Shown here: positions 1-35,705 of the stretch, in pieces | Position numbering within the stretch: position 1 is the stretch's first letter | How the letters are laid out: every line of letters begins with the position of its first letter | Virus record (IMG/VR): IMGVR_UViG_3300045988_017993 | Length of the DNA: 35,705 bases | DNA from: a virus | Reading direction: 5' to 3' (one strand) | The notes under the pieces: generated by a model | What the model was told of the DNA's origin: nothing | Database searches by the model: none | Seen by the model: only the letters and a program-made list of their open reading frames with translations | Made by a program: the position numbers and the translations under genes

Positions 1-1264
1 GACCTATACCGTCAAAGCAAGCGATATCACAAAACCAACTGTGGTAACAATTTCTGCTTGGGTAGATAACAAAGAAGTAGCTTCAGAAGAAGTTACTTTT
101 GTAAATGTATCAGACGGTAAACAAGGGCCTAAAGGACCACCAGGTCCAAAGGGTGCTGACGGGAAAACACCTTATGTTCACTTTGCTTATGCCGATAGTG
201 CCGATGGTCAAAAGGGTTTCAGTTTGACACAGACTGGAAGTAAACGCTATTTAGGTGTGCTAACCAACTTCATAAAAGAAGACAGCACAAACCCAGCAGA
301 TTATACATGGAGTGACACTGCTGGTAGCATTTCGGTTGGTGGCAGGAATCTATTGAAAGGTTCGAAAGGACCTTTTAAACCTGACCGTAAACCTACAAAT
401 TTTGATAATTACGTTTATTATGAAAATGAAACTTCTGTCTATTTAGAACAAGGAAAACAATATATCATCAGTGCCAAAACAGATGGTAATTTTACTAAAT
501 GGCACAACGGAGAAATCGAAAGTGACAATATCACACTCTGGTTATTTCGTTTCTGGGATGTGGTTGACATTGTTTCTGATTCAAATACAGGTACTACAGG
601 AACGCAGTTTACTTGGAATCATCCGACAGGTACATATCATCTACGTGTAAATACATATCATAAAACAGCAATCAAATCTGTTTGGGAAGTGAAGATTGAA
701 GAAGGGACAATCAAAACTGATTGGACACCCGCCATCGAGGATGTACAAGATGAAATTGATTCCAAAGCCGATGATGCTATGACGATTGAACAGATTAATG
801 CGCTTAATGAAAGGGCTGAAATCATTAAAGCAGAGATGGAAGCCAAAGCAAGCGCTGAAATTTTGAATAACTGGATTAAAAATTACCAAGATTTCGTTAA
901 GGCAAACGAGACCGAGAGAGCTGCAGCCGAGAAAGCTTTGATTAGTTCAAGTCAGCGGGTATCAACCATTGCTAAGAAATTAGGTGAACTGTCTGATCGT
1001 TGGAGTTTCATCGATAGCTACATGACTGCATCAAACGATGGGCTTGTGATTGGAAAGAATGACGGTAGCTCTGGCATAATGATCAACCCTAACGGTCGGA
1101 TTTCAATGTATTCAGCAGGGGAGGAGGTCATGTATATTTCGCAAGGTGTAATACACATCGAGAACGGGATCTTCTCAAAAACTATCCAAGTTGGTCGATA
1201 TCGTGAGGAACAGTACCATCTTAACCCAGACATGAATGTCATTCGCTATGTAGGAGGTTTTTAA
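1..1264 (+). CDS. Tail-associated lysin / host-specificity (antireceptor) protein, C-terminal part. It continues the ORF that runs off the window end (34286..35705).
   Basis: The frame is open from nt 2. After removing the 50-nt terminal overlap, the frame of 41.. equals the frame of 34286... The joined ORF is 2634 nt (877 aa). It contains a collagen-like GXY run and ends at stop TAA 1262..1264. Confidence 0.85.
   Translation, partial: TYTVKASDITKPTVVTISAWVDNKEVASEEVTFVNVSDGKQGPKGPPGPKGADGKTPYVHFAYADSADGQKGFSLTQTGSKRYLGVLTNFIKEDSTNPADYTWSDTAGSISVGGRNLLKGSKGPFKPDRKPTNFDNYVYYENETSVYLEQGKQYIISAKTDGNFTKWHNGEIESDNITLWLFRFWDVVDIVSDSNTGTTGTQFTWNHPTGTYHLRVNTYHKTAIKSVWEVKIEEGTIKTDWTPAIEDVQDEIDSKADDAMTIEQINALNERAEIIKAEMEAKASAEILNNWIKNYQDFVKANETERAAAEKALISSSQRVSTIAKKLGELSDRWSFIDSYMTASNDGLVIGKNDGSSGIMINPNGRISMYSAGEEVMYISQGVIHIENGIFSKTIQVGRYREEQYHLNPDMNVIRYVGGF
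116..169 (+). repeat. Collagen-like (Gly-X-Y)x6 tract inside the antireceptor gene
   Basis: The translation reads GKQ GPK GPP GPK GAD GKT. Confidence 0.9.
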
Positions 1265-3286
1265 TTGGCAGAATTTTGGAGTAATAATGATAGAGGCTAT
1301 AGGATAAGGTTGTGGGTTGACCAGGTTAGCCAAGACAAAGTAGCTAATACCAGTCAGGTCAGATTTCAACTAGCACTGCTAAATACGACTACGACTTTTG
1401 CTCAATATCAATGTAACGCTTATATCGAGTTTGAAGGTCAAAGATTGAATTGGTCAGGTTCACCTAGTATGCTAGGGTGGTATCAAACAATTCCATTGAT
1501 AGATCAAACAGTTACCATTAATCACGATTCAGACGGTAAAAAGACTTTATCTGTTTCAGCGCAGTTTAACGGGTCTGGTGGTTGGAGCCCTCGTACATTA
1601 ACAATCAGCGGCATCTCATTAAAACTAACCGACATTCCACGGTTAAGCTCTGTAAGCGTTGATGCTGGTACTATTGGTAGCTCAGTCACTATTAACATCA
1701 ACCGTCAAAGCTCTAGTTTTAAGCACACAGTACGTTATGCTTGGGCAAATAAGTCAGGGACTATTGCAAGTAATGTAGACACATCTACAGCATGGACTAT
1801 TCCACTTGACTTTGCTAACGACATCCCAAACTCGGAAACGGGTACAGGAACAATCTACGTAGATACCTACTCAGAAGGTACCATGATAGGGACACAGTCA
1901 GCTACGCTAATAGCAAGTGTGCCAGCTAGCATGAAACCAACTTTCGAAGGAGTTTCTTTGTCAGACTCTAACACAGCCGCTCAGAACGTGGTACGAAACG
2001 CTAACACATTCATCCAGACTCTCTCTAACATCAAGGTATCCTTCAATGGTGCAAGTGGGTCTTATGGCTCAAATATCACGCGTTACCATGCTGAGATAGT
2101 CGGTAAGAACCAAACTACTAATGTTAACGGTGGCACGTTGGGTATCATGAACTACAACGGAACCATCACAGTCAGGGCAAGTGTATCTGATAGCCGTGGT
2201 CGTTGGTCTGATCCTAGAGATGTCTCTGTCACAGTGCTTGAGTATTTCGCCCCATCGCTTAGTTTTAGTGTCGTTAGAACTGGATCAACATCTAGTACAC
2301 TAGAAGTTATAAGAAATGCACGGATAGCACCTTTGATTGTTAATGGTATTCAAAAAAATACCATGAAATTAACTTTCAAGGTGTCGCCTTATGGAAAAGA
2401 TGATTACACAACAGACACTGGTCCCGCCTCTGGTGAATGGCTAAGTATTTCAAGTCTAGTCAATTCACCTGCTAATTTGGCTGGTGAATATGCAGCTAAT
2501 AAATCGTGGCAAGTTTTGGCGATTTTAGAAGACAAATTCACATCAACAAGCTTTAAGGCACAAGTTCCTGTTGAAAGTGTTGTGCTGTCCTATGACCGTG
2601 ATGGTCTTGGTATTGGTAAAATACGCGAGTTTGGAGCGCTTGACGTAAAAGGTGACATCTATGCAAACAACAGCCCAATCCAGCAATATCAGCTAACCAG
2701 TAATAACGGATCTCCAAAATGGGTAGATGGAAAACCTGTCGCTAAGAATGCAAATTTGATAGACCAACCTGGACAGTATTACCTTGACCCATCGGCTCCA
2801 GGAAACCCAAGCGGTCAATGGGGCTATTTATTTCACTACAGCAATTACGGTAAGAATACAAATGGTCGTAAAGAAGCCATTCAAACTTTTTGGGGGAAAA
2901 ATGGTCAGCTTTTTTTCAGACATCACAGATGGTCTTTTATAATCAACGATTGGGAACCGTGGAAGGAATTTACAAGAAACGACCACCCAAATTTAATTAA
3001 CACAGGATGGAAACCAGCAGGATATGAAGGCAGCTTCTACAAACGTGTCGGAGATGTGTTGACAGTTAAATATAGCTTTACAGGAAATGGTGGAGATGTT
3101 ATGCTCGCTAATTTACCTCCAGAAGTATTTAAAGCACCTCAATCCTATATGTTTACTATTTCTGGTTGGTCTATTTTTGCTGATACACAAGTCCATGTCC
3201 AAGTTGATGTGGGAACTGGAATGTTTAATGCTATGCAAACTAGAAATGGTATAGATTATAAAGGTCAAATCACAATAATGCTATAA
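1265..3286 (+). CDS. Large distal tail / baseplate protein, probable receptor-binding component (673 aa)
   Basis: TTG start lies 6 nt after AGGAGG (1253..1258). The gene sits directly after the antireceptor gene and before the lysis cassette. The N-terminus MAEFWSNNDRGYRIRLWV resembles siphophage tail proteins. Confidence 0.7.
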   Translation: MAEFWSNNDRGYRIRLWVDQVSQDKVANTSQVRFQLALLNTTTTFAQYQCNAYIEFEGQRLNWSGSPSMLGWYQTIPLIDQTVTINHDSDGKKTLSVSAQFNGSGGWSPRTLTISGISLKLTDIPRLSSVSVDAGTIGSSVTININRQSSSFKHTVRYAWANKSGTIASNVDTSTAWTIPLDFANDIPNSETGTGTIYVDTYSEGTMIGTQSATLIASVPASMKPTFEGVSLSDSNTAAQNVVRNANTFIQTLSNIKVSFNGASGSYGSNITRYHAEIVGKNQTTNVNGGTLGIMNYNGTITVRASVSDSRGRWSDPRDVSVTVLEYFAPSLSFSVVRTGSTSSTLEVIRNARIAPLIVNGIQKNTMKLTFKVSPYGKDDYTTDTGPASGEWLSISSLVNSPANLAGEYAANKSWQVLAILEDKFTSTSFKAQVPVESVVLSYDRDGLGIGKIREFGALDVKGDIYANNSPIQQYQLTSNNGSPKWVDGKPVAKNANLIDQPGQYYLDPSAPGNPSGQWGYLFHYSNYGKNTNGRKEAIQTFWGKNGQLFFRHHRWSFIINDWEPWKEFTRNDHPNLINTGWKPAGYEGSFYKRVGDVLTVKYSFTGNGGDVMLANLPPEVFKAPQSYMFTISGWSIFADTQVHVQVDVGTGMFNAMQTRNGIDYKGQITIML

Positions 3287-3301
3287 AAGGAGATATAAAA
3301 C

Positions 3302-3712
3302 ATGAAATTTGAATATGATTCAAAGTCAAAAGAATATGACGCAAGCGGTGCAGCGTACGCCACAAAAGTAGTTTTGAAAAACCGAGATGGTGCTTACGTC
3401 CCTGTCTTTTTGCCAGTCGATAAAATCGACTTATCAAACACTGAACTACTGAATGAAGCACTAGAGGTTATTTATCAAGAAAATTTCCCACAGCGTGCGG
3501 AAAATGAAAAATTTAATGAACTTGGCGAGAAAATCAAAGAGTACGAAGCATTAAGCAAAAAAGCTACAGAAACTATCGCAAAGATGGAAGAACAAATAAA
3601 GAAGCAGCAAGATGCATCAAACACCGCACAAGAAACATTGATGAGTATTATTGAAAAACTTAATGAGAAAAAATTGTTGAGTGATGAAGACTTGACTGAT
3701 AATAAAGAATAA
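3302..3712 (+). CDS. Hypothetical protein with a coiled-coil C-terminus (136 aa), conserved position between tail and lysis genes
   Basis: ORF with an upstream GGAG. No domain recognised with certainty. Confidence 0.6.
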   Translation: MKFEYDSKSKEYDASGAAYATKVVLKNRDGAYVPVFLPVDKIDLSNTELLNEALEVIYQENFPQRAENEKFNELGEKIKEYEALSKKATETIAKMEEQIKKQQDASNTAQETLMSIIEKLNEKKLLSDEDLTDNKE

Positions 3713-3731
3713 AGAGAAAGGATAAAAAGAT

Positions 3732-3878
3732 ATGTTTGCTAAACTATTCGCAATTAATATCGTTAATAATAACTACAAATTTAAACGAGTTCCAAAAGTA
3801 TTAAAACCAAAAGTGAAAGAACTAATCGCAGATATGGTTAATGACGAGGAGCTATTGGCAAAGCTTACACAAGAATAA
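3732..3878 (+). CDS. Small hypothetical protein (48 aa), not in the ORF track
   Basis: ATG 3732 after AAAGGA. My translation is MFAKLFAINIVNNNYKFKRVPKVLKPKVKELIADMVNDEELLAKLTQE, ending at stop TAA 3876..3878. It fills the gap in a tightly packed operon. Confidence 0.55.
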   Translation: MFAKLFAINIVNNNYKFKRVPKVLKPKVKELIADMVNDEELLAKLTQE

Positions 3879-3892
3879 CTAGGAGGTACAAT

Positions 3893-4216
3893 ATGGTAAA
3901 TCAAACAGAGCCAGATTTGATGAACTGGCTTATTACCGTTATTCTTCCTATTTCTATTTCAAGTGCGAGTTTTTATTTTTCAAGCCAGACACGTGCCTCT
4001 CGATTAGAACACCGAATCACTAAATTAGAGGTCGTTGACCATGAAATCGAGAAAATTATTAAAAACCATAATGATCGTCTTGACAAATATCAAGAAGAAC
4101 AAAAAATAATTCTAGCTCTCGTCCAACGTATGGACCATCTTAATGAGAACGTTGTTGAGCTAAAAGGAAATATTGAAGAAGTTAAAAAATTAGTAGATCG
4201 AAACTTGAGAGGATAA
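3893..4216 (+). CDS. Membrane-anchored coiled-coil lysis-cassette protein (XhlA-like / holin accessory, 107 aa)
   Basis: AGGAGG lies upstream. One N-terminal TM segment (WLITVILPISISSASFYF) is followed by a heptad-rich region. The gene is immediately upstream of the holin. Confidence 0.55.
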   Translation: MVNQTEPDLMNWLITVILPISISSASFYFSSQTRASRLEHRITKLEVVDHEIEKIIKNHNDRLDKYQEEQKIILALVQRMDHLNENVVELKGNIEEVKKLVDRNLRG

Positions 4217-4223
4217 TAATAAA

Positions 4224-4466
4224 ATGATTAATTTTAAACTACGCTTAAAAAACAAAGCTACTCTTGTAGCACTTATCTCAGCAGTATTCCTTATGTTGCA
4301 ACAATTAGGGCTTGAAATTCCACACAATATCCAAGACGCTGTAAATACATTCATTGCAATTTTGGTTATCCTCGGAATCGTGACAGACCCTACCACTAAA
4401 GGAATCGCTGACAGCGAACGAGCATTGAACTATGATGTACCACTAAACGATAAAAAGGAGAAATAA
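4224..4466 (+). CDS. Holin (phi-LC3-family-like, 80 aa, two TM segments)
   Basis: Small size, two hydrophobic helices, a charged C-terminus, and a position directly upstream of the lysin. Confidence 0.8.
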   Translation: MINFKLRLKNKATLVALISAVFLMLQQLGLEIPHNIQDAVNTFIAILVILGIVTDPTTKGIADSERALNYDVPLNDKKEK

Positions 4467-4467
4467 A

Positions 4468-5313
4468 ATGAGCGTACCACAATCCATTGTTAATTGGTTT
4501 GTTATTCACCGCAATCTGCTTACCTACTCAATGTTTGGCTCACGGAATGGCTCAGACGGTACAGCTGACTGCTCTGGTTCTATGTCTCAAGCCCTAAAAG
4601 ACGCAGGCATTCCTATCCAAGGGTTGCCATCTACTGTCACTCTTGGTCAACAACTTGCTAAAAATGGATTTTATCGTGTAAGTATTAATCAGGATTGGGA
4701 CGCCTTGACAGGAGATATCGTAATGATGTCGTGGGGTGCTGACATGTCACAATCTGGTGGTGCAGGTGGTCACGTTGGTGTTATGATGGATAGCGTAAAC
4801 TTTATTAGTTGTGATTATTCAACTCAAGGAGCAGTAGGCAAAGCTATCAATACGTATCCTTGGAATGATTACTATGCAGCAAACAAACCAAATTATATCG
4901 AAGTTTGGCGATATGCTGAATCAGCACCACAAACGAATAACCAAGCTAATACTGCGGTAGTGCCACAACAAAAGGCTTACTATGAAGCAAATGAAGTCAA
5001 ATATGTTAACGGCATTTGGCAAATCAAATGTGACTATTTAAGCCCTATCGGGTTTAATTATTTGGAAAACGGAATCCCGGTTTCAATGGTTAACTGGGTA
5101 GATAAGGACGGTAACGACCTTCCAGACGGAGCTGACCAAGATTTTAAAGCTGGAATGTACTTTAGTTTTGCCGGTGATGAAAACAACATTACAGACACAG
5201 GAGAAGGCGGCTATTATGGTGGCTATTACTACCGACGTTTCGAGTTTGGGCAATTCGGTACAGTATGGCTCTCTTGCTGGAATAAAGATGATTTGGTAAA
5301 CTACTACCAATAG
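4468..5313 (+). CDS. Endolysin (Amidase_5-type peptidoglycan hydrolase N-domain plus C-terminal cell-wall-binding domain, 281 aa)
   Basis: The N-terminal motif YSMFGSRNGSDGTADCSGSMSQAL is typical of streptococcal phage lysins. The gene is uninterrupted, with no intron. Confidence 0.85.
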   Translation: MSVPQSIVNWFVIHRNLLTYSMFGSRNGSDGTADCSGSMSQALKDAGIPIQGLPSTVTLGQQLAKNGFYRVSINQDWDALTGDIVMMSWGADMSQSGGAGGHVGVMMDSVNFISCDYSTQGAVGKAINTYPWNDYYAANKPNYIEVWRYAESAPQTNNQANTAVVPQQKAYYEANEVKYVNGIWQIKCDYLSPIGFNYLENGIPVSMVNWVDKDGNDLPDGADQDFKAGMYFSFAGDENNITDTGEGGYYGGYYYRRFEFGQFGTVWLSCWNKDDLVNYYQ

Positions 5314-5394
5314 ACCACGCAAACTAAAAAATAAAAAAGGAGTATATCACCTCCCCTCACACTGCAGTAGGGATACCATGGCAGTAGTGGTCGA

Positions 5395-5422
5395 AGCCTC
5401 AGCATTGTGCTGGGGCTTTTTT
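5395..5422 (+). terminator. Rho-independent terminator of the late/lysis operon
   Basis: A 9-bp stem AGCCTCAGC / GCTGGGGCT (one G-U pair), a 5-nt loop, then TTTTTT. Confidence 0.8.
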
Positions 5423-5424
5423 AT

Positions 5425-5453
5425 TTGACTTATAAATGATAATTTTATAAAAT
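5425..5453 (+). promoter_or_regulatory. Sigma-A-type promoter (TTGACT, 17-nt spacer, TAAAAT)
   Basis: Hexamers at 5425..5430 and 5448..5453 with a 17-nt spacer. No ORF follows. Confidence 0.55.
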
Positions 5454-5459
5454 GTAATT

Positions 5460-5581
5460 GGATAACCTAGATACAATTTATCTAGTGCAAAAGGTAAAAG
5501 ACTGATTAGGTTCAGCGCCCTATTGCTTGCGCACACACAAGCATAAGGGAACGTTTTGTTGGGGGCTAAGACCACCCTTTT
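5460..5581 (+). ncRNA. Candidate small RNA unit 1, carrying conserved box A (5499..5523)
   Basis: No ORF. It has a perfect 7-bp hairpin CTAGATA/TATCTAG (5467..5485), box AGACTGATTAGGTTCAGCGCCCTAT, a hairpin at 5518..5549 (TGCTTG/CAAGCA core), and ends in CCCTTTTT. The 3' end is uncertain. Confidence 0.35.
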
Positions 5582-5652
5582 TGATATAATATACCTATAT
5601 CAATGGCTTCCCACGCATACGCGCAGATACGTTCTGAGGGAAGTTTTTTATT
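5582..5652 (+). ncRNA. Candidate small RNA unit 2 (extended -10 promoter plus terminator hairpin)
   Basis: TGATATAAT at 5582..5590 matches the extended -10 consensus TGnTATAAT. A CTTCCC/GGGAAG stem (5607..5612 / 5638..5643) with a structured loop is followed by TTTTTTATTT. No ORF. Confidence 0.4.
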
Positions 5653-5726
5653 TGCTTTGTTTTGATAGAAATGCTACTATATTAATGGATACAGTTAAAA
5701 GCTGAGTCTTCGATAAACTCTCTCTC

Positions 5727-5760
5727 ACCCTGACTTTAATTAGTCAGGGTTTTTGTTTTG
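5727..5760 (+). terminator. Strong rho-independent terminator ending an ORF-less unit 3 (about 5655..5760)
   Basis: A 9-bp perfect stem ACCCTGACT / AGTCAGGGT, loop TTAATT, then TTTTTGTTTTG. Confidence 0.8.
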
Positions 5761-5793
5761 CAAAAAAAATATATAATTTTTTATCAAAAACTG

Positions 5794-5822
5794 TTGACAA
5801 ACTATCATCTATGATATATAAT
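5794..5822 (+). promoter_or_regulatory. Consensus promoter of the acr operon (TTGACA, 17-nt spacer, TATAAT) with an upstream A/T tract
   Basis: Hexamers at 5794..5799 and 5817..5822 with an exact 17-nt spacer. GAGAGG RBS and ATG 5855 lie downstream. Confidence 0.8.
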
Positions 5823-5854
5823 GTATACATAAGATAAAGAGAGAGGTAAACAAA

Positions 5855-6406
5855 ATGAAAATCAATAATGACATCAAAGAGCTAATTTTGGAATATGTAA
5901 GTCGCTATTTTAAATTTGAAAACGACTTCTACAAATTGCCAGGCATCAAATTCACTGATGCAAATTGGCAAAAATTCAAGAATGGAGATACTTCCATCGA
6001 GAAGATGGGGGCAGCACGAGTAAATGCCATGCTTGACTGCCTATTCGACGATTTTGAGCTTGCTTTTATTGGCAAGGCTCAACAAGAATACTATTCGGAT
6101 AATTCCTTGAAATTGAACATGCCATTTTACGCTTACTATGACATGTTCAAAAAGCAGCAACTTCTAAAATGGCTTAAAAATAACCGTGATGATGTCATCT
6201 GCGGAACTGGTAGGATGTACACAGCAAGTGGTAATTACATTGCTAACTCTTATTTAGAGGTAGCGTTAGAATCTAGCCGTCTGGGTAGTGGCTCTTACAT
6301 GCTTCAAATGAGATTCAAAAACTATTCAAAAAGTCAAGAACCTATTCCATCTGGTCGCCAGAATCGACTTGAATGGATTGAAAACAATCTTGAGAATATT
6401 CGATAA
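5855..6406 (+). CDS. acrIIA6: Anti-CRISPR protein, AcrIIA6-like (183 aa)
   Basis: The 183-aa length, the sequence MKINNDIKELILEYVSRYFKFENDFYKLPGIKFTDANWQKF...RQNRLEWIENNLENIR, and the locus (between the lysin and the cro-like gene of a virulent S. thermophilus phage) match my recollection of AcrIIA6. Not verified by alignment. Confidence 0.6.
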   Translation: MKINNDIKELILEYVSRYFKFENDFYKLPGIKFTDANWQKFKNGDTSIEKMGAARVNAMLDCLFDDFELAFIGKAQQEYYSDNSLKLNMPFYAYYDMFKKQQLLKWLKNNRDDVICGTGRMYTASGNYIANSYLEVALESSRLGSGSYMLQMRFKNYSKSQEPIPSGRQNRLEWIENNLENIR

Positions 6407-6518
6407 ACTACATCGGCATACTGCTGACTGATGATGATAAACGTGCTATACTTGGTATTAAAGTTTAAAACTACGTGCAAAAACTGAATCACGTTAAAAG
6501 CTGGGAGGAGAACAAAAA

Positions 6519-7190
6519 ATGTGGTTATTACTATCCTTAGTAGGATTTTCAGGTTATATTGTTTCTATTGGTGCTTTACTGTGGTCAGTTATCAAAAAAA
6601 ATAAAGATCTACGCAAAAAATCGCTTATCGGTGGACTTCTTGCCATGATTATGTTTTTCATAGGTGCTTTGATTTCACCTACAGATAAATCTGAATCGTC
6701 TGTAGAAACTGCTAAAACTGAACAAACTTCTTCATCAAAAAAGAAAAACGCTAAGACTTCTTCTAGCAGTAAGAAAGAAGCAAGTTCATCTTCAAAAACG
6801 GTTTCTAGCACAGAAACAAGTTCAACTTCAAAAACTTATGACGACGCCGCAAATACAGCATTCGCCTCTGAATTAGACACTAAAATCAACGATGTTTTAA
6901 AGCAAAGTGGTATCACAGATTCGTTTGCTGTCATGCCAAACAGTTCAGTTTTAATAGATGTGGTTGTCCCACAAGATTATAAATACTTACCAAATTCACA
7001 AATTCAACAATTAGCAGATACACTTCTTTATGCTAAAGAAAATTTTTTCCAAGAATGGAACGCAAAACCAGAAAACAATTATAATGAAACATACGGGCCT
7101 AGACTTTACGTAAAATCACCAGACGGTACTACCCTTGCCAAAGAATCTTTCTTTGGCGGTAAAATGAAACGTGTAATAGACAACAAATAG
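6519..7190 (+). CDS. Membrane protein of unknown function (223 aa), co-transcribed with the acr gene
   Basis: GGGAGGAG RBS. Two N-terminal TM helices, a Ser/Thr/Lys-rich linker and a C-terminal domain of about 115 aa. There is no terminator between 6406 and 6519. Confidence 0.7.
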   Translation: MWLLLSLVGFSGYIVSIGALLWSVIKKNKDLRKKSLIGGLLAMIMFFIGALISPTDKSESSVETAKTEQTSSSKKKNAKTSSSSKKEASSSSKTVSSTETSSTSKTYDDAANTAFASELDTKINDVLKQSGITDSFAVMPNSSVLIDVVVPQDYKYLPNSQIQQLADTLLYAKENFFQEWNAKPENNYNETYGPRLYVKSPDGTTLAKESFFGGKMKRVIDNK

Positions 7191-7235
7191 CCCCACACTC
7201 TCAAGCTTCGACAATCATGAGTGCAGGGGCTTTTA
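7190..7235 (+). terminator. Terminator of the acr operon
   Basis: GCCCC..CACTC / GAGTG..GGGGC interrupted stem (10 bp), 18-nt loop, then TTTTA (short T run). Confidence 0.55.
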
Positions 7236-7286
7236 TGTTAAGATGTATAAGAAAATCAGAAATGTATATTATATTTCAAAAAATAG

Positions 7287-7315
7287 TTGACAACGTATAG
7301 TATATAGTGTAGAAT
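7287..7315 (+). promoter_or_regulatory. Promoter (TTGACA, 17-nt spacer, TAGAAT) of small RNA unit B
   Basis: Hexamers at 7287..7292 and 7310..7315. The upstream tract is CAAAAAATAG. Confidence 0.7.
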
Positions 7316-7321
7316 TATTTA

Positions 7322-7422
7322 AAGTGTTAGACTGATTTAGTTCAGCGCCCTATATAAGTGCGTGCACAAAAAGGGAATTCATATAAAAAAAGTCGGCTAT
7401 TTTAGTCGACTCTTTTTTTTTT
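7322..7422 (+). ncRNA. Candidate small RNA of about 100 nt, carrying conserved box B (7329..7353)
   Basis: It lies between a near-consensus promoter and a strong terminator (8-bp stem 7391..7398 / 7404..7411, then a T10 run). There is no ORF on either strand. Box AGACTGATTTAGTTCAGCGCCCTAT is 23/25 identical to 5499..5523. Confidence 0.55.
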
Positions 7423-7555
7423 ATGTCATGTAAACAGCAGTATAGCGTTTTCTATTATGTTATCGATGTCGTGTCGTTTCTCTAACTTTTTCAAATGTTG
7501 GAAACTTTTCTGAGAGATTGACAAAAAAATATTTAATTTTTTTTTATAAAAACAG

Positions 7556-7584
7556 TTGACAAAGTTATGTAAGTAATTTAAAAT
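7556..7584 (+). promoter_or_regulatory. Early promoter (TTGACA, 17-nt spacer, TAAAAT) upstream of the cro-like gene
   Basis: Hexamers at 7556..7561 and 7579..7584. An A-rich UP-like tract lies upstream. Confidence 0.7.
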
Positions 7585-7744
7585 AGTTTTCGTAAGTTAA
7601 AGAGTTAGTCAAAAACTAAGTCAAAAAAATAAATAGCTTTGGCGAGCGATTAAGTTGATAGATATAAGGTTTTTAACTATTCATTCATTTTAAAAGTGTT
7701 TTACTAACTACTTAACTTGATTAAGTAAAAAAGGAGGAAATCTC

Positions 7745-7954
7745 ATGAGCAAACAACACCTTAAGTGGATTGAGCTTGTAAAAGAGCGAATTGAGGAGCG
7801 TGGATGGTCACAGACGGATTTGGCTATCGTCGTAGGTGTTACCCCATCGGCCATTACACATCTTTTAAAAGAAGGCAAAGGAAGTGACGACTTGAAGCTT
7901 CGTGTTAACAAGAAATTGCGAATCAACGAGCCGTGGGAAAAATTCGAGGATTAG
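7745..7954 (+). CDS. Cro-like HTH (XRE family) DNA-binding protein (69 aa)
   Basis: AAGGAGG RBS. HTH segment WSQTDLAIVVGVTPSAITHLL. Confidence 0.75.
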   Translation: MSKQHLKWIELVKERIEERGWSQTDLAIVVGVTPSAITHLLKEGKGSDDLKLRVNKKLRINEPWEKFED

Positions 7955-8178
7955 AAGAACGTGCCAACATCATTTATGGTATTCAAAGCAAGAGTGCTTA
8001 TGAAATAGGGAAACAACTTGCCAAAGCTCAAAAAGAGCTTTCGACTAGAGGGTACGGATGTTTCGAAGAGTGGTATAGGAGTTTGGGATTTAAAACAACA
8101 AAAGCATACGAATATATCAATCACTTCAAATTCGTTTCTTCGCAAAACGAAGAAACAAAAAGAGATTATAGCTCTTGA
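7933..8178 (+). CDS. Hypothetical protein, DUF3102-like N-terminal region (81 aa); start uncertain
   Basis: GTG start without an RBS, overlapping the previous ORF by 22 nt in the -1 frame. The segment AYEIGKQLAKAQKEL...GCFEEWYRSLGF resembles DUF3102 phage proteins. Confidence 0.45.
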   Translation: MGKIRGLEERANIIYGIQSKSAYEIGKQLAKAQKELSTRGYGCFEEWYRSLGFKTTKAYEYINHFKFVSSQNEETKRDYSS

Positions 8179-8257
8179 AAAAAAGAGTGACTGAAAGCAT
8201 TATAATGTTGATGTTTCAATAAAATCAAAAAAACTTTAAAAAAAATCAAGAAAACTA

Positions 8258-8286
8258 TTGACATTGAATTTTATTTAAGCTATAAT
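8258..8286 (+). promoter_or_regulatory. Consensus promoter (TTGACA, 17-nt spacer, TATAAT)
   Basis: Hexamers at 8258..8263 and 8281..8286. Confidence 0.8.
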
Positions 8287-8320
8287 ATGTTTGTAAGTTA
8301 GTTAGAGAGGAGGAACAAAA

Positions 8321-8524
8321 ATGACAGAAACAGTTCCAAAAATTACAATCAAAGAACTCCGAGCACGTCACAATTTGACACAAGAGGAATTTGCTAAAAG
8401 TGTTGGTACGTCAGCACAAACAGTTAGTGCATGGGAGAAGAATGTACTTTCTATTTCTCCTAAAAACATGGTAACCATTTGTAAAAAATACAACCTTCAA
8501 TCGTCTGATTTGTATGGCTTTTGA
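8321..8524 (+). CDS. HTH XRE-family transcriptional regulator (67 aa)
   Basis: GAGAGGAGG RBS. The segment LTQEEFAKSVGTSAQTVSAWEKN is a classic Cro/CI-type HTH. Confidence 0.8.
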   Translation: MTETVPKITIKELRARHNLTQEEFAKSVGTSAQTVSAWEKNVLSISPKNMVTICKKYNLQSSDLYGF

Positions 8525-8694
8525 TTTTAAAACTTGGATTGTTAGAAAGGAACCAAACGCACAAACTGGTTTTCATCAACTATAAAGGCTTCAAGTCCTT
8601 CATCGAATGGAAAACTAGAAACAGATTCAAATAATATTAATAACCCTAACCGTACCAAGGGGCTAGTGAGTATCTTAACAAAAAGTACCAACGA

Positions 8695-8723
8695 TTGACA
8701 TTTATATACCTCCTTAATATATA
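8695..8723 (+). promoter_or_regulatory. Promoter (TTGACA, 17-nt spacer, TATATA) embedded in a large inverted repeat
   Basis: Hexamers at 8695..8700 and 8718..8723. It lies in the loop between CCCTAACCG (8644..8652) and CGGTTAGGG (8745..8753). Confidence 0.6.
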
Positions 8724-8775
8724 AACCTCACTAGTCACTTAGTGCGGTTAGGGAATGAAGAAAGGAATTTAAAAA

Positions 8776-8910
8776 ATGAAGAAATTATTTAACTGGATTT
8801 GGTCAAAAAAGCAAACAGAAACGCCAAAATGGACTTTTGAAAAAAATGGATCAGAGCCTAGCCGTGACCGATACAACAAGGCACACGGATTAGGAAAGAC
8901 ATTAATTTAA
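8776..8910 (+). CDS. Small hypothetical protein (44 aa), not in the ORF track
   Basis: ATG 8776 after GAAAGGAA. My translation is MKKLFNWIWSKKQTETPKWTFEKNGSEPSRDRYNKAHGLGKTLI, ending at stop TAA 8908..8910. Confidence 0.45.
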   Translation: MKKLFNWIWSKKQTETPKWTFEKNGSEPSRDRYNKAHGLGKTLI

Positions 8911-9020
8911 AGTAATATCGTTAGCTGTTTCAATCCGTAGCCACACCTCGGTGTGCGGAGTGCAACTAAATACCTTATACCCCAAAAATAAATATAAATA
9001 AAAGCCAAAACTACCTTCTT

Positions 9021-9437
9021 ATGAAATTGAATAATTTGAAGCACATCGGGGGCTGGGTGCGGATTGAAGCACTAAAAAAGCACAGGTATCTTAATGCGAA
9101 AGTATCAACTATGGAAAGCGAGGGCTTACGATTGAGGATTTATGTTAATAAACGCAAAAAATTGATTTTAGCACCAGAAGTTTTTGAAAAATATGGTGGT
9201 GTCAGTAACGAAACGATTCAAATTAAAAACGGTGAATTTTCAAAGGAAATTGAAAAAGAAGTCAACGAAGCTATGCAAGAGATTATTGATCGCTGGCAAC
9301 CAATTTTCGATAACATTCCAACGGAAGAACTGTTTGCTGAAAGACAAAGGCAAGTTAAAAACTTTATTGATTTTGAAACAGTACTAACTGATTTAGTTGA
9401 AAAGGAGTTTAGCAGCGATGAAGAAAGGAAGAAATAA
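9021..9437 (+). CDS. Hypothetical replication-module protein (138 aa); start uncertain (no obvious RBS)
   Basis: Long ORF abutting the ATPase gene. Confidence 0.55.
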   Translation: MKLNNLKHIGGWVRIEALKKHRYLNAKVSTMESEGLRLRIYVNKRKKLILAPEVFEKYGGVSNETIQIKNGEFSKEIEKEVNEAMQEIIDRWQPIFDNIPTEELFAERQRQVKNFIDFETVLTDLVEKEFSSDEERKK

Positions 9438-9440
9438 CGG

Positions 9441-10142
9441 ATGAAAATTATAAATGGGTCGAATATTGAACGAACAGAGAATTGGCGCGTACTGTTATAC
9501 GGAAAGCCTGGGATTGGTAAAACAAGTGTCATTAAGCAATTAAAAGGGCGGGTGTTGGTGTTGTCGCTTGATAATAGCTATCGCGTGTTGTCGCACAGCG
9601 AAAATATAGATGTGATCGAATTTGACCGCGAGCACCCTACTGAAGCGATTACCGACTTCTTGAATGACGTTGATGATGTCTTGGGCGACTACGATAATTT
9701 AGTAATTGACAATGTCTCAAGCCTACAAAGCGACTGGTTCGTGCAAATGGCAAGAGAAAGCGCCAGCGGGCTTCAAAATGAACTTCAACATTTTAGCCGC
9801 TGGACGAACTTCTTCCTGCGCGTGCTAACGGCAATTTACAGCAAACCAATTAATATTTACGTGACTGCGTGGGAAGATGTACGAGACCTGAACCTTGAAA
9901 CAGGCCAAATAATTTCCCAATACATTCCACAAATCAGAACAAGTGTTCTAAGCCAGTTGTTAGGCCTCACAGATGTGGTCGGAAGAGTTGTTGTCAACGA
10001 AAAGACAGGCAACCGTGGGTGCATTCTAGAAGGTAGCGAAGGCACTTACGCTAAAAATCGCCTCGATAATCGAACAGCTTGCAAGATTGAAGACCTCTTT
10101 AAATTTGGTGATTTAGATGGAACTAAGGAATTACCAGAATGA
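9441..10142 (+). CDS. AAA/RecA-like ATPase (AAA_24 / Sak4-like, 233 aa)
   Basis: Walker A motif YGKPGIGKTS near the N-terminus. Size and position are typical of the S. thermophilus phage replication module. Confidence 0.75.
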   Translation: MKIINGSNIERTENWRVLLYGKPGIGKTSVIKQLKGRVLVLSLDNSYRVLSHSENIDVIEFDREHPTEAITDFLNDVDDVLGDYDNLVIDNVSSLQSDWFVQMARESASGLQNELQHFSRWTNFFLRVLTAIYSKPINIYVTAWEDVRDLNLETGQIISQYIPQIRTSVLSQLLGLTDVVGRVVVNEKTGNRGCILEGSEGTYAKNRLDNRTACKIEDLFKFGDLDGTKELPE

Positions 10143-11448
10143 TCTTGTTAATGGGATCAAGCAATCAATCTTAAGAGGTAACAAGCGAATTATGGTGCAG
10201 TCGCCACCACGTAGTGGCAAAACCGTTGTAATGGCTCATATTGCCAAAGGTGCGACAGATAAAGCAAACACTGTTCTATTCTTTAGTCATCGAAAGGAAA
10301 TTAATGAGCAGGTAGTCAATACATTCAAAAGAAATGACGTTGACATGAACCTTGTAACCATTGATAGCGTGACTAAGGTAGCACGAAACCTAGATAGGAT
10401 ATCAGAGCCATCGATCATATTAATCGACGAAGCTCACCATGTTAAAGCTAAGACCTACCTCAAAATTATCGAATATTACAGTAACAGCATTGTTCTCATG
10501 TTTACTGGGACACCCGCCAGACTAGATGGCAGTGGGTTTGATGATATCGCAGACGACATTGTTCTCGGAAAGTCGGTTAAATGGCTACAGGAGAACGGGA
10601 ACATCGCACCATTTAAATATTATGCCCCTTCTTTAATCGACACTACAAACCTAAAAAAGCGTGGTGGAGAGTTTACTAAGAAATCCGTAGACGACACAAT
10701 GAAACGTGTGATTTACGGTGATGTTATAAGACATTATGAGAAGTTAGCCAAAGGCAAACAAGCCATAGTATACACACATAGCGTAGAAGCTTCTGAGAGC
10801 GTTTCTAACACGTTTAAAAAGAATGGCTATACTTCTATCGCAATCAGTGGTAAAACGCCACCAGAGGTTCGAGAGAGGGCAATGCAAGCCTTTAGAGACG
10901 GAGAACTTACAATTATGGTTAATTGTGAGTTATTCACTGAAGGTATTGACCTTCCAAATGTTGATGTTTGCATCATGCTAAGACCAACTCAATCATTATC
11001 TTTATATCTTCAGTTTGCTATGAGAGCCTTAAACCCTAGAGAAGGAAAAACAGCTATCATAATAGACCACGTTGGCAATGTTGATAGACATGGACTTCCA
11101 AACGCTGACCGTGAATGGTCACTAAAGGGTATTAATAAAACTAAAAAAAAACTTAAACTCGGTGAACCTACCACACGGACGTGTGATGAATGCTACGCTA
11201 CGTTTTGGAGTGCTGAACGTATCTGTCCACTGTGTGGCCATGAGAATCAGCCTACAAAAGAAGAAATTGAAATAATTCGAGAAATAGAACTCGAAGAAAG
11301 ACGGCAAGAGGTTGCTAGTAAAGTTGAAACATTCGTTACTAGTGACCAATGCCAATCAGTAGAAGAACTCAAAGAGTTCGCTAAACAACACGGATATAAA
11401 CCCGGTTGGGTTTATTACCAACAGAAAAAAAATAATATATGGAGATAA
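10117..11448 (+). CDS. SF2 DEAD/DEAH-box helicase with a C-terminal zinc ribbon (443 aa)
   Basis: Motifs LRNYQ, Walker A SPPRSGKT and DEAH (LIDEAHH). Zinc ribbon CDEC...CPLC. Confidence 0.85.
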   Translation: MELRNYQNDLVNGIKQSILRGNKRIMVQSPPRSGKTVVMAHIAKGATDKANTVLFFSHRKEINEQVVNTFKRNDVDMNLVTIDSVTKVARNLDRISEPSIILIDEAHHVKAKTYLKIIEYYSNSIVLMFTGTPARLDGSGFDDIADDIVLGKSVKWLQENGNIAPFKYYAPSLIDTTNLKKRGGEFTKKSVDDTMKRVIYGDVIRHYEKLAKGKQAIVYTHSVEASESVSNTFKKNGYTSIAISGKTPPEVRERAMQAFRDGELTIMVNCELFTEGIDLPNVDVCIMLRPTQSLSLYLQFAMRALNPREGKTAIIIDHVGNVDRHGLPNADREWSLKGINKTKKKLKLGEPTTRTCDECYATFWSAERICPLCGHENQPTKEEIEIIREIELEERRQEVASKVETFVTSDQCQSVEELKEFAKQHGYKPGWVYYQQKKNNIWR

Positions 11449-11454
11449 AAAACT

Positions 11455-11910
11455 ATGTTTACAATTGATTACTCAAAAGCAAAAGAATTCGGATCTATCA
11501 AAGACGGTACTTACGAAGTTACTATTGATTTAGCAAAACAAGATGCTACTCAAGGAGGAGCTGACTACCTTGACATCCGTTTTCGTATTCGCAAGGACTT
11601 TCAACAAGATTTCCAAAACAACATTATTTTCCATCGCATCTTTGCCAAAAAAGAAGATGGAAAATATCCAGTAGCTTCTATCATGAATCTTGCTAAAGCT
11701 GCAGGAATTCCTGATGGTACTAAATTTAGCAGCTTGGAAGATTATCTCAACCAGTTGGAAGGAAAAGCTCTTAAAGTTACCGTTAAAAACGAAAAATCTG
11801 AGTGGCAAGGTAAAACATACGAAAATCTAAACGTTAAACGTTTGGAAGTTACCGATATCCCACTTCCAGAAGTTAATACTGAGATTCCAGAAATTGACCT
11901 TCCGTTCTAA
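11455..11910 (+). CDS. SSB-like protein (DUF669-type, 151 aa)
   Basis: The C-terminal acidic tip EIDLPF resembles the SSB DDDIPF tail. The gene lies between the helicase and primase genes. Confidence 0.6.
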   Translation: MFTIDYSKAKEFGSIKDGTYEVTIDLAKQDATQGGADYLDIRFRIRKDFQQDFQNNIIFHRIFAKKEDGKYPVASIMNLAKAAGIPDGTKFSSLEDYLNQLEGKALKVTVKNEKSEWQGKTYENLNVKRLEVTDIPLPEVNTEIPEIDLPF

Positions 11911-11912
11911 TT

Positions 11913-12719
11913 ATGAAGATGGTTGATTACGCAATCAACTATCAACGCATGGGCTATTCTGTTATCCCTATTTCAAAAAATGGTAAAACCCCTCTTATCT
12001 CTTTCGCTGACAAACCACCAATGACTGAAAACGACATTCGGATGGTGTGGCGAGATAATCCAGATGCTAACATTGCACTTAAAACAGATACATTCTTTGT
12101 CATTGACGTGGACATGCATGGCGATGTTGACGGTTTAACCAATTTAAGAAATTGGGAACATGCAAGACTCATACCCAAAACTTTGCAAGCTATAACCCCC
12201 AGCGGTGGGAGACATATCTACTTAAAAAAAGACCCCAACCATCCTATATCGCAAAATATTGGGATGATTGAGGGAGTAGATATCAAGGCACACGTTAATA
12301 ACTATATATTAGTTCCGCCGTCCAATAATTCCAAAGGATACTATGAATGGGATACAGTGCATTCGCCAAAAGATGGAAGCATAACAGAAGCACCTCTTGC
12401 GTTGATAAAAGTATTGCAGAAAATGAAACCAAACTATGAAGTCTCATCGTTTGCTAGTGACAGTGTTAGAAGTACAAAAACCACAAAGTTATTCGAGAGC
12501 ATCTTACTAGGTTTTGGAGACAAAGGCGGACGAAACAATGCACTTGCCGAGTTTGTCGGTGGACTGCTACTTAGAGGCGTTGACCCAGAAATCACTTATC
12601 ATCTTGCAAAGATGGCAAACAGCAACACCCAAGAGCCTTTGGGCAATAAGGAATTTGAAAGGACATTTAAGAGCATGTTAGACAAAGAGATAAGGAGGAT
12701 TGGACTTGACAACGATTGA
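11913..12719 (+). CDS. Bifunctional primase-polymerase (PrimPol) domain protein (268 aa)
   Basis: Motifs FVIDVDMHG and PSGGRHIY are typical of PrimPol. Confidence 0.75.
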   Translation: MKMVDYAINYQRMGYSVIPISKNGKTPLISFADKPPMTENDIRMVWRDNPDANIALKTDTFFVIDVDMHGDVDGLTNLRNWEHARLIPKTLQAITPSGGRHIYLKKDPNHPISQNIGMIEGVDIKAHVNNYILVPPSNNSKGYYEWDTVHSPKDGSITEAPLALIKVLQKMKPNYEVSSFASDSVRSTKTTKLFESILLGFGDKGGRNNALAEFVGGLLLRGVDPEITYHLAKMANSNTQEPLGNKEFERTFKSMLDKEIRRIGLDND

Positions 12720-14217
12720 TTTCGATTATTACAGAGAACAATTTGCAAGCTCTAGTCTCTCGCCTGGGAAACCTAGCAGCAAAGAGGGAATTAAGAATAA
12801 GCTTAAAGCCTACCGAAACGACTGGTTTGAAAAATTCAAGGAAGAAAATCCAGATAGCAAAGAACCAAAGGCATTGCCAGAATTAGCAGTAGCTAAAGGT
12901 TTAAATAAATACACTCATGTTATCACCCTCGAAAATGGGAAAGTAGCTATATATGACCCAGAGCGGGGATACTACCAAAAAGATTACAGATATGCCTACC
13001 AGCTTATCTATATCTTAGAACCTACATTCAATGAAACAAAATGCCGAAATGTTCTATTTTTGCTATCAAACATGAGCAGGGAATATGAATATAATAACAT
13101 GTATATGGATTTTGAACCAGAATATCGAGATGTAAGGCGTTTTATTCTCGTTAAAAATGGCATCTACGATAAACGAAAGAAGAAGCTGCTATCGTTTGAC
13201 CATAAGTTTATTAATTTTAGTACCATTGAAACAGAACTGGTCGAGAATGCCCCTAAACCAATTATTAATGGTTGGGATGTCGATAGTTGGTTGTTAGATC
13301 TCATGAGTGGCGACAGTGAGCTTGTAGAATTACTATGGCAAGTGATTGCAGCGTCACTTAATGGTAACCATTCTTATCGAAAATCGATTTGGTTAGTTGG
13401 TAACGGTAACGATGGTAAGGGTACGTTTCAACAGTTAATTAGCAATTTGGTTGGATTAAAAAACGTAGCACCATTAAAACTTAATCAATTTTCTGAACGT
13501 TTCGGTCTTGCCATTATCGAAGGGAAGACAGTTATCATTGGTGACGATGTCCAAGCTGGTATATATGTAGATGAATCTTCCAATTTTAACTCAGTCGTTA
13601 CTGGTGAACCAGTTTCAATTGAGAAAAAAGGAGAAAATCCTTACTTAGCGCAATTTAAGAAAACGGTTATCCAGTCTACCAATGCTATGCCAGTGTTTAA
13701 GAATAAGTCAAACGGGACATATCGACGTATCGTGATTATCCCATTCAAAAAAACATTTGGCATCAATGATGACAATTGGGCAATTAAGGATGATTACATC
13801 AATCGTAAAGAAGTTTTGGAATATGTTCTTTGGAAAGCTATTAATTTAGATTTCGATAAATTCAGTGAACCAAAAGCGACACAAGAACGTATGCAAGAAT
13901 TCAAGGAAGAAAATAACACAGTTTATAAATTCCTTAATGAATACTTGTCAGATGTCGTTTCCACTCGAATTCCAGTTAGGTTCTTGTGGGATGTATACCG
14001 CTCATGGTGTCATGAGGGAAATCATACTATACCTAAAAAATCTAACTTTGAAAAAGAGCTGGCACAGAATTTACCAGTTGGTTGGATTAAAGATAGACAA
14101 AAACCTCTTGATTTTTTCAATCCAACTAAAGATAAGCCAGATTATTGGCATGATTTCAATTTTAATTGGGACGAAAACAAAGCTAAGAAAGCAACCGTAG
14201 TGGTCATGGTTACTTAG
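12706..14217 (+). CDS. Phage/plasmid primase, P4/D5-type NTPase-helicase (about 503 aa)
   Basis: Walker A motif VGNGNDGKGT. The ORF track starts at TTG 12700, only 1 nt after AAGGAGG (12692..12698). The in-frame TTG 12706 has 7-nt spacing and is the likelier start. Confidence 0.8.
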   Translation: MTTIDFDYYREQFASSSLSPGKPSSKEGIKNKLKAYRNDWFEKFKEENPDSKEPKALPELAVAKGLNKYTHVITLENGKVAIYDPERGYYQKDYRYAYQLIYILEPTFNETKCRNVLFLLSNMSREYEYNNMYMDFEPEYRDVRRFILVKNGIYDKRKKKLLSFDHKFINFSTIETELVENAPKPIINGWDVDSWLLDLMSGDSELVELLWQVIAASLNGNHSYRKSIWLVGNGNDGKGTFQQLISNLVGLKNVAPLKLNQFSERFGLAIIEGKTVIIGDDVQAGIYVDESSNFNSVVTGEPVSIEKKGENPYLAQFKKTVIQSTNAMPVFKNKSNGTYRRIVIIPFKKTFGINDDNWAIKDDYINRKEVLEYVLWKAINLDFDKFSEPKATQERMQEFKEENNTVYKFLNEYLSDVVSTRIPVRFLWDVYRSWCHEGNHTIPKKSNFEKELAQNLPVGWIKDRQKPLDFFNPTKDKPDYWHDFNFNWDENKAKKATVVVMVT

Positions 14218-14471
14218 TTACTCTAAGTTACTGCAACCAGTAACCGTGAAATCCCTTGATACATAAGGGTTTTGGTTGCTTCGGTTACTCAGTTACTACT
14301 TTTATATATATTTAAAATAAATAAATAAATAAATATATATATATAGAGAGAGAGTCAAAAAATGGGGTAACTGAGTAACCGAAGTAGCTAGAATCCTTGA
14401 TATATAAGGGTTTGTAGTGGTTACTCTTACTAGTAACCGTTACTGTAACCAAGTAACCGAAAGGAGAAAAA
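14218..14471. other. Putative origin of replication (non-coding iteron / AT-rich element)
   Basis: About a dozen GGTTAC/GTAACC copies. A perfect 18-bp inverted repeat (14279..14296 / 14367..14384) flanks an (AAAT)n-(AT)n-(AG)n core. The hairpins CCCTTGATACATAAGGG and CCTTGATATATAAGG are duplicated. The position after the primase gene is as in Sfi21-type phages. Confidence 0.75.
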
Positions 14472-14903
14472 ATGGAAATTCAATACTTAGAGATTAATCA
14501 ATCAAATGAACCTAATGAAAACATCAGTGATTATATCAAAGATTTTTCTGAAGCGGCAACAGTTATAGATGTGCAATGTAACGCTATTCCGGTACATTTT
14601 GAAAAGGTTGGAGATGACTATTGGACCGACGAAGATTATGGCATCAAAGTTGTTGCGTTCATCAAATATGAAGATAACAAAGAAGCCACTCCGGAAAAGA
14701 AACAATGGTTGAAAAAATTCTTTGACAAACATATCGATAAGGAAACAAAATTATTTATCGATGAACCATTTGATGGGTGGGTGACAAAGGGTGATGAAGT
14801 TTATGTAGATACTTTGCGTAACTGCTTATTCCAGCAGGCAAGGATGGCTTACACTGACAAACAGATTGCGAGCATTTATAAGGAATGGCTACAGAATCAC
14901 TAA
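14472..14903 (+). CDS. Hypothetical acidic protein (143 aa)
   Basis: AAAGGAG RBS and a long ORF. Confidence 0.65.
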   Translation: MEIQYLEINQSNEPNENISDYIKDFSEAATVIDVQCNAIPVHFEKVGDDYWTDEDYGIKVVAFIKYEDNKEATPEKKQWLKKFFDKHIDKETKLFIDEPFDGWVTKGDEVYVDTLRNCLFQQARMAYTDKQIASIYKEWLQNH

Positions 14904-15208
14904 TTCAAAATCAAATTCGAGTAGAACTATCAAAAGCTGGCTATATGGTATTTAGAATTAACGTTGGTAAGGTCAGAATGGCAGACGGGCGTTGGTTTGA
15001 CACTGGAGCACCAAAAGGTTTTTGTGACTTGTTTGGATTTAGACCAGATGGACAGATATTCTTCATCGAAGTAAAAAATGAAAAAGGTCGTTTGAGAGAC
15101 GACCAAAAGAAATTTATGGATGCCATGAAAAAACGAGGGGCACTCGTAGGAGTGGCAAGAAGCGTTGAAGATGCTATGAGGATAGTTGATGGTAAAACGG
15201 TGGAATGA
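14885..15208 (+). CDS. VRR-NUC domain nuclease (107 aa)
   Basis: The segment GFCDLFGFRPDGQIFFIEVKNEKGRLRDDQKKF fits the VRR-NUC D..(E/D)xK pattern. Confidence 0.75.
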   Translation: MATESLIQNQIRVELSKAGYMVFRINVGKVRMADGRWFDTGAPKGFCDLFGFRPDGQIFFIEVKNEKGRLRDDQKKFMDAMKKRGALVGVARSVEDAMRIVDGKTVE

Positions 15209-15212
15209 CCAT

Positions 15213-15437
15213 ATGGCGGGCATTAAATATGCACCACACCCATACGATGAAACGGTAACTGTGTTAGAACGTGTAGAGTATTTCAATCATTGGTTTTATG
15301 CTACCCATCAAAAGAAAGGTGCGGTGGCAATTAAACTAGGAATTAGTGATAAGAAACTCAATCGTATATTGACACTAGAGCAGTTACCAGATGAGAAATT
15401 ATTGAAAGAGATGGTAGAACTATGCAATATAAAGTAA
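15213..15437 (+). CDS. Small hypothetical protein with an HTH-like segment (74 aa from ATG 15213; alternative starts 15186/15189)
   Basis: GGTGGA lies 8 nt upstream of ATG 15213. Candidate HTH segment: AVAIKLGISDKKLNRIL. Confidence 0.55.
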   Translation: MAGIKYAPHPYDETVTVLERVEYFNHWFYATHQKKGAVAIKLGISDKKLNRILTLEQLPDEKLLKEMVELCNIK

Positions 15438-15889
15438 TAACATATTTTGACAACATGGAAGACGATGTAGAAATTTATGACAATAAAGATGAAGCTATCA
15501 AGAGGGTGCATCATTTGAGAGGTGTTAAATATCGCAATTTAAGATTGTACACAGTAGAGATGAAAGAGGAAGCAGAAACTGACCTAATCACTAAAATTAA
15601 CGAGTGGGCAGACGAACGCAACTTAAAGCAAGCTGACCCTAAGATACAGTGGATGCGCATTACCGAGGAGGTAGGTGAAATTCGGGATGTACTCTTGAAG
15701 CCGACTAAATTCACAGACCCACAAATGGCACTTAAAGACGCTGTCGGCGACACACTAGTAACGATTATCGTATTGGCACATCAATTAGACCTTGATGTTA
15801 CTGAGTGTCTAAGTATTGCATACGAGGAAATCAAGAATCGGAAAGGAAAGATGGTAAATGGAACATTCGTTAAGGAAGAAGACCTCTAG
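15422..15889 (+). CDS. MazG-like nucleotide pyrophosphohydrolase (155 aa)
   Basis: The C-terminal half, ITEEVGEIRD...GDTLVTIIVLAHQLDLD...AYEEIKNRKG, resembles the MazG/NTP-PPase helix pattern. Confidence 0.6.
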   Translation: MQYKVITYFDNMEDDVEIYDNKDEAIKRVHHLRGVKYRNLRLYTVEMKEEAETDLITKINEWADERNLKQADPKIQWMRITEEVGEIRDVLLKPTKFTDPQMALKDAVGDTLVTIIVLAHQLDLDVTECLSIAYEEIKNRKGKMVNGTFVKEEDL

Positions 15890-16166
15890 AGAGCTAAACG
15901 TAGCCATTGCCTTACTACTGGCATCCCTAATTATCAATGTTGGAACGTTAATCAGTGTAGTCAATAGACCTGTGGAAGCTATCGTGGTACATAAGGTTGA
16001 TAATGCCACTGTAATGCATGGGAAAATCACAGGTAAGCAGATGATAGGGAAGCTCTACACAATCGACTGTGAGGCGTATGGTAAGTTTCTAGTGACTAAA
16101 GAACAATACAACAGTGTTAACGTTGGAGATGAAATTCCAAGCTATTTGAAAGGAAGAGGGCAATGA
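15858..16166 (+). CDS. Small membrane protein (102 aa, one TM)
   Basis: AAAGGAAAG upstream. TM segment VAIALLLASLIINVGTLISVV. Confidence 0.55.
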   Translation: MEHSLRKKTSRELNVAIALLLASLIINVGTLISVVNRPVEAIVVHKVDNATVMHGKITGKQMIGKLYTIDCEAYGKFLVTKEQYNSVNVGDEIPSYLKGRGQ

Positions 16167-16870
16167 AGCGTTTTGAGTATGCAGGACTGACTAAAGAGTT
16201 ACATCAAAGGCTAGTGGTTGAATTTAGCGCATTGAAAGATAAATACCCTAGAAAACTCACTAAATATATAATGGAAACCAAGAAATGCAATAGAATGGAA
16301 GCTAGAAAATATTTTCAAAGGTTTGATAACGTGGTTAAGGAGCGCTCGAAGTTGTCGCCTGTAACGCTGGAAGACATGTGTGAGTATCTTACGAACGGCC
16401 TAGTGAATGACTTACAAGAGTATCTGGCAGAGAACTACTCTGCCAGAAGTGGGTCATGTAAGCCAGATACTAATAAAACTAACGCTGGGCTGACTAAGGA
16501 ACTTTTTCGAGAGCTTCGCAAGGAAATCCAAGAGTTAAGAGCAGCACACCGTAACCGTAACGCAGAATATATTATGGAAGTGAAAGGATGCTCAAAAAAT
16601 CAAGCTCAAACAATCATAACAGCAATTAACACAGTATATACAGAACTTGGAATTTTAACGCCTAGAAAAGTGATACAACTAGAAGGGCTTCTTTCTAGAG
16701 AGCTATTTGGCAAAATAGCTAAATATGTATTTAATAAGTATGAATGGCCTGAAAGCCTAGATAGCGAAGTTGATCGTATCTATTTAGAATATCGCACTCA
16801 AGGTGATTTAGGTCTTGAAAAGGAAAGTGTCAAGCGTGCGCTATATAAAGCGATTTCTATGGGCTTGTAG
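16163..16870 (+). CDS. Hypothetical protein built from two tandem homologous halves (235 aa)
   Basis: GLTKELHQRL...YIMETKKCNRMEA (aa 8..) aligns with GLTKELFREL...YIMEVKGCSKNQA (aa 109..). Start is coupled to the preceding stop by an ATGA overlap. Confidence 0.7.
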   Translation: MKRFEYAGLTKELHQRLVVEFSALKDKYPRKLTKYIMETKKCNRMEARKYFQRFDNVVKERSKLSPVTLEDMCEYLTNGLVNDLQEYLAENYSARSGSCKPDTNKTNAGLTKELFRELRKEIQELRAAHRNRNAEYIMEVKGCSKNQAQTIITAINTVYTELGILTPRKVIQLEGLLSRELFGKIAKYVFNKYEWPESLDSEVDRIYLEYRTQGDLGLEKESVKRALYKAISMGL

Positions 16871-16893
16871 CGGTTCGAATCCGCTATAAGTCA
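16862..16893 (+). ncRNA. tRNA acceptor/T-arm minihelix mimic 1 (not a full tRNA)
   Basis: A 12-bp stem GGCTTGTAGCGG / CCGCTATAAGTC (two G-U pairs) is capped by the canonical T-loop TTCGAAT and followed by an unpaired A. The 12 bp equal a 7-bp acceptor stem plus a 5-bp T stem. It overlaps the stop codon of the upstream ORF. Confidence 0.6.
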
Positions 16894-16962
16894 TTAATTA
16901 CATTAAGTTTGGAGGTGATAACAGCGTAACTGTCGCTATAATTCAAATTCTTTATTCTTGTA

Positions 16963-16993
16963 GCTTGTGAGGGTTCGAATCCCTCGCTAAGCA
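16963..16993 (+). ncRNA. tRNA acceptor/T-arm minihelix mimic 2
   Basis: GCTTGTGAGGG / CCCTCGC(T)AAGC forms 11 bp with a 1-nt bulge, has the same TTCGAAT loop, and is followed by an unpaired A. It shares the 5' motif CTTGTAGC with copy 1. Confidence 0.55.
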
Positions 16994-17046
16994 GTTAGTC
17001 TGTCGTGACTAGGTAATTTTTCGACAAAACGTCAAGCTGACAGACC

Positions 17047-17075
17047 TTGACATAAAAATCCAGTAAATTTATAGA
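17047..17075 (+). promoter_or_regulatory. Promoter (TTGACA, 17-nt spacer, TATAGA) of the late-regulator gene
   Basis: Hexamers at 17047..17052 and 17070..17075. A leader of about 220 nt precedes ATG 17300. Confidence 0.6.
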
Positions 17076-17299
17076 AAAGAGGAAACCAATACATACTTTT
17101 TTTACTCTAGTCTTGCATTGCTGGTAGCAGACTGGAATTTAATCTAAAGGAGGTGGTACAAGACTCAAGAACAAACGCTATTGTCTTTTCATGAAACCTC
17201 TTAATGTTTGTTTCTTGGTTAAAAAACAAAAAAAGACCGACACAATTGCCGGCACTTTATGAAAGTTAACACTACTATTATATCAGAGAGGTTAGTATA

Positions 17300-17716
17300 A
17301 TGCTATTGCCGGAAATTGATGAGAAAGCAACAATCAAACGTTGCAAACGCAAACTTCGAGAATATCCACGCTGGCGAGAGATTGCACACGATAGCGCTGA
17401 ACAGAAAATAACGCAAGAGTTTACGTTTATGCCCCGTGGCACAGGTGGAGTAAATAAGCCAGTTGAAAACATTGCAATTAGGCGAGTTGATGCACTTAAT
17501 GAGTTGGAAGCTATAGAGCAGGCCGTCAGTGGTCTATATCGTCCAGATTATCGTAGGATACTGATAGAAAAATATCTAGAGTTTCCACCCAAACCCAACT
17601 GGCAGATAGCTCAATCAATCGGCTTTGAACGCACTGCATTCCAAGAGCTTTTAAACAACTCTATCCTAGCTTTCGCAGAATTGTATCGTGATGGTCGGTT
17701 AATTGTGGAGCGTTGA
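17300..17716 (+). CDS. ArpU-family late transcriptional regulator (138 aa)
   Basis: N-terminus LPEIDEKATIKRCKRKLREYPRW and C-terminal RRILIEKYL...IAQSIGFERTAF (region-4-like HTH). The gene sits immediately upstream of terS. Confidence 0.75.
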   Translation: MLLPEIDEKATIKRCKRKLREYPRWREIAHDSAEQKITQEFTFMPRGTGGVNKPVENIAIRRVDALNELEAIEQAVSGLYRPDYRRILIEKYLEFPPKPNWQIAQSIGFERTAFQELLNNSILAFAELYRDGRLIVER

Positions 17717-17798
17717 AAAAATGGTATTTTAGCGGAATTTTAACGATCTCTATTAACTGTTTTAAGTGGTATTATTATATTATCGAAGAAGAAAGAAA

Positions 17799-17828
17799 AG
17801 ACGGCTCATTTGTGGGTTGTCTTTTTTT
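17799..17828 (+). terminator. Intrinsic terminator in the leader of the packaging/late operon
   Basis: A 7-bp stem AGACGGC / GTTGTCT (two G-U pairs), a 10-nt loop and a T7 run. It is preceded by an A-rich tract. Confidence 0.6.
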
Positions 17829-17854
17829 GATTAAGTAATGAAGGAGGTGGACAT

Positions 17855-18349
17855 ATTGGGCTAAATCAACGACAGAAAATATTTGCGGATGAATACTTGA
17901 TTTCTGGCATAGCTTACAATGCGGCTCTTAAAGCTGGATATTCTGAAAATTACTCTAAAACTAGAGCTCATAAATTGTTAGAAAATGACAGAATCAAGGC
18001 TTATATCGAAGAACGACTGAAAGATCTTGAAAAGAAGAAAATAGCAAAACAAGACGAAGTTATGCAAGTCTTCACTTCGATTTTACGTCAAGAACTCATG
18101 GAAGAAGTCGTAGAGCTGAACGCCGCTACAGGTCAGTTTGTTAAAACTAAGAAGCCTCCGTCAATCTCCGAAGTCATCAAGGCAGGAAGCGAACTCATGA
18201 AACGCTACCCAACTGAAAAACAAGCTGAGAAGATGCAACTCGAGATCGACAAACTCAAGGCCCAAGTCGGTGGCGATGAGGGTCAAGATGAGAAAATCGC
18301 TGGTTTCCTAAACCTCATCAAAGGAGCTGTAAGCGATGGACTTGAGTAA
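17855..18349 (+). CDS. terS: Terminase small subunit (Terminase_2-like); proposed non-canonical ATT start
   Basis: The frame is open from 17831. The conserved N-terminus GLNQRQKIFADEYLISG lies upstream of the first canonical start (TTG 17897). ATT 17855 lies 5 nt after AAGGAGGTG (17841..17849). Confidence 0.7.
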   Translation: MGLNQRQKIFADEYLISGIAYNAALKAGYSENYSKTRAHKLLENDRIKAYIEERLKDLEKKKIAKQDEVMQVFTSILRQELMEEVVELNAATGQFVKTKKPPSISEVIKAGSELMKRYPTEKQAEKMQLEIDKLKAQVGGDEGQDEKIAGFLNLIKGAVSDGLE

Positions 18350-18986
18350 GCTCTATACCAAGAGACAGTTGGAAGTGCTTAACTATATCTGGAATCACGA
18401 TTGGTTTATCTGTGGGCTTCATGGTGCTAAACGTGCTGGTAAGACTGTAGTTAATAACGACACTTTTGTAACTGAGTTAAGTCGTGTCAGAAAGATTGCT
18501 GACTGTTTAGGTGTAGATGAACCTATCTATATCTTAGCGGGTACGTCTTCAACGTCGATACAGAACAACGTGCTGCAAGAACTTTATAATAAATACGGCT
18601 TTGAACCCAAGTATGATAAGCATGGGTCTTTCGTGTTTTGCGGTGTAAAAGTTGTCCAAGTTTACACTGGTTCAATTAGTGGTCTTAAACGTGCCCGCGG
18701 TTTTACAGCGTTCGGCGCTTATGTTAATGAGGCATCACTTGCTAACGAGTTTGTTTTCAAAGAAATCATCTCACGCTGTTCTGGTGAAGGTGCTCGTGTG
18801 GTTTGGGATAGTAACCCAGATAATCCCAATCACTGGCTTAATCGAGATTATATTGGCAAAAATGACGGAAAGGTTATAGATTTCAGCTTCAAGCTTGATG
18901 ACAATACTTTCTTATCAAAACGCTATATAGACTCTATCAAAGCAGCTACGCCCAAGGGCAAATTCTATGATAGAGATATTTTGGGT
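18336..18986 (+). CDS. terL: Terminase large subunit, exon 1 (ATPase domain, 217 codons)
   Basis: Walker A motif GLHGAKRAGKT. The uninterrupted reading frame ends in 6 unrelated codons plus a stop (19007) inside the intron. Confidence 0.8.
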
Positions 18987-20030
18987 AAACACTTGCCCCG
19001 CTGTTGAGTGATCAGCAGATGAAAAACTGGGTTAAAATTGGAAGGCTAAGTTTTGCAAAACGCACTTTAATATAGTATAGTATAAGATATACTAGGAGTG
19101 CGGACATGAATTTAAAGATATATTCAATCACAAATAAAATTAACAATAATAAGTATATTGGCGTTACAAAAGATTTAGATACGAGAAAAAGAAAGCATTT
19201 TTGGGAGTTAAAAAACAATAGACACTCAAACGAAAAACTCCAAAGAGATTACAATGTTTTTGGGGCTTCTGCTTTCGAGGTCGAAATTCTAGAAGAATTA
19301 AAATACGCCACCAAAAAAGAAGGTTTTAAAAAAGAAGTTTTCTACATTGGGAAATATAATTCTTGCGATGATGGCTATAATATGAGCTACGGTGCTGACG
19401 GAAGTAACTTGTCACAGATAACAGACGATACTCGAGAGAAACATCGTCAAAAAATGTTTGGCAATACTTACTGGCTTGGAAGAAAGCACACCGAGGAAAC
19501 CAAAAAGAAAATCGGTGATGTACATCGTGGAAAAACAGTTAAAGCTTCTACTAGAAAAAAACTATCTGAAAAAGCTAAGGAAAAAACTGGAGAAAAAAAT
19601 CCATTTTATGGCAAACAGCACACAGATAGAACGAAGCTTAAACTTAGGGAAGCACGAAGTAAAAAATGTCGATGTATTGAGACAGGTGTTATCTATAACT
19701 CTGTCAAAGAATGTGCTGAAAAAATGGGGATTCCAAAAGCTCGAACTCATATTAATCAAGTTTGTTTAGGTAAAGCTAGACAAACACACGGATATACTTT
19801 TGAATTTGCAGAATAAGCTAATCAATTACCACTACTGGCAGAAATGTCAGTAAGGTTTAACGACTAGATAAAGTAAGCTAAGTTGAATCGGCATGAGATC
19901 ATGACCGGTTTTTAATATGCCTAAATATCCACGAAATCCAGCTCTCTTAACAAGAGATGAAGAGATAGTCTGAACTTATGGGAAACCATAAGAAGCAGGG
20001 GATAAAGAGCCCTTGCGATAACAAATAATG
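18987..20030 (+). mobile_element. Group I (IA-like) self-splicing intron in terL
   Basis: R-like GTTTAACGACTAGA (19855..19868) and S-like AAGAGATAGTCTGAAC (19960..19975) give P7 pairing GACTA/TAGTC. Two GAAA-capped hairpins are present (19835..19850 and 19975..19992). The 3' end AACAAATAATG resembles T4 td. P1 is GGGT/GCCC. Boundaries are within a few nt. Confidence 0.75.
19106..19816 (+). CDS. GIY-YIG homing endonuclease (I-TevI-like, 236 aa) encoded in the intron
   Basis: The GIY-YIG motif is KIYSITN...KYIGVT. NUMOD3-like repeats are present (HTEETKKKIG, KQHTDRTKLKL), plus a C-terminal IENR1-like HTH. RBS is AGGAG. Confidence 0.85.
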   Translation: MNLKIYSITNKINNNKYIGVTKDLDTRKRKHFWELKNNRHSNEKLQRDYNVFGASAFEVEILEELKYATKKEGFKKEVFYIGKYNSCDDGYNMSYGADGSNLSQITDDTREKHRQKMFGNTYWLGRKHTEETKKKIGDVHRGKTVKASTRKKLSEKAKEKTGEKNPFYGKQHTDRTKLKLREARSKKCRCIETGVIYNSVKECAEKMGIPKARTHINQVCLGKARQTHGYTFEFAE

Positions 20031-20615
20031 AAGTGGACAGTAGCAGAGGGAGCTATCTACGCTGATTATGACAGCAAGATACACGTAGTTGATGAATTGC
20101 CAGATATGAAACGATATTTTGGCGGCATTGACTGGGGTTATACTCACTACGGCTCTATCGTGGTAGTTGGTGAAGGTGTAGATGGCAACTTCTATCTTGT
20201 CGATGGCGTAGCAGCACAATTCAAAGAGATAGACTGGTGGGTAGAACAAGCAAGGAAACTGACTGGCATCTATGGAAACATTCCGTTCTATGCTGATAGT
20301 GCCCGCCCTGAGCACGTAGCAAGATTTGAAAACGAAGGCTTTGATATTAGTAACGCTAACAAGTCAGTAATTGCTGGCATAGAACTTATCGCTAAATTAT
20401 TTAAAGAAGAAAAATTATATGTTAAGCGAGGATTTGTACCTCGCTTTTTCGACGAGATCTATCAGTACCGATGGAAAGAGAACAGCACGAAGGATGAGCC
20501 GTTAAAAGAATTTGATGACGTGCTGGATAGTGTGAGATACGCTATATATTCTGATTATGTCATCAGTAGTACAGAACGAGCAAGCTATGATGACTTGCTT
20601 AGTATGTTTAGTTAG
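20031..20615 (+). CDS. terL: Terminase large subunit, exon 2 (nuclease domain, 194 codons)
   Basis: Splicing joins ...DRDILG to KWTVAEGAIYADYD..., restoring the conserved terminase junction. The predicted product is 411 aa. Confidence 0.75.
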   Translation, partial: KWTVAEGAIYADYDSKIHVVDELPDMKRYFGGIDWGYTHYGSIVVVGEGVDGNFYLVDGVAAQFKEIDWWVEQARKLTGIYGNIPFYADSARPEHVARFENEGFDISNANKSVIAGIELIAKLFKEEKLYVKRGFVPRFFDEIYQYRWKENSTKDEPLKEFDDVLDSVRYAIYSDYVISSTERASYDDLLSMFS

Positions 20616-20620
20616 GAGGA

Positions 20621-22129
20621 ATGATGGAACAGACATTATTTACGGACAGTACTGGACAAGACCTAGTTTTGAACTTACGCTTCCATCGAGAGTCTCGCAT
20701 TCGCTATCGAGCGGATAACTTAGAGGAACTCATGTTTAATAATTGGGAATTGTTGGAAAATTTCATCAATCACCATAAATTGAGACAAGCTCCACGGATT
20801 CAAGAGCTTTTGGATTATGCCAGAGGTGAAAACCACGACATTCTCAAGTCTGGTCGTCGTAAGGATAACGAGATGGCTGATAAACGAGCTGTGCATAACT
20901 ATGGTCGTATGATTAGCAAATTTAAAACAGGTTATTTAGCTGGAAATCCTATCCGTGTCGAATATGACGACAACGAAGATAACTCACAAAACGATGATGC
21001 AATTAAACGCATTGGGCGTATCAACGACATCGATACACACAACCGAAATCTTATCCGAGACTTATCGCAAACTGGTAGAGCTTATGAAGTGATTTATCGA
21101 AGCGAGTATGATGAAACACGCATTAAGCGATTAAGTCCGTTAGAAACATTTGTGATTTATGACAATTCATTAGAAGATAATTCAATCGCAGCTGTCAGAT
21201 ACTACAATCGAGGCACGCTCCAAAGTGAAAAAGATGTAGTTGAAATTTACACAAACGAACACATCTATACGCTTGATGCATCAGATGACTTTAATGAAAT
21301 TTCAGTTTCAACTCATGCATTCGGTACAGTACCAATTACGGAATACTTAAATAATGTTGATGGGATTGGTGATTATGAGACTGAGCTTTACCTGATTGAT
21401 TTATACGACAGTGCAGAGTCTGATACAGCAAACCACATGAGCGATATGGCAGACGCTATACTTGCCATTTATGGAGACCTTGCCTTGCCTAAAGGTATGC
21501 AAGCTAGCGACATGAAACGCACGCGCCTCATGCAGCTTAAACCGCCTAAGTCAGCAGATGGTAAAGAGGGAGCAGTCAAAGCTGAATACCTCACGAAGTC
21601 TTATGACGTGTCTGGTGCAGAAGCATATAAGACACGGTTAAACAGAGATATTCATGTATTTACTAATACGCCTGACATGTCTGATAATCATTTTAGCGGG
21701 AATGCATCTGGTGAAGCGTTGAAATACAAATTGTTTGGGTTAGACCAAGATAGAGTTGATACGCAATCTCAATTTACGCAAGGTTTGAAACGACGCTACC
21801 GTCTTGCTGCTCGTATTGGTTCTTTGGTTAACGAATTTAAGGATTTTGATGAAAGTCTATTGAAAATCACATTCACACCAAACCTTCCAAAATCGTTAAA
21901 TGAGCAAGTATCTATTTTGACAGGCTTGGGTGGTCAAGTTTCGCAAGGAACAGCTCTAAGATTGTCTGGATTGGTTGAAAATCCAACTGAGGAACTCGAC
22001 AAGATAAATAGAGAAGTGTCTGAAATCGATTTTAAGGGGTATTCTAACGACTTTAATGAACACGTAGGCAAATATACCGACGATGTAAAAGAAACGCATA
22101 CAGACGATTTTGAGAGGGTTTATGAATGA
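20621..22129 (+). CDS. Portal protein (502 aa)
   Basis: Size and position directly after terL. SPP1-type portal-like sequence. Start is 20621 or 20624. Confidence 0.8.
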   Translation: MMEQTLFTDSTGQDLVLNLRFHRESRIRYRADNLEELMFNNWELLENFINHHKLRQAPRIQELLDYARGENHDILKSGRRKDNEMADKRAVHNYGRMISKFKTGYLAGNPIRVEYDDNEDNSQNDDAIKRIGRINDIDTHNRNLIRDLSQTGRAYEVIYRSEYDETRIKRLSPLETFVIYDNSLEDNSIAAVRYYNRGTLQSEKDVVEIYTNEHIYTLDASDDFNEISVSTHAFGTVPITEYLNNVDGIGDYETELYLIDLYDSAESDTANHMSDMADAILAIYGDLALPKGMQASDMKRTRLMQLKPPKSADGKEGAVKAEYLTKSYDVSGAEAYKTRLNRDIHVFTNTPDMSDNHFSGNASGEALKYKLFGLDQDRVDTQSQFTQGLKRRYRLAARIGSLVNEFKDFDESLLKITFTPNLPKSLNEQVSILTGLGGQVSQGTALRLSGLVENPTEELDKINREVSEIDFKGYSNDFNEHVGKYTDDVKETHTDDFERVYE

Positions 22130-23019
22130 CATACTGGTCAAAGCGTACCCTTCGCGAGAGAGAAGCGAGCATAAAAAAGGGCGAAGCTGAGTTTAAGAAA
22201 GAACTTGAAGCACTATATAATTTGCAACTCTCACAGCTCCGAAAAGAACTTGATGCTTTTATCCAAAAATATGCTAACAAAAATGGCTTAAGCGTTAGTG
22301 ATGCTAAACGAAAAGCTGACAGCTTTGATGTCAAGGCTTTTGAAACAAAGGCTAAACAGTATGTAGCTGATAAAGATTTTAGTCCAAAGGCAAACAGAGA
22401 GCTTCGAGACTATAACTTTTCTATGTCGGTTGGTCGTCAAGAACTGTTCATTCAAGAATTAGAGCTCGAACTATTAGCTCTATCTGAGAGCGAACGACAA
22501 TTGACCGATGATTATCTTAAGAATGGTTACAAGAGTGAAGTTGCAAGAGAGAGCTTACTTGGCCAGACAGTACCGAGCGGTAAAACTCTTGAAAAGTATA
22601 TGAATACAGCCGTCAATGCAAATTTTGAGGGCGCTAAATGGTCAGAGCGAATCTGGAATAGACAGGAAAAGTTACGAAAATTAGTTAAGAATGAAGTAAC
22701 AAGAGCACTGATTCGAGGCGAAAATGGTTTGACTATTGCGCGTAAAATACGCAAATACATGGATGCTTCTCGTTTCGAAGCTGAACGATTGGGAATCACA
22801 GAGCACGCAAGAGTGCAGACATTGGCTCAACAAGTGATTATGAAAGATAATGGCTTTAAGCGTTTCAAGCTCATGCCAGAATCGATAGCGTGTGACATTT
22901 GCAAGGATATTGGCAAGGAGACGGAAAAGAAGCCTGTCAAAATTGCTGACATGGAAATCGGAACGAATGCTCCACCCATTCACCCATACTGCCGATGTGC
23001 AGTCGTTGAGGTTGAATAG
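22126..23019 (+). CDS. Head morphogenesis / minor capsid protein (SPP1 gp7 / Mu F-like, 297 aa)
   Basis: Position after the portal gene. C-terminal motif CDICKD...PPIHPYCRC. Confidence 0.75.
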   Translation: MTYWSKRTLREREASIKKGEAEFKKELEALYNLQLSQLRKELDAFIQKYANKNGLSVSDAKRKADSFDVKAFETKAKQYVADKDFSPKANRELRDYNFSMSVGRQELFIQELELELLALSESERQLTDDYLKNGYKSEVARESLLGQTVPSGKTLEKYMNTAVNANFEGAKWSERIWNRQEKLRKLVKNEVTRALIRGENGLTIARKIRKYMDASRFEAERLGITEHARVQTLAQQVIMKDNGFKRFKLMPESIACDICKDIGKETEKKPVKIADMEIGTNAPPIHPYCRCAVVEVE

Positions 23020-23210
23020 TGAGTGCACCATGTTTGTTAAGAAACCGTAGAGGGCGAGCCTCTAATGGTGCATAGGGCTATTTTAAGCCCTAAATAAATA
23101 ATACTAGCGTGGCTCGTAAGTGAATACACTAGACAAGACTAGATAAGGAGTAGCTAACCATATCGTGGCTTAGAAGGTGTTTTACATATGAGACTAGATA
23201 GGAGAACAAA

Positions 23211-23792
23211 ATGGAAACAGATAACACAACAGTCGAAACGGTCGAAGATGTAGAAGTAAGCCAAGACGTTGATAACAATCAACCGAGCGACTTCCAAGCG
23301 CCGCAATCACAGTCAGAACTGGATAGCATTGTGAACAAGGCAGTCCAAACTGCTTTGAATAATCATAAGAAGGGCGAAGAGAAACGAGTAAACGAAGCTA
23401 TCGCCAAAGCCTTACAAAAAGAACAAGACTATTCAAAACTATCTGCTGCTGAGCGGGCTAGCAAGGAATTTGAAGACCAAAAAGCAGAATTTGAAAAACA
23501 AGTAGCACAATTTGAGTTTGAAAAACTCAACATGGCAGTCAAAGAAGACCTCGTTTCAAAAGGTCTACCAGTTGAACTAGCTGAAATGTTTAGTCATGCT
23601 GAGAATGCCTCTGAAGCTCTTAAATTGGTTGGTACTTTTGAAAAAGTATTCAATGACGCAGTAGCTGAGAAAGTCAAAGCTACTATCCGTCAAAATACAC
23701 CAAATGCAGCAAGTTTTGGTGGCACTCAGACAGATAACTTCGGAGCTAAACTTGCTAAATCTACGAACGTAACGACTGCTCGTTTTATCTAA
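23211..23792 (+). CDS. Scaffolding protein (193 aa)
   Basis: Acidic, helical, Ala/Glu/Lys-rich. Located upstream of the capsid gene. Confidence 0.7.
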   Translation: METDNTTVETVEDVEVSQDVDNNQPSDFQAPQSQSELDSIVNKAVQTALNNHKKGEEKRVNEAIAKALQKEQDYSKLSAAERASKEFEDQKAEFEKQVAQFEFEKLNMAVKEDLVSKGLPVELAEMFSHAENASEALKLVGTFEKVFNDAVAEKVKATIRQNTPNAASFGGTQTDNFGAKLAKSTNVTTARFI

Positions 23793-23811
23793 AGCAGAAA
23801 GGAAATTTTAA

Positions 23812-24171
23812 ATGCCAACACAAACAATTTTCGACACATCAAACATTGTCCGCTCATTGCCTTATAAAGCAGTGTCAGCGACTGTAGACAAATCATTTTC
23901 AGGTGTAACCGTAGATGGTAAAAAATATATCAAAGCAGGTACCCTCGTAGCAGGTAATGGCGGCTCGATTTTTGACGACCGCACAAAAACCGTTGTGGAA
24001 AACAAAACAGCACCAGAGGGAATTGTACTCTATGACGTAGACTTGACAATCGATAACACTGTATCAGTGCTCTATGCTGGTGAAGTTTACAAAGACAAGG
24101 TGAATGGTGGTTCTGTGGACAGCACAGTTACTAAAGCTTTGCCACTCGTTAAATTTATCTCTAAGAAATAA
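23812..24171 (+). CDS. Hypothetical head-module protein (119 aa)
   Basis: ORF with AAAGGAAA upstream, between the scaffold and capsid genes. Confidence 0.6.
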   Translation: MPTQTIFDTSNIVRSLPYKAVSATVDKSFSGVTVDGKKYIKAGTLVAGNGGSIFDDRTKTVVENKTAPEGIVLYDVDLTIDNTVSVLYAGEVYKDKVNGGSVDSTVTKALPLVKFISKK

Positions 24172-24189
24172 GAGGAGGAACATTAAAAC

Positions 24190-25236
24190 ATGGGACTTAT
24201 TTACGATAAAGTAACAGCATCTAATATTGCTGGATACTTCAACACGTTGCAAGAAAATGTTGACTCAACATTGGGTGAGTCTATTTTCCCAGCTCGCAAA
24301 CAACTTGGAACGAAATTGTCTTACATCAAAGGTGCTTCTGGTCAATCTGTTGCTTTAAAAGCCGCTGCATTTGATACGAATGTAACCATTCGTGACCGTG
24401 TTAGTGCTGAAATACACGATGAACAGATGCCATTCTTTAAAGAGGCTATGCTTGTCAAGGAAAATGACCGTCAACAACTCAATCTTGTGAAAGACACAGG
24501 CAATGAAGCGTTAGTTAATACAATTGTAGCGGGTATTTTCAATGACAATTTGACACTTGTTAATGGTGCGCGTGCTCGTCTTGAAGCTATGCGTATGCAA
24601 GTACTTGCTACTGGTAAAATTGCATTTACGAGCGATGGAGTTAACAAAGATATTGATTATGGTGTTAAAGCAGACCATAAGAAACAAGTATCTAAGAGCT
24701 GGGCAGAACCTGGTGCTACACCTCTTGCAGATTTGGAAGATGCTATCGAAACAGCGCGTGAACTTGGTCTTAATCCAGAACGTGCAATCATGAATGCCAA
24801 AACATTCGGTCTTATTCGCAAGGCTGCATCTACAGTTAAAGCTATTAAACCATTGGCAGGTGATGGGTCATCAGTTACTAAAGCTGAACTTCAGAATTAT
24901 GTGGCTGATAATTATGGTGTGGAAATTGTTCTCGAAAACGGTACTTACCGAAACGAGAAAGGTGAAGTTTCTAAATTCTTCCCTGACGGCCACTTGACTC
25001 TTACCCCTAACGGACCTCTTGGAAACACTGTATTTGGAACAACTCCAGAAGAATCTGATCTATTCGCTGACAACACAGTTAACGCTGACGTTGAAATCGT
25101 TGATAACGGTATCGCAGTTACAACTACCAAGACTACTGACCCAGTTAACGTACAAACTAAGGTGTCAATGGTAGCATTGCCATCATTTGAACGCTTGGAT
25201 GATGTTTACATGCTTACTGTAATTCCAGGTGTTTAA
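24190..25236 (+). CDS. Major capsid protein (348 aa)
   Basis: Size and position. GAGGAGG RBS. Typical of pac-type S. thermophilus phages. Confidence 0.85.
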   Translation: MGLIYDKVTASNIAGYFNTLQENVDSTLGESIFPARKQLGTKLSYIKGASGQSVALKAAAFDTNVTIRDRVSAEIHDEQMPFFKEAMLVKENDRQQLNLVKDTGNEALVNTIVAGIFNDNLTLVNGARARLEAMRMQVLATGKIAFTSDGVNKDIDYGVKADHKKQVSKSWAEPGATPLADLEDAIETARELGLNPERAIMNAKTFGLIRKAASTVKAIKPLAGDGSSVTKAELQNYVADNYGVEIVLENGTYRNEKGEVSKFFPDGHLTLTPNGPLGNTVFGTTPEESDLFADNTVNADVEIVDNGIAVTTTKTTDPVNVQTKVSMVALPSFERLDDVYMLTVIPGV

Positions 25237-25237
25237 T

Positions 25238-25399
25238 ATGAATTACGTAGTAAAAGCGTTCATGGATAAAACAGACGGGAAAGTTTATTTTGCTGGCGAC
25301 TGCTATGATGGCGAACGTACTGAAGAACTCATCGGGCTAGGGTACGTACAAGACGACAAGCCTAAGAAAAAGACTAGAGCTAAGAAAACCACTGAATAG
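25238..25399 (+). CDS. Small hypothetical head-module protein (53 aa), not in the ORF track
   Basis: ATG 25238 lies 6 nt after AGGTG. My translation is MNYVVKAFMDKTDGKVYFAGDCYDGERTEELIGLGYVQDDKPKKKTRAKKTTE, ending at stop TAG 25397..25399. Confidence 0.55.
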   Translation: MNYVVKAFMDKTDGKVYFAGDCYDGERTEELIGLGYVQDDKPKKKTRAKKTTE

Positions 25400-25410
25400 T
25401 GAGGTATGGC

Positions 25411-25752
25411 ATGATGACGTTAGATAAAGATAGAGTTATTAAGAATGTCTCGGTTGACCTTAACACTAATGATGATGCCTTGCTTAAAATTTTGCTAGAG
25501 CGTGTCGTTAACCACTTTAAATCAGAGTATGGTGTCGAAGAGATTGATGACAAGTTAGCATTCATTTTCGAGGATTGTGTCATCAAACGTTTCAATCGTC
25601 GAGGCGCTGAAGGTGCTAAATCTGAATCAGTAGATGGTCATTCAATGTCTTACTACGATAACGAAACTGAATTTAAGCCTTACGATAATATGCTTCAGCG
25701 TTTATATGGAACTTCTGGACAGTCTAAAGAGGGAGAGGTGTTATTCCTATGA
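25411..25752 (+). CDS. Head-tail connector protein (about 113 aa; the ORF track starts at GTG 25399)
   Basis: GAGG (25401..25404) lies 6 nt before ATG 25411. Call is by position. Confidence 0.6.
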   Translation: MMTLDKDRVIKNVSVDLNTNDDALLKILLERVVNHFKSEYGVEEIDDKLAFIFEDCVIKRFNRRGAEGAKSESVDGHSMSYYDNETEFKPYDNMLQRLYGTSGQSKEGEVLFL

Positions 25753-26063
25753 GATACGCTGATACCGTAGTGCTAAAATATATCGATAAGACACCAAAAC
25801 ACTACGACCCTGATTTAGGACGTATGGTAGGCGGTAAGGAATGGACTAAGACAACAGCATGTAATGTGACTGGTGCTAGCCTTGAATTGCAAGCCAAACT
25901 AGGAGACCTGTTAAACGCCAATAGCATCGTCGTTAGGTTTAGAAGCCCTATCAAAGATGGAATTGACACGATTGAATATAACGGCAGCAAATACAAACCT
26001 GTTACTGTCAGAAGCTATCTAACCGGTCTAAACGTCATCTATGCTAACAAGGTGGTGAAATAA
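25749..26063 (+). CDS. Head-tail adaptor / head closure protein (104 aa)
   Basis: Overlapping stop-start. Call is by position. Confidence 0.55.
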   Translation: MRYADTVVLKYIDKTPKHYDPDLGRMVGGKEWTKTTACNVTGASLELQAKLGDLLNANSIVVRFRSPIKDGIDTIEYNGSKYKPVTVRSYLTGLNVIYANKVVK

Positions 26064-26064
26064 C

Positions 26065-26409
26065 ATGGCTACAATCGAATTTGAAGGATTGGATGAAATG
26101 GCTCGAAGTCTTCTTAAAAATGCCTCTTCAGAAAGACGTTCAAAGGTTTTGAGGAAGCATGGTTCAAAATTGAAAGAAGCTGCTGTTAAAAGAGCGCAAT
26201 TCAATAAAGGCTATTCAACGGGTGCTACTCGTAGAAGTATTACTCTGCAAGTTCAAAGTGATAAAGCAATTGTCGAAGCCTTGACTAGCTATTCAGGGTA
26301 TCTCGAAGTTGGTACTCGCAAAATGGAGGCGCAACCATTCATGAAACCAGCTCTTGATGAAGTGGTGCCTGAAATGGTCGAAGAATTAGCGAAATGGGAT
26401 GAAACATGA
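26065..26409 (+). CDS. HK97 gp10-family tail-component protein (114 aa)
   Basis: The segment GATRRSITLQV...YSGYLEVGTRKMEAQPFMKPAL matches the gp10 family pattern. Confidence 0.7.
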   Translation: MATIEFEGLDEMARSLLKNASSERRSKVLRKHGSKLKEAAVKRAQFNKGYSTGATRRSITLQVQSDKAIVEALTSYSGYLEVGTRKMEAQPFMKPALDEVVPEMVEELAKWDET

Positions 26410-26792
26410 AACAACCAGATCAATTACTTCATGATGAAATGTTTCGTATTAGTCATGAGTTAGGATACGACACTTACACATATTTGCCACCAGACGACGT
26501 GGCTTACCCCTTTGTCGTCATGGGGGAAACAATGGTCTTGCCACAATCCACAAAATCGCACTTGATAGGTCGTTTATCGTCTACAGTGCATGTTTGGGGA
26601 CACGTTGATGACCGGAAAATATTATCAGATATGGCTGGGCAGTTAATGTCTAGCTTTTTTGCTATCAAAAAAATTGACGGCATGCAGTTTTCAGCCGAAA
26701 TCAACGAGTCGTCAATTGATAGCAATCGAGACAATAGCACAGATGAAGTGCTATATCACTTCATCATTTATACTTATTTTAAATTTATTTAA
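26406..26792 (+). CDS. Tail completion / head-tail joining protein (128 aa)
   Basis: Call is by position upstream of the major tail gene. Confidence 0.55.
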   Translation: MKQPDQLLHDEMFRISHELGYDTYTYLPPDDVAYPFVVMGETMVLPQSTKSHLIGRLSSTVHVWGHVDDRKILSDMAGQLMSSFFAIKKIDGMQFSAEINESSIDSNRDNSTDEVLYHFIIYTYFKFI

Positions 26793-26804
26793 CAGGAGGA
26801 AAAA

Positions 26805-27314
26805 ATGGCTGATATTAATAAAGAAGCCCTTTTGGGTAAAGATAAAATCTTGATGTTCCGAAAACTCGGAGACAAAAAAGCGGCAGCTAAACTTGCCCTA
26901 CAAACAGAGCACGAATGGGAATATTCACGTGATGCAGATAGCACCAAAACCAAAGACGGTGCAGTTGTTGCCGACGGTGGCCTTGAAACTAAACTATCAA
27001 TTAATGCTATTGGTACTAAAGATGAGCTCAATGAAATGCTAAAGAAATCAGTAGTTGACGGATATAAAGTAGAAGTTTGGGAAATCGACTTGGCCGATAA
27101 GAAATCAAACGGAAAATACGGTGCTCTCTATGCGATTGGACGCTTGTCAAACTGGAAAGTTCCAGCCAACGTAGAAGAACTTGTAGAAATTGAGTCAGAA
27201 TTGACTATTGAGGGTAAACCGCAAGCTGGAGAAGCTACGTTGACTAGTGATCAAATTAAAGAAATTCAATACACATTCCAAGATACTACGCAGCCTTCAG
27301 GCCTCGGCGTTTAA
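26805..27314 (+). CDS. Major tail protein (TP901-1-family-like, 169 aa)
   Basis: AGGAGG RBS. It is followed by a strong terminator and then the chaperone and tape-measure genes. Confidence 0.8.
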   Translation: MADINKEALLGKDKILMFRKLGDKKAAAKLALQTEHEWEYSRDADSTKTKDGAVVADGGLETKLSINAIGTKDELNEMLKKSVVDGYKVEVWEIDLADKKSNGKYGALYAIGRLSNWKVPANVEELVEIESELTIEGKPQAGEATLTSDQIKEIQYTFQDTTQPSGLGV

Positions 27315-27332
27315 TAGTATGTAATTATCTTG

Positions 27333-27365
27333 AGCCAAACTTTTTTCGGTTTGGCTTTTTGTTTT
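27333..27365 (+). terminator. Rho-independent terminator/attenuator after the major tail gene
   Basis: An 8-bp perfect stem AGCCAAAC / GTTTGGCT followed by TTTTTGTTTT. Confidence 0.8.
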
Positions 27366-27390
27366 AGAAAAAAATAGGAGTAAACAAACA

Positions 27391-27744
27391 ATGCACACAA
27401 TCACAATTGAAAAAAAAGACTACACTTTGACTTTTGGATTTGATTTCATTCGCGAACTTGACAAACGCTATTCAATCTCAGATGGTGGCGTTTCATTTGG
27501 TTTTGGCGTACAGCACGCAGTTGTTGATTTGCAACAAAAAAATCCAGTGATTTTGCTTGACCTCATTCAAGCAGCAACAATTACAGAGCGTCAAAAACCA
27601 TCTGTTAAAGGGATTGAAGCATATGTCGTTGAAGAAGCTGAGAAAGGGCACCTTGACTCGCTATTTGATGATTTTTTATCGGAATTGCGAACTCAACCTT
27701 TGACGAAAGCAACAACGAAACGAGTAGAAGAAGCAACAGAGTAG
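27391..27744 (+). CDS. Tail assembly chaperone (gpG-like, 117 aa)
   Basis: Position upstream of the tape measure gene. It contains the slippery site. Confidence 0.8.
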   Translation: MHTITIEKKDYTLTFGFDFIRELDKRYSISDGGVSFGFGVQHAVVDLQQKNPVILLDLIQAATITERQKPSVKGIEAYVVEEAEKGHLDSLFDDFLSELRTQPLTKATTKRVEEATE

Positions 27745-28124
27745 CCAAAACAACGAGTGATAACCAAAATTCAGCCGAAGTATACGAGGAATTAATCACG
27801 AATGCTATGGCTGACTTTGGTGTGTCATTGCTTGAAGCACGAAGAATGACACTTAAAGAGATGAAACTCTATCAGAAAGCATATAAGAAACGTTTTTTGA
27901 ACAAAGAAAGAGAAATATATCAACTTGCTTATCTGAATAGGTTGGCTAATGCCACAACTAAAGATGGCAAAAAGTATTATTTCGAAAAATTTGACGACTT
28001 CTATAATGCTAAAGAACGTGCTCGTGAAGTTTTGGGCGAAAAAATCACTAACAGCAAACTGTCAGAACGAGCTCGAAATAATCTTAATTATAAGAAAGAA
28101 AGAGGGTTGCTAGATGGCAGATAA
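27391..28124 (+). CDS. Tail assembly chaperone frameshift product (gpGT-like); the track ORF 27807..28124 is its 3' part
   Basis: The 27807 ORF is in the -1 frame relative to 27391. That frame has no stop back to the slippery site. Confidence 0.7.
27672..27678 (+). other. Programmed -1 frameshift slippery heptamer T_TTT_TTA
   Basis: X_XXY_YYZ is in the correct phase of the 27391 frame. The -1 frame is open from 27672 through 28124. Confidence 0.75.
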
Positions 28125-31100
28125 AACGTTTAATGTAAGAGCAATATTGAGTGCTCGAGACAATGGTCTGTCTAGCGCGCTCAAAAAAGCACAACAAAAC
28201 GCTGAAAACTTGGGAAAAACAAGCGCTAAGTTAGGATCAGTTTTCAAAAGTGTTTTGGGTGCTAATTTAGTTAGTGCTGGTATCACCAAGGGCATCGGTA
28301 CTATAACCAGCGGTATCGGTGGAATGATTACAGAGCTTAACAATTCAACAAAGGCTTGGAAAACGTTTGATGGTAATTTAAGCCAGTTGGGATGGGGGAA
28401 AAAAGAAATTGCATCAGCTAAGAAAGCGATGCAAGATTATGCAACTCAAACCATCTATTCAGCGTCTGACATGGGAAAAACATTCTCGCAAATGGCAGCA
28501 ATTGGTCGAAGCGACGCTGGTGATTTAGTTAAAGCTATGGGTGGACTTGCTGCTTCTGCTGAAAATCCTAAACAAGCGATGAAAACATTGAGTCAACAAA
28601 TGGTCCAAGCGATGACCAAACCTAAGGTTCAATGGGCAGATTTTAAGTTGATGATGGAACAATCACCAGCTGGTATGTCTGCTGTTGCTAGGGAGATGGG
28701 AATGACTCTTGATGATCTTGTCACCAAAATCCAAAACGGAGAAATAAAGACCGAAGACTTTACAGAAGCATTCAAGCGAGCTGGAAATTCCATGCAAGAT
28801 TTGGCCACTAGATATAAATCAGTAGATGAAGCTGTTGGTGGTCTCTATGAAACAGTTTCAAACAAATTGCAACCAGTTTTTGAAAAACTTAGTGCAAAGG
28901 CCATCAAAGGGGTTGAGGGTATCATTGATGCTTTTAGCAAAATTGATGACAGTAAGATTCAAAGCTTTGCTAACAATCTGAGCAAAGGTATTGATAAAGC
29001 GGTTAAAAACATAAGTCAGACCGTGCAATCTTTTTGGGAAGGTTTTAGCAATACAAGTGCAATAAAAGGTCTTAGCAATGCTTTTAGATATGTTGCAAGT
29101 CAAATAAGTTTAGCGTTTAAAGGAATCGATTTTAAAAACCTATTTAAAGGTTTAGGTAGTGTGTTTGGAGACATAGCTTATGGCATTTCAAGAACCTTAA
29201 CAATTGCCACTAAATCAGTTAGCAACTTTATCAGCTCATTCGCTGATACAGGAGCATTCAAGGCATTTAAAACAGCCTTAGAAGATGTTTGGGTTGTCGT
29301 TAAAAAACTTGGTTCGTCACTCGCTGACGTTTTTAATAGCTCTGAAATGCAAACGATTATATCAGCTTTAGGTACAGCGTTTGGAACACTAACCAAGTGG
29401 GTATCACAAGCGGCGTCCGCAGTAGCTAATTTTGTAAGTAGTATCCCTAAAGGCGTCCTCAACGGTATCACAAGTGGGATATTGGCAATAGCAGCAGGTT
29501 TTATAACTGCTAAGGCTGGTATTTCAGTTTTAGGCGGTGCATTGAAAGGTTTGAACTTCATTAGTAGTCTAAATCCATTCAAGAAGTTCAGTAAAGATGC
29601 CGCAGAAGGAACAGAACAAGCTGCAAAGAGTGCTAAACGTTCTAAATCAACTATCACTCAATTATTCAGTGGGTTGGCCAATGTCATTAAATCAACAGGG
29701 ACTAGCATTTCAACAGCTACAAAAGGCATCGGAACAGGGCTATCAACTGCTTTTAAAGGCTTTGGCCAAGGACTTAAATCAGCTTTACAAGGTCTTAAAG
29801 GATTGAACCCAGCGACCTTACTTTCATTCGGTGCTGCCGTAGCCGTTGCCGCAGTCGGTATTGGTGCTGGCATTGGCATCATCGTGTCTTCATTCACTTT
29901 ACTAGCCACTCAGTCTAAAGGTGTTTCACAAATTCTAAAAGCCATAGGTTCAGCGTTCGGAACCGTTGTTGAATCAATCGGTAAGGCAGCAGGGGCTATC
30001 GTTGAAGCCTTTGGCACGGCATTCGGTATCGTCATTAAGGCAGTCGGTGAAGCAGCACCGGGGCTAGCCAAACTTTCCCCATTGGTTGAAGCTATCGGCA
30101 CTGCTCTAGGAAATGCAGCACCATTCATTTCAGCATTTGGAGATGCGCTGACTTCTATACTAGGAGTGTTGTCAAATGTAATTGATGGCTTCACAAAATT
30201 TGTTACTGCTCTAGGAAACGCAATTAGTGGAATTGTCGAGGCATTTACTCCGATTGTTCAAATAATTAGTGACACAATCACTACAGTAACTCAAATCATT
30301 GCTAACGCTATATTGGCAATCGCACCAGTTATTGCGAACTGTATCGTTCAAGTCGCTCAAGTTATCGGACAATTTGGACCACAGATTGCAATGGTAATCA
30401 GTGCTATCGCTCAAGCTATATCAGCTTCAGCACCTATTATCATATCCTTGATTCAAGGTATTGTTACAGTCGTTCAGATTATGGCTCCAGTCATTAGTCA
30501 AGTGATCTCTGCCATCGTTGCGGTCGTTCAAACTCTTGCACCTGTCATCAGTCAAATTATTTCAGCGATTGTTACAGCAATCACTCAAATTGTGCCTATT
30601 ATTACCGCAATTGGTGGTGTGATTAGTGCTGCATTTAGTGGCATTGCATCGGTTGTGTCAGCAGCAGGGATGGCAATCGCTACCGCCGCTATGGGTATCG
30701 GTACGGCTATTAGTACGGCTCTTAGTGGTGTGGCAAGCATCATCAGTGCTACTGGTGCCGCAATTGAGGCAGCCTTGCAAGGAATTGCTAGTGTGGTGCA
30801 ATCAGTCGGAACATCAATTAGCACAGCGGCTCAAGGTATCGGAAACGGCATCAAGTCAGCATTTGAAGGTGTTTCAAGCGTGATTACCTCTGCAGGAAAT
30901 GCAATCAGTAGTGTATTGAATAGCTTGGCTAACGTGTTCAATTCAATTGGTACAGCTGCTCAGAAGGCTGGTGCTGGTTTCAATCAGCTAGCTAATGGTG
31001 TAGTCAAAATTACCAATACAAACTTAGGAGACATGGCTGCATCTCTTGCGGCAGTGGCTCATGGTATTGGTTCGATTAGTGATAACTCAGCAGGGCTTGC

Positions 31101-32751
31101 TCAAGCTGGTGCAGGTATGGCTCAACTTGGAAATGGCATGAGCAAGGTGTCAGCATCAGCAACTAGCGCTGTATCTGGTTTGACATCATTCTCAACTGCT
31201 ATCTCAAGCATTCAATCATCATTTGGTAGTTTGCAAGCTTTGCTTGCTACTGCAGCAGCTGCGTTCAGTACATTCTCAAGTCAAGCCCTGCAATCACTAG
31301 CTGGGTTAACGGCCATTGTAGCACCTATTGCGGTCTTCCAAACTCAGATTATGATGATAGTGCCTGCATTAATGCAAGCAAGTGCAGGGTTGACCATGTT
31401 CAGCGCAGTAGCGATGGCGTTGTCTTCTAGCTTGACCTTTATCAGTACGTCCATGACGATGTTGACCACTGGCATGACTATGTTAGCCTCTCAGCTTACT
31501 ATGGTAGCGACTGGTTTTACTACTATGGTTGCAAGCTCGACCTCACTGGGTGCAAGTTTGACTATGATGGCAGCTCAATTCATCACGATTGGTACATCAT
31601 TAACAATGCTAAATAGTCAATTCATTGCATTCACAGCTGCGTTGACTATGGTTAACAGTCAGTTATTGGCTTCTGCTGTGGGCGTGACAATGTTTGGATC
31701 ACAATTTGCAATGCTGGGATCAATCATGGCCGTGTTCAGCAGTCAATTAACAATGGTTGGAGCATCTATTCAAATGATGGCCGCACAATTCACCATGATG
31801 AGTGCAAGCCTCACCACTGTTGGTTCTACAGTTGCGATGATTGCCAGCCAGTTTACTGTGTTGATTGCGAGCATTATGCAGTTGACTGCTTCAATTTCTA
31901 CAATTCCACCGCAATTCAGCGCGGTGGCAGCAAGCGCTACAACGGCCACAACAGCGATCATGCGAATTGGAACATCGGCGCCATTGATTGCTTCAGCAAT
32001 GAACAGCGCGGCCTCACAGGTGCAATCAGCAATGCAGAATATGGCACAAGCTGTTCAGTCTAATGGCCAACGAATGATTCAAATGGGCAGACAAGCCGGG
32101 CTACAAACAGGGCAAGGAATTGCTCGGGGAATTCAATCAGCAACTGGGGCTGTATCTGCCGCAGCGGGCGCACTGGTTAGCGCAGCACAATCACGCGCTA
32201 TGGCAGGCGCAGGCGCTATGCGTTCCGTAGGGGCAATGATTGGACAAGGTTTGGCCGCTGGTATGATGTCTGCTCTTGGGGCAGTAACAGCTGCCGCCAA
32301 TGCCCTAGTCGCCCAAGCAGAGCGCGCGGCTCAAGCTAAGGCTAAAATTCACTCACCATCAAGGTTATTCCGCGATGAAGTCGGTATTTTTATCGGCCAA
32401 GGTATGGCTGTCGGTATTGACAACAGTGTTAAATACGTCAGAGACTCTATCGAGAACATGGTTGACGTGGCTAGTGGCTATGCGATAGACGCTCGAGAAC
32501 TATTTAAAGATAATGACTTGTTTGACGGCTTTGGCGGTGGTTTAATCCGTGGCAGTGTTGATCTAGCAGTCCGAGATGACAGCAGAATGGACCGCCTTGA
32601 GCAAGCACTTGACCTTATCACTGACTTGGTAGGACGTCCGATTTCACTTAATATCAATGGCCGTGAGTTTGCTTACGCAACAGGGGACGATTTGGTATCA
32701 TACCAAAACGATAAGGATTTCAGTTACAAACGTATGAGAGGTATTAAATAA
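28114..32751 (+). CDS. Tape measure protein (1545 aa)
   Basis: Size, position, and a long Ala/Ser/Ile/Thr-rich periodic core. Confidence 0.9.
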   Translation: MADKTFNVRAILSARDNGLSSALKKAQQNAENLGKTSAKLGSVFKSVLGANLVSAGITKGIGTITSGIGGMITELNNSTKAWKTFDGNLSQLGWGKKEIASAKKAMQDYATQTIYSASDMGKTFSQMAAIGRSDAGDLVKAMGGLAASAENPKQAMKTLSQQMVQAMTKPKVQWADFKLMMEQSPAGMSAVAREMGMTLDDLVTKIQNGEIKTEDFTEAFKRAGNSMQDLATRYKSVDEAVGGLYETVSNKLQPVFEKLSAKAIKGVEGIIDAFSKIDDSKIQSFANNLSKGIDKAVKNISQTVQSFWEGFSNTSAIKGLSNAFRYVASQISLAFKGIDFKNLFKGLGSVFGDIAYGISRTLTIATKSVSNFISSFADTGAFKAFKTALEDVWVVVKKLGSSLADVFNSSEMQTIISALGTAFGTLTKWVSQAASAVANFVSSIPKGVLNGITSGILAIAAGFITAKAGISVLGGALKGLNFISSLNPFKKFSKDAAEGTEQAAKSAKRSKSTITQLFSGLANVIKSTGTSISTATKGIGTGLSTAFKGFGQGLKSALQGLKGLNPATLLSFGAAVAVAAVGIGAGIGIIVSSFTLLATQSKGVSQILKAIGSAFGTVVESIGKAAGAIVEAFGTAFGIVIKAVGEAAPGLAKLSPLVEAIGTALGNAAPFISAFGDALTSILGVLSNVIDGFTKFVTALGNAISGIVEAFTPIVQIISDTITTVTQIIANAILAIAPVIANCIVQVAQVIGQFGPQIAMVISAIAQAISASAPIIISLIQGIVTVVQIMAPVISQVISAIVAVVQTLAPVISQIISAIVTAITQIVPIITAIGGVISAAFSGIASVVSAAGMAIATAAMGIGTAISTALSGVASIISATGAAIEAALQGIASVVQSVGTSISTAAQGIGNGIKSAFEGVSSVITSAGNAISSVLNSLANVFNSIGTAAQKAGAGFNQLANGVVKITNTNLGDMAASLAAVAHGIGSISDNSAGLAQAGAGMAQLGNGMSKVSASATSAVSGLTSFSTAISSIQSSFGSLQALLATAAAAFSTFSSQALQSLAGLTAIVAPIAVFQTQIMMIVPALMQASAGLTMFSAVAMALSSSLTFISTSMTMLTTGMTMLASQLTMVATGFTTMVASSTSLGASLTMMAAQFITIGTSLTMLNSQFIAFTAALTMVNSQLLASAVGVTMFGSQFAMLGSIMAVFSSQLTMVGASIQMMAAQFTMMSASLTTVGSTVAMIASQFTVLIASIMQLTASISTIPPQFSAVAASATTATTAIMRIGTSAPLIASAMNSAASQVQSAMQNMAQAVQSNGQRMIQMGRQAGLQTGQGIARGIQSATGAVSAAAGALVSAAQSRAMAGAGAMRSVGAMIGQGLAAGMMSALGAVTAAANALVAQAERAAQAKAKIHSPSRLFRDEVGIFIGQGMAVGIDNSVKYVRDSIENMVDVASGYAIDARELFKDNDLFDGFGGGLIRGSVDLAVRDDSRMDRLEQALDLITDLVGRPISLNINGREFAYATGDDLVSYQNDKDFSYKRMRGIK

Positions 32752-34286
32752 TGGCCGTGTTTCAATTTAACGGATATGATTTGAATGATTACTTCAAACT
32801 AATCAAAGTGTCGCACGATGTTGGGAACGAACGTGATATCACTACAGACTCAGCCCCTAAAATGGGGGTTAATATTCAACGTGTTTCGTTTGGCGCTAAG
32901 AAAATCAAGCTAACTGTCAGCTTAGCGACTAGAGAACTTAACGATAATGCTTTCGTAGACCCAAACGAACCAGCTCCAATTGATTACAACATGTTTCATC
33001 ACGTAAGGGAACAAGCGGCTAGAGTGCTACACTCTGATAAACCGGTAGAATTGAAATTACCTGATGAGCCAGATAGGTACTATTTAGCGATAGTGACAGG
33101 AGAAGCTAGTTTGAAAGGTATCTCTGACTGGTATGACCAGGCTGAAATTGAATTCTTAGTACCTGACGGTGTTGCACATTCAACCACTTACCGAGGTTTC
33201 GAAAACCCCAAATCGGTAAATGAAAAGCTAGTATTTGACCTTGTTAATGACGGGTCAGTTGAAGCTCATCCAATAATTACAGTGAAGCACAATAGTGAGA
33301 ATGGCTATATTGGATTAGTTAATAGCACAGGTGTCTGTGAGCTTGGGAACAGGTTAGAAGCAAATACAGAAGATTATAGACATTCAGAGGTACTTTTTGA
33401 TTACGCTTCGTCAAACGGGGAGCACAGAATCCCTAACGGTTTATCTCAAGGATTGAAAAACATTGGCATCTCGAACGATGTCAACGACACCAAGCCAAAC
33501 GGCACTCTTTACATTGATAATGCTTGGGGACGACCTCACATTGCTTTGCAGAGCGGTCAAGTATCATCGGTTACTTTTGACATACCAATGGATTCTAGCG
33601 GTGAAAAAGGTGCGCTATATGAATACTTTTGGTGGAGGCAAATTTTCTGGCTTGGTTCTGCGAATCAGATGGGCTATCTGAAAATTTGCGTCACAGATGC
33701 AAGCGGCACTTTCTTGTATGGTGTCGAAACTTTTAAACGTTACAATGGTTTAGGCTGTGAATATAATTTTCTAGCTGCTGACGGCAAGGGAGGTTTCCGT
33801 ATTGTCGACAAGAAGAATTTTTTAGGCACACACATCGATCAGCACAACCCATTTAATGAATCAAGGGGTTGGTCAGATATAATGAGGTTTGATGATGTCG
33901 TCCAATTTTATTGGTGGGGGTCATACCCAAGATATTCTATCCCCGAAATCAAGGGGAAAAGATCAGATAAAATCCATGTTATTTTTGGAAGGATTGGCAA
34001 TTATCCACCTGTTACCCACATGTATCTCGATGATTTTATTTATCGAAAAGACTACGTCTTAGGTGTCAGGGATATTCCTAATAGATACCGTGCTGGTGGG
34101 AAAGTGGTAATAGATAGTGAAACTGATACCGTCACTGTAGATAATATTCCAAAGATTGTCGATGTTGTGCAAGGCTCTGACTTCCTCACGATTCCTCCTG
34201 GTAAGTCGCAGCTAGAAGTCTACTGTTCAAGCTGGGTAACAACTAAACCATCCGTATATGTTCAATTTGAGGAGAGATATATATAA
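32751..34286 (+). CDS. Distal tail protein (Dit), extended form (511 aa)
   Basis: Position after the tape measure gene with an ATAATG overlap. The N-terminus MAVFQFNGYDLNDYF is typical of siphophage Dit proteins. Confidence 0.75.
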   Translation: MAVFQFNGYDLNDYFKLIKVSHDVGNERDITTDSAPKMGVNIQRVSFGAKKIKLTVSLATRELNDNAFVDPNEPAPIDYNMFHHVREQAARVLHSDKPVELKLPDEPDRYYLAIVTGEASLKGISDWYDQAEIEFLVPDGVAHSTTYRGFENPKSVNEKLVFDLVNDGSVEAHPIITVKHNSENGYIGLVNSTGVCELGNRLEANTEDYRHSEVLFDYASSNGEHRIPNGLSQGLKNIGISNDVNDTKPNGTLYIDNAWGRPHIALQSGQVSSVTFDIPMDSSGEKGALYEYFWWRQIFWLGSANQMGYLKICVTDASGTFLYGVETFKRYNGLGCEYNFLAADGKGGFRIVDKKNFLGTHIDQHNPFNESRGWSDIMRFDDVVQFYWWGSYPRYSIPEIKGKRSDKIHVIFGRIGNYPPVTHMYLDDFIYRKDYVLGVRDIPNRYRAGGKVVIDSETDTVTVDNIPKIVDVVQGSDFLTIPPGKSQLEVYCSSWVTTKPSVYVQFEERYI

Positions 34287-35705
34287 TGTTGCTAACAATT
34301 CACGACGCTAATTTGCAGAAGATTGGCTTCATCGATAACGAGAAGCAAGAAACGTTAAATTTCTATAATGATACTTGGACCCGAAACCTTGGAACAGCAT
34401 CAAGCACGTTCGAGTTTACTGTTTCTAAAAAACAGCTACTTAGCGATACAGCGAATAAGCCGCTTTACAACCAACTAAACGAGCGCTCTTTCGTTTCCTT
34501 TAAACACAAAGGTCAGACGTATCTTTTTAATATCATGAAAGTGGAAGAGAATGAGCGATGGATACGTTGCTATTGTGAGAACTTAAACCTTGAGCTGATA
34601 AACGAGTACACGAACCCTTACAAGGCTGATAGACCTTTGTCATTTGCGGAGTATCTTGATGTTTTTGAAATTCCTCAGTTTGCGATGGTTAAAATAGGCG
34701 TTAATGAGATCTCTGATCAGAAGAGAACGCTCGAGTGGGAAGGGCAGGACACAAAACTGGCAAGGCTCTTAAGCTTGGCCAATAAATTTGACGCTGAAGT
34801 TGAATTTGTGACTCAACTTAACGATGACAGTTCAATTAAGCAACTCGTTTTGAACGTTTACCATAAAGCGGACGACTCGCACACTGGTGTGGGTCGAATT
34901 CGCGGTGACATTCGTCTGACTTTTGAAAAGAATATCAAATCAATGACGAGAAAGATTGATAAGACTGAAGTTTATACGTTGGTAGTTCCTTATGGAAAAT
35001 CAAAAGAGAGTCATGAAGGCGAGCAAGAAGTACGTGTATACATTGACAACCTCCCACCTTGGGAGGAAAAGGACGACAATGGTATCGTTATTTTCAAACA
35101 AGAGGGCGTAAACCTCTACGCACCTCATGCAGCGGACTTATACCCGTCTACTTTTGGCGTATCAACTCAATCTAATAAATGGATTCGAAAAGACTTAGAG
35201 GTTGATAGCGATAATCCAAATGTCATCCGTGCTGCAGGAATTGCAAATTTGCGTAAACACGCATATCCAGCTATCACTTACGAGGTTGACGGTTTTATTG
35301 ATGTCGAAATTGGGGATACGATAACAATCCACGACAAAGGATTCACACCAGCGCTTGACGTGAGAGCGCGTGCCGTTGAGCAAAAAATTAGCTTCAGCAA
35401 TCCAACCAACAATAAGACCACTTTCGGAAACTTCAAAGAGCTTGAAAATAGGACATCTGGAGACCTTAGGAGCGTTTTCGAGCAAATGGTTGAGAACATT
35501 CGACCATACAATATCCTAGTCTCAACTGATAACGGTGTTTTGTTTAAAAACAATACAGGGCAGTCAACACTACGCCCAACATTAAAACGAGGGAATCAGG
35601 TTATTAATGCAACCTATCGATTTGTGATCGATGGCTCTATTGTTAGCTCTGGTCTGACCTATACCGTCAAAGCAAGCGATATCACAAAACCAACTGTGGT
35701 AACAA
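34286..35705 (+). CDS. Tail-associated lysin / antireceptor, N-terminal part. It is open to the window end and continues at 51..1264 of the circle. Missing from the ORF track.
   Basis: ATG overlaps the Dit stop (TAATG). There is no stop through 35705. MLLTIHDANLQKIGFIDNEKQ is a prophage-tail endopeptidase-type N-terminus. Confidence 0.85.
   Translation, partial: MLLTIHDANLQKIGFIDNEKQETLNFYNDTWTRNLGTASSTFEFTVSKKQLLSDTANKPLYNQLNERSFVSFKHKGQTYLFNIMKVEENERWIRCYCENLNLELINEYTNPYKADRPLSFAEYLDVFEIPQFAMVKIGVNEISDQKRTLEWEGQDTKLARLLSLANKFDAEVEFVTQLNDDSSIKQLVLNVYHKADDSHTGVGRIRGDIRLTFEKNIKSMTRKIDKTEVYTLVVPYGKSKESHEGEQEVRVYIDNLPPWEEKDDNGIVIFKQEGVNLYAPHAADLYPSTFGVSTQSNKWIRKDLEVDSDNPNVIRAAGIANLRKHAYPAITYEVDGFIDVEIGDTITIHDKGFTPALDVRARAVEQKISFSNPTNNKTTFGNFKELENRTSGDLRSVFEQMVENIRPYNILVSTDNGVLFKNNTGQSTLRPTLKRGNQVINATYRFVIDGSIVSSGLTYTVKASDITKPTVVT
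35656..35705. repeat. 50-nt exact duplicate of positions 1..50 (circular closure overlap)
   Basis: Both copies read gacctataccgtcaaagcaagcgatatcacaaaaccaactgtggtaacaa. Confidence 0.95.

What the first reader, a model, noticed from the sequence alone, without database searches (positions are those of the whole stretch)
5794..7235. Anti-CRISPR operon: AcrIIA6-like gene plus an uncharacterised membrane protein under a perfect consensus promoter
The 183-aa product of 5855..6406 matches my recollection of AcrIIA6. That is the St1Cas9 (CRISPR1) inhibitor described from virulent S. thermophilus phages, and the match covers length, sequence and genomic location. A textbook TTGACA, 17-nt spacer, TATAAT promoter drives it.

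With no intervening terminator, it is followed by a 223-aa protein with two TM helices, a Ser/Thr/Lys-rich linker and an unassignable C-terminal domain. The operon then terminates at 7190..7235. There is no adjacent HTH Aca-type gene inside the operon.

The co-transcribed membrane protein is a candidate second counter-defence or superinfection-exclusion factor.
Basis: partly seen in the sequence, partly recalled or inferred. Interest (0 to 1): 0.75.

Follow-up and report, generated by a model that had tools for sequence, protein, structure and literature searches.

The report
Known anti-CRISPR plus relic exclusion-slot gene
This dairy-phage segment carries an ordinary copy of the known Cas9 inhibitor AcrIIA6, followed by an uncharacterised surface-anchored membrane protein whose gene comes from the prophage slot that normally holds "keep other phages out" (superinfection-exclusion) genes.

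Summary
ORF 5855..6406 is a full-length AcrIIA6 allele, 91.8% identical to the crystallised D1811 protein (E=1e-112), and all 13 published Cas9/sgRNA contact residues are unchanged. A 12/12 consensus promoter lies at 5794-5822. No terminator precedes the 223-aa gene (6519..7190). A stem-loop terminator follows at 7189-7239.

The Acr is already known. The module is 99.9% identical to phage P7631, and near-identical phages annotate the gene as "Acr-like".

The second protein has a TM hairpin, a disordered Ser/Thr/Lys stalk and a confidently folded C-domain of about 115 aa with no Pfam or PDB match. In every temperate relative examined it sits between the cI repressor/M78 protease and the integrase. 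Its 40-nt upstream and 48-nt terminator flanks match those around ltp of TP-J34 (a proven exclusion lipoprotein) and orf203 of Sfi21. A 37-nt relic of the cI gene lies just upstream.

It is therefore a third, unrelated cargo of the streptococcal sie slot, retained in a virulent phage and now co-directional with acrIIA6. The pairing is facultative: 24 of 50 carriers lack AcrIIA6, including the CRISPR-sensitive phage D5842. Superinfection exclusion is the best-supported function. A second anti-CRISPR role is not supported. Interest is modest.

The parts
5794..5822 (+). Sigma-70-type promoter TTGACA-17-TATAAT (P_acr). It drives the accessory-gene cluster that follows the lysin gene.
   Evidence: 12/12 consensus match. 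The promoter, 5'UTR, RBS and start codon are conserved in Sfi21, P0095, SW19, CHPC577 and a temperate contig, whichever gene comes first.
5803..5830 (.). Two short palindromes inside or abutting the promoter: TATCAT-CT-ATGATA (5803-5816) and ATGTATACAT (5821-5830). They are possible operators; this is speculative.
   Evidence: Read directly from the sequence (I16). The spacer palindrome is conserved in 4 of 5 relatives aligned; L014 differs at one base and Sfi21 differs entirely. No functional test.
5855..6406 (+). acrIIA6: a 183-aa inhibitor of St1Cas9 (CRISPR1), full-length allele.
   Evidence: phmmer against PDB 6eyy/6eyx: E=1.4e-112 over residues 1-183. 91.8% identical to the D1811 protein, with none of the 13 contact residues changed (PMC8632846). 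100% identical to the P7633 allele.
6424..6460 (+). 37-nt relic of the 3' end of a cI-like repressor gene. It now carries a candidate internal promoter, CTGACT-17-TATACT with an upstream TG (6424-6452).
   Evidence: 92% identical to the 3' ends of Sfi21 orf127 and the TP-J34 cI-repressor homologue (orf4). Promoter-like site. In the temperate phages the corresponding -10 reads TATCCG.
6464..6503 (+). Conserved 5' flank of the 'sie slot', including the stem-loop ACGTG-N12-CACGT (6473-6494). The RBS GGGAGGAG follows at 6503-6510.
   Evidence: 97.5% identical over 40 nt to the sequence upstream of ltp in TP-J34 (annotated there as stem_loop) and upstream of orf203 in Sfi21.
6519..7190 (+). Gene for a 223-aa membrane protein: TM hairpin (2-25, 29-51), disordered Ser/Thr/Lys stalk (about 56-99), and a folded alpha/beta C-domain (105-223) predicted to face outside. 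Candidate superinfection-exclusion protein.
   Evidence: AF2 model: C-domain pLDDT above 90, linker below 50. No Pfam, PDB or fold match. Homologues lie between cI/M78 and the integrase in prophages and temperate phages.
7189..7239 (+). Intrinsic terminator: an 11-bp bulged stem, an 18-nt loop and a U-tract. It is the conserved 3' flank of the sie slot.
   Evidence: dG -18.9 kcal/mol, z=-3.3. 91.7% identical over 48 nt to the annotated terminator after ltp in TP-J34 and to the sequence after orf203 in Sfi21.
6418..6426 (.). Left copy of the 9-bp inverted repeat ATACTGCTG, which bounds the segment that is inverted relative to CHPC577.
   Evidence: (I5). The CHPC577 junction reads rc(win 7479-7444) + ATACTGCTG + win 6427 onward.
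7435..7443 (.). Right copy (CAGCAGTAT) of the 9-bp inverted repeat.
   Evidence: The reciprocal junction in CHPC577 has diverged.

Best explanation
The window is a virulent Moineauvirus-type S. thermophilus phage genome. After the lysin terminator, a strong early promoter (5794-5822) transcribes acrIIA6.

**AcrIIA6 (known mechanism).** The AcrIIA6 dimer binds the WED/PI region of St1Cas9-crRNA and allosterically lowers DNA binding. This lets the phage plate on CRISPR1-immune hosts.

**Read-through (inferred).** Transcription probably continues across a 112-nt spacer that has no terminator. A weak internal promoter at 6424-6452 may add to it. The transcript then covers a second gene and stops at the hairpin 7189-7239.

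**Origin of the second gene (shown by context).** It was not born as an acr partner.
- It is the cargo of the lysogeny-module slot that lies between the cI repressor/M78 metalloprotease and the integrase in temperate streptococcal phages.
- In TP-J34 this slot holds the exclusion lipoprotein Ltp. In Sfi21 it holds the orf203 'immunity region'.
- In this lineage int, M78 and nearly all of cI were lost. The cassette was kept with its own flanks. It now points the same way as acrIIA6; CHPC577 keeps the prophage-like opposite orientation.

**Function of the second protein (inferred by analogy).**
- It inserts as an N-out/C-out hairpin, because the KKNKDLRKK loop should be cytoplasmic.
- It displays a novel 115-aa domain on a flexible Ser/Thr/Lys stalk at the outer face of the membrane.
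- Most likely it blocks genome entry of superinfecting phages.
- In a virulent phage this would protect the infected cell from competitors during the latent period.
For: **AcrIIA6**
- E=1e-112, 91.8% identity, full length, contact residues intact.
- Near-identical phages annotate the gene as 'Acr-like'.

**Promoter and terminator**
-.

**Slot origin**
- Full-length homologues (67-77% BLASTP identity; about 90-95% over the aligned TM and C-domain, the difference being linker-length indels) sit as HTH_3 - Peptidase_M78 - X - integrase, all on one strand, in three S. thermophilus prophage places and one temperate contig.
- C-domain homologues (32-49% identity) hold the same position in SA01, phiZJ20091101-1, Javan249 and pSY22.
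- The same arrangement appears in 4 of 6 genome loci.
- The flanks are shared with ltp of TP-J34 and orf203 of Sfi21: 40 nt at 97.5% and 48 nt at 91.7%. A 37-nt cI relic lies upstream.
- The window has no int, cI, M78 or ant.

**Surface display**
- AF2 model.
- Family members use a TM hairpin, a single TM or a lipobox (LSAC, P0144), all of which place the C-domain outside.

**Known Sie features**
- Sie proteins are typically anchored by an N-terminal helix or a lipid (PMC3952083).
- ltp homologues are already known in lytic-looking phages such as SW18 (PMC10320759).

**Not an Acr partner**
- 24 of 50 carriers lack AcrIIA6, including CRISPR-sensitive D5842.
Against: - There is no experimental datum for this protein family, and no sequence or fold similarity to Ltp, orf203 or any solved structure. 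The Sie function therefore rests on position and architecture alone.
- dN/dS between close alleles is not low: 0.45 to above 1. Against one prophage allele the C-domain shows 15 nonsynonymous changes to 1 synonymous (p=0.12). This fits either an arms-race surface protein or relaxed constraint.
- Co-transcription with acrIIA6 is inferred only from the absence of a terminator.
- That orf203 confers superinfection immunity rests on the GenBank label 'immunity region' and on my recollection of Bruttin et al. 1997. No paper in the library could confirm it.
Confidence: 0.6

Rival explanations
1. The membrane gene is a hitch-hiking remnant of the lost lysogeny module. It has no role in the lytic cycle of this virulent phage: either its function matters only in lysogens, or it is slowly decaying.
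For: - It lies in the 'lysogeny replacement' region next to a 37-nt cI relic (PMC5601072).
- It is present in only about 50 of about 395 streptococcal phage records.
- dN/dS is 0.45 to above 1 between close alleles.
Against: - The ORF is intact in all 50 phage records and in more than 100 distinct metagenomic variants. Only in-frame changes in linker length are seen.
- A good RBS is retained.
- Independent deletion end-points (a cI relic here and in CHPC577; an M78 relic in phage 128 and the prophage-like versions) all spared the gene and its flanks.
- It now sits behind a 12/12 promoter.
Confidence: 0.2
2. The membrane protein is a second counter-defence factor that works with AcrIIA6 in a dedicated anti-defence operon. 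It would be an Acr-associated protein or an inhibitor of another host defence.
For: - It is co-directional with acrIIA6, with no terminator between them, under one strong promoter.
- Co-occurrence in the phage collection is somewhat above chance: 26 with both, out of 50 and 121 carriers in about 395 records (odds ratio 2.9, p=9e-4). Records are duplicated and phylogenetically non-independent.
Against: - Its native position is the lysogeny operon, on the opposite strand to the acr region and separated from it by the integrase.
- Half of its carriers lack AcrIIA6. D5842 carries it yet is fully CRISPR1-sensitive.
- The predicted extracytoplasmic domain cannot reach cytoplasmic Cas9.
- No PADLOC or Acr-family match.
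Confidence: 0.07
3. It is a surface protein with another envelope role. One option is masking or modifying the phage receptor, which would stop progeny from adsorbing to lysed-cell debris (like T5 Llp). Another is modulating lysis timing, given that it sits next to the holin and lysin genes.
For: - Membrane-anchored with an outward-facing domain.
- In this window it lies about 1.2 kb downstream of the lysin gene.
- The weak, non-significant fold resemblances are to periplasmic ring-building, pilotin and GerMN domains (E of 0.09 or higher).
Against: - In temperate relatives it is transcribed with the repressor, not with the lysis genes.
- None of the fold hits is significant.
- Receptor masking would itself be a form of superinfection exclusion, so this rival overlaps with the main explanation.
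Confidence: 0.12

Closest known systems
AcrIIA6 of S. thermophilus phage D1811 (PDB 6EYX/6EYY; complexes 6RJ9, 6RJA, 6RJG)
   Same: - Same length (183 aa), alignable end to end, 91.8% identical.
- All listed Cas9/sgRNA contact residues are retained.
- Same genomic place, downstream of the lysin gene in a Moineauvirus.
   Different: - 15 substitutions, all outside the listed contact residues.
- In D1811 the acr follows a conserved small gene (PMC6060171). Here it is the first gene after the promoter.
Ltp of temperate phage TP-J34 (superinfection-exclusion lipoprotein that targets the tape-measure protein of incoming phages)
   Same: - Occupies the same cassette slot, with the same 40-nt upstream stem-loop and the same terminator.
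- In temperate relatives the slot lies between the M78-like regulator and int.
- Anchored at the outer face of the membrane through a Ser-rich spacer.
   Different: - No sequence similarity.
- Anchored by a TM hairpin rather than a lipid in this allele.
- The C-domain is a single alpha/beta fold rather than two HTH-like repeats.
- No functional data.
orf203 ('immunity region') of temperate phage Sfi21
   Same: - Same slot and same flanks.
- Same architecture: N-terminal TM helices, a Ser-rich linker, and a C-domain of about 90-115 aa.
   Different: - Unrelated in sequence: BLASTP E=3.8, hhalign probability 4%.
- orf203 gives weak 2TM/SLATT-like hits that the window protein lacks.
Lactococcal Sie proteins (the Sie2009 type) and early-expressed exclusion proteins of virulent phages (T4 Imm/Sp, T5 Llp)
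   Same: Small membrane-anchored proteins encoded between int and the repressor (lactococcal), or expressed early by lytic phages (T4, T5), that block DNA entry. This comparison comes from my own knowledge and from PMC3952083.
   Different: No homology was detected. The only 'superinfection exclusion' PHROG hit (phrog_4980, E=0.007) covers the TM and low-complexity part only.

Membership tests
AcrIIA6 | Full-length sequence homology to the experimentally characterised and crystallised AcrIIA6 | tested here: met
   E=1.4e-112 over residues 1-183 of 183 against 6eyy/6eyx. 168/183 identical. PHROG 4964 E=3e-124.
AcrIIA6 | Residues that contact St1Cas9 WED/PI and the sgRNA are conserved (T118, R120, Y122, A124, N127, Y128, A130, G146, S147, Q151, G167, R168, N170) | tested here: met
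   The residue list is from PMC8632846. The window allele differs only at positions 5, 15, 45, 47, 71, 77, 78, 81, 87, 93, 116, 132, 142, 156 and 160.
AcrIIA6 | Not the truncated form, which blocks only spacer acquisition | tested here: met
   The ORF is 183 aa and aligns through the C-terminus. Truncated alleles are described in PMC9120153.
AcrIIA6 | Restores plating of a CRISPR1-targeted phage / inhibits St1Cas9 | not testable with these tools
   Requires expression in a CR1-immunised S. thermophilus strain.
Canonical acr-aca operon | An adjacent gene for an HTH anti-CRISPR-associated (Aca) regulator in the same transcription unit | tested here: not met
   There are only two ORFs between the promoter and the terminator, and the second has no HTH. 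HTH_3 genes at 7745 and 8321 lie behind separate promoters. AcrIIA6 has its own cryptic HTH (PMC6060171).
Ltp-type Sie lipoproteins | Sequence homology to Ltp (lipobox signal peptide plus two HTH-like repeat domains) | tested here: not met
   tblastn of TP-J34 Ltp against the window finds nothing at E of 1e-3 or better. The N-terminus is a TM hairpin with no lipobox.
Ltp-type Sie lipoproteins | Located in the lysogeny-module slot between the metalloprotease-like regulator and int, bounded by the slot's stem-loop and terminator | tested here: met
   Flanks are 97.5% (40 nt) and 91.7% (48 nt) identical to those of ltp. Prophage homologues lie in M78 - X - int.
Sfi21 orf203 immunity protein | Sequence or profile homology to orf203 | tested here: not met
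   BLASTP E=3.8. hhalign probability 4%.
Superinfection-exclusion proteins (a functional class) | Membrane-anchored, with the functional domain outside the cytoplasm | tested here: inconclusive
   Predicted only. The TM hairpin has a strongly basic loop, so the N- and C-termini should be outside by the positive-inside rule. Relatives carry a lipobox or a single TM. There is no experimental topology.
Superinfection-exclusion proteins (a functional class) | Blocks DNA entry of incoming phages without affecting adsorption | not testable with these tools
   Needs efficiency-of-plating, adsorption and DNA-injection assays.
TcdC ('TcdA-E operon negative regulator') and 'putative protease', the names carried by database relatives | Significant match to a family model that would support the name | tested here: not met
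   No Pfam or NCBIfam model reaches its cut-off for the window protein. No family covers the C-domain in any of the 41 relatives scanned.

The most novel reading that the evidence does not exclude
The 223-aa protein founds a new, third family of streptococcal superinfection-exclusion proteins, with a novel extracellular alpha/beta domain on a Ser/Thr/Lys stalk. Virulent dairy phages have captured it from prophages and express it early together with AcrIIA6. One promoter would then deliver both counter-defence (against Cas9) and exclusion of competing phages during lytic infection.
Probability: 0.35. Interest if true: 0.5.

Novelty: new member of a known kind. Interest (0 to 1): 0.33.

Why it matters
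The Acr part adds nothing new. AcrIIA6 is present in about a third of S. thermophilus phages (PMC6060171, PMC12322248), and this exact module is already in GenBank.

The useful result concerns the second gene.
- One short, flank-conserved slot in streptococcal phages carries at least three unrelated membrane-anchored cargos: Ltp, orf203 and this family.
- Virulent phages keep the slot after losing integrase and repressor.

If the protein does exclude other phages, two things follow.
- It would be a new Sie family with a new fold, relevant to phage-rotation and starter-culture strategies in dairies.
- It would be an example of lytic phages using prophage-derived exclusion against competitors.

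The gene is small and easy to clone into the same pNZ123 / S. thermophilus assay system already used for the Acrs.

Tried and rejected
**Family and structure searches on the membrane protein.**
- Sequence searches against PDB, Pfam, NCBIfam and PADLOC gave only sub-threshold hits to the low-complexity or TM parts.
- Foldseek of the AF2 model against PDB found nothing below E=0.09. The resemblance to ring-building, pilotin and GerMN domains was rejected as non-significant.
- BFVD returned only uncharacterised phage proteins.

**Homology to known slot cargos.** Homology to Sfi21 orf203 and to TP-J34 Ltp was rejected.

**Non-coding flanks.** An Rfam scan of 5200-8000 at E of 1 or lower gave only chance-level hits.

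**Literature.** Searches for orf203 found no accessible paper. No paper describing this protein family was found.

**Genome-context scan.** The search for related loci with the full family alignment failed because no conserved stretch was available. It was repeated with a C-domain alignment and returned only 6 loci.

**Simple reciprocal inversion between the 9-bp inverted repeats.** Only the left junction in CHPC577 is clean. The other has diverged, so I do not claim a programmed invertible element.

**dN/dS.** There are too few substitutions for a firm conclusion.

**Whole-window identity.** The whole window is not P7631. It is a mosaic, with the best match at 93% identity over 79% of the query. 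Only the 5700-7300 module is 99.9% identical to P7631.
Full report
**1. What is there**

The window is a complete, permuted genome of a Streptococcus thermophilus siphophage of the Moineauvirus type.
- It is 39% G+C.
- Its best whole-genome matches are about 93% identical over 79% of the query.
- The module 5700-7300 is 99.9% identical to phage P7631, and 99.1-99.6% identical to the SWK/SW phages and 9A.

Upstream lie the holin gene (4224..4466) and the lysin gene (4468..5313), followed by a strong terminator at 5393-5419.

Downstream are two small HTH_3 (Cro-type) genes (7745..7954 and 8321..8524) and then the replication module (AAA_24, helicase).

tblastn with the Sfi21 integrase, cI-like repressor, M78-type regulator, antirepressor, orf203 and AcrIIA5, and with TP-J34 Ltp, finds nothing in the window. 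The genome therefore has the 'lysogeny replacement' layout of virulent S. thermophilus phages (PMC5601072).

**2. Checking the observation**

| Feature | Coordinates | Evidence |
|---|---|---|
| Promoter TTGACA-17-TATAAT | 5794-5822 | 12/12, best in the region |
| RBS and acr ORF | 5839-5847; 5855..6406 (183 aa) | |
| Intergenic spacer, no terminator | 6407-6518 | no terminator-like site; folds no better than shuffles, z=-0.15 |
| Second ORF | 6519..7190 (223 aa) | two hydrophobic helices; 55-aa linker with 19 Ser, 10 Thr, 10 Lys |
| Terminator | 7189-7231 hairpin plus UUUUAUGUU | dG -18.9 kcal/mol, z=-3.3 |

The consensus scan missed the terminator only because its loop is 18 nt.

**3. The first gene is AcrIIA6**

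- phmmer against all PDB chains returns only AcrIIA6 (6eyy/6eyx, plus the Cas9 complexes 6rj9, 6rja and 6rjg) at E=1.4e-112 over residues 1-183.
- Identity to the D1811 protein is 168/183, or 91.8%.
- The 15 differences avoid all 13 residues listed as contacting St1Cas9 or the sgRNA (PMC8632846).
- The allele is identical to that of P7633.
- AcrIIA6 is found in 121 records at 80% coverage or better in the phage collection. Published prevalence is 35% (PMC6060171) and 36% (PMC12322248) of S. thermophilus phages.

This part of the finding is correct and already known. Near-identical phages annotate the gene as 'Acr-like protein'.

The absence of an Aca gene is typical for this Acr. Hynes et al. 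found no HTH neighbours but did find a cryptic HTH inside the AcrIIA6 structure.

The promoter, 5'UTR, RBS and start codon are conserved in temperate Sfi21, in a temperate metagenomic contig, and in P0095, SW19 and CHPC577. This holds whether the first gene is acrIIA6 or a gp111-like gene. It is the general expression platform of the post-lysin accessory (lysogenic-conversion) region.

**4. The second gene: structure**

No Pfam, NCBIfam or PADLOC family, and no PDB sequence, matches the protein above noise. PHROGs places it in phrog_7237, function unknown.

An exhaustive HMMER search with the C-domain against 1.84 billion cluster representatives finds only 45 clusters at E of 1e-3 or better. 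Nearly all are proteins of 150-260 aa.

Alignment of 41 members shows one architecture:
- a membrane anchor: a TM hairpin, a single TM, or a lipobox (LSAC in P0144);
- a low-complexity Ser/Thr-rich stalk of variable length;
- a conserved domain of about 115 aa with the motif PQDxKY ... IQxxAD ... W..ENGY ... P.LY ... DGT.LA.E ... M.

AlphaFold2 with this alignment gives the following:
- helices 2-25 and 29-51;
- a disordered stalk at 56-99 (pLDDT below 50);
- a confident alpha-beta-beta-alpha-alpha-beta-beta-beta domain at 105-223 (pLDDT 90-98).

Foldseek finds no solved structure below E=0.09. In BFVD it finds only uncharacterised phage proteins.

The loop between the helices (KKNKDLRKK) is strongly basic. 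By the positive-inside rule both termini, and therefore the C-domain, face outward. This is an inference. It agrees with the lipobox and single-TM variants.

**5. The second gene: origin**

This is the informative part.

*Position in S. thermophilus prophages.* Full-length homologues score 67-77% identity by BLASTP, because the linker differs in length. They are about 90-95% identical over the TM and C-domain. They occur in integrated S. thermophilus prophages in the order HTH_3 repressor, Peptidase_M78, X, integrase, all on one strand (L012, L013, L015). They also occur in a temperate contig (L014) that carries AcrIIA6 on the other side of the integrase.

*Position in other streptococci.* C-domain homologues (32-49% identical) hold the same position in temperate phages SA01, phiZJ20091101-1, Javan249 and pSY22. 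The same is true for 4 of the 6 loci found in GTDB species genomes.

*The slot is a known one.* It is exactly the slot of ltp in TP-J34 (int, ltp, metalloproteinase-motif gene, cI homologue; PMC3952083 Table 3; GenBank record). It is also the slot of orf203, labelled 'immunity region', in Sfi21.

*The flanks are shared.*
- Window 6464-6503 is 97.5% identical to the 40 nt upstream of ltp (annotated stem_loop) and upstream of orf203.
- Window 7182-7229 is 91.7% identical to the 48 nt downstream of both. In TP-J34 this stretch is the annotated terminator.
- Window 6424-6460 is a relic of the 3' end of the cI-like repressor gene.

*The cargos are unrelated.* The window protein shows no similarity to orf203 (BLASTP E=3.8; hhalign probability 4%) or to Ltp.

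So one flank-conserved slot carries at least three non-homologous, membrane-anchored, stalk-plus-domain proteins. Ltp is an experimentally proven exclusion protein that targets the tape-measure protein of incoming phages (PMC3952083, PMC10320759). orf203 is recorded as an immunity determinant.

**6. How the present 'operon' arose**

- In temperate phages the acr region (lysin, gp111, acr, attP) and the sie slot (cI, M78, sie, int, on the opposite strand) are separate, convergent units.
- CHPC577 keeps that convergent orientation after losing int, M78 and cI.
- In the window the segment of about 6418-7443 is inverted relative to CHPC577.
- The left CHPC577 junction falls exactly at a 9-bp sequence (ATACTGCTG) that is present as an inverted repeat at both ends of the window segment. 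The other junction has diverged.
- Other virulent phages have different arrangements under the same promoter:
  - cro-like HTH then the membrane gene (128, D5842, MM25);
  - acrIIA6, cro-like HTH, then the membrane gene (SW19, P0095);
  - cro-like HTH, a 145-aa ORF, then the membrane gene (P3681).
- Phages 128 and D5842 retain the last 63 nt of acrIIA6 as a relic.
- Three nearly identical promoter contexts (AAAAAC[A/T]GTTGACAA at 5784-5801, 7276-7294 and 7546-7563) are plausible recombination points for this shuffling.

Counts in the phage collection:

| Category | Records |
|---|---|
| Full-length membrane gene | 50 |
| AcrIIA6 at 80% coverage or better | 121 |
| Both genes | 26 |
| Streptococcal phage records in total | about 395 |

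The odds ratio is 2.9 (p=9e-4). This is inflated by duplicate and related records. The pairing is therefore facultative.

D5842 is the CRISPR-sensitive indicator phage of Hynes et al.. It carries the membrane gene but no Acr. This argues against any anti-CRISPR1 activity of the membrane protein.

**7. Transcription**

Read-through from P_acr is plausible, since there is no terminator and the conserved stem-loop at 6473-6494 has no U-tract.

The cI relic also carries CTGACT-17-TATACT with an upstream TG at 6424-6452. In Sfi21 and TP-J34 the corresponding -10 reads TATCCG. The same improved sequence precedes the gene in CHPC577, where the gene faces away from all its neighbours and must have its own promoter.

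The gene may therefore be expressed both as part of the acr transcript and on its own. All of this is inferred.

**8. Selection**

Close alleles differ mainly by in-frame changes in linker length.

Pairwise dN/dS against the window allele is about 0.45-0.6 for most comparisons, but rises to about 1.1 (prophage L012) and 2.3 (P3681, on only 9 substitutions). Against prophage L012 the C-domain shows 15 nonsynonymous changes to 1 synonymous (binomial p=0.12). The numbers are too small to separate diversifying selection from relaxed constraint.

Against decay:
- the ORF is intact in every phage record and in more than 100 metagenomic variants;
- independent deletions spared the gene.

**9. Verdict**

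- The AcrIIA6 call is right, but it is a rediscovery.
- The 'anti-CRISPR operon' is an evolutionary juxtaposition rather than a functional pair.
- The downstream protein is best explained as an uncharacterised superinfection-exclusion candidate, a new cargo family of the streptococcal sie slot retained by a virulent phage. Confidence is about 0.9 for the origin and about 0.5 for the function.
- Database names for its relatives ('TcdA-E operon negative regulator', 'putative protease') have no support.
- Interest is modest. It lies in a cheaply testable new Sie family with a new fold, and in the cassette-slot picture, not in the Acr.

Noticed in passing
window 5425-5755 and 7287-7415: Two ORF-less, transcription-unit-like stretches flank the acr/membrane unit. 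The first runs from promoter TTGACT-17-TAAAAT (5425-5453) to terminator 5727-5750, about 300 nt (RNA fold z=-3.5). The second runs from TTGACA-17-TAGAAT (7287-7315) to terminator 7391-7411, about 100 nt (z=-2.0). Both contain the 25-nt motif AGACTGATTWRGTTCAGCGCCCTAT (5499-5523 and 7329-7353). These are the only two copies in the window, against 0 expected. There is no Rfam match. They may be phage small RNAs.
   Followed up: partly
window 5784-5801, 7276-7294, 7546-7563: Three consecutive strong promoters (12/12, 11/12 and 11/12) share the context AAAAAC[A/T]GTTGACAA behind an A/T-rich upstream tract. They head the acr unit, the small ORF-less unit and the cro-like gene. They look like the break-points at which cassettes are shuffled between phages.
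   Followed up: partly
L003 (phage 128) 3094-3156; L010 (D5842) 2594-2656: Acr-less phages 128 and D5842 keep the last 63 nt of acrIIA6 (window 6345-6407) fused directly after the -35 box (window 5795). They descend from an AcrIIA6 carrier by a deletion of about 550 bp that also removed the -10 box.
   Followed up: partly
window 6418-6426 and 7435-7443; L002 (CHPC577) 3950-5140: A segment of about 1 kb, holding the membrane gene and the small ORF-less unit, is inverted relative to Piorkowskivirus CHPC577. One junction falls exactly at a 9-bp inverted repeat (ATACTGCTG / CAGCAGTAT). The reciprocal junction in CHPC577 holds about 73 nt of unrelated sequence.
   Followed up: yes
window 5803-5816 and 5821-5830: Two palindromes, TATCAT-CT-ATGATA in the promoter spacer and ATGTATACAT abutting the -10 box. 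The first is conserved in most relatives. It could be an operator, conceivably for the cryptic HTH of AcrIIA6. This is untested, and AT-rich palindromes arise easily by chance.
   Followed up: no
window 6719-6835: The Ser/Thr/Lys stalk is encoded by imperfect 24-nt direct repeats (D3). It varies in length between alleles (total protein 204-250 aa), always in frame. The window allele also has a private L11S change in TM helix 1.
   Followed up: partly
L014 (Logan contig SRR27050521_113) 5162-7407: A temperate-phage contig carries AcrIIA6 followed by 132-aa and 140-aa ORFs between the lysin gene and the integrase. It also has the membrane-protein homologue in the sie slot. This shows the ancestral, separated arrangement of the two genes in one genome.
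   Followed up: partly
L011 (P3681) 3066-3503: In P3681 a 145-aa ORF of unknown function sits between the cro-like gene and the membrane gene, in the place where Acrs occur in other phages. It is not AcrIIA5 (no BLASTP hit). It could be another accessory or anti-defence cargo.
   Followed up: no
L017 (satellite Javan410) 2612-3247: A C-domain homologue also occurs in a Streptococcus parauberis phage satellite. There it lies next to cadmium-resistance genes, not beside a recognisable repressor or integrase.
   Followed up: no
window 5855..6406 against the local Pfam copy: The local Pfam-A copy returns no family for AcrIIA6. However, the precomputed annotations in the look-up of encoding contigs list PF28149:AcrIIA6. 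A negative Pfam result from this copy is therefore not evidence that no family exists.
   Followed up: yes

Follow-up and report, generated by a model that had tools for sequence, protein, structure and literature searches.

RNA mimicry of a host defence component has precedents among phages. ToxI, the RNA of the type III toxin-antitoxin system ToxIN, is a tandem 36-nt repeat that is processed by ToxN, and Blower et al. reportedly demonstrated by experiment in 2012 that phage PhiTE escapes ToxIN through RNA mimicry, by means of a pseudo-ToxI. RNA anti-CRISPRs are phage-encoded solitary repeat units that mimic crRNA. The small RNA genes described here show likenesses to both. As with pseudo-ToxI, a toxin-less phage RNA would be the equivalent of a host antitoxin RNA and could block abortive infection; as with the RNA anti-CRISPRs, a phage would encode, within an anti-defence locus, the RNA partner of a host defence nuclease. 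In contrast to ToxI, however, the RNA is a single-copy, three-helix molecule associated with the HEPN Abi_2 toxin family, for which an anti-Abi role is proposed, and its copies are standing genes in many wild phages rather than laboratory escape mutants. Each gene holds a single unit with no internal tandem repeats, and thus lacks the toxin-processed tandem repeats of the ToxI, CptI and TenpI type. RNA anti-CRISPRs are directed at another defence system, and the RNA has no similarity to CRISPR repeats in Rfam.

A nearer counterpart is provided by AbiF and AbiFCd, type III-like toxin-antitoxin systems in which an adjacent non-coding RNA binds and blocks a HEPN RNase dimer (PMC12373285, PMC12737573, PMC13064643). 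Like AbiF-AbiFr of Prevotellaceae (PbAbiF, 8VZ6) and AbiFCd-RCd22 of C. difficile, the cellular modules examined here combine an Abi_2 protein bearing the RNxxAH motif with an adjacent small structured RNA, and they too are carried by prophages and defence islands. The arrangement differs: the RNA of AbiF and AbiFCd lies upstream, in the 5′ UTR, whereas the AbiD companion is encoded downstream, from a promoter set within the final codons of the toxin gene. Furthermore, the companion leaves the abiF motif (RF03085) unmatched, the AbiD4078 ORF can be cloned alone and is active, and the RNA studied here stands without a toxin.

Among the accessory defences of S. thermophilus, AbiD is the most frequent, occurring in 74 of 263 strains (28%), and its activity has been described as "narrow" (PMC12322248). 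The protection conferred by AbiD4078 is low to moderate (PMC11514479). The site described for the AbiD module in S. thermophilus is the CRISPR3 defence island.

Two copies of an RNA gene on either side of acrIIA6

The window, meaning the whole 35,705-nt stretch of viral DNA that was analysed, is a segment of an S. thermophilus phage genome, and the part around copy A of the RNA gene is 99% identical to phages P7631, P7633 and SWK6. Two copies of the gene, A and B, share a 25-nt box. The RNA folds into a 5′ tail, a hairpin Pa (CUGA/UCAG) and a helix P1 (CCCU/AGGG) around a variable P2. The features of the two genes and their surroundings are as follows, R1 being a covariance model of the RNA.

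5425-5453, + strand: copy B promoter, TTGACT-17-TAAAAT (scan 10/12)
5460-5582, + strand: RNA copy B, about 120 nt (model R1 45.1 bits, E=3e-9; fold z=-2.7)
5467-5473/5479-5485, + strand: copy B leader hairpin
5492-5552, + strand: copy B model core
5502-5505/5512-5515, + strand: copy B Pa
5518-5521/5546-5549, + strand: copy B P1
5524-5529/5538-5543, + strand: copy B P2
5561-5582, + strand: copy B terminator (GGGGG..CACCC U5), stem 5561-5577, weaker than that of copy A
5855-6406, + strand: AcrIIA6 anti-CRISPR gene (PDB 6EYY/6EYX, E=1e-112), between RNA copies A and B
6519-7190, + strand: gene for a 223-aa membrane protein (from the ORF listing), just upstream of copy A
7232-7300, + strand: fossil of an AbiD (Abi_2) 3′ end, reading FMLRCIRKSE, then 10 deleted codons, then MYIIFQKIVDNV and a stop; it carries the -35 box
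7287-7315, + strand: copy A promoter, TTGACA-17-TAGAAT (scan 11/12), identical in the cellular AbiD locus
7322-7421, + strand: RNA copy A, about 100 nt (model R1 63.6 bits, E=1e-13)
7322-7331, + strand: copy A 5′ tail
7329-7353, + strand: 25-nt box AGACTGATTTAGTTCAGCGCCCTAT, which covers the last part of the 5′ tail, hairpin Pa, the CG junction and the P1 5′ strand
7332-7335/7342-7345, + strand: copy A Pa
7348-7351/7372-7375, + strand: copy A P1
7358-7360/7365-7367, + strand: copy A P2, with loop CGUG
7391-7422, + strand: copy A terminator, a 9-pair stem (7391-7411) followed by T10 (7413-7422)

An earlier note on this DNA had proposed, from the letters, a free-standing small-RNA gene with a near-consensus promoter, a unit of about 100 nt and a strong terminator. 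The scan supports such a gene with its own promoter and terminator, the former scoring 11/12 and the latter comprising a 9-pair stem and T10, and transcription of copy A probably starts at about 7322. The note's statement that no ORF is present holds for the RNA, as none of at least 30 aa overlaps 7322-7421 on either strand. The promoter stretch is nevertheless not featureless, 7232-7300 being the remnant of an AbiD reading frame. The recurrence of the box was confirmed: AGACTGATTAGGTTCAGCGCCCTAT at 5499-5523, on the same strand and with two mismatches (23/25), is the sole other match in a scan of the window at up to three mismatches. The reverse strand of the window carries no copy, and shuffles of the window yielded no box match. 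The note was also right that the copies bracket an acr gene, which is that of AcrIIA6 (PDB 6EYY, E=1e-112). Its labelling of the hairpins, on the other hand, was mistaken. CCCT...AGGG, which is P1, occurs in both copies, and it encloses GTG-CGTG-CAC in the copy at 7329 and TGCTTG...CAAGCA in the copy at 5499.

Within the window, model R1 matches copies A and B only. Copy A is 97-99% identical across 20 or so S. thermophilus phage records, and blastn found no match to it in plasmids. In 80 phage records of S. thermophilus, the copy B region follows the lysin gene directly. The promoter scan of the window also places a separate consensus promoter before acrIIA6, at 5794-5822.

The non-coding stretch that follows copy B (5583-5800) is conserved across 278 S. 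thermophilus phage records, and its first 60 nt or so also occur near the right end of the record of S. agalactiae prophage Javan46. It contains two further mini-units that resemble a promoter with a terminator. One has an extended -10 element, TGATATAAT, at 5582-5590, a hairpin, GGCTTCCC..GGGAAG, and T6; the other ends at the terminator at 5727-5750. The third unit (UUAAAAGC, a hairpin and a terminator) bears a vague likeness to the Abi_2-companion RNAs discussed below. The terminator at 5727-5750, ACCCTGACTTTAATTAGTCAGGGT, which closely precedes acrIIA6 and gave no tracrRNA match in Rfam, presumably resembles the hairpin at the 3′ end of the tracrRNA from S. thermophilus CRISPR1 (St1Cas9), the Cas9 that the acrIIA6 product targets.

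On the other side of acrIIA6, the 6519-7190 protein has two N-terminal membrane helices, a Ser-rich linker and a C-terminal domain. This domain resembles, by eye, cluster c8, a 210-aa protein encoded between ImmA and the integrase in temperate streptococcal phages. An ORF of the same type and the RNA are both present in phage CHPC577, with inverted orientation. The product might be of the superinfection-exclusion type and have travelled along with the RNA.

A conserved fold placed 3′ of Abi_2 genes

Scanning for the pattern of the box recovered 114 genuine copies, which stem from IMG/VR phages and prophages of streptococci and from nine or so species of Streptococcus; the remaining genome matches equal the chance expectation for 17 fixed bases. 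The box is present in 58-80 phage records; phage SW13 does not figure among the 58. P1 occurs in the compensatory variants CCCU/AGGG, CUCU/AGAG and CCAU/AUGG, and Pa, elsewhere CUGA/UCAG, is CCGA/UCGG in one clade. P2 is a stem of free sequence, with a loop that is usually CGUG.

Model R1 was built from eight gap-free sequences, and covariation was counted over 35 model-aligned sequences, 32 of them distinct. In this set 95.4% of paired cells hold a pair, against 80% in shuffles and 23-39% when the partners are slid. Changes on both sides are seen at 10 of 15 pairs, and the observed covariation score was reached by none of 500 shuffles, in an alignment that is itself fitted to the model. Folding energies give z-scores of -1.8 for the copy A unit, -0.24 for the copy A core and -2.7 for copy B. 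Since the thermodynamic stability of copy A is unremarkable, the case for the fold rests on comparative evidence. P2 is absent from the variants in L139/L160 and in L140, so the conserved core consists of the tail, Pa, the junction and P1. Many variants are also predicted to form a closing stem, P0, between the 5′ flank and the pre-terminator region; in A-type genes the 5′ side of this stem overlaps the -10 box, so P0 would exist there only in read-through transcripts.

The variants that lack P2 (L139, 6691-6730; L160; L140, 1621-1663) are each a single hybrid gene with a 5′ part from copy B and a 3′ part from copy A, and they show P2 to be dispensable. Their contigs are without the acrIIA6 cassette, an arrangement compatible with recombination between the two boxes.

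Other structures were considered and rejected. An RNAfold alternative around Pa (GUGUU/AGCGC) is broken by the CCGA/UCGG variant and by the type-3 RNAs, and the pairing required for a tRNA T-arm mimic (TAGG..CCTA) is unconserved, the CCCU strand pairing with AGGG. Mimicry of a CRISPR repeat or of tracrRNA by the box RNA found no support in Rfam.

Searches of Rfam at gathering and permissive thresholds, with the window and with the 121-nt unit, returned only terminator-driven noise for the window RNA. For 7305-7425 this amounted to 39 weak matches, sau-5971 (RF02397) not being among them. The abiF motif RF03085 has no match at E<=10 on the 121-nt unit and is absent from 22 related loci scanned at E<=0.1-1. 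Elsewhere, Rfam Spy779816 is matched just short of its gathering threshold (66.4 bits; threshold 67) at 4030-4117 on the minus strand of L002 (Javan406), between a superinfection-immunity gene and the integrase, and a weaker relative overlaps the terminator at 7185-7277 on the minus strand of the window.

In temperate phages and satellites, the RNA resides in the lysogeny module, in the order cI repressor, a gene of 295-297 aa, RNA, ImmA, putative sie and integrase. The 295-297-aa product is Abi_2 by Pfam (E=3e-19) and AbiD by PADLOC, with an invariant RNxxAH HEPN motif. In a protein-side search of viral contigs with an Abi_2 alignment, 36 of 36 loci of the c3-type Abi_2 clade (57-99% identity) had an RNA whose start lies 21-24 nt beyond the stop codon, and the same holds for all six P0026 loci; many of these loci are near-duplicates, and they represent roughly ten distinct variants. 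The -35 box TTGACA of the RNA is encoded by conserved C-terminal ..(I/V)VD.. codons of the Abi_2 ORF, so the RNA promoter lies inside the toxin gene. The RNA is always downstream of the Abi_2 gene, and in Javan427 it is the upstream repressor gene that overlaps the abi start. The genes 3′ of the RNA vary (ImmA, DUF3800, the integrase directly, chromosomal or plasmid genes, a new promoter), while the upstream Abi_2 gene and its spacing to the RNA are constant. The linkage to Abi_2 is obligate in these cellular elements, and RNA and protein have diverged together.

The window itself contains no Abi_2 gene. Toxin-less forms also occur elsewhere: prophages in which Abi_2 has been replaced (by DUF6414, HSDR_N or others) retain 12-41 of its terminal codons together with the RNA, and type-3 orphans located 3′ of lysin genes keep the box, with a compensatory change in P1 and no toxin nearby. 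By sequence comparison, the window RNAs are assigned as orphan members of a 3′-companion sRNA class belonging to one streptococcal Abi_2/AbiD clade.

In gut-metagenome contigs L292 and L293 (949-3391), a gene of the AbiD4078 type stands directly after an integrase gene and a Fic-domain gene, so the module also travels on an integrative element.

More distant Abi_2 genes, at 31-45% identity, have RNAs of different sequence in the same place and with the same layout. They come from two streptococcal satellites (Javan356, Javan543), further IMG/VR contigs, S. aureus, and plasmids of Kurthia, Bacillus anthracis (pXO1) and Vagococcus. Each has a promoter that lies in the 3′ end of the ORF or immediately beyond it, followed by an RAAAGR tail, two hairpins, of which the second is often C(U/C)CU...AGGG, and a terminator. 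Model R1 detects no RNA at these distant loci. The staphylococcal companion is Rfam sau-5971 (RF02397), at 117 bits; in an S. aureus contig deposited as a phage record (L201, 3447-3542), Sau-5971/RsaL begins 11 nt after the Abi_2 ORF. Like the window RNA, it has a promoter (TTGACT..TATAAA) in the end of the Abi_2 ORF, an RAAAGR tail, two hairpins and a terminator, within about 96-100 nt. The two RNAs nevertheless share no detectable sequence similarity, and the window RNA has no RF02397 match. Sau-5971/RsaL is a highly expressed, Northern-validated sRNA described after SA0355, and the papers that we found treat it as 3′-UTR-derived or stand-alone and assign it no function (PMC5826253, PMC3386247). 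We found no published link between Sau-5971 and Abi_2, and no description in the literature of an RNA class placed 3′ of Abi_2 genes. A class of 3′-encoded Abi_2 sRNA partners, with the promoter in the last codons of the toxin, is apparently unreported.

Origin of copy A and nature of the AbiD partner

The fossil that precedes copy A can be compared with an intact counterpart, the 296-aa protein P0010, whose C-terminus is FMLRCIRKSEDYSKNVILTKMYIIFQKIVDNV. The window keeps 22 of the last 32 P0010 codons, with a 30-nt internal deletion. Apart from this deletion, the contigs encoding P0010 and the window agree nearly base for base from the ORF stub through the RNA. The RNA body differs by one substitution, and the T10 of the phage corresponds to CTCTTTCTATATC in the cellular sequence.

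The tie between P0010 and S. thermophilus strain 4078 rests on the published AbiD_4078 primers, which are taken from the supplement of Kelleher et al. 2024 (PMC11514479), where the purpose of the "U" primers is unstated. Reverse-complemented, AbiD_4078_RV equals window 7277-7300 exactly, and AbiD_4078_U_RV has an exact match in phages CHPC926 and CHPC1062, where it falls on the 3′ shoulder of the terminator of the RNA. The third primer, AbiD_4078_FW, includes the sequence ATGCAAC, in keeping with a P0010 that starts with MQR. Primers for other S. thermophilus AbiD groups (ST55, 4021) have no match in the window beyond a chance-like 16/19 at 12749. Other phages retain different parts of the locus: CHPC577 keeps 32 codons of the AbiD ORF; CHPC926 has no AbiD codons and carries a B-type leader fused to the cellular RNA body, with the promoter swapped and the body intact. 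Judged from these alignments and primer matches, copy A derives from an AbiD4078-type locus of S. thermophilus.

A phmmer search of the Abi_2 protein against the PDB gave only noise, so a fold search was needed to reach 8VZ6. The AlphaFold2 model of P0010, which is of the AbiD4078 type, has a pLDDT of 91.5, and only one PDB entry matches it significantly: 8vz6_A, "PbAbiF dimer bound to ncRNA" (E=2e-4, probability 1.0, TM 0.49, full length). As modelled, AbiD4078 is AbiF-like in fold. This likeness to the PbAbiF-ncRNA complex, together with the literature on AbiF, suggests that the companion RNA binds and neutralises AbiD. The RNA gene adjoins the ribonuclease toxin gene at cellular AbiD loci, but not in the window.

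A cloning result calls for caution on this point. The AbiD4078 ORF alone, under a constitutive promoter, is tolerated and confers phage resistance, including in Lactococcus (Kelleher et al., PMC11514479). The reverse primer used by these authors ends at the stop codon, so their construct contains no RNA. As the ORF is both active and tolerated in this form, the RNA of this clade is dispensable for defence, and its absence does not make the toxin obviously lethal. The partner RNA may therefore be a modulator rather than a classical antitoxin.

Possible role of the orphan RNAs

The explanation that we favour, by a narrow balance of judgement, is that copies A and B are orphan AbiD-partner RNAs kept by the phage, which would act as an RNA anti-Abi decoy and keep AbiD neutralised. 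In the cellular module, AbiD would be made along with a partner RNA, whose promoter is embedded in the final codons of abiD. As homology with AbiF-AbiFr and AbiFCd-RCd22 suggests, this RNA would bind the HEPN RNase dimer and hold AbiD inactive. The phage acquired its RNA gene from an AbiD4078-type locus, of which the toxin ORF has been lost as far as the stub that bears the promoter, and it would transcribe the partner RNA at two loci, one on each side of acrIIA6, using near-consensus promoters of host type. During infection, phage-made RNA would top up or replace the host RNA on AbiD, so that the toxin is neutralised and abortive infection fails.

Some earlier suggestions about the box come near to this. 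That it is a functionally constrained part agrees with its conservation across phage RNAs. A protein-binding tag, which the earlier note offered as one alternative, is close to what an AbiD-partner RNA would be, provided that it binds as predicted. The same note knew of no described function; this stands insofar as no Rfam family covers the RNA, but the RNA belongs with the AbiD/AbiF protein-plus-ncRNA modules described in 2024-2026.

Several observations speak against a decoy: the AbiD4078 ORF cloned without the RNA is tolerated and protective, RF03085 is unmatched, the RNA is downstream rather than upstream of the toxin, and the copy A core has a z-score of only -0.24. In addition, copy A is so near the cellular sequence that a recent product of neutral recombination is conceivable. 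Both copies could then be scars of exchanges among phages, prophage lysogeny modules and host AbiD loci, perhaps transcribed but without a role in infection. The near-identity of copy A to the cellular locus, with a piece of the toxin ORF still attached, fits this account, as do the similar fossils left after toxin replacement in prophages and the existence of hybrid and P2-less variants. However, truncation has in every case ended shortly before the embedded promoter (22, 32 and 12-41 codons kept), and CHPC926 has acquired a new promoter with the RNA intact. The B and type-3 orphans have diverged, yet they preserve the box, compensatory P1 changes and promoters and terminators of their own, in 58-80 phage records. 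Promoter-sparing truncation, the promoter swap, the diverged orphans and the number of records suggest selection on the orphan RNAs, and we regard neutral scars as unlikely.

A cis-acting role, as a riboswitch-like leader or attenuator or as a transcriptional insulator against downstream read-through, would be directed at immA-sie-int in prophages and at acr and early genes in this phage. In prophages, ImmA or int genes do follow the RNA terminator within about 20 nt on the same strand, and RCd22 also acts in cis, by premature termination (PMC12373285). The variability of the downstream genes, set against the constancy of the upstream Abi_2 gene and its spacing, argues otherwise, as do the separate consensus promoter that drives acrIIA6 (5794-5822) and the lack of any Rfam riboswitch match, and we consider such a role rather improbable.

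The extreme conservation of the box, the free-standing promoter and terminator and the sRNA-like size could also indicate a trans-acting sRNA whose box is a seed for base pairing with a host or phage mRNA. A single-stranded seed, as the earlier note envisaged, is not what the fold reveals: the box holds Pa and the 5′ strand of P1, both with compensatory changes, and is thus largely base-paired, with covariation. Complementary targets in the phage genome reach 11-12 nt at most, the same as for shuffled boxes and no more than chance, and the RNA occurs in strict association with a single protein family, relatives of which bind ncRNA directly. A seed of this kind is quite improbable.

It is highly improbable that the box is mainly a homology patch for swapping cassettes such as acrIIA6 between phages and host loci by recombination, since this reading, for all that direct repeats flank the acr cassette and that cassette-less B-5′/A-3′ hybrids (L139, L160) and the B-type leader with cellular-type body of CHPC926 exist, explains a consequence rather than the conserved fold, promoters and terminators, and leaves the strict Abi_2 pairing in cellular elements unexplained. 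None of these rivals accounts for the invariant Abi_2 pairing together with the conserved fold, and retention of the RNAs as AbiD decoys thus remains our preferred reading. We are evenly divided on the wider proposition that wild streptococcal phages, both virulent and temperate, carry anti-Abi RNA genes, often beside anti-CRISPRs, and that many Firmicutes Abi_2 toxins have a 3′-encoded sRNA class as their partner.

AbiD occurs in industrial S. thermophilus, in which phage resistance has direct economic value. If the proposed role is correct, a phage-borne partner RNA would offer a simple explanation for the narrow activity of AbiD, for which no reason has been given. It would also represent an RNA anti-defence factor that is invisible to protein-centred searches; the tools of a recent survey gave no anti-defence candidates beyond anti-CRISPRs. 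A second, differently placed class of RNA partners would mean that the protein-RNA pairing of the AbiF/Cas13-ancestor type is broader and more plastic than the one abiF motif of Rfam would imply. If true, the companion class would further give Sau-5971/RsaL a function, and tie a validated S. aureus sRNA to a defence gene.

What the first reader, a model, noticed from the sequence alone, without database searches (positions are those of the whole stretch)
16862..16993. Two tandem tRNA acceptor/T-arm minihelix mimics at the end of the early operon
Copy 1 (16862..16893) folds as a 12-bp helix, GGCUUGUAGCGG / CCGCUAUAAGUC, containing two G-U pairs. It is closed by G-C and capped by the invariant tRNA T-loop UUCGAAU, followed by an unpaired A. 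This is exactly the geometry of a 7-bp acceptor stem stacked on a 5-bp T stem with a discriminator base.

Copy 2 lies about 100 nt downstream at 16963..16993. It has the T arm GAGGG-UUCGAAU-CCCUC extended to 11 bp with one bulge, again followed by A. Both copies share the 5' motif CTTGTAGC.

Neither copy has a D arm, an anticodon arm or a matching distal 5' acceptor strand, so they are not tRNA genes or simple 3' halves.

Minihelices are minimal substrates for RNase P, tRNase Z, the CCA-adding enzyme, and some aminoacyl-tRNA synthetases and acceptor-end-modifying toxins. Possible roles:
- tRNA-punctuation-like processing or stabilisation of the early mRNA 3' end
- decoys for tRNA acceptor-targeting defence enzymes (nucleotidyltransferase- or acetyltransferase-type toxins)
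- recombination remnants of a tRNA-targeting element

I am not aware of this being described for this phage group.
Basis: seen in the sequence. Interest (0 to 1): 0.75.

Follow-up and report, generated by a model that had tools for sequence, protein, structure and literature searches.

The report
Conserved tRNA top-half mimics in phage mRNA
Dairy and oral Streptococcus phages carry, at the end of one early gene, a conserved RNA hairpin that copies the acceptor/T-arm half of a tRNA, probably to let the host's tRNA-trimming enzymes cut the phage message just ahead of the gene that switches on late genes.

Summary
Both hairpins are at the stated coordinates, fold strongly, and carry the only two GGTTCGAATCC motifs in the window. 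No tRNA gene or Rfam family is called.

The window is a Streptococcus thermophilus phage (Brussowvirus, 99% identical to CHPC869).

The element belongs to a family found in more than 300 Streptococcus phage genomes. It sits where the DUF1340 gene ends, with the stop codon inside or at the edge of the helix, and upstream of the late-activator gene.
- It is always 12 bp + 7-nt T-loop (TTCGANT) + 12 nt, followed by an unpaired purine and then UU.
- 7 of 12 pairs show compensatory changes.
- G·U pairs and model scores fit the sense strand only.
- A variant first seen in an S. salivarius phage keeps a 7-bp acceptor stem and T-arm, separated by a 9-nt linker. The linker's GG covaries with T-loop C56, as in a D-loop/T-loop contact.

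The tandem arrangement is a lineage-specific duplication. Copy 1 is truncated in phage 2972 and others; the copy next to a conserved pseudoknot-like box is nearly always present.

Best reading (inferred, not shown): a tRNA-like processing signal for RNase P and RNase Z, like plant mitochondrial t-elements. An attP relic and a terminator are rejected. A decoy role is untested.

The parts
16163..16870 (+). DUF1340 gene (235 aa). Its last three codons and the TAG stop (16868-16870) form the 5' strand of minihelix copy 1.
   Evidence: ORF list. Pfam PF07067 at E = 1e-141. PHROG 1814, function unknown. AF2 model is all-alpha with no PDB match.
16862..16893 (+). Minihelix copy 1: 12-bp acceptor/T-stem stack, T-loop TTCGAAT (16874-16880), unpaired A16893, then UUA.
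   Evidence: Fold dG -19.2 kcal/mol, z = -7.25. Model R1 scores 47.8 bits on + and 16.9 bits on -. Covariation in alignment A1.
16894..16961 (+). Spacer between the copies, read as a shortened duplicate module. It holds the anti-SD-complementary GGAGGTGAT (16911-16919), a sigma-70-like GTGATA-16-TATAAT (16915-16942), and the duplicated ORF tail CTTGTAGC (16957-16964).
   Evidence: Sequence. Promoter scan gives 10 of 12 matches, but the region as a whole is not enriched. The spacer is present, absent or longer in relatives.
16962..16993 (+). Minihelix copy 2 (the distal copy): T arm GAGGG/TTCGAAT/CCCTC, 11 bp in all with T16988 bulged, unpaired A16993.
   Evidence: Fold dG -16.8 kcal/mol. Model R1 scores 28.6 bits. 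This is the copy that sits directly upstream of the conserved box in 73 of 75 distinct contexts.
16994..17051 (+). Trailer GTTA, then a conserved pseudoknot-like box. The invariant GTCTGTC (16998-17004) is complementary to the loop GACAGAC (17039-17045) of a covarying hairpin, GTCAAG (17031-17036) / CTTGAC (17046-17051).
   Evidence: Alignment A2 and RNAalifold: 4 hairpin pairs show 8-10 sequences changed on both sides. More stem variants appear.
17052..17160 (+). Conserved non-coding leader blocks (CCAGTAAAT, TAGAA..GAGGA, CTAGTCTTGCATTGCTGGTAGC) ending in AAAGGAGGTGGT (17146-17157). That last block matches a Shine-Dalgarno sequence but has no start codon.
   Evidence: Many invariant columns across 24 phages in alignment A2.
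17226..17285 (-). Small leftward unit: an extended -10 box TGATATAAT (17285..17277) followed by an intrinsic terminator (stem 17253..17236, T run to about 17226).
   Evidence: Terminator scan. TGNTATAAT is found in 115 of 117 related loci, and a hairpin plus T run follows it in the 14 distinct variants printed.
17300..17716 (+). ArpU-type late transcriptional activator gene, the downstream neighbour of the whole non-coding module.
   Evidence: PHROG 248, transcriptional activator, E = 2e-44. Annotated as such in relatives.

Best explanation
The two hairpins are sense-strand RNA structures that mimic the 'top half' of a tRNA: a 7-bp acceptor stem stacked on the 5-bp T stem, a canonical T-loop, and an unpaired discriminator purine. 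They belong to a family conserved at the junction between the DUF1340 gene and the late-activator gene in S. thermophilus and related Streptococcus phages.

Most likely mechanism, all steps inferred:
1. When no ribosome is terminating on the DUF1340 stop codon, the helix folds within the early polycistronic transcript.
2. The host tRNA-maturation enzymes recognise it. RNase P cuts at the 5' edge, 16861/16862 for copy 1. This is at or upstream of the stop codon, so the upstream message loses its stop codon and has no protecting 3' structure.
3. RNase Z cuts after the unpaired purine, at 16893/16894 and 16993/16994.
4. The CCA-adding enzyme may then cap the released ~32-nt minihelix.

The result would be a fixed cut that uncouples the early replication-module message from the structured leader of the late-activator gene. 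That leader contains a pseudoknot-like box and a Shine-Dalgarno-like block that could stall 5'-to-3' decay. The cut would give the activator mRNA its own 5' end and stability.

Shown here: the structure, its strand, its conservation, and its tRNA-like details. Inferred: the enzymes and the consequence.
For: Structure and strand
- 24 distinct 32-nt versions are 91.3% paired, against 38-49% when the partners are slid. 7 of 12 pairs have compensatory changes, and 0 of 500 shuffles reach the observed covariation score.
- The model scores 42-49 bits on the + strand and at most 18 bits on the - strand. The window has no other hit.

tRNA likeness
- The T-loop is TTCGANT. G53-C61 is invariant, and only position 59 varies freely.
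- The total length is always 12 + 7 + 12.
- The next base is a purine followed by TT in about 80% of 111 distinct contexts, which include some 12 unrelated T-arm matches.
- In 30 distinct linker-type versions the 7-bp acceptor stem is 100% paired. The second G of the linker tracks T-loop position 56 (G-C 27, A-U 2, G-U 1), like the G19-C56 elbow pair of tRNA.

Conservation
- The module is in 334 phage records, all Streptococcus, across four genera.
- 73 of 75 distinct contexts upstream of the conserved box carry the hairpin.

Host side
- All Streptococcaceae tRNA genes lack an encoded CCA. They depend on RNase Z, which cuts right after the discriminator, and the one mapped trailer begins with U (PMC8549757).
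- B. subtilis RNase Z is hindered by long 5' extensions, so RNase P acts first (PMC1874595).

Precedent
- Plant mitochondrial t-elements were found with the same GGTTCRANYCC motif. They are cut by RNase P and RNase Z, and they give reading-frame-internal (stop-less) nad6 and ccmC 3' ends (PMC1920247).

Transcription
- The 2972 study places the ArpU-family activator in the early gene cluster (PMC11551762). In the 2972 record that gene lies just downstream of the intact minihelix.
Against: - No RNA ends, cleavage or CCA addition have been observed for any member.
- Cleavage of anticodon-less minihelices by Gram-positive RNase Z and type B RNase P is assumed from other systems.
- Many versions have one or two mismatches at acceptor pairs 5 and 6, and copy 2 of this window has a bulge.
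- Copy 1 is deleted in several viable phages, so at least one copy is non-essential.
- A stop-less DUF1340 message looks costly unless it is itself regulatory.
- The strong sequence invariance of the neighbouring box could equally reflect protein binding.
- Host tRNA sequences and trailers were not compared directly.
Confidence: 0.48

Rival explanations
1. The minihelix is one domain of a larger cis-regulatory leader or non-coding RNA, together with the pseudoknot-like box and the conserved blocks up to the activator gene. It would work by binding a protein, the ribosome or another RNA. The T-loop would serve as a general tertiary-structure module and no tRNA-enzyme cleavage would occur.
For: The hairpin and the box are physically coupled in 73 of 75 contexts. 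The roughly 200-nt stretch downstream is more conserved than the flanking genes and has a covarying hairpin. A conserved small leftward promoter-terminator unit lies next to it, so the region is a regulatory hub.
Against: This reading does not explain the exact 12-bp length, the unpaired purine followed by UU, or the D-loop-like GG covariation. All three are specific to tRNA mimicry. Copy 1 of this window has no box behind it.
Confidence: 0.2
2. Once made, the minihelix acts in trans as a decoy or sponge for something that binds the tRNA acceptor end or elbow. Candidates are an acceptor-targeting toxin of a defence system, the CCA-adding enzyme, or a tRNA-modifying enzyme.
For: The tRNA top-half mimicry is faithful, including an elbow-like contact in the linker type. 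The elements often occur in two copies. They lie in the early-expressed part of the genome.
Against: - There is no anticodon arm, which is the target of most known tRNA-cleaving defences.
- No aminoacylation identity set is conserved. The first pair varies among G-C, G·U and A-U, and there is no G3·U70.
- The element has no strong promoter of its own.
- Its fixed position on the DUF1340 stop codon and next to the box argues for a cis role.
- Copy number varies freely, and copy 1 is lost in phage 2972.
Confidence: 0.12
3. The elements are DNA-level leftovers with no present RNA function: a decayed phage tRNA gene, an attP-like copy of a host tRNA 3' end, or a recombination hotspot.
For: The indel pattern shows recombination between the copies, giving one-copy, two-copy and truncated forms. 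The T-arm sequence must derive from a tRNA originally.
Against: - Compensatory changes and G·U pairs maintain a sense-strand helix across at least 50 distinct versions.
- The 5' strand is adjacent to the T arm, which no tRNA fragment provides.
- In the temperate relative TP-J34 the integrase lies about 12 kb away, and the stretch of the record next to it shows no T-arm.
- The implied 5' acceptor strands start with A or are A/U-rich, which is unusual for bacterial tRNAs (own knowledge).
Confidence: 0.05
4. The hairpins are transcription terminators or attenuators that end the early operon.
For: They are strong hairpins placed right after an ORF.
Against: No U tract follows either hairpin (AUUAAUUAC and AGUUAGUC). 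The terminator scan finds none on the + strand in 16000-18000. A canonical T-loop is unnecessary for termination.
Confidence: 0.03

Closest known systems
Plant mitochondrial t-elements (tRNA-like processing signals in mRNAs; Forner et al. 2007, PMC1920247)
   Same: - Non-tRNA elements recognisable by the GGTTCRANYCC T-arm motif and an acceptor-like stem.
- They are embedded next to or inside ORF ends.
- RNase P and RNase Z cut at their borders.
- For nad6 and ccmC the RNase P cut leaves mRNAs that end inside the reading frame. That is what the geometry predicts here for DUF1340.
   Different: Those elements are in organelles, not phages. Most fold into imperfect cloverleaves of about 74 nt, whereas these are bare 31-nt top halves, or top halves with a 9-nt linker. 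Processing has been mapped there and not here.
tRNA-like domain of tmRNA
   Same: Acceptor stem plus T arm without an anticodon arm, with a reduced D-loop analogue contacting the T-loop. The only relaxed Rfam hit is the T arm of a tmRNA model.
   Different: In tmRNA the two acceptor strands are the 5' and 3' ends of a roughly 350-nt RNA that has a tag ORF, G3·U70 and an encoded or added CCA. None of these is present here. ARAGORN calls no tmRNA.
mascRNA / MEN-beta tRNA-like elements of mammalian long non-coding RNAs (own knowledge)
   Same: A tRNA-like fold inside a long transcript. RNase P makes the 3' end of the upstream RNA. RNase Z and the CCA-adding enzyme release a small tRNA-like RNA.
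   Different: Those are eukaryotic full cloverleaves, and the upstream RNA is protected by a triple helix. No comparable protecting structure is seen upstream of 16862.
RNase P substrates of coliphages (P1/P7 C4 RNA precursor, phi80 M3 RNA) and RNase P cuts in E. coli operon mRNAs (own knowledge)
   Same: Phage or operon transcripts shaped by a tRNA enzyme acting on an acceptor-stem-like helix.
   Different: Those substrates lack a canonical T-loop and are in Gram-negative systems. There is no sequence or positional relation to this element.
Bacillus phage SP82 early-RNA processing with a polypurine 5' stabiliser, and the STAB-SD element (own knowledge)
   Same: An early phage polycistronic RNA is cut endonucleolytically, and a Shine-Dalgarno-like block without a start codon stabilises the downstream piece. 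Such blocks are present here at 16911-16919 and 17146-17157.
   Different: The cut in SP82 is made by RNase III at a long duplex, not at a tRNA mimic. The stabiliser role here is only an inference.

Membership tests
tRNA gene (Rfam RF00005 / ARAGORN) | Cloverleaf with D arm and anticodon arm between the acceptor 5' strand and the T arm | tested here: not met
   ARAGORN finds 0 genes in the window and in 60 related loci. There is no Rfam tRNA hit even at E up to 10. The 5' strand abuts the T stem directly.
tRNA gene (Rfam RF00005 / ARAGORN) | Canonical T arm: 5-bp stem closed by G53-C61, with loop T54 T55 C56 R57 A58 N59 Y60 | tested here: met
   GG-TTCGANT-CC is invariant or nearly so in A1 and A3. 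Loop census.
tmRNA | Tag-peptide reading frame, pseudoknots between the distant 5' and 3' acceptor strands, and G3·U70 | tested here: not met
   ARAGORN calls no tmRNA. Pair 3-70 is C-G in 20 of 24 versions, U-G in 3 and unpaired in 1. The two strands are adjacent.
tRNA-like processing signal (t-element type) | T-arm consensus GGTTCRANYCC outside a tRNA gene | tested here: met
   The same search motif was used to find t-elements.
tRNA-like processing signal (t-element type) | Acceptor-like stem coaxial with the T stem (12 bp), an unpaired discriminator, and no encoded CCA | tested here: met
   91-95% of cells are paired, with covariation. Purine then TT follows in about 80% of 111 contexts, and none has an encoded CCA at that position.
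tRNA-like processing signal (t-element type) | RNA 5' and 3' ends coincide with the element borders; cleavage by RNase P or RNase Z | not testable with these tools
   No read-level RNA data were available. The supplement of the 2972 RNA-seq paper is not held.
Intrinsic (rho-independent) terminator | G+C-rich hairpin followed directly by a U tract on the transcribed strand | tested here: not met
   The scan finds none on the + strand in 16000-18000. The tails are AUUAAUU and AGUUAGU.
attP core / host tRNA 3'-end fragment | Lies next to the integrase and is identical to the 3' end of a host tRNA gene | tested here: not met
   In TP-J34 the integrase is at 1-1080 and the elements at about 13.2 kb, and the record end adjoining int shows no T-arm. 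This window has no minus-strand lysogeny module. Identity to host tRNAs was not tested directly.
Any Rfam 15 family | Score at or above the family's gathering threshold | tested here: not met
   0 matches in the whole window. Only sub-threshold noise in 16700-17400 and in the S. salivarius phage version.

The most novel reading that the evidence does not exclude
The family is a phage-encoded tRNA-elbow mimic with a dedicated biological role beyond simple punctuation. One version: RNase P cleavage at or in the DUF1340 stop codon deliberately makes a stop-less message, so that DUF1340 output is throttled through ribosome rescue and linked to the release of the late-activator mRNA. This would act as a translation-sensing timer for the early-to-late switch. 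Another version: the released CCA-tailed minihelix acts in trans on a host tRNA-binding factor or defence system. The linker-type GG-C56 contact would then be the first minimal acceptor/T-arm/D-loop mimic described in a phage mRNA.
Probability: 0.2. Interest if true: 0.85.

Novelty: new variant of a known kind. Interest (0 to 1): 0.68.

Why it matters
S. thermophilus phages are the main cause of dairy fermentation failure. They are also the model system for CRISPR biology, especially phages 2972, DT1 and 858. How they time late gene expression is only partly understood. One RNA-seq study of 2972 detected just two primary promoters and invoked post-transcriptional processing (PMC11551762).

This is a conserved tRNA-like cut signal, unannotated in every record inspected, just upstream of the late-activator leader. 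It gives a concrete candidate for that processing, and it can be tested with RNA-seq data already generated and with CRISPR-based phage editing.

More generally, it would extend tRNA punctuation of mRNAs to phages of Gram-positive bacteria. So far this is known from mitochondria and a few long non-coding RNAs. It would also supply a natural minimal tRNA top-half / elbow mimic, with and without a D-loop surrogate.

Several GenBank records are linearised through the element: 2972 starts in its T-loop and Sfi19 ends in it. This may help explain why it has gone unnoticed.

Tried and rejected
- **Genome scan.** The genome-contig scan with GGTTCGANTCC-N13-15-GTCTGTC was too loose. No prophage distribution across species and no host tRNA set was obtained.
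- **Host tRNA comparison.** A direct comparison with S. thermophilus tRNAs and their trailers could not be done. Sixty related loci contained no tRNA gene.
- **Rfam.** Nothing usable at gathering or relaxed thresholds.
- **Literature.** I searched for a tRNA-like element in these phages, for the TP-J34 stem-loops, and for transcription maps. Nothing describes the element. The TP-J34 record annotates six stem_loop features in the intergenic region, but they start about 40 nt downstream of copy 1, and the paper does not mention stem-loops. The Sfi19 transcription map and the Pellegrini 2003 RNase Z paper are not held. The supplement of the 2972 RNA-seq paper is not held.
- **DUF1340 as a tRNA or RNA enzyme.** Pfam and PHROGs give unknown function. 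There is no PDB sequence match. The AF2 model (pLDDT 78.6) is all-alpha with an internal repeat, and Foldseek against the PDB gives nothing below E = 0.7. No link was found.
- **Terminator reading.** Rejected: no U tract.
- **attP relic.** Rejected.
- **Promoter between the copies.** A sigma-70 promoter at 16915-16942 remains possible. However, the -35 spacing is not conserved in relatives, and the region is not enriched for promoter-like sites.
Full report
**What the window is.** All long ORFs run on the + strand. The region 16400-17400 is 99% identical to Streptococcus thermophilus phages CHPC869, CHPC951 and CHPC1083 (Brussowvirus). It matches 288 phage records, all from Streptococcus. The finding lies between a 235-aa ORF (16163-16870, Pfam DUF1340, E = 1e-141) and an ArpU-type late transcriptional activator gene (17300-17716).

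**Checking the observation.**
- Copy 1 (16862-16893) is GGCTTGTAGCGG / TTCGAAT / CCGCTATAAGTC + A. It forms a perfect 12-bp helix with two G·U pairs: dG -19.2 kcal/mol, z = -7.25.
- Copy 2 (16963-16993) forms 11 bp with one bulged T: dG -16.8 kcal/mol, z = -4.23.
- GGTTCGAATCC occurs only at these two places in 35.7 kb.
- ARAGORN finds no tRNA or tmRNA, and Rfam finds nothing at gathering thresholds.
- Both helices survive in the fold of a 341-nt context.

**Conservation and covariation.** I fetched 35 related loci through the DUF1340 protein. The hairpin is present at the ORF end in nearly all of them, in many different sequences.
- Twenty-four distinct 32-nt versions align without gaps.
- 91.3% of cells are paired, against 38-49% when the 3' partners are slid by 1-3 columns.
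- 7 of 12 pairs show changes on both sides.
- No shuffle out of 500 reaches the observed covariation score.
- The weak spots are pairs 5 and 6 of the acceptor-like part.
- G·U pairs are frequent, so the helix exists only on the + strand.
- A covariance model built from the alignment scores 42-49 bits on + and at most 18 bits on -. It finds nothing else in the window.
- The loop is TTCGANT, with G53-C61 invariant and only position 59 freely variable. This is the tRNA T-loop rule.
- After the 12-nt 3' strand comes a purine and then TT in about 80% of 111 distinct contexts, a count that includes about a dozen unrelated T-arm matches.

**The tandem arrangement is secondary.**
- Many phages have a single copy. 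There the ORF ends ATGGGCTTGTGA, and the TGA lies in the helix.
- Others have two copies separated by 70-180 nt.
- Several, including phage 2972, Sfi11 and P0095, have lost the 3' half of copy 1 through a 17-nt deletion (GGTTCGAA|AATTAC) while keeping the distal copy.
- The CTTGTAGC ahead of copy 2 is the duplicated tail of the ORF.
- So copy 1 is dispensable when the distal copy is there.
- In this window's lineage the distal copy carries a one-base insertion and scores lower, at 28.6 bits.

**What lies downstream.** The distal copy is always followed by R-TTA-GTCTGTC and a conserved non-coding stretch of about 200 nt.
- Within it, a hairpin GTCAAG[CTGACAGAC]CTTGAC (17031-17051) covaries. Variants include GTATCG/CGATAC, GCATCG/CGATGC, GTCGAG/CTCGAC and GGACAAG/CTTGTCC.
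- The hairpin's invariant loop is complementary to the invariant GTCTGTC at 16998-17004, which suggests an H-type pseudoknot.
- The stretch ends in AAAGGAGGTGGT (17146-17157), a full Shine-Dalgarno match with no start codon. A similar GGAGGTGAT follows copy 1 (16911-16919).
- The same module precedes both ArpU-type and LtrB-type activator genes.
- blastn finds it in 334 phage records, all Streptococcus. They span Brussowvirus, Moineauvirus, Vansinderenvirus and Piorkowskivirus, plus S. salivarius phage YMC-2011.
- Scanning IMG/VR for the box alone gave about 90 more true instances. Pooled with the earlier loci, 73 of 75 distinct upstream contexts carry a canonical T-loop hairpin. The two exceptions have 6-nt loops.

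**A more tRNA-like variant.** In YMC-2011 and many metagenomic relatives, the 5' acceptor strand (TAGCTAG or TAGCCAG, beginning with the ORF's stop codon) is separated from the T stem by a 9-nt linker, AAYGGTWTA. The 3' side stays continuous.
- In 30 distinct versions the 7-bp acceptor stem is 100% paired. It includes a U-A to C-G switch.
- The second G of the linker tracks T-loop position 56: G-C in 27, A-U in 2 (two different backgrounds), and G-U in 1.
- This is the pattern expected for a G19-C56-like elbow contact, although it rests on few events.
- ARAGORN calls none of these elements as tRNAs.

**How it most likely works.** The anatomy matches the minimal substrate of the tRNA end-processing enzymes: a 12-bp acceptor/T stack, a T-loop, an unpaired purine, and a CCA-less U-rich trailer.
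- The host fits. All Streptococcaceae tRNA genes lack an encoded CCA and depend on RNase Z, which cuts just after the discriminator. The one mapped trailer starts with U (PMC8549757).
- B. subtilis RNase Z works poorly on long 5' extensions, so RNase P is thought to cut first (PMC1874595).
- The 2972 study places the ArpU-family activator in the early gene cluster. It found only two primary promoters and invoked processing (PMC11551762). In the 2972 record that activator gene lies just downstream of the intact minihelix.
- I therefore propose tRNA-style punctuation. RNase P would cut at the 5' edge. In all three registers seen this lies at or upstream of the DUF1340 stop codon (ATG|GGC.., T|AGCGTGC.., T|AGCTAG..). 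RNase Z would cut after the purine, freeing the structured activator leader.
- Plant mitochondrial t-elements are the closest analogue. They share the search motif and the enzymes, and nad6 and ccmC mRNAs end inside the reading frame (PMC1920247).
- None of the enzymatic steps has been shown for this element.

**Rivals.**
- A larger cis-regulatory RNA in which the T-loop hairpin is only a structural module remains plausible.
- A trans-acting decoy is possible but has no specific support. There is no anticodon arm, no conserved identity set, and no promoter of its own.
- A terminator is excluded, because no U tract follows.
- An attP or host-tRNA relic is excluded by the covariation. It is also excluded by the distance from the integrase in the temperate relative TP-J34.

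**Side checks.** DUF1340 gives no functional clue. The AF2 model has pLDDT 78.6, is all-alpha with an internal repeat, and has no PDB match. The literature held here does not describe the element. The TP-J34 record annotates six stem_loop features in the intergenic region, starting about 40 nt downstream of copy 1, and the paper does not mention stem-loops.

**Verdict.** This is a real, strand-specific, family-wide tRNA top-half mimic that I found undescribed in the literature and databases available. Its kind is known: tRNA-like processing signals. Its setting is new: a phage of a Gram-positive host, overlapping a stop codon, coupled to a pseudoknot leader of the late activator, with a linker variant that mimics the elbow. 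Function is inferred. Interest 0.68.

Noticed in passing
window 17226-17285, minus strand: An extended -10 box on the minus strand (TGATATAAT, 17285..17277) is followed about 25-45 nt later by a minus-strand hairpin plus T run (17253..17226). TGNTATAAT is found in 115 of 117 related loci, with N variable, upstream of both ArpU-type and LtrB-type genes. The hairpin and T run follow it in the 14 distinct variants printed. It would make a leftward RNA of roughly 40-55 nt, antisense to the leader just before the activator's ribosome-binding site.
   Followed up: partly
window 16998-17051: A pseudoknot-like box. The invariant GTCTGTC is complementary to the invariant loop of a hairpin whose stem covaries in at least five versions. 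It follows the distal minihelix in nearly every relative. No Rfam match.
   Followed up: partly
window 16911-16919 and 17146-17157: Full Shine-Dalgarno matches (GGAGGTGAT, AAAGGAGGTGGT) with no usable start codon, one after each minihelix. They are conserved as GGNGGTGRT. They could be ribosome-binding 5' stabilisers, as in STAB-SD and phage SP82.
   Followed up: no
L039 (phage 2972, NC_007019) nt 1-107; L009 (Sfi19) end: The 2972 GenBank record begins inside the truncated copy-1 T-loop (GGTTCGAAAATT...), and the Sfi19 record ends inside the hairpin. The linearisation points cut through the element, so record-by-record annotation cannot see it whole.
   Followed up: yes
window 16163-16867 (DUF1340 protein): The protein contains an internal duplication: residues ~7-58 and ~107-159 share the pattern AGLT.EL....YIME.K.C...QA. 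The AF2 model is all-helical, with faint, non-significant resemblance to helix-turn-helix and ECF-sigma folds.
   Followed up: partly
L187, L207, L228, L255, L191 (related loci): Some relatives carry two complete minihelix-plus-box modules in tandem. The second module uses a third acceptor type (GACTGG ... CCAGTC with a 10-nt linker). Two second-module copies have a 6-nt loop and may be decaying.
   Followed up: partly
window 14218-14471: A 254-nt non-coding gap lies between the 505-aa primase-like ORF and the 143-aa ORF. From my own recollection, this corresponds to the origin-like element described for phage Sfi21. A 2026 paper (PMC13575424) reports an antisense RNA between ORF37 and ORF38 of phage 2972. 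Whether that is the same gap was not checked.
   Followed up: no
L018 2860-3400: In one metagenomic contig the sequence after the copy-1 module switches to unrelated DNA, with no distal minihelix or box. This may be an assembly chimera or a rearranged phage.
   Followed up: no
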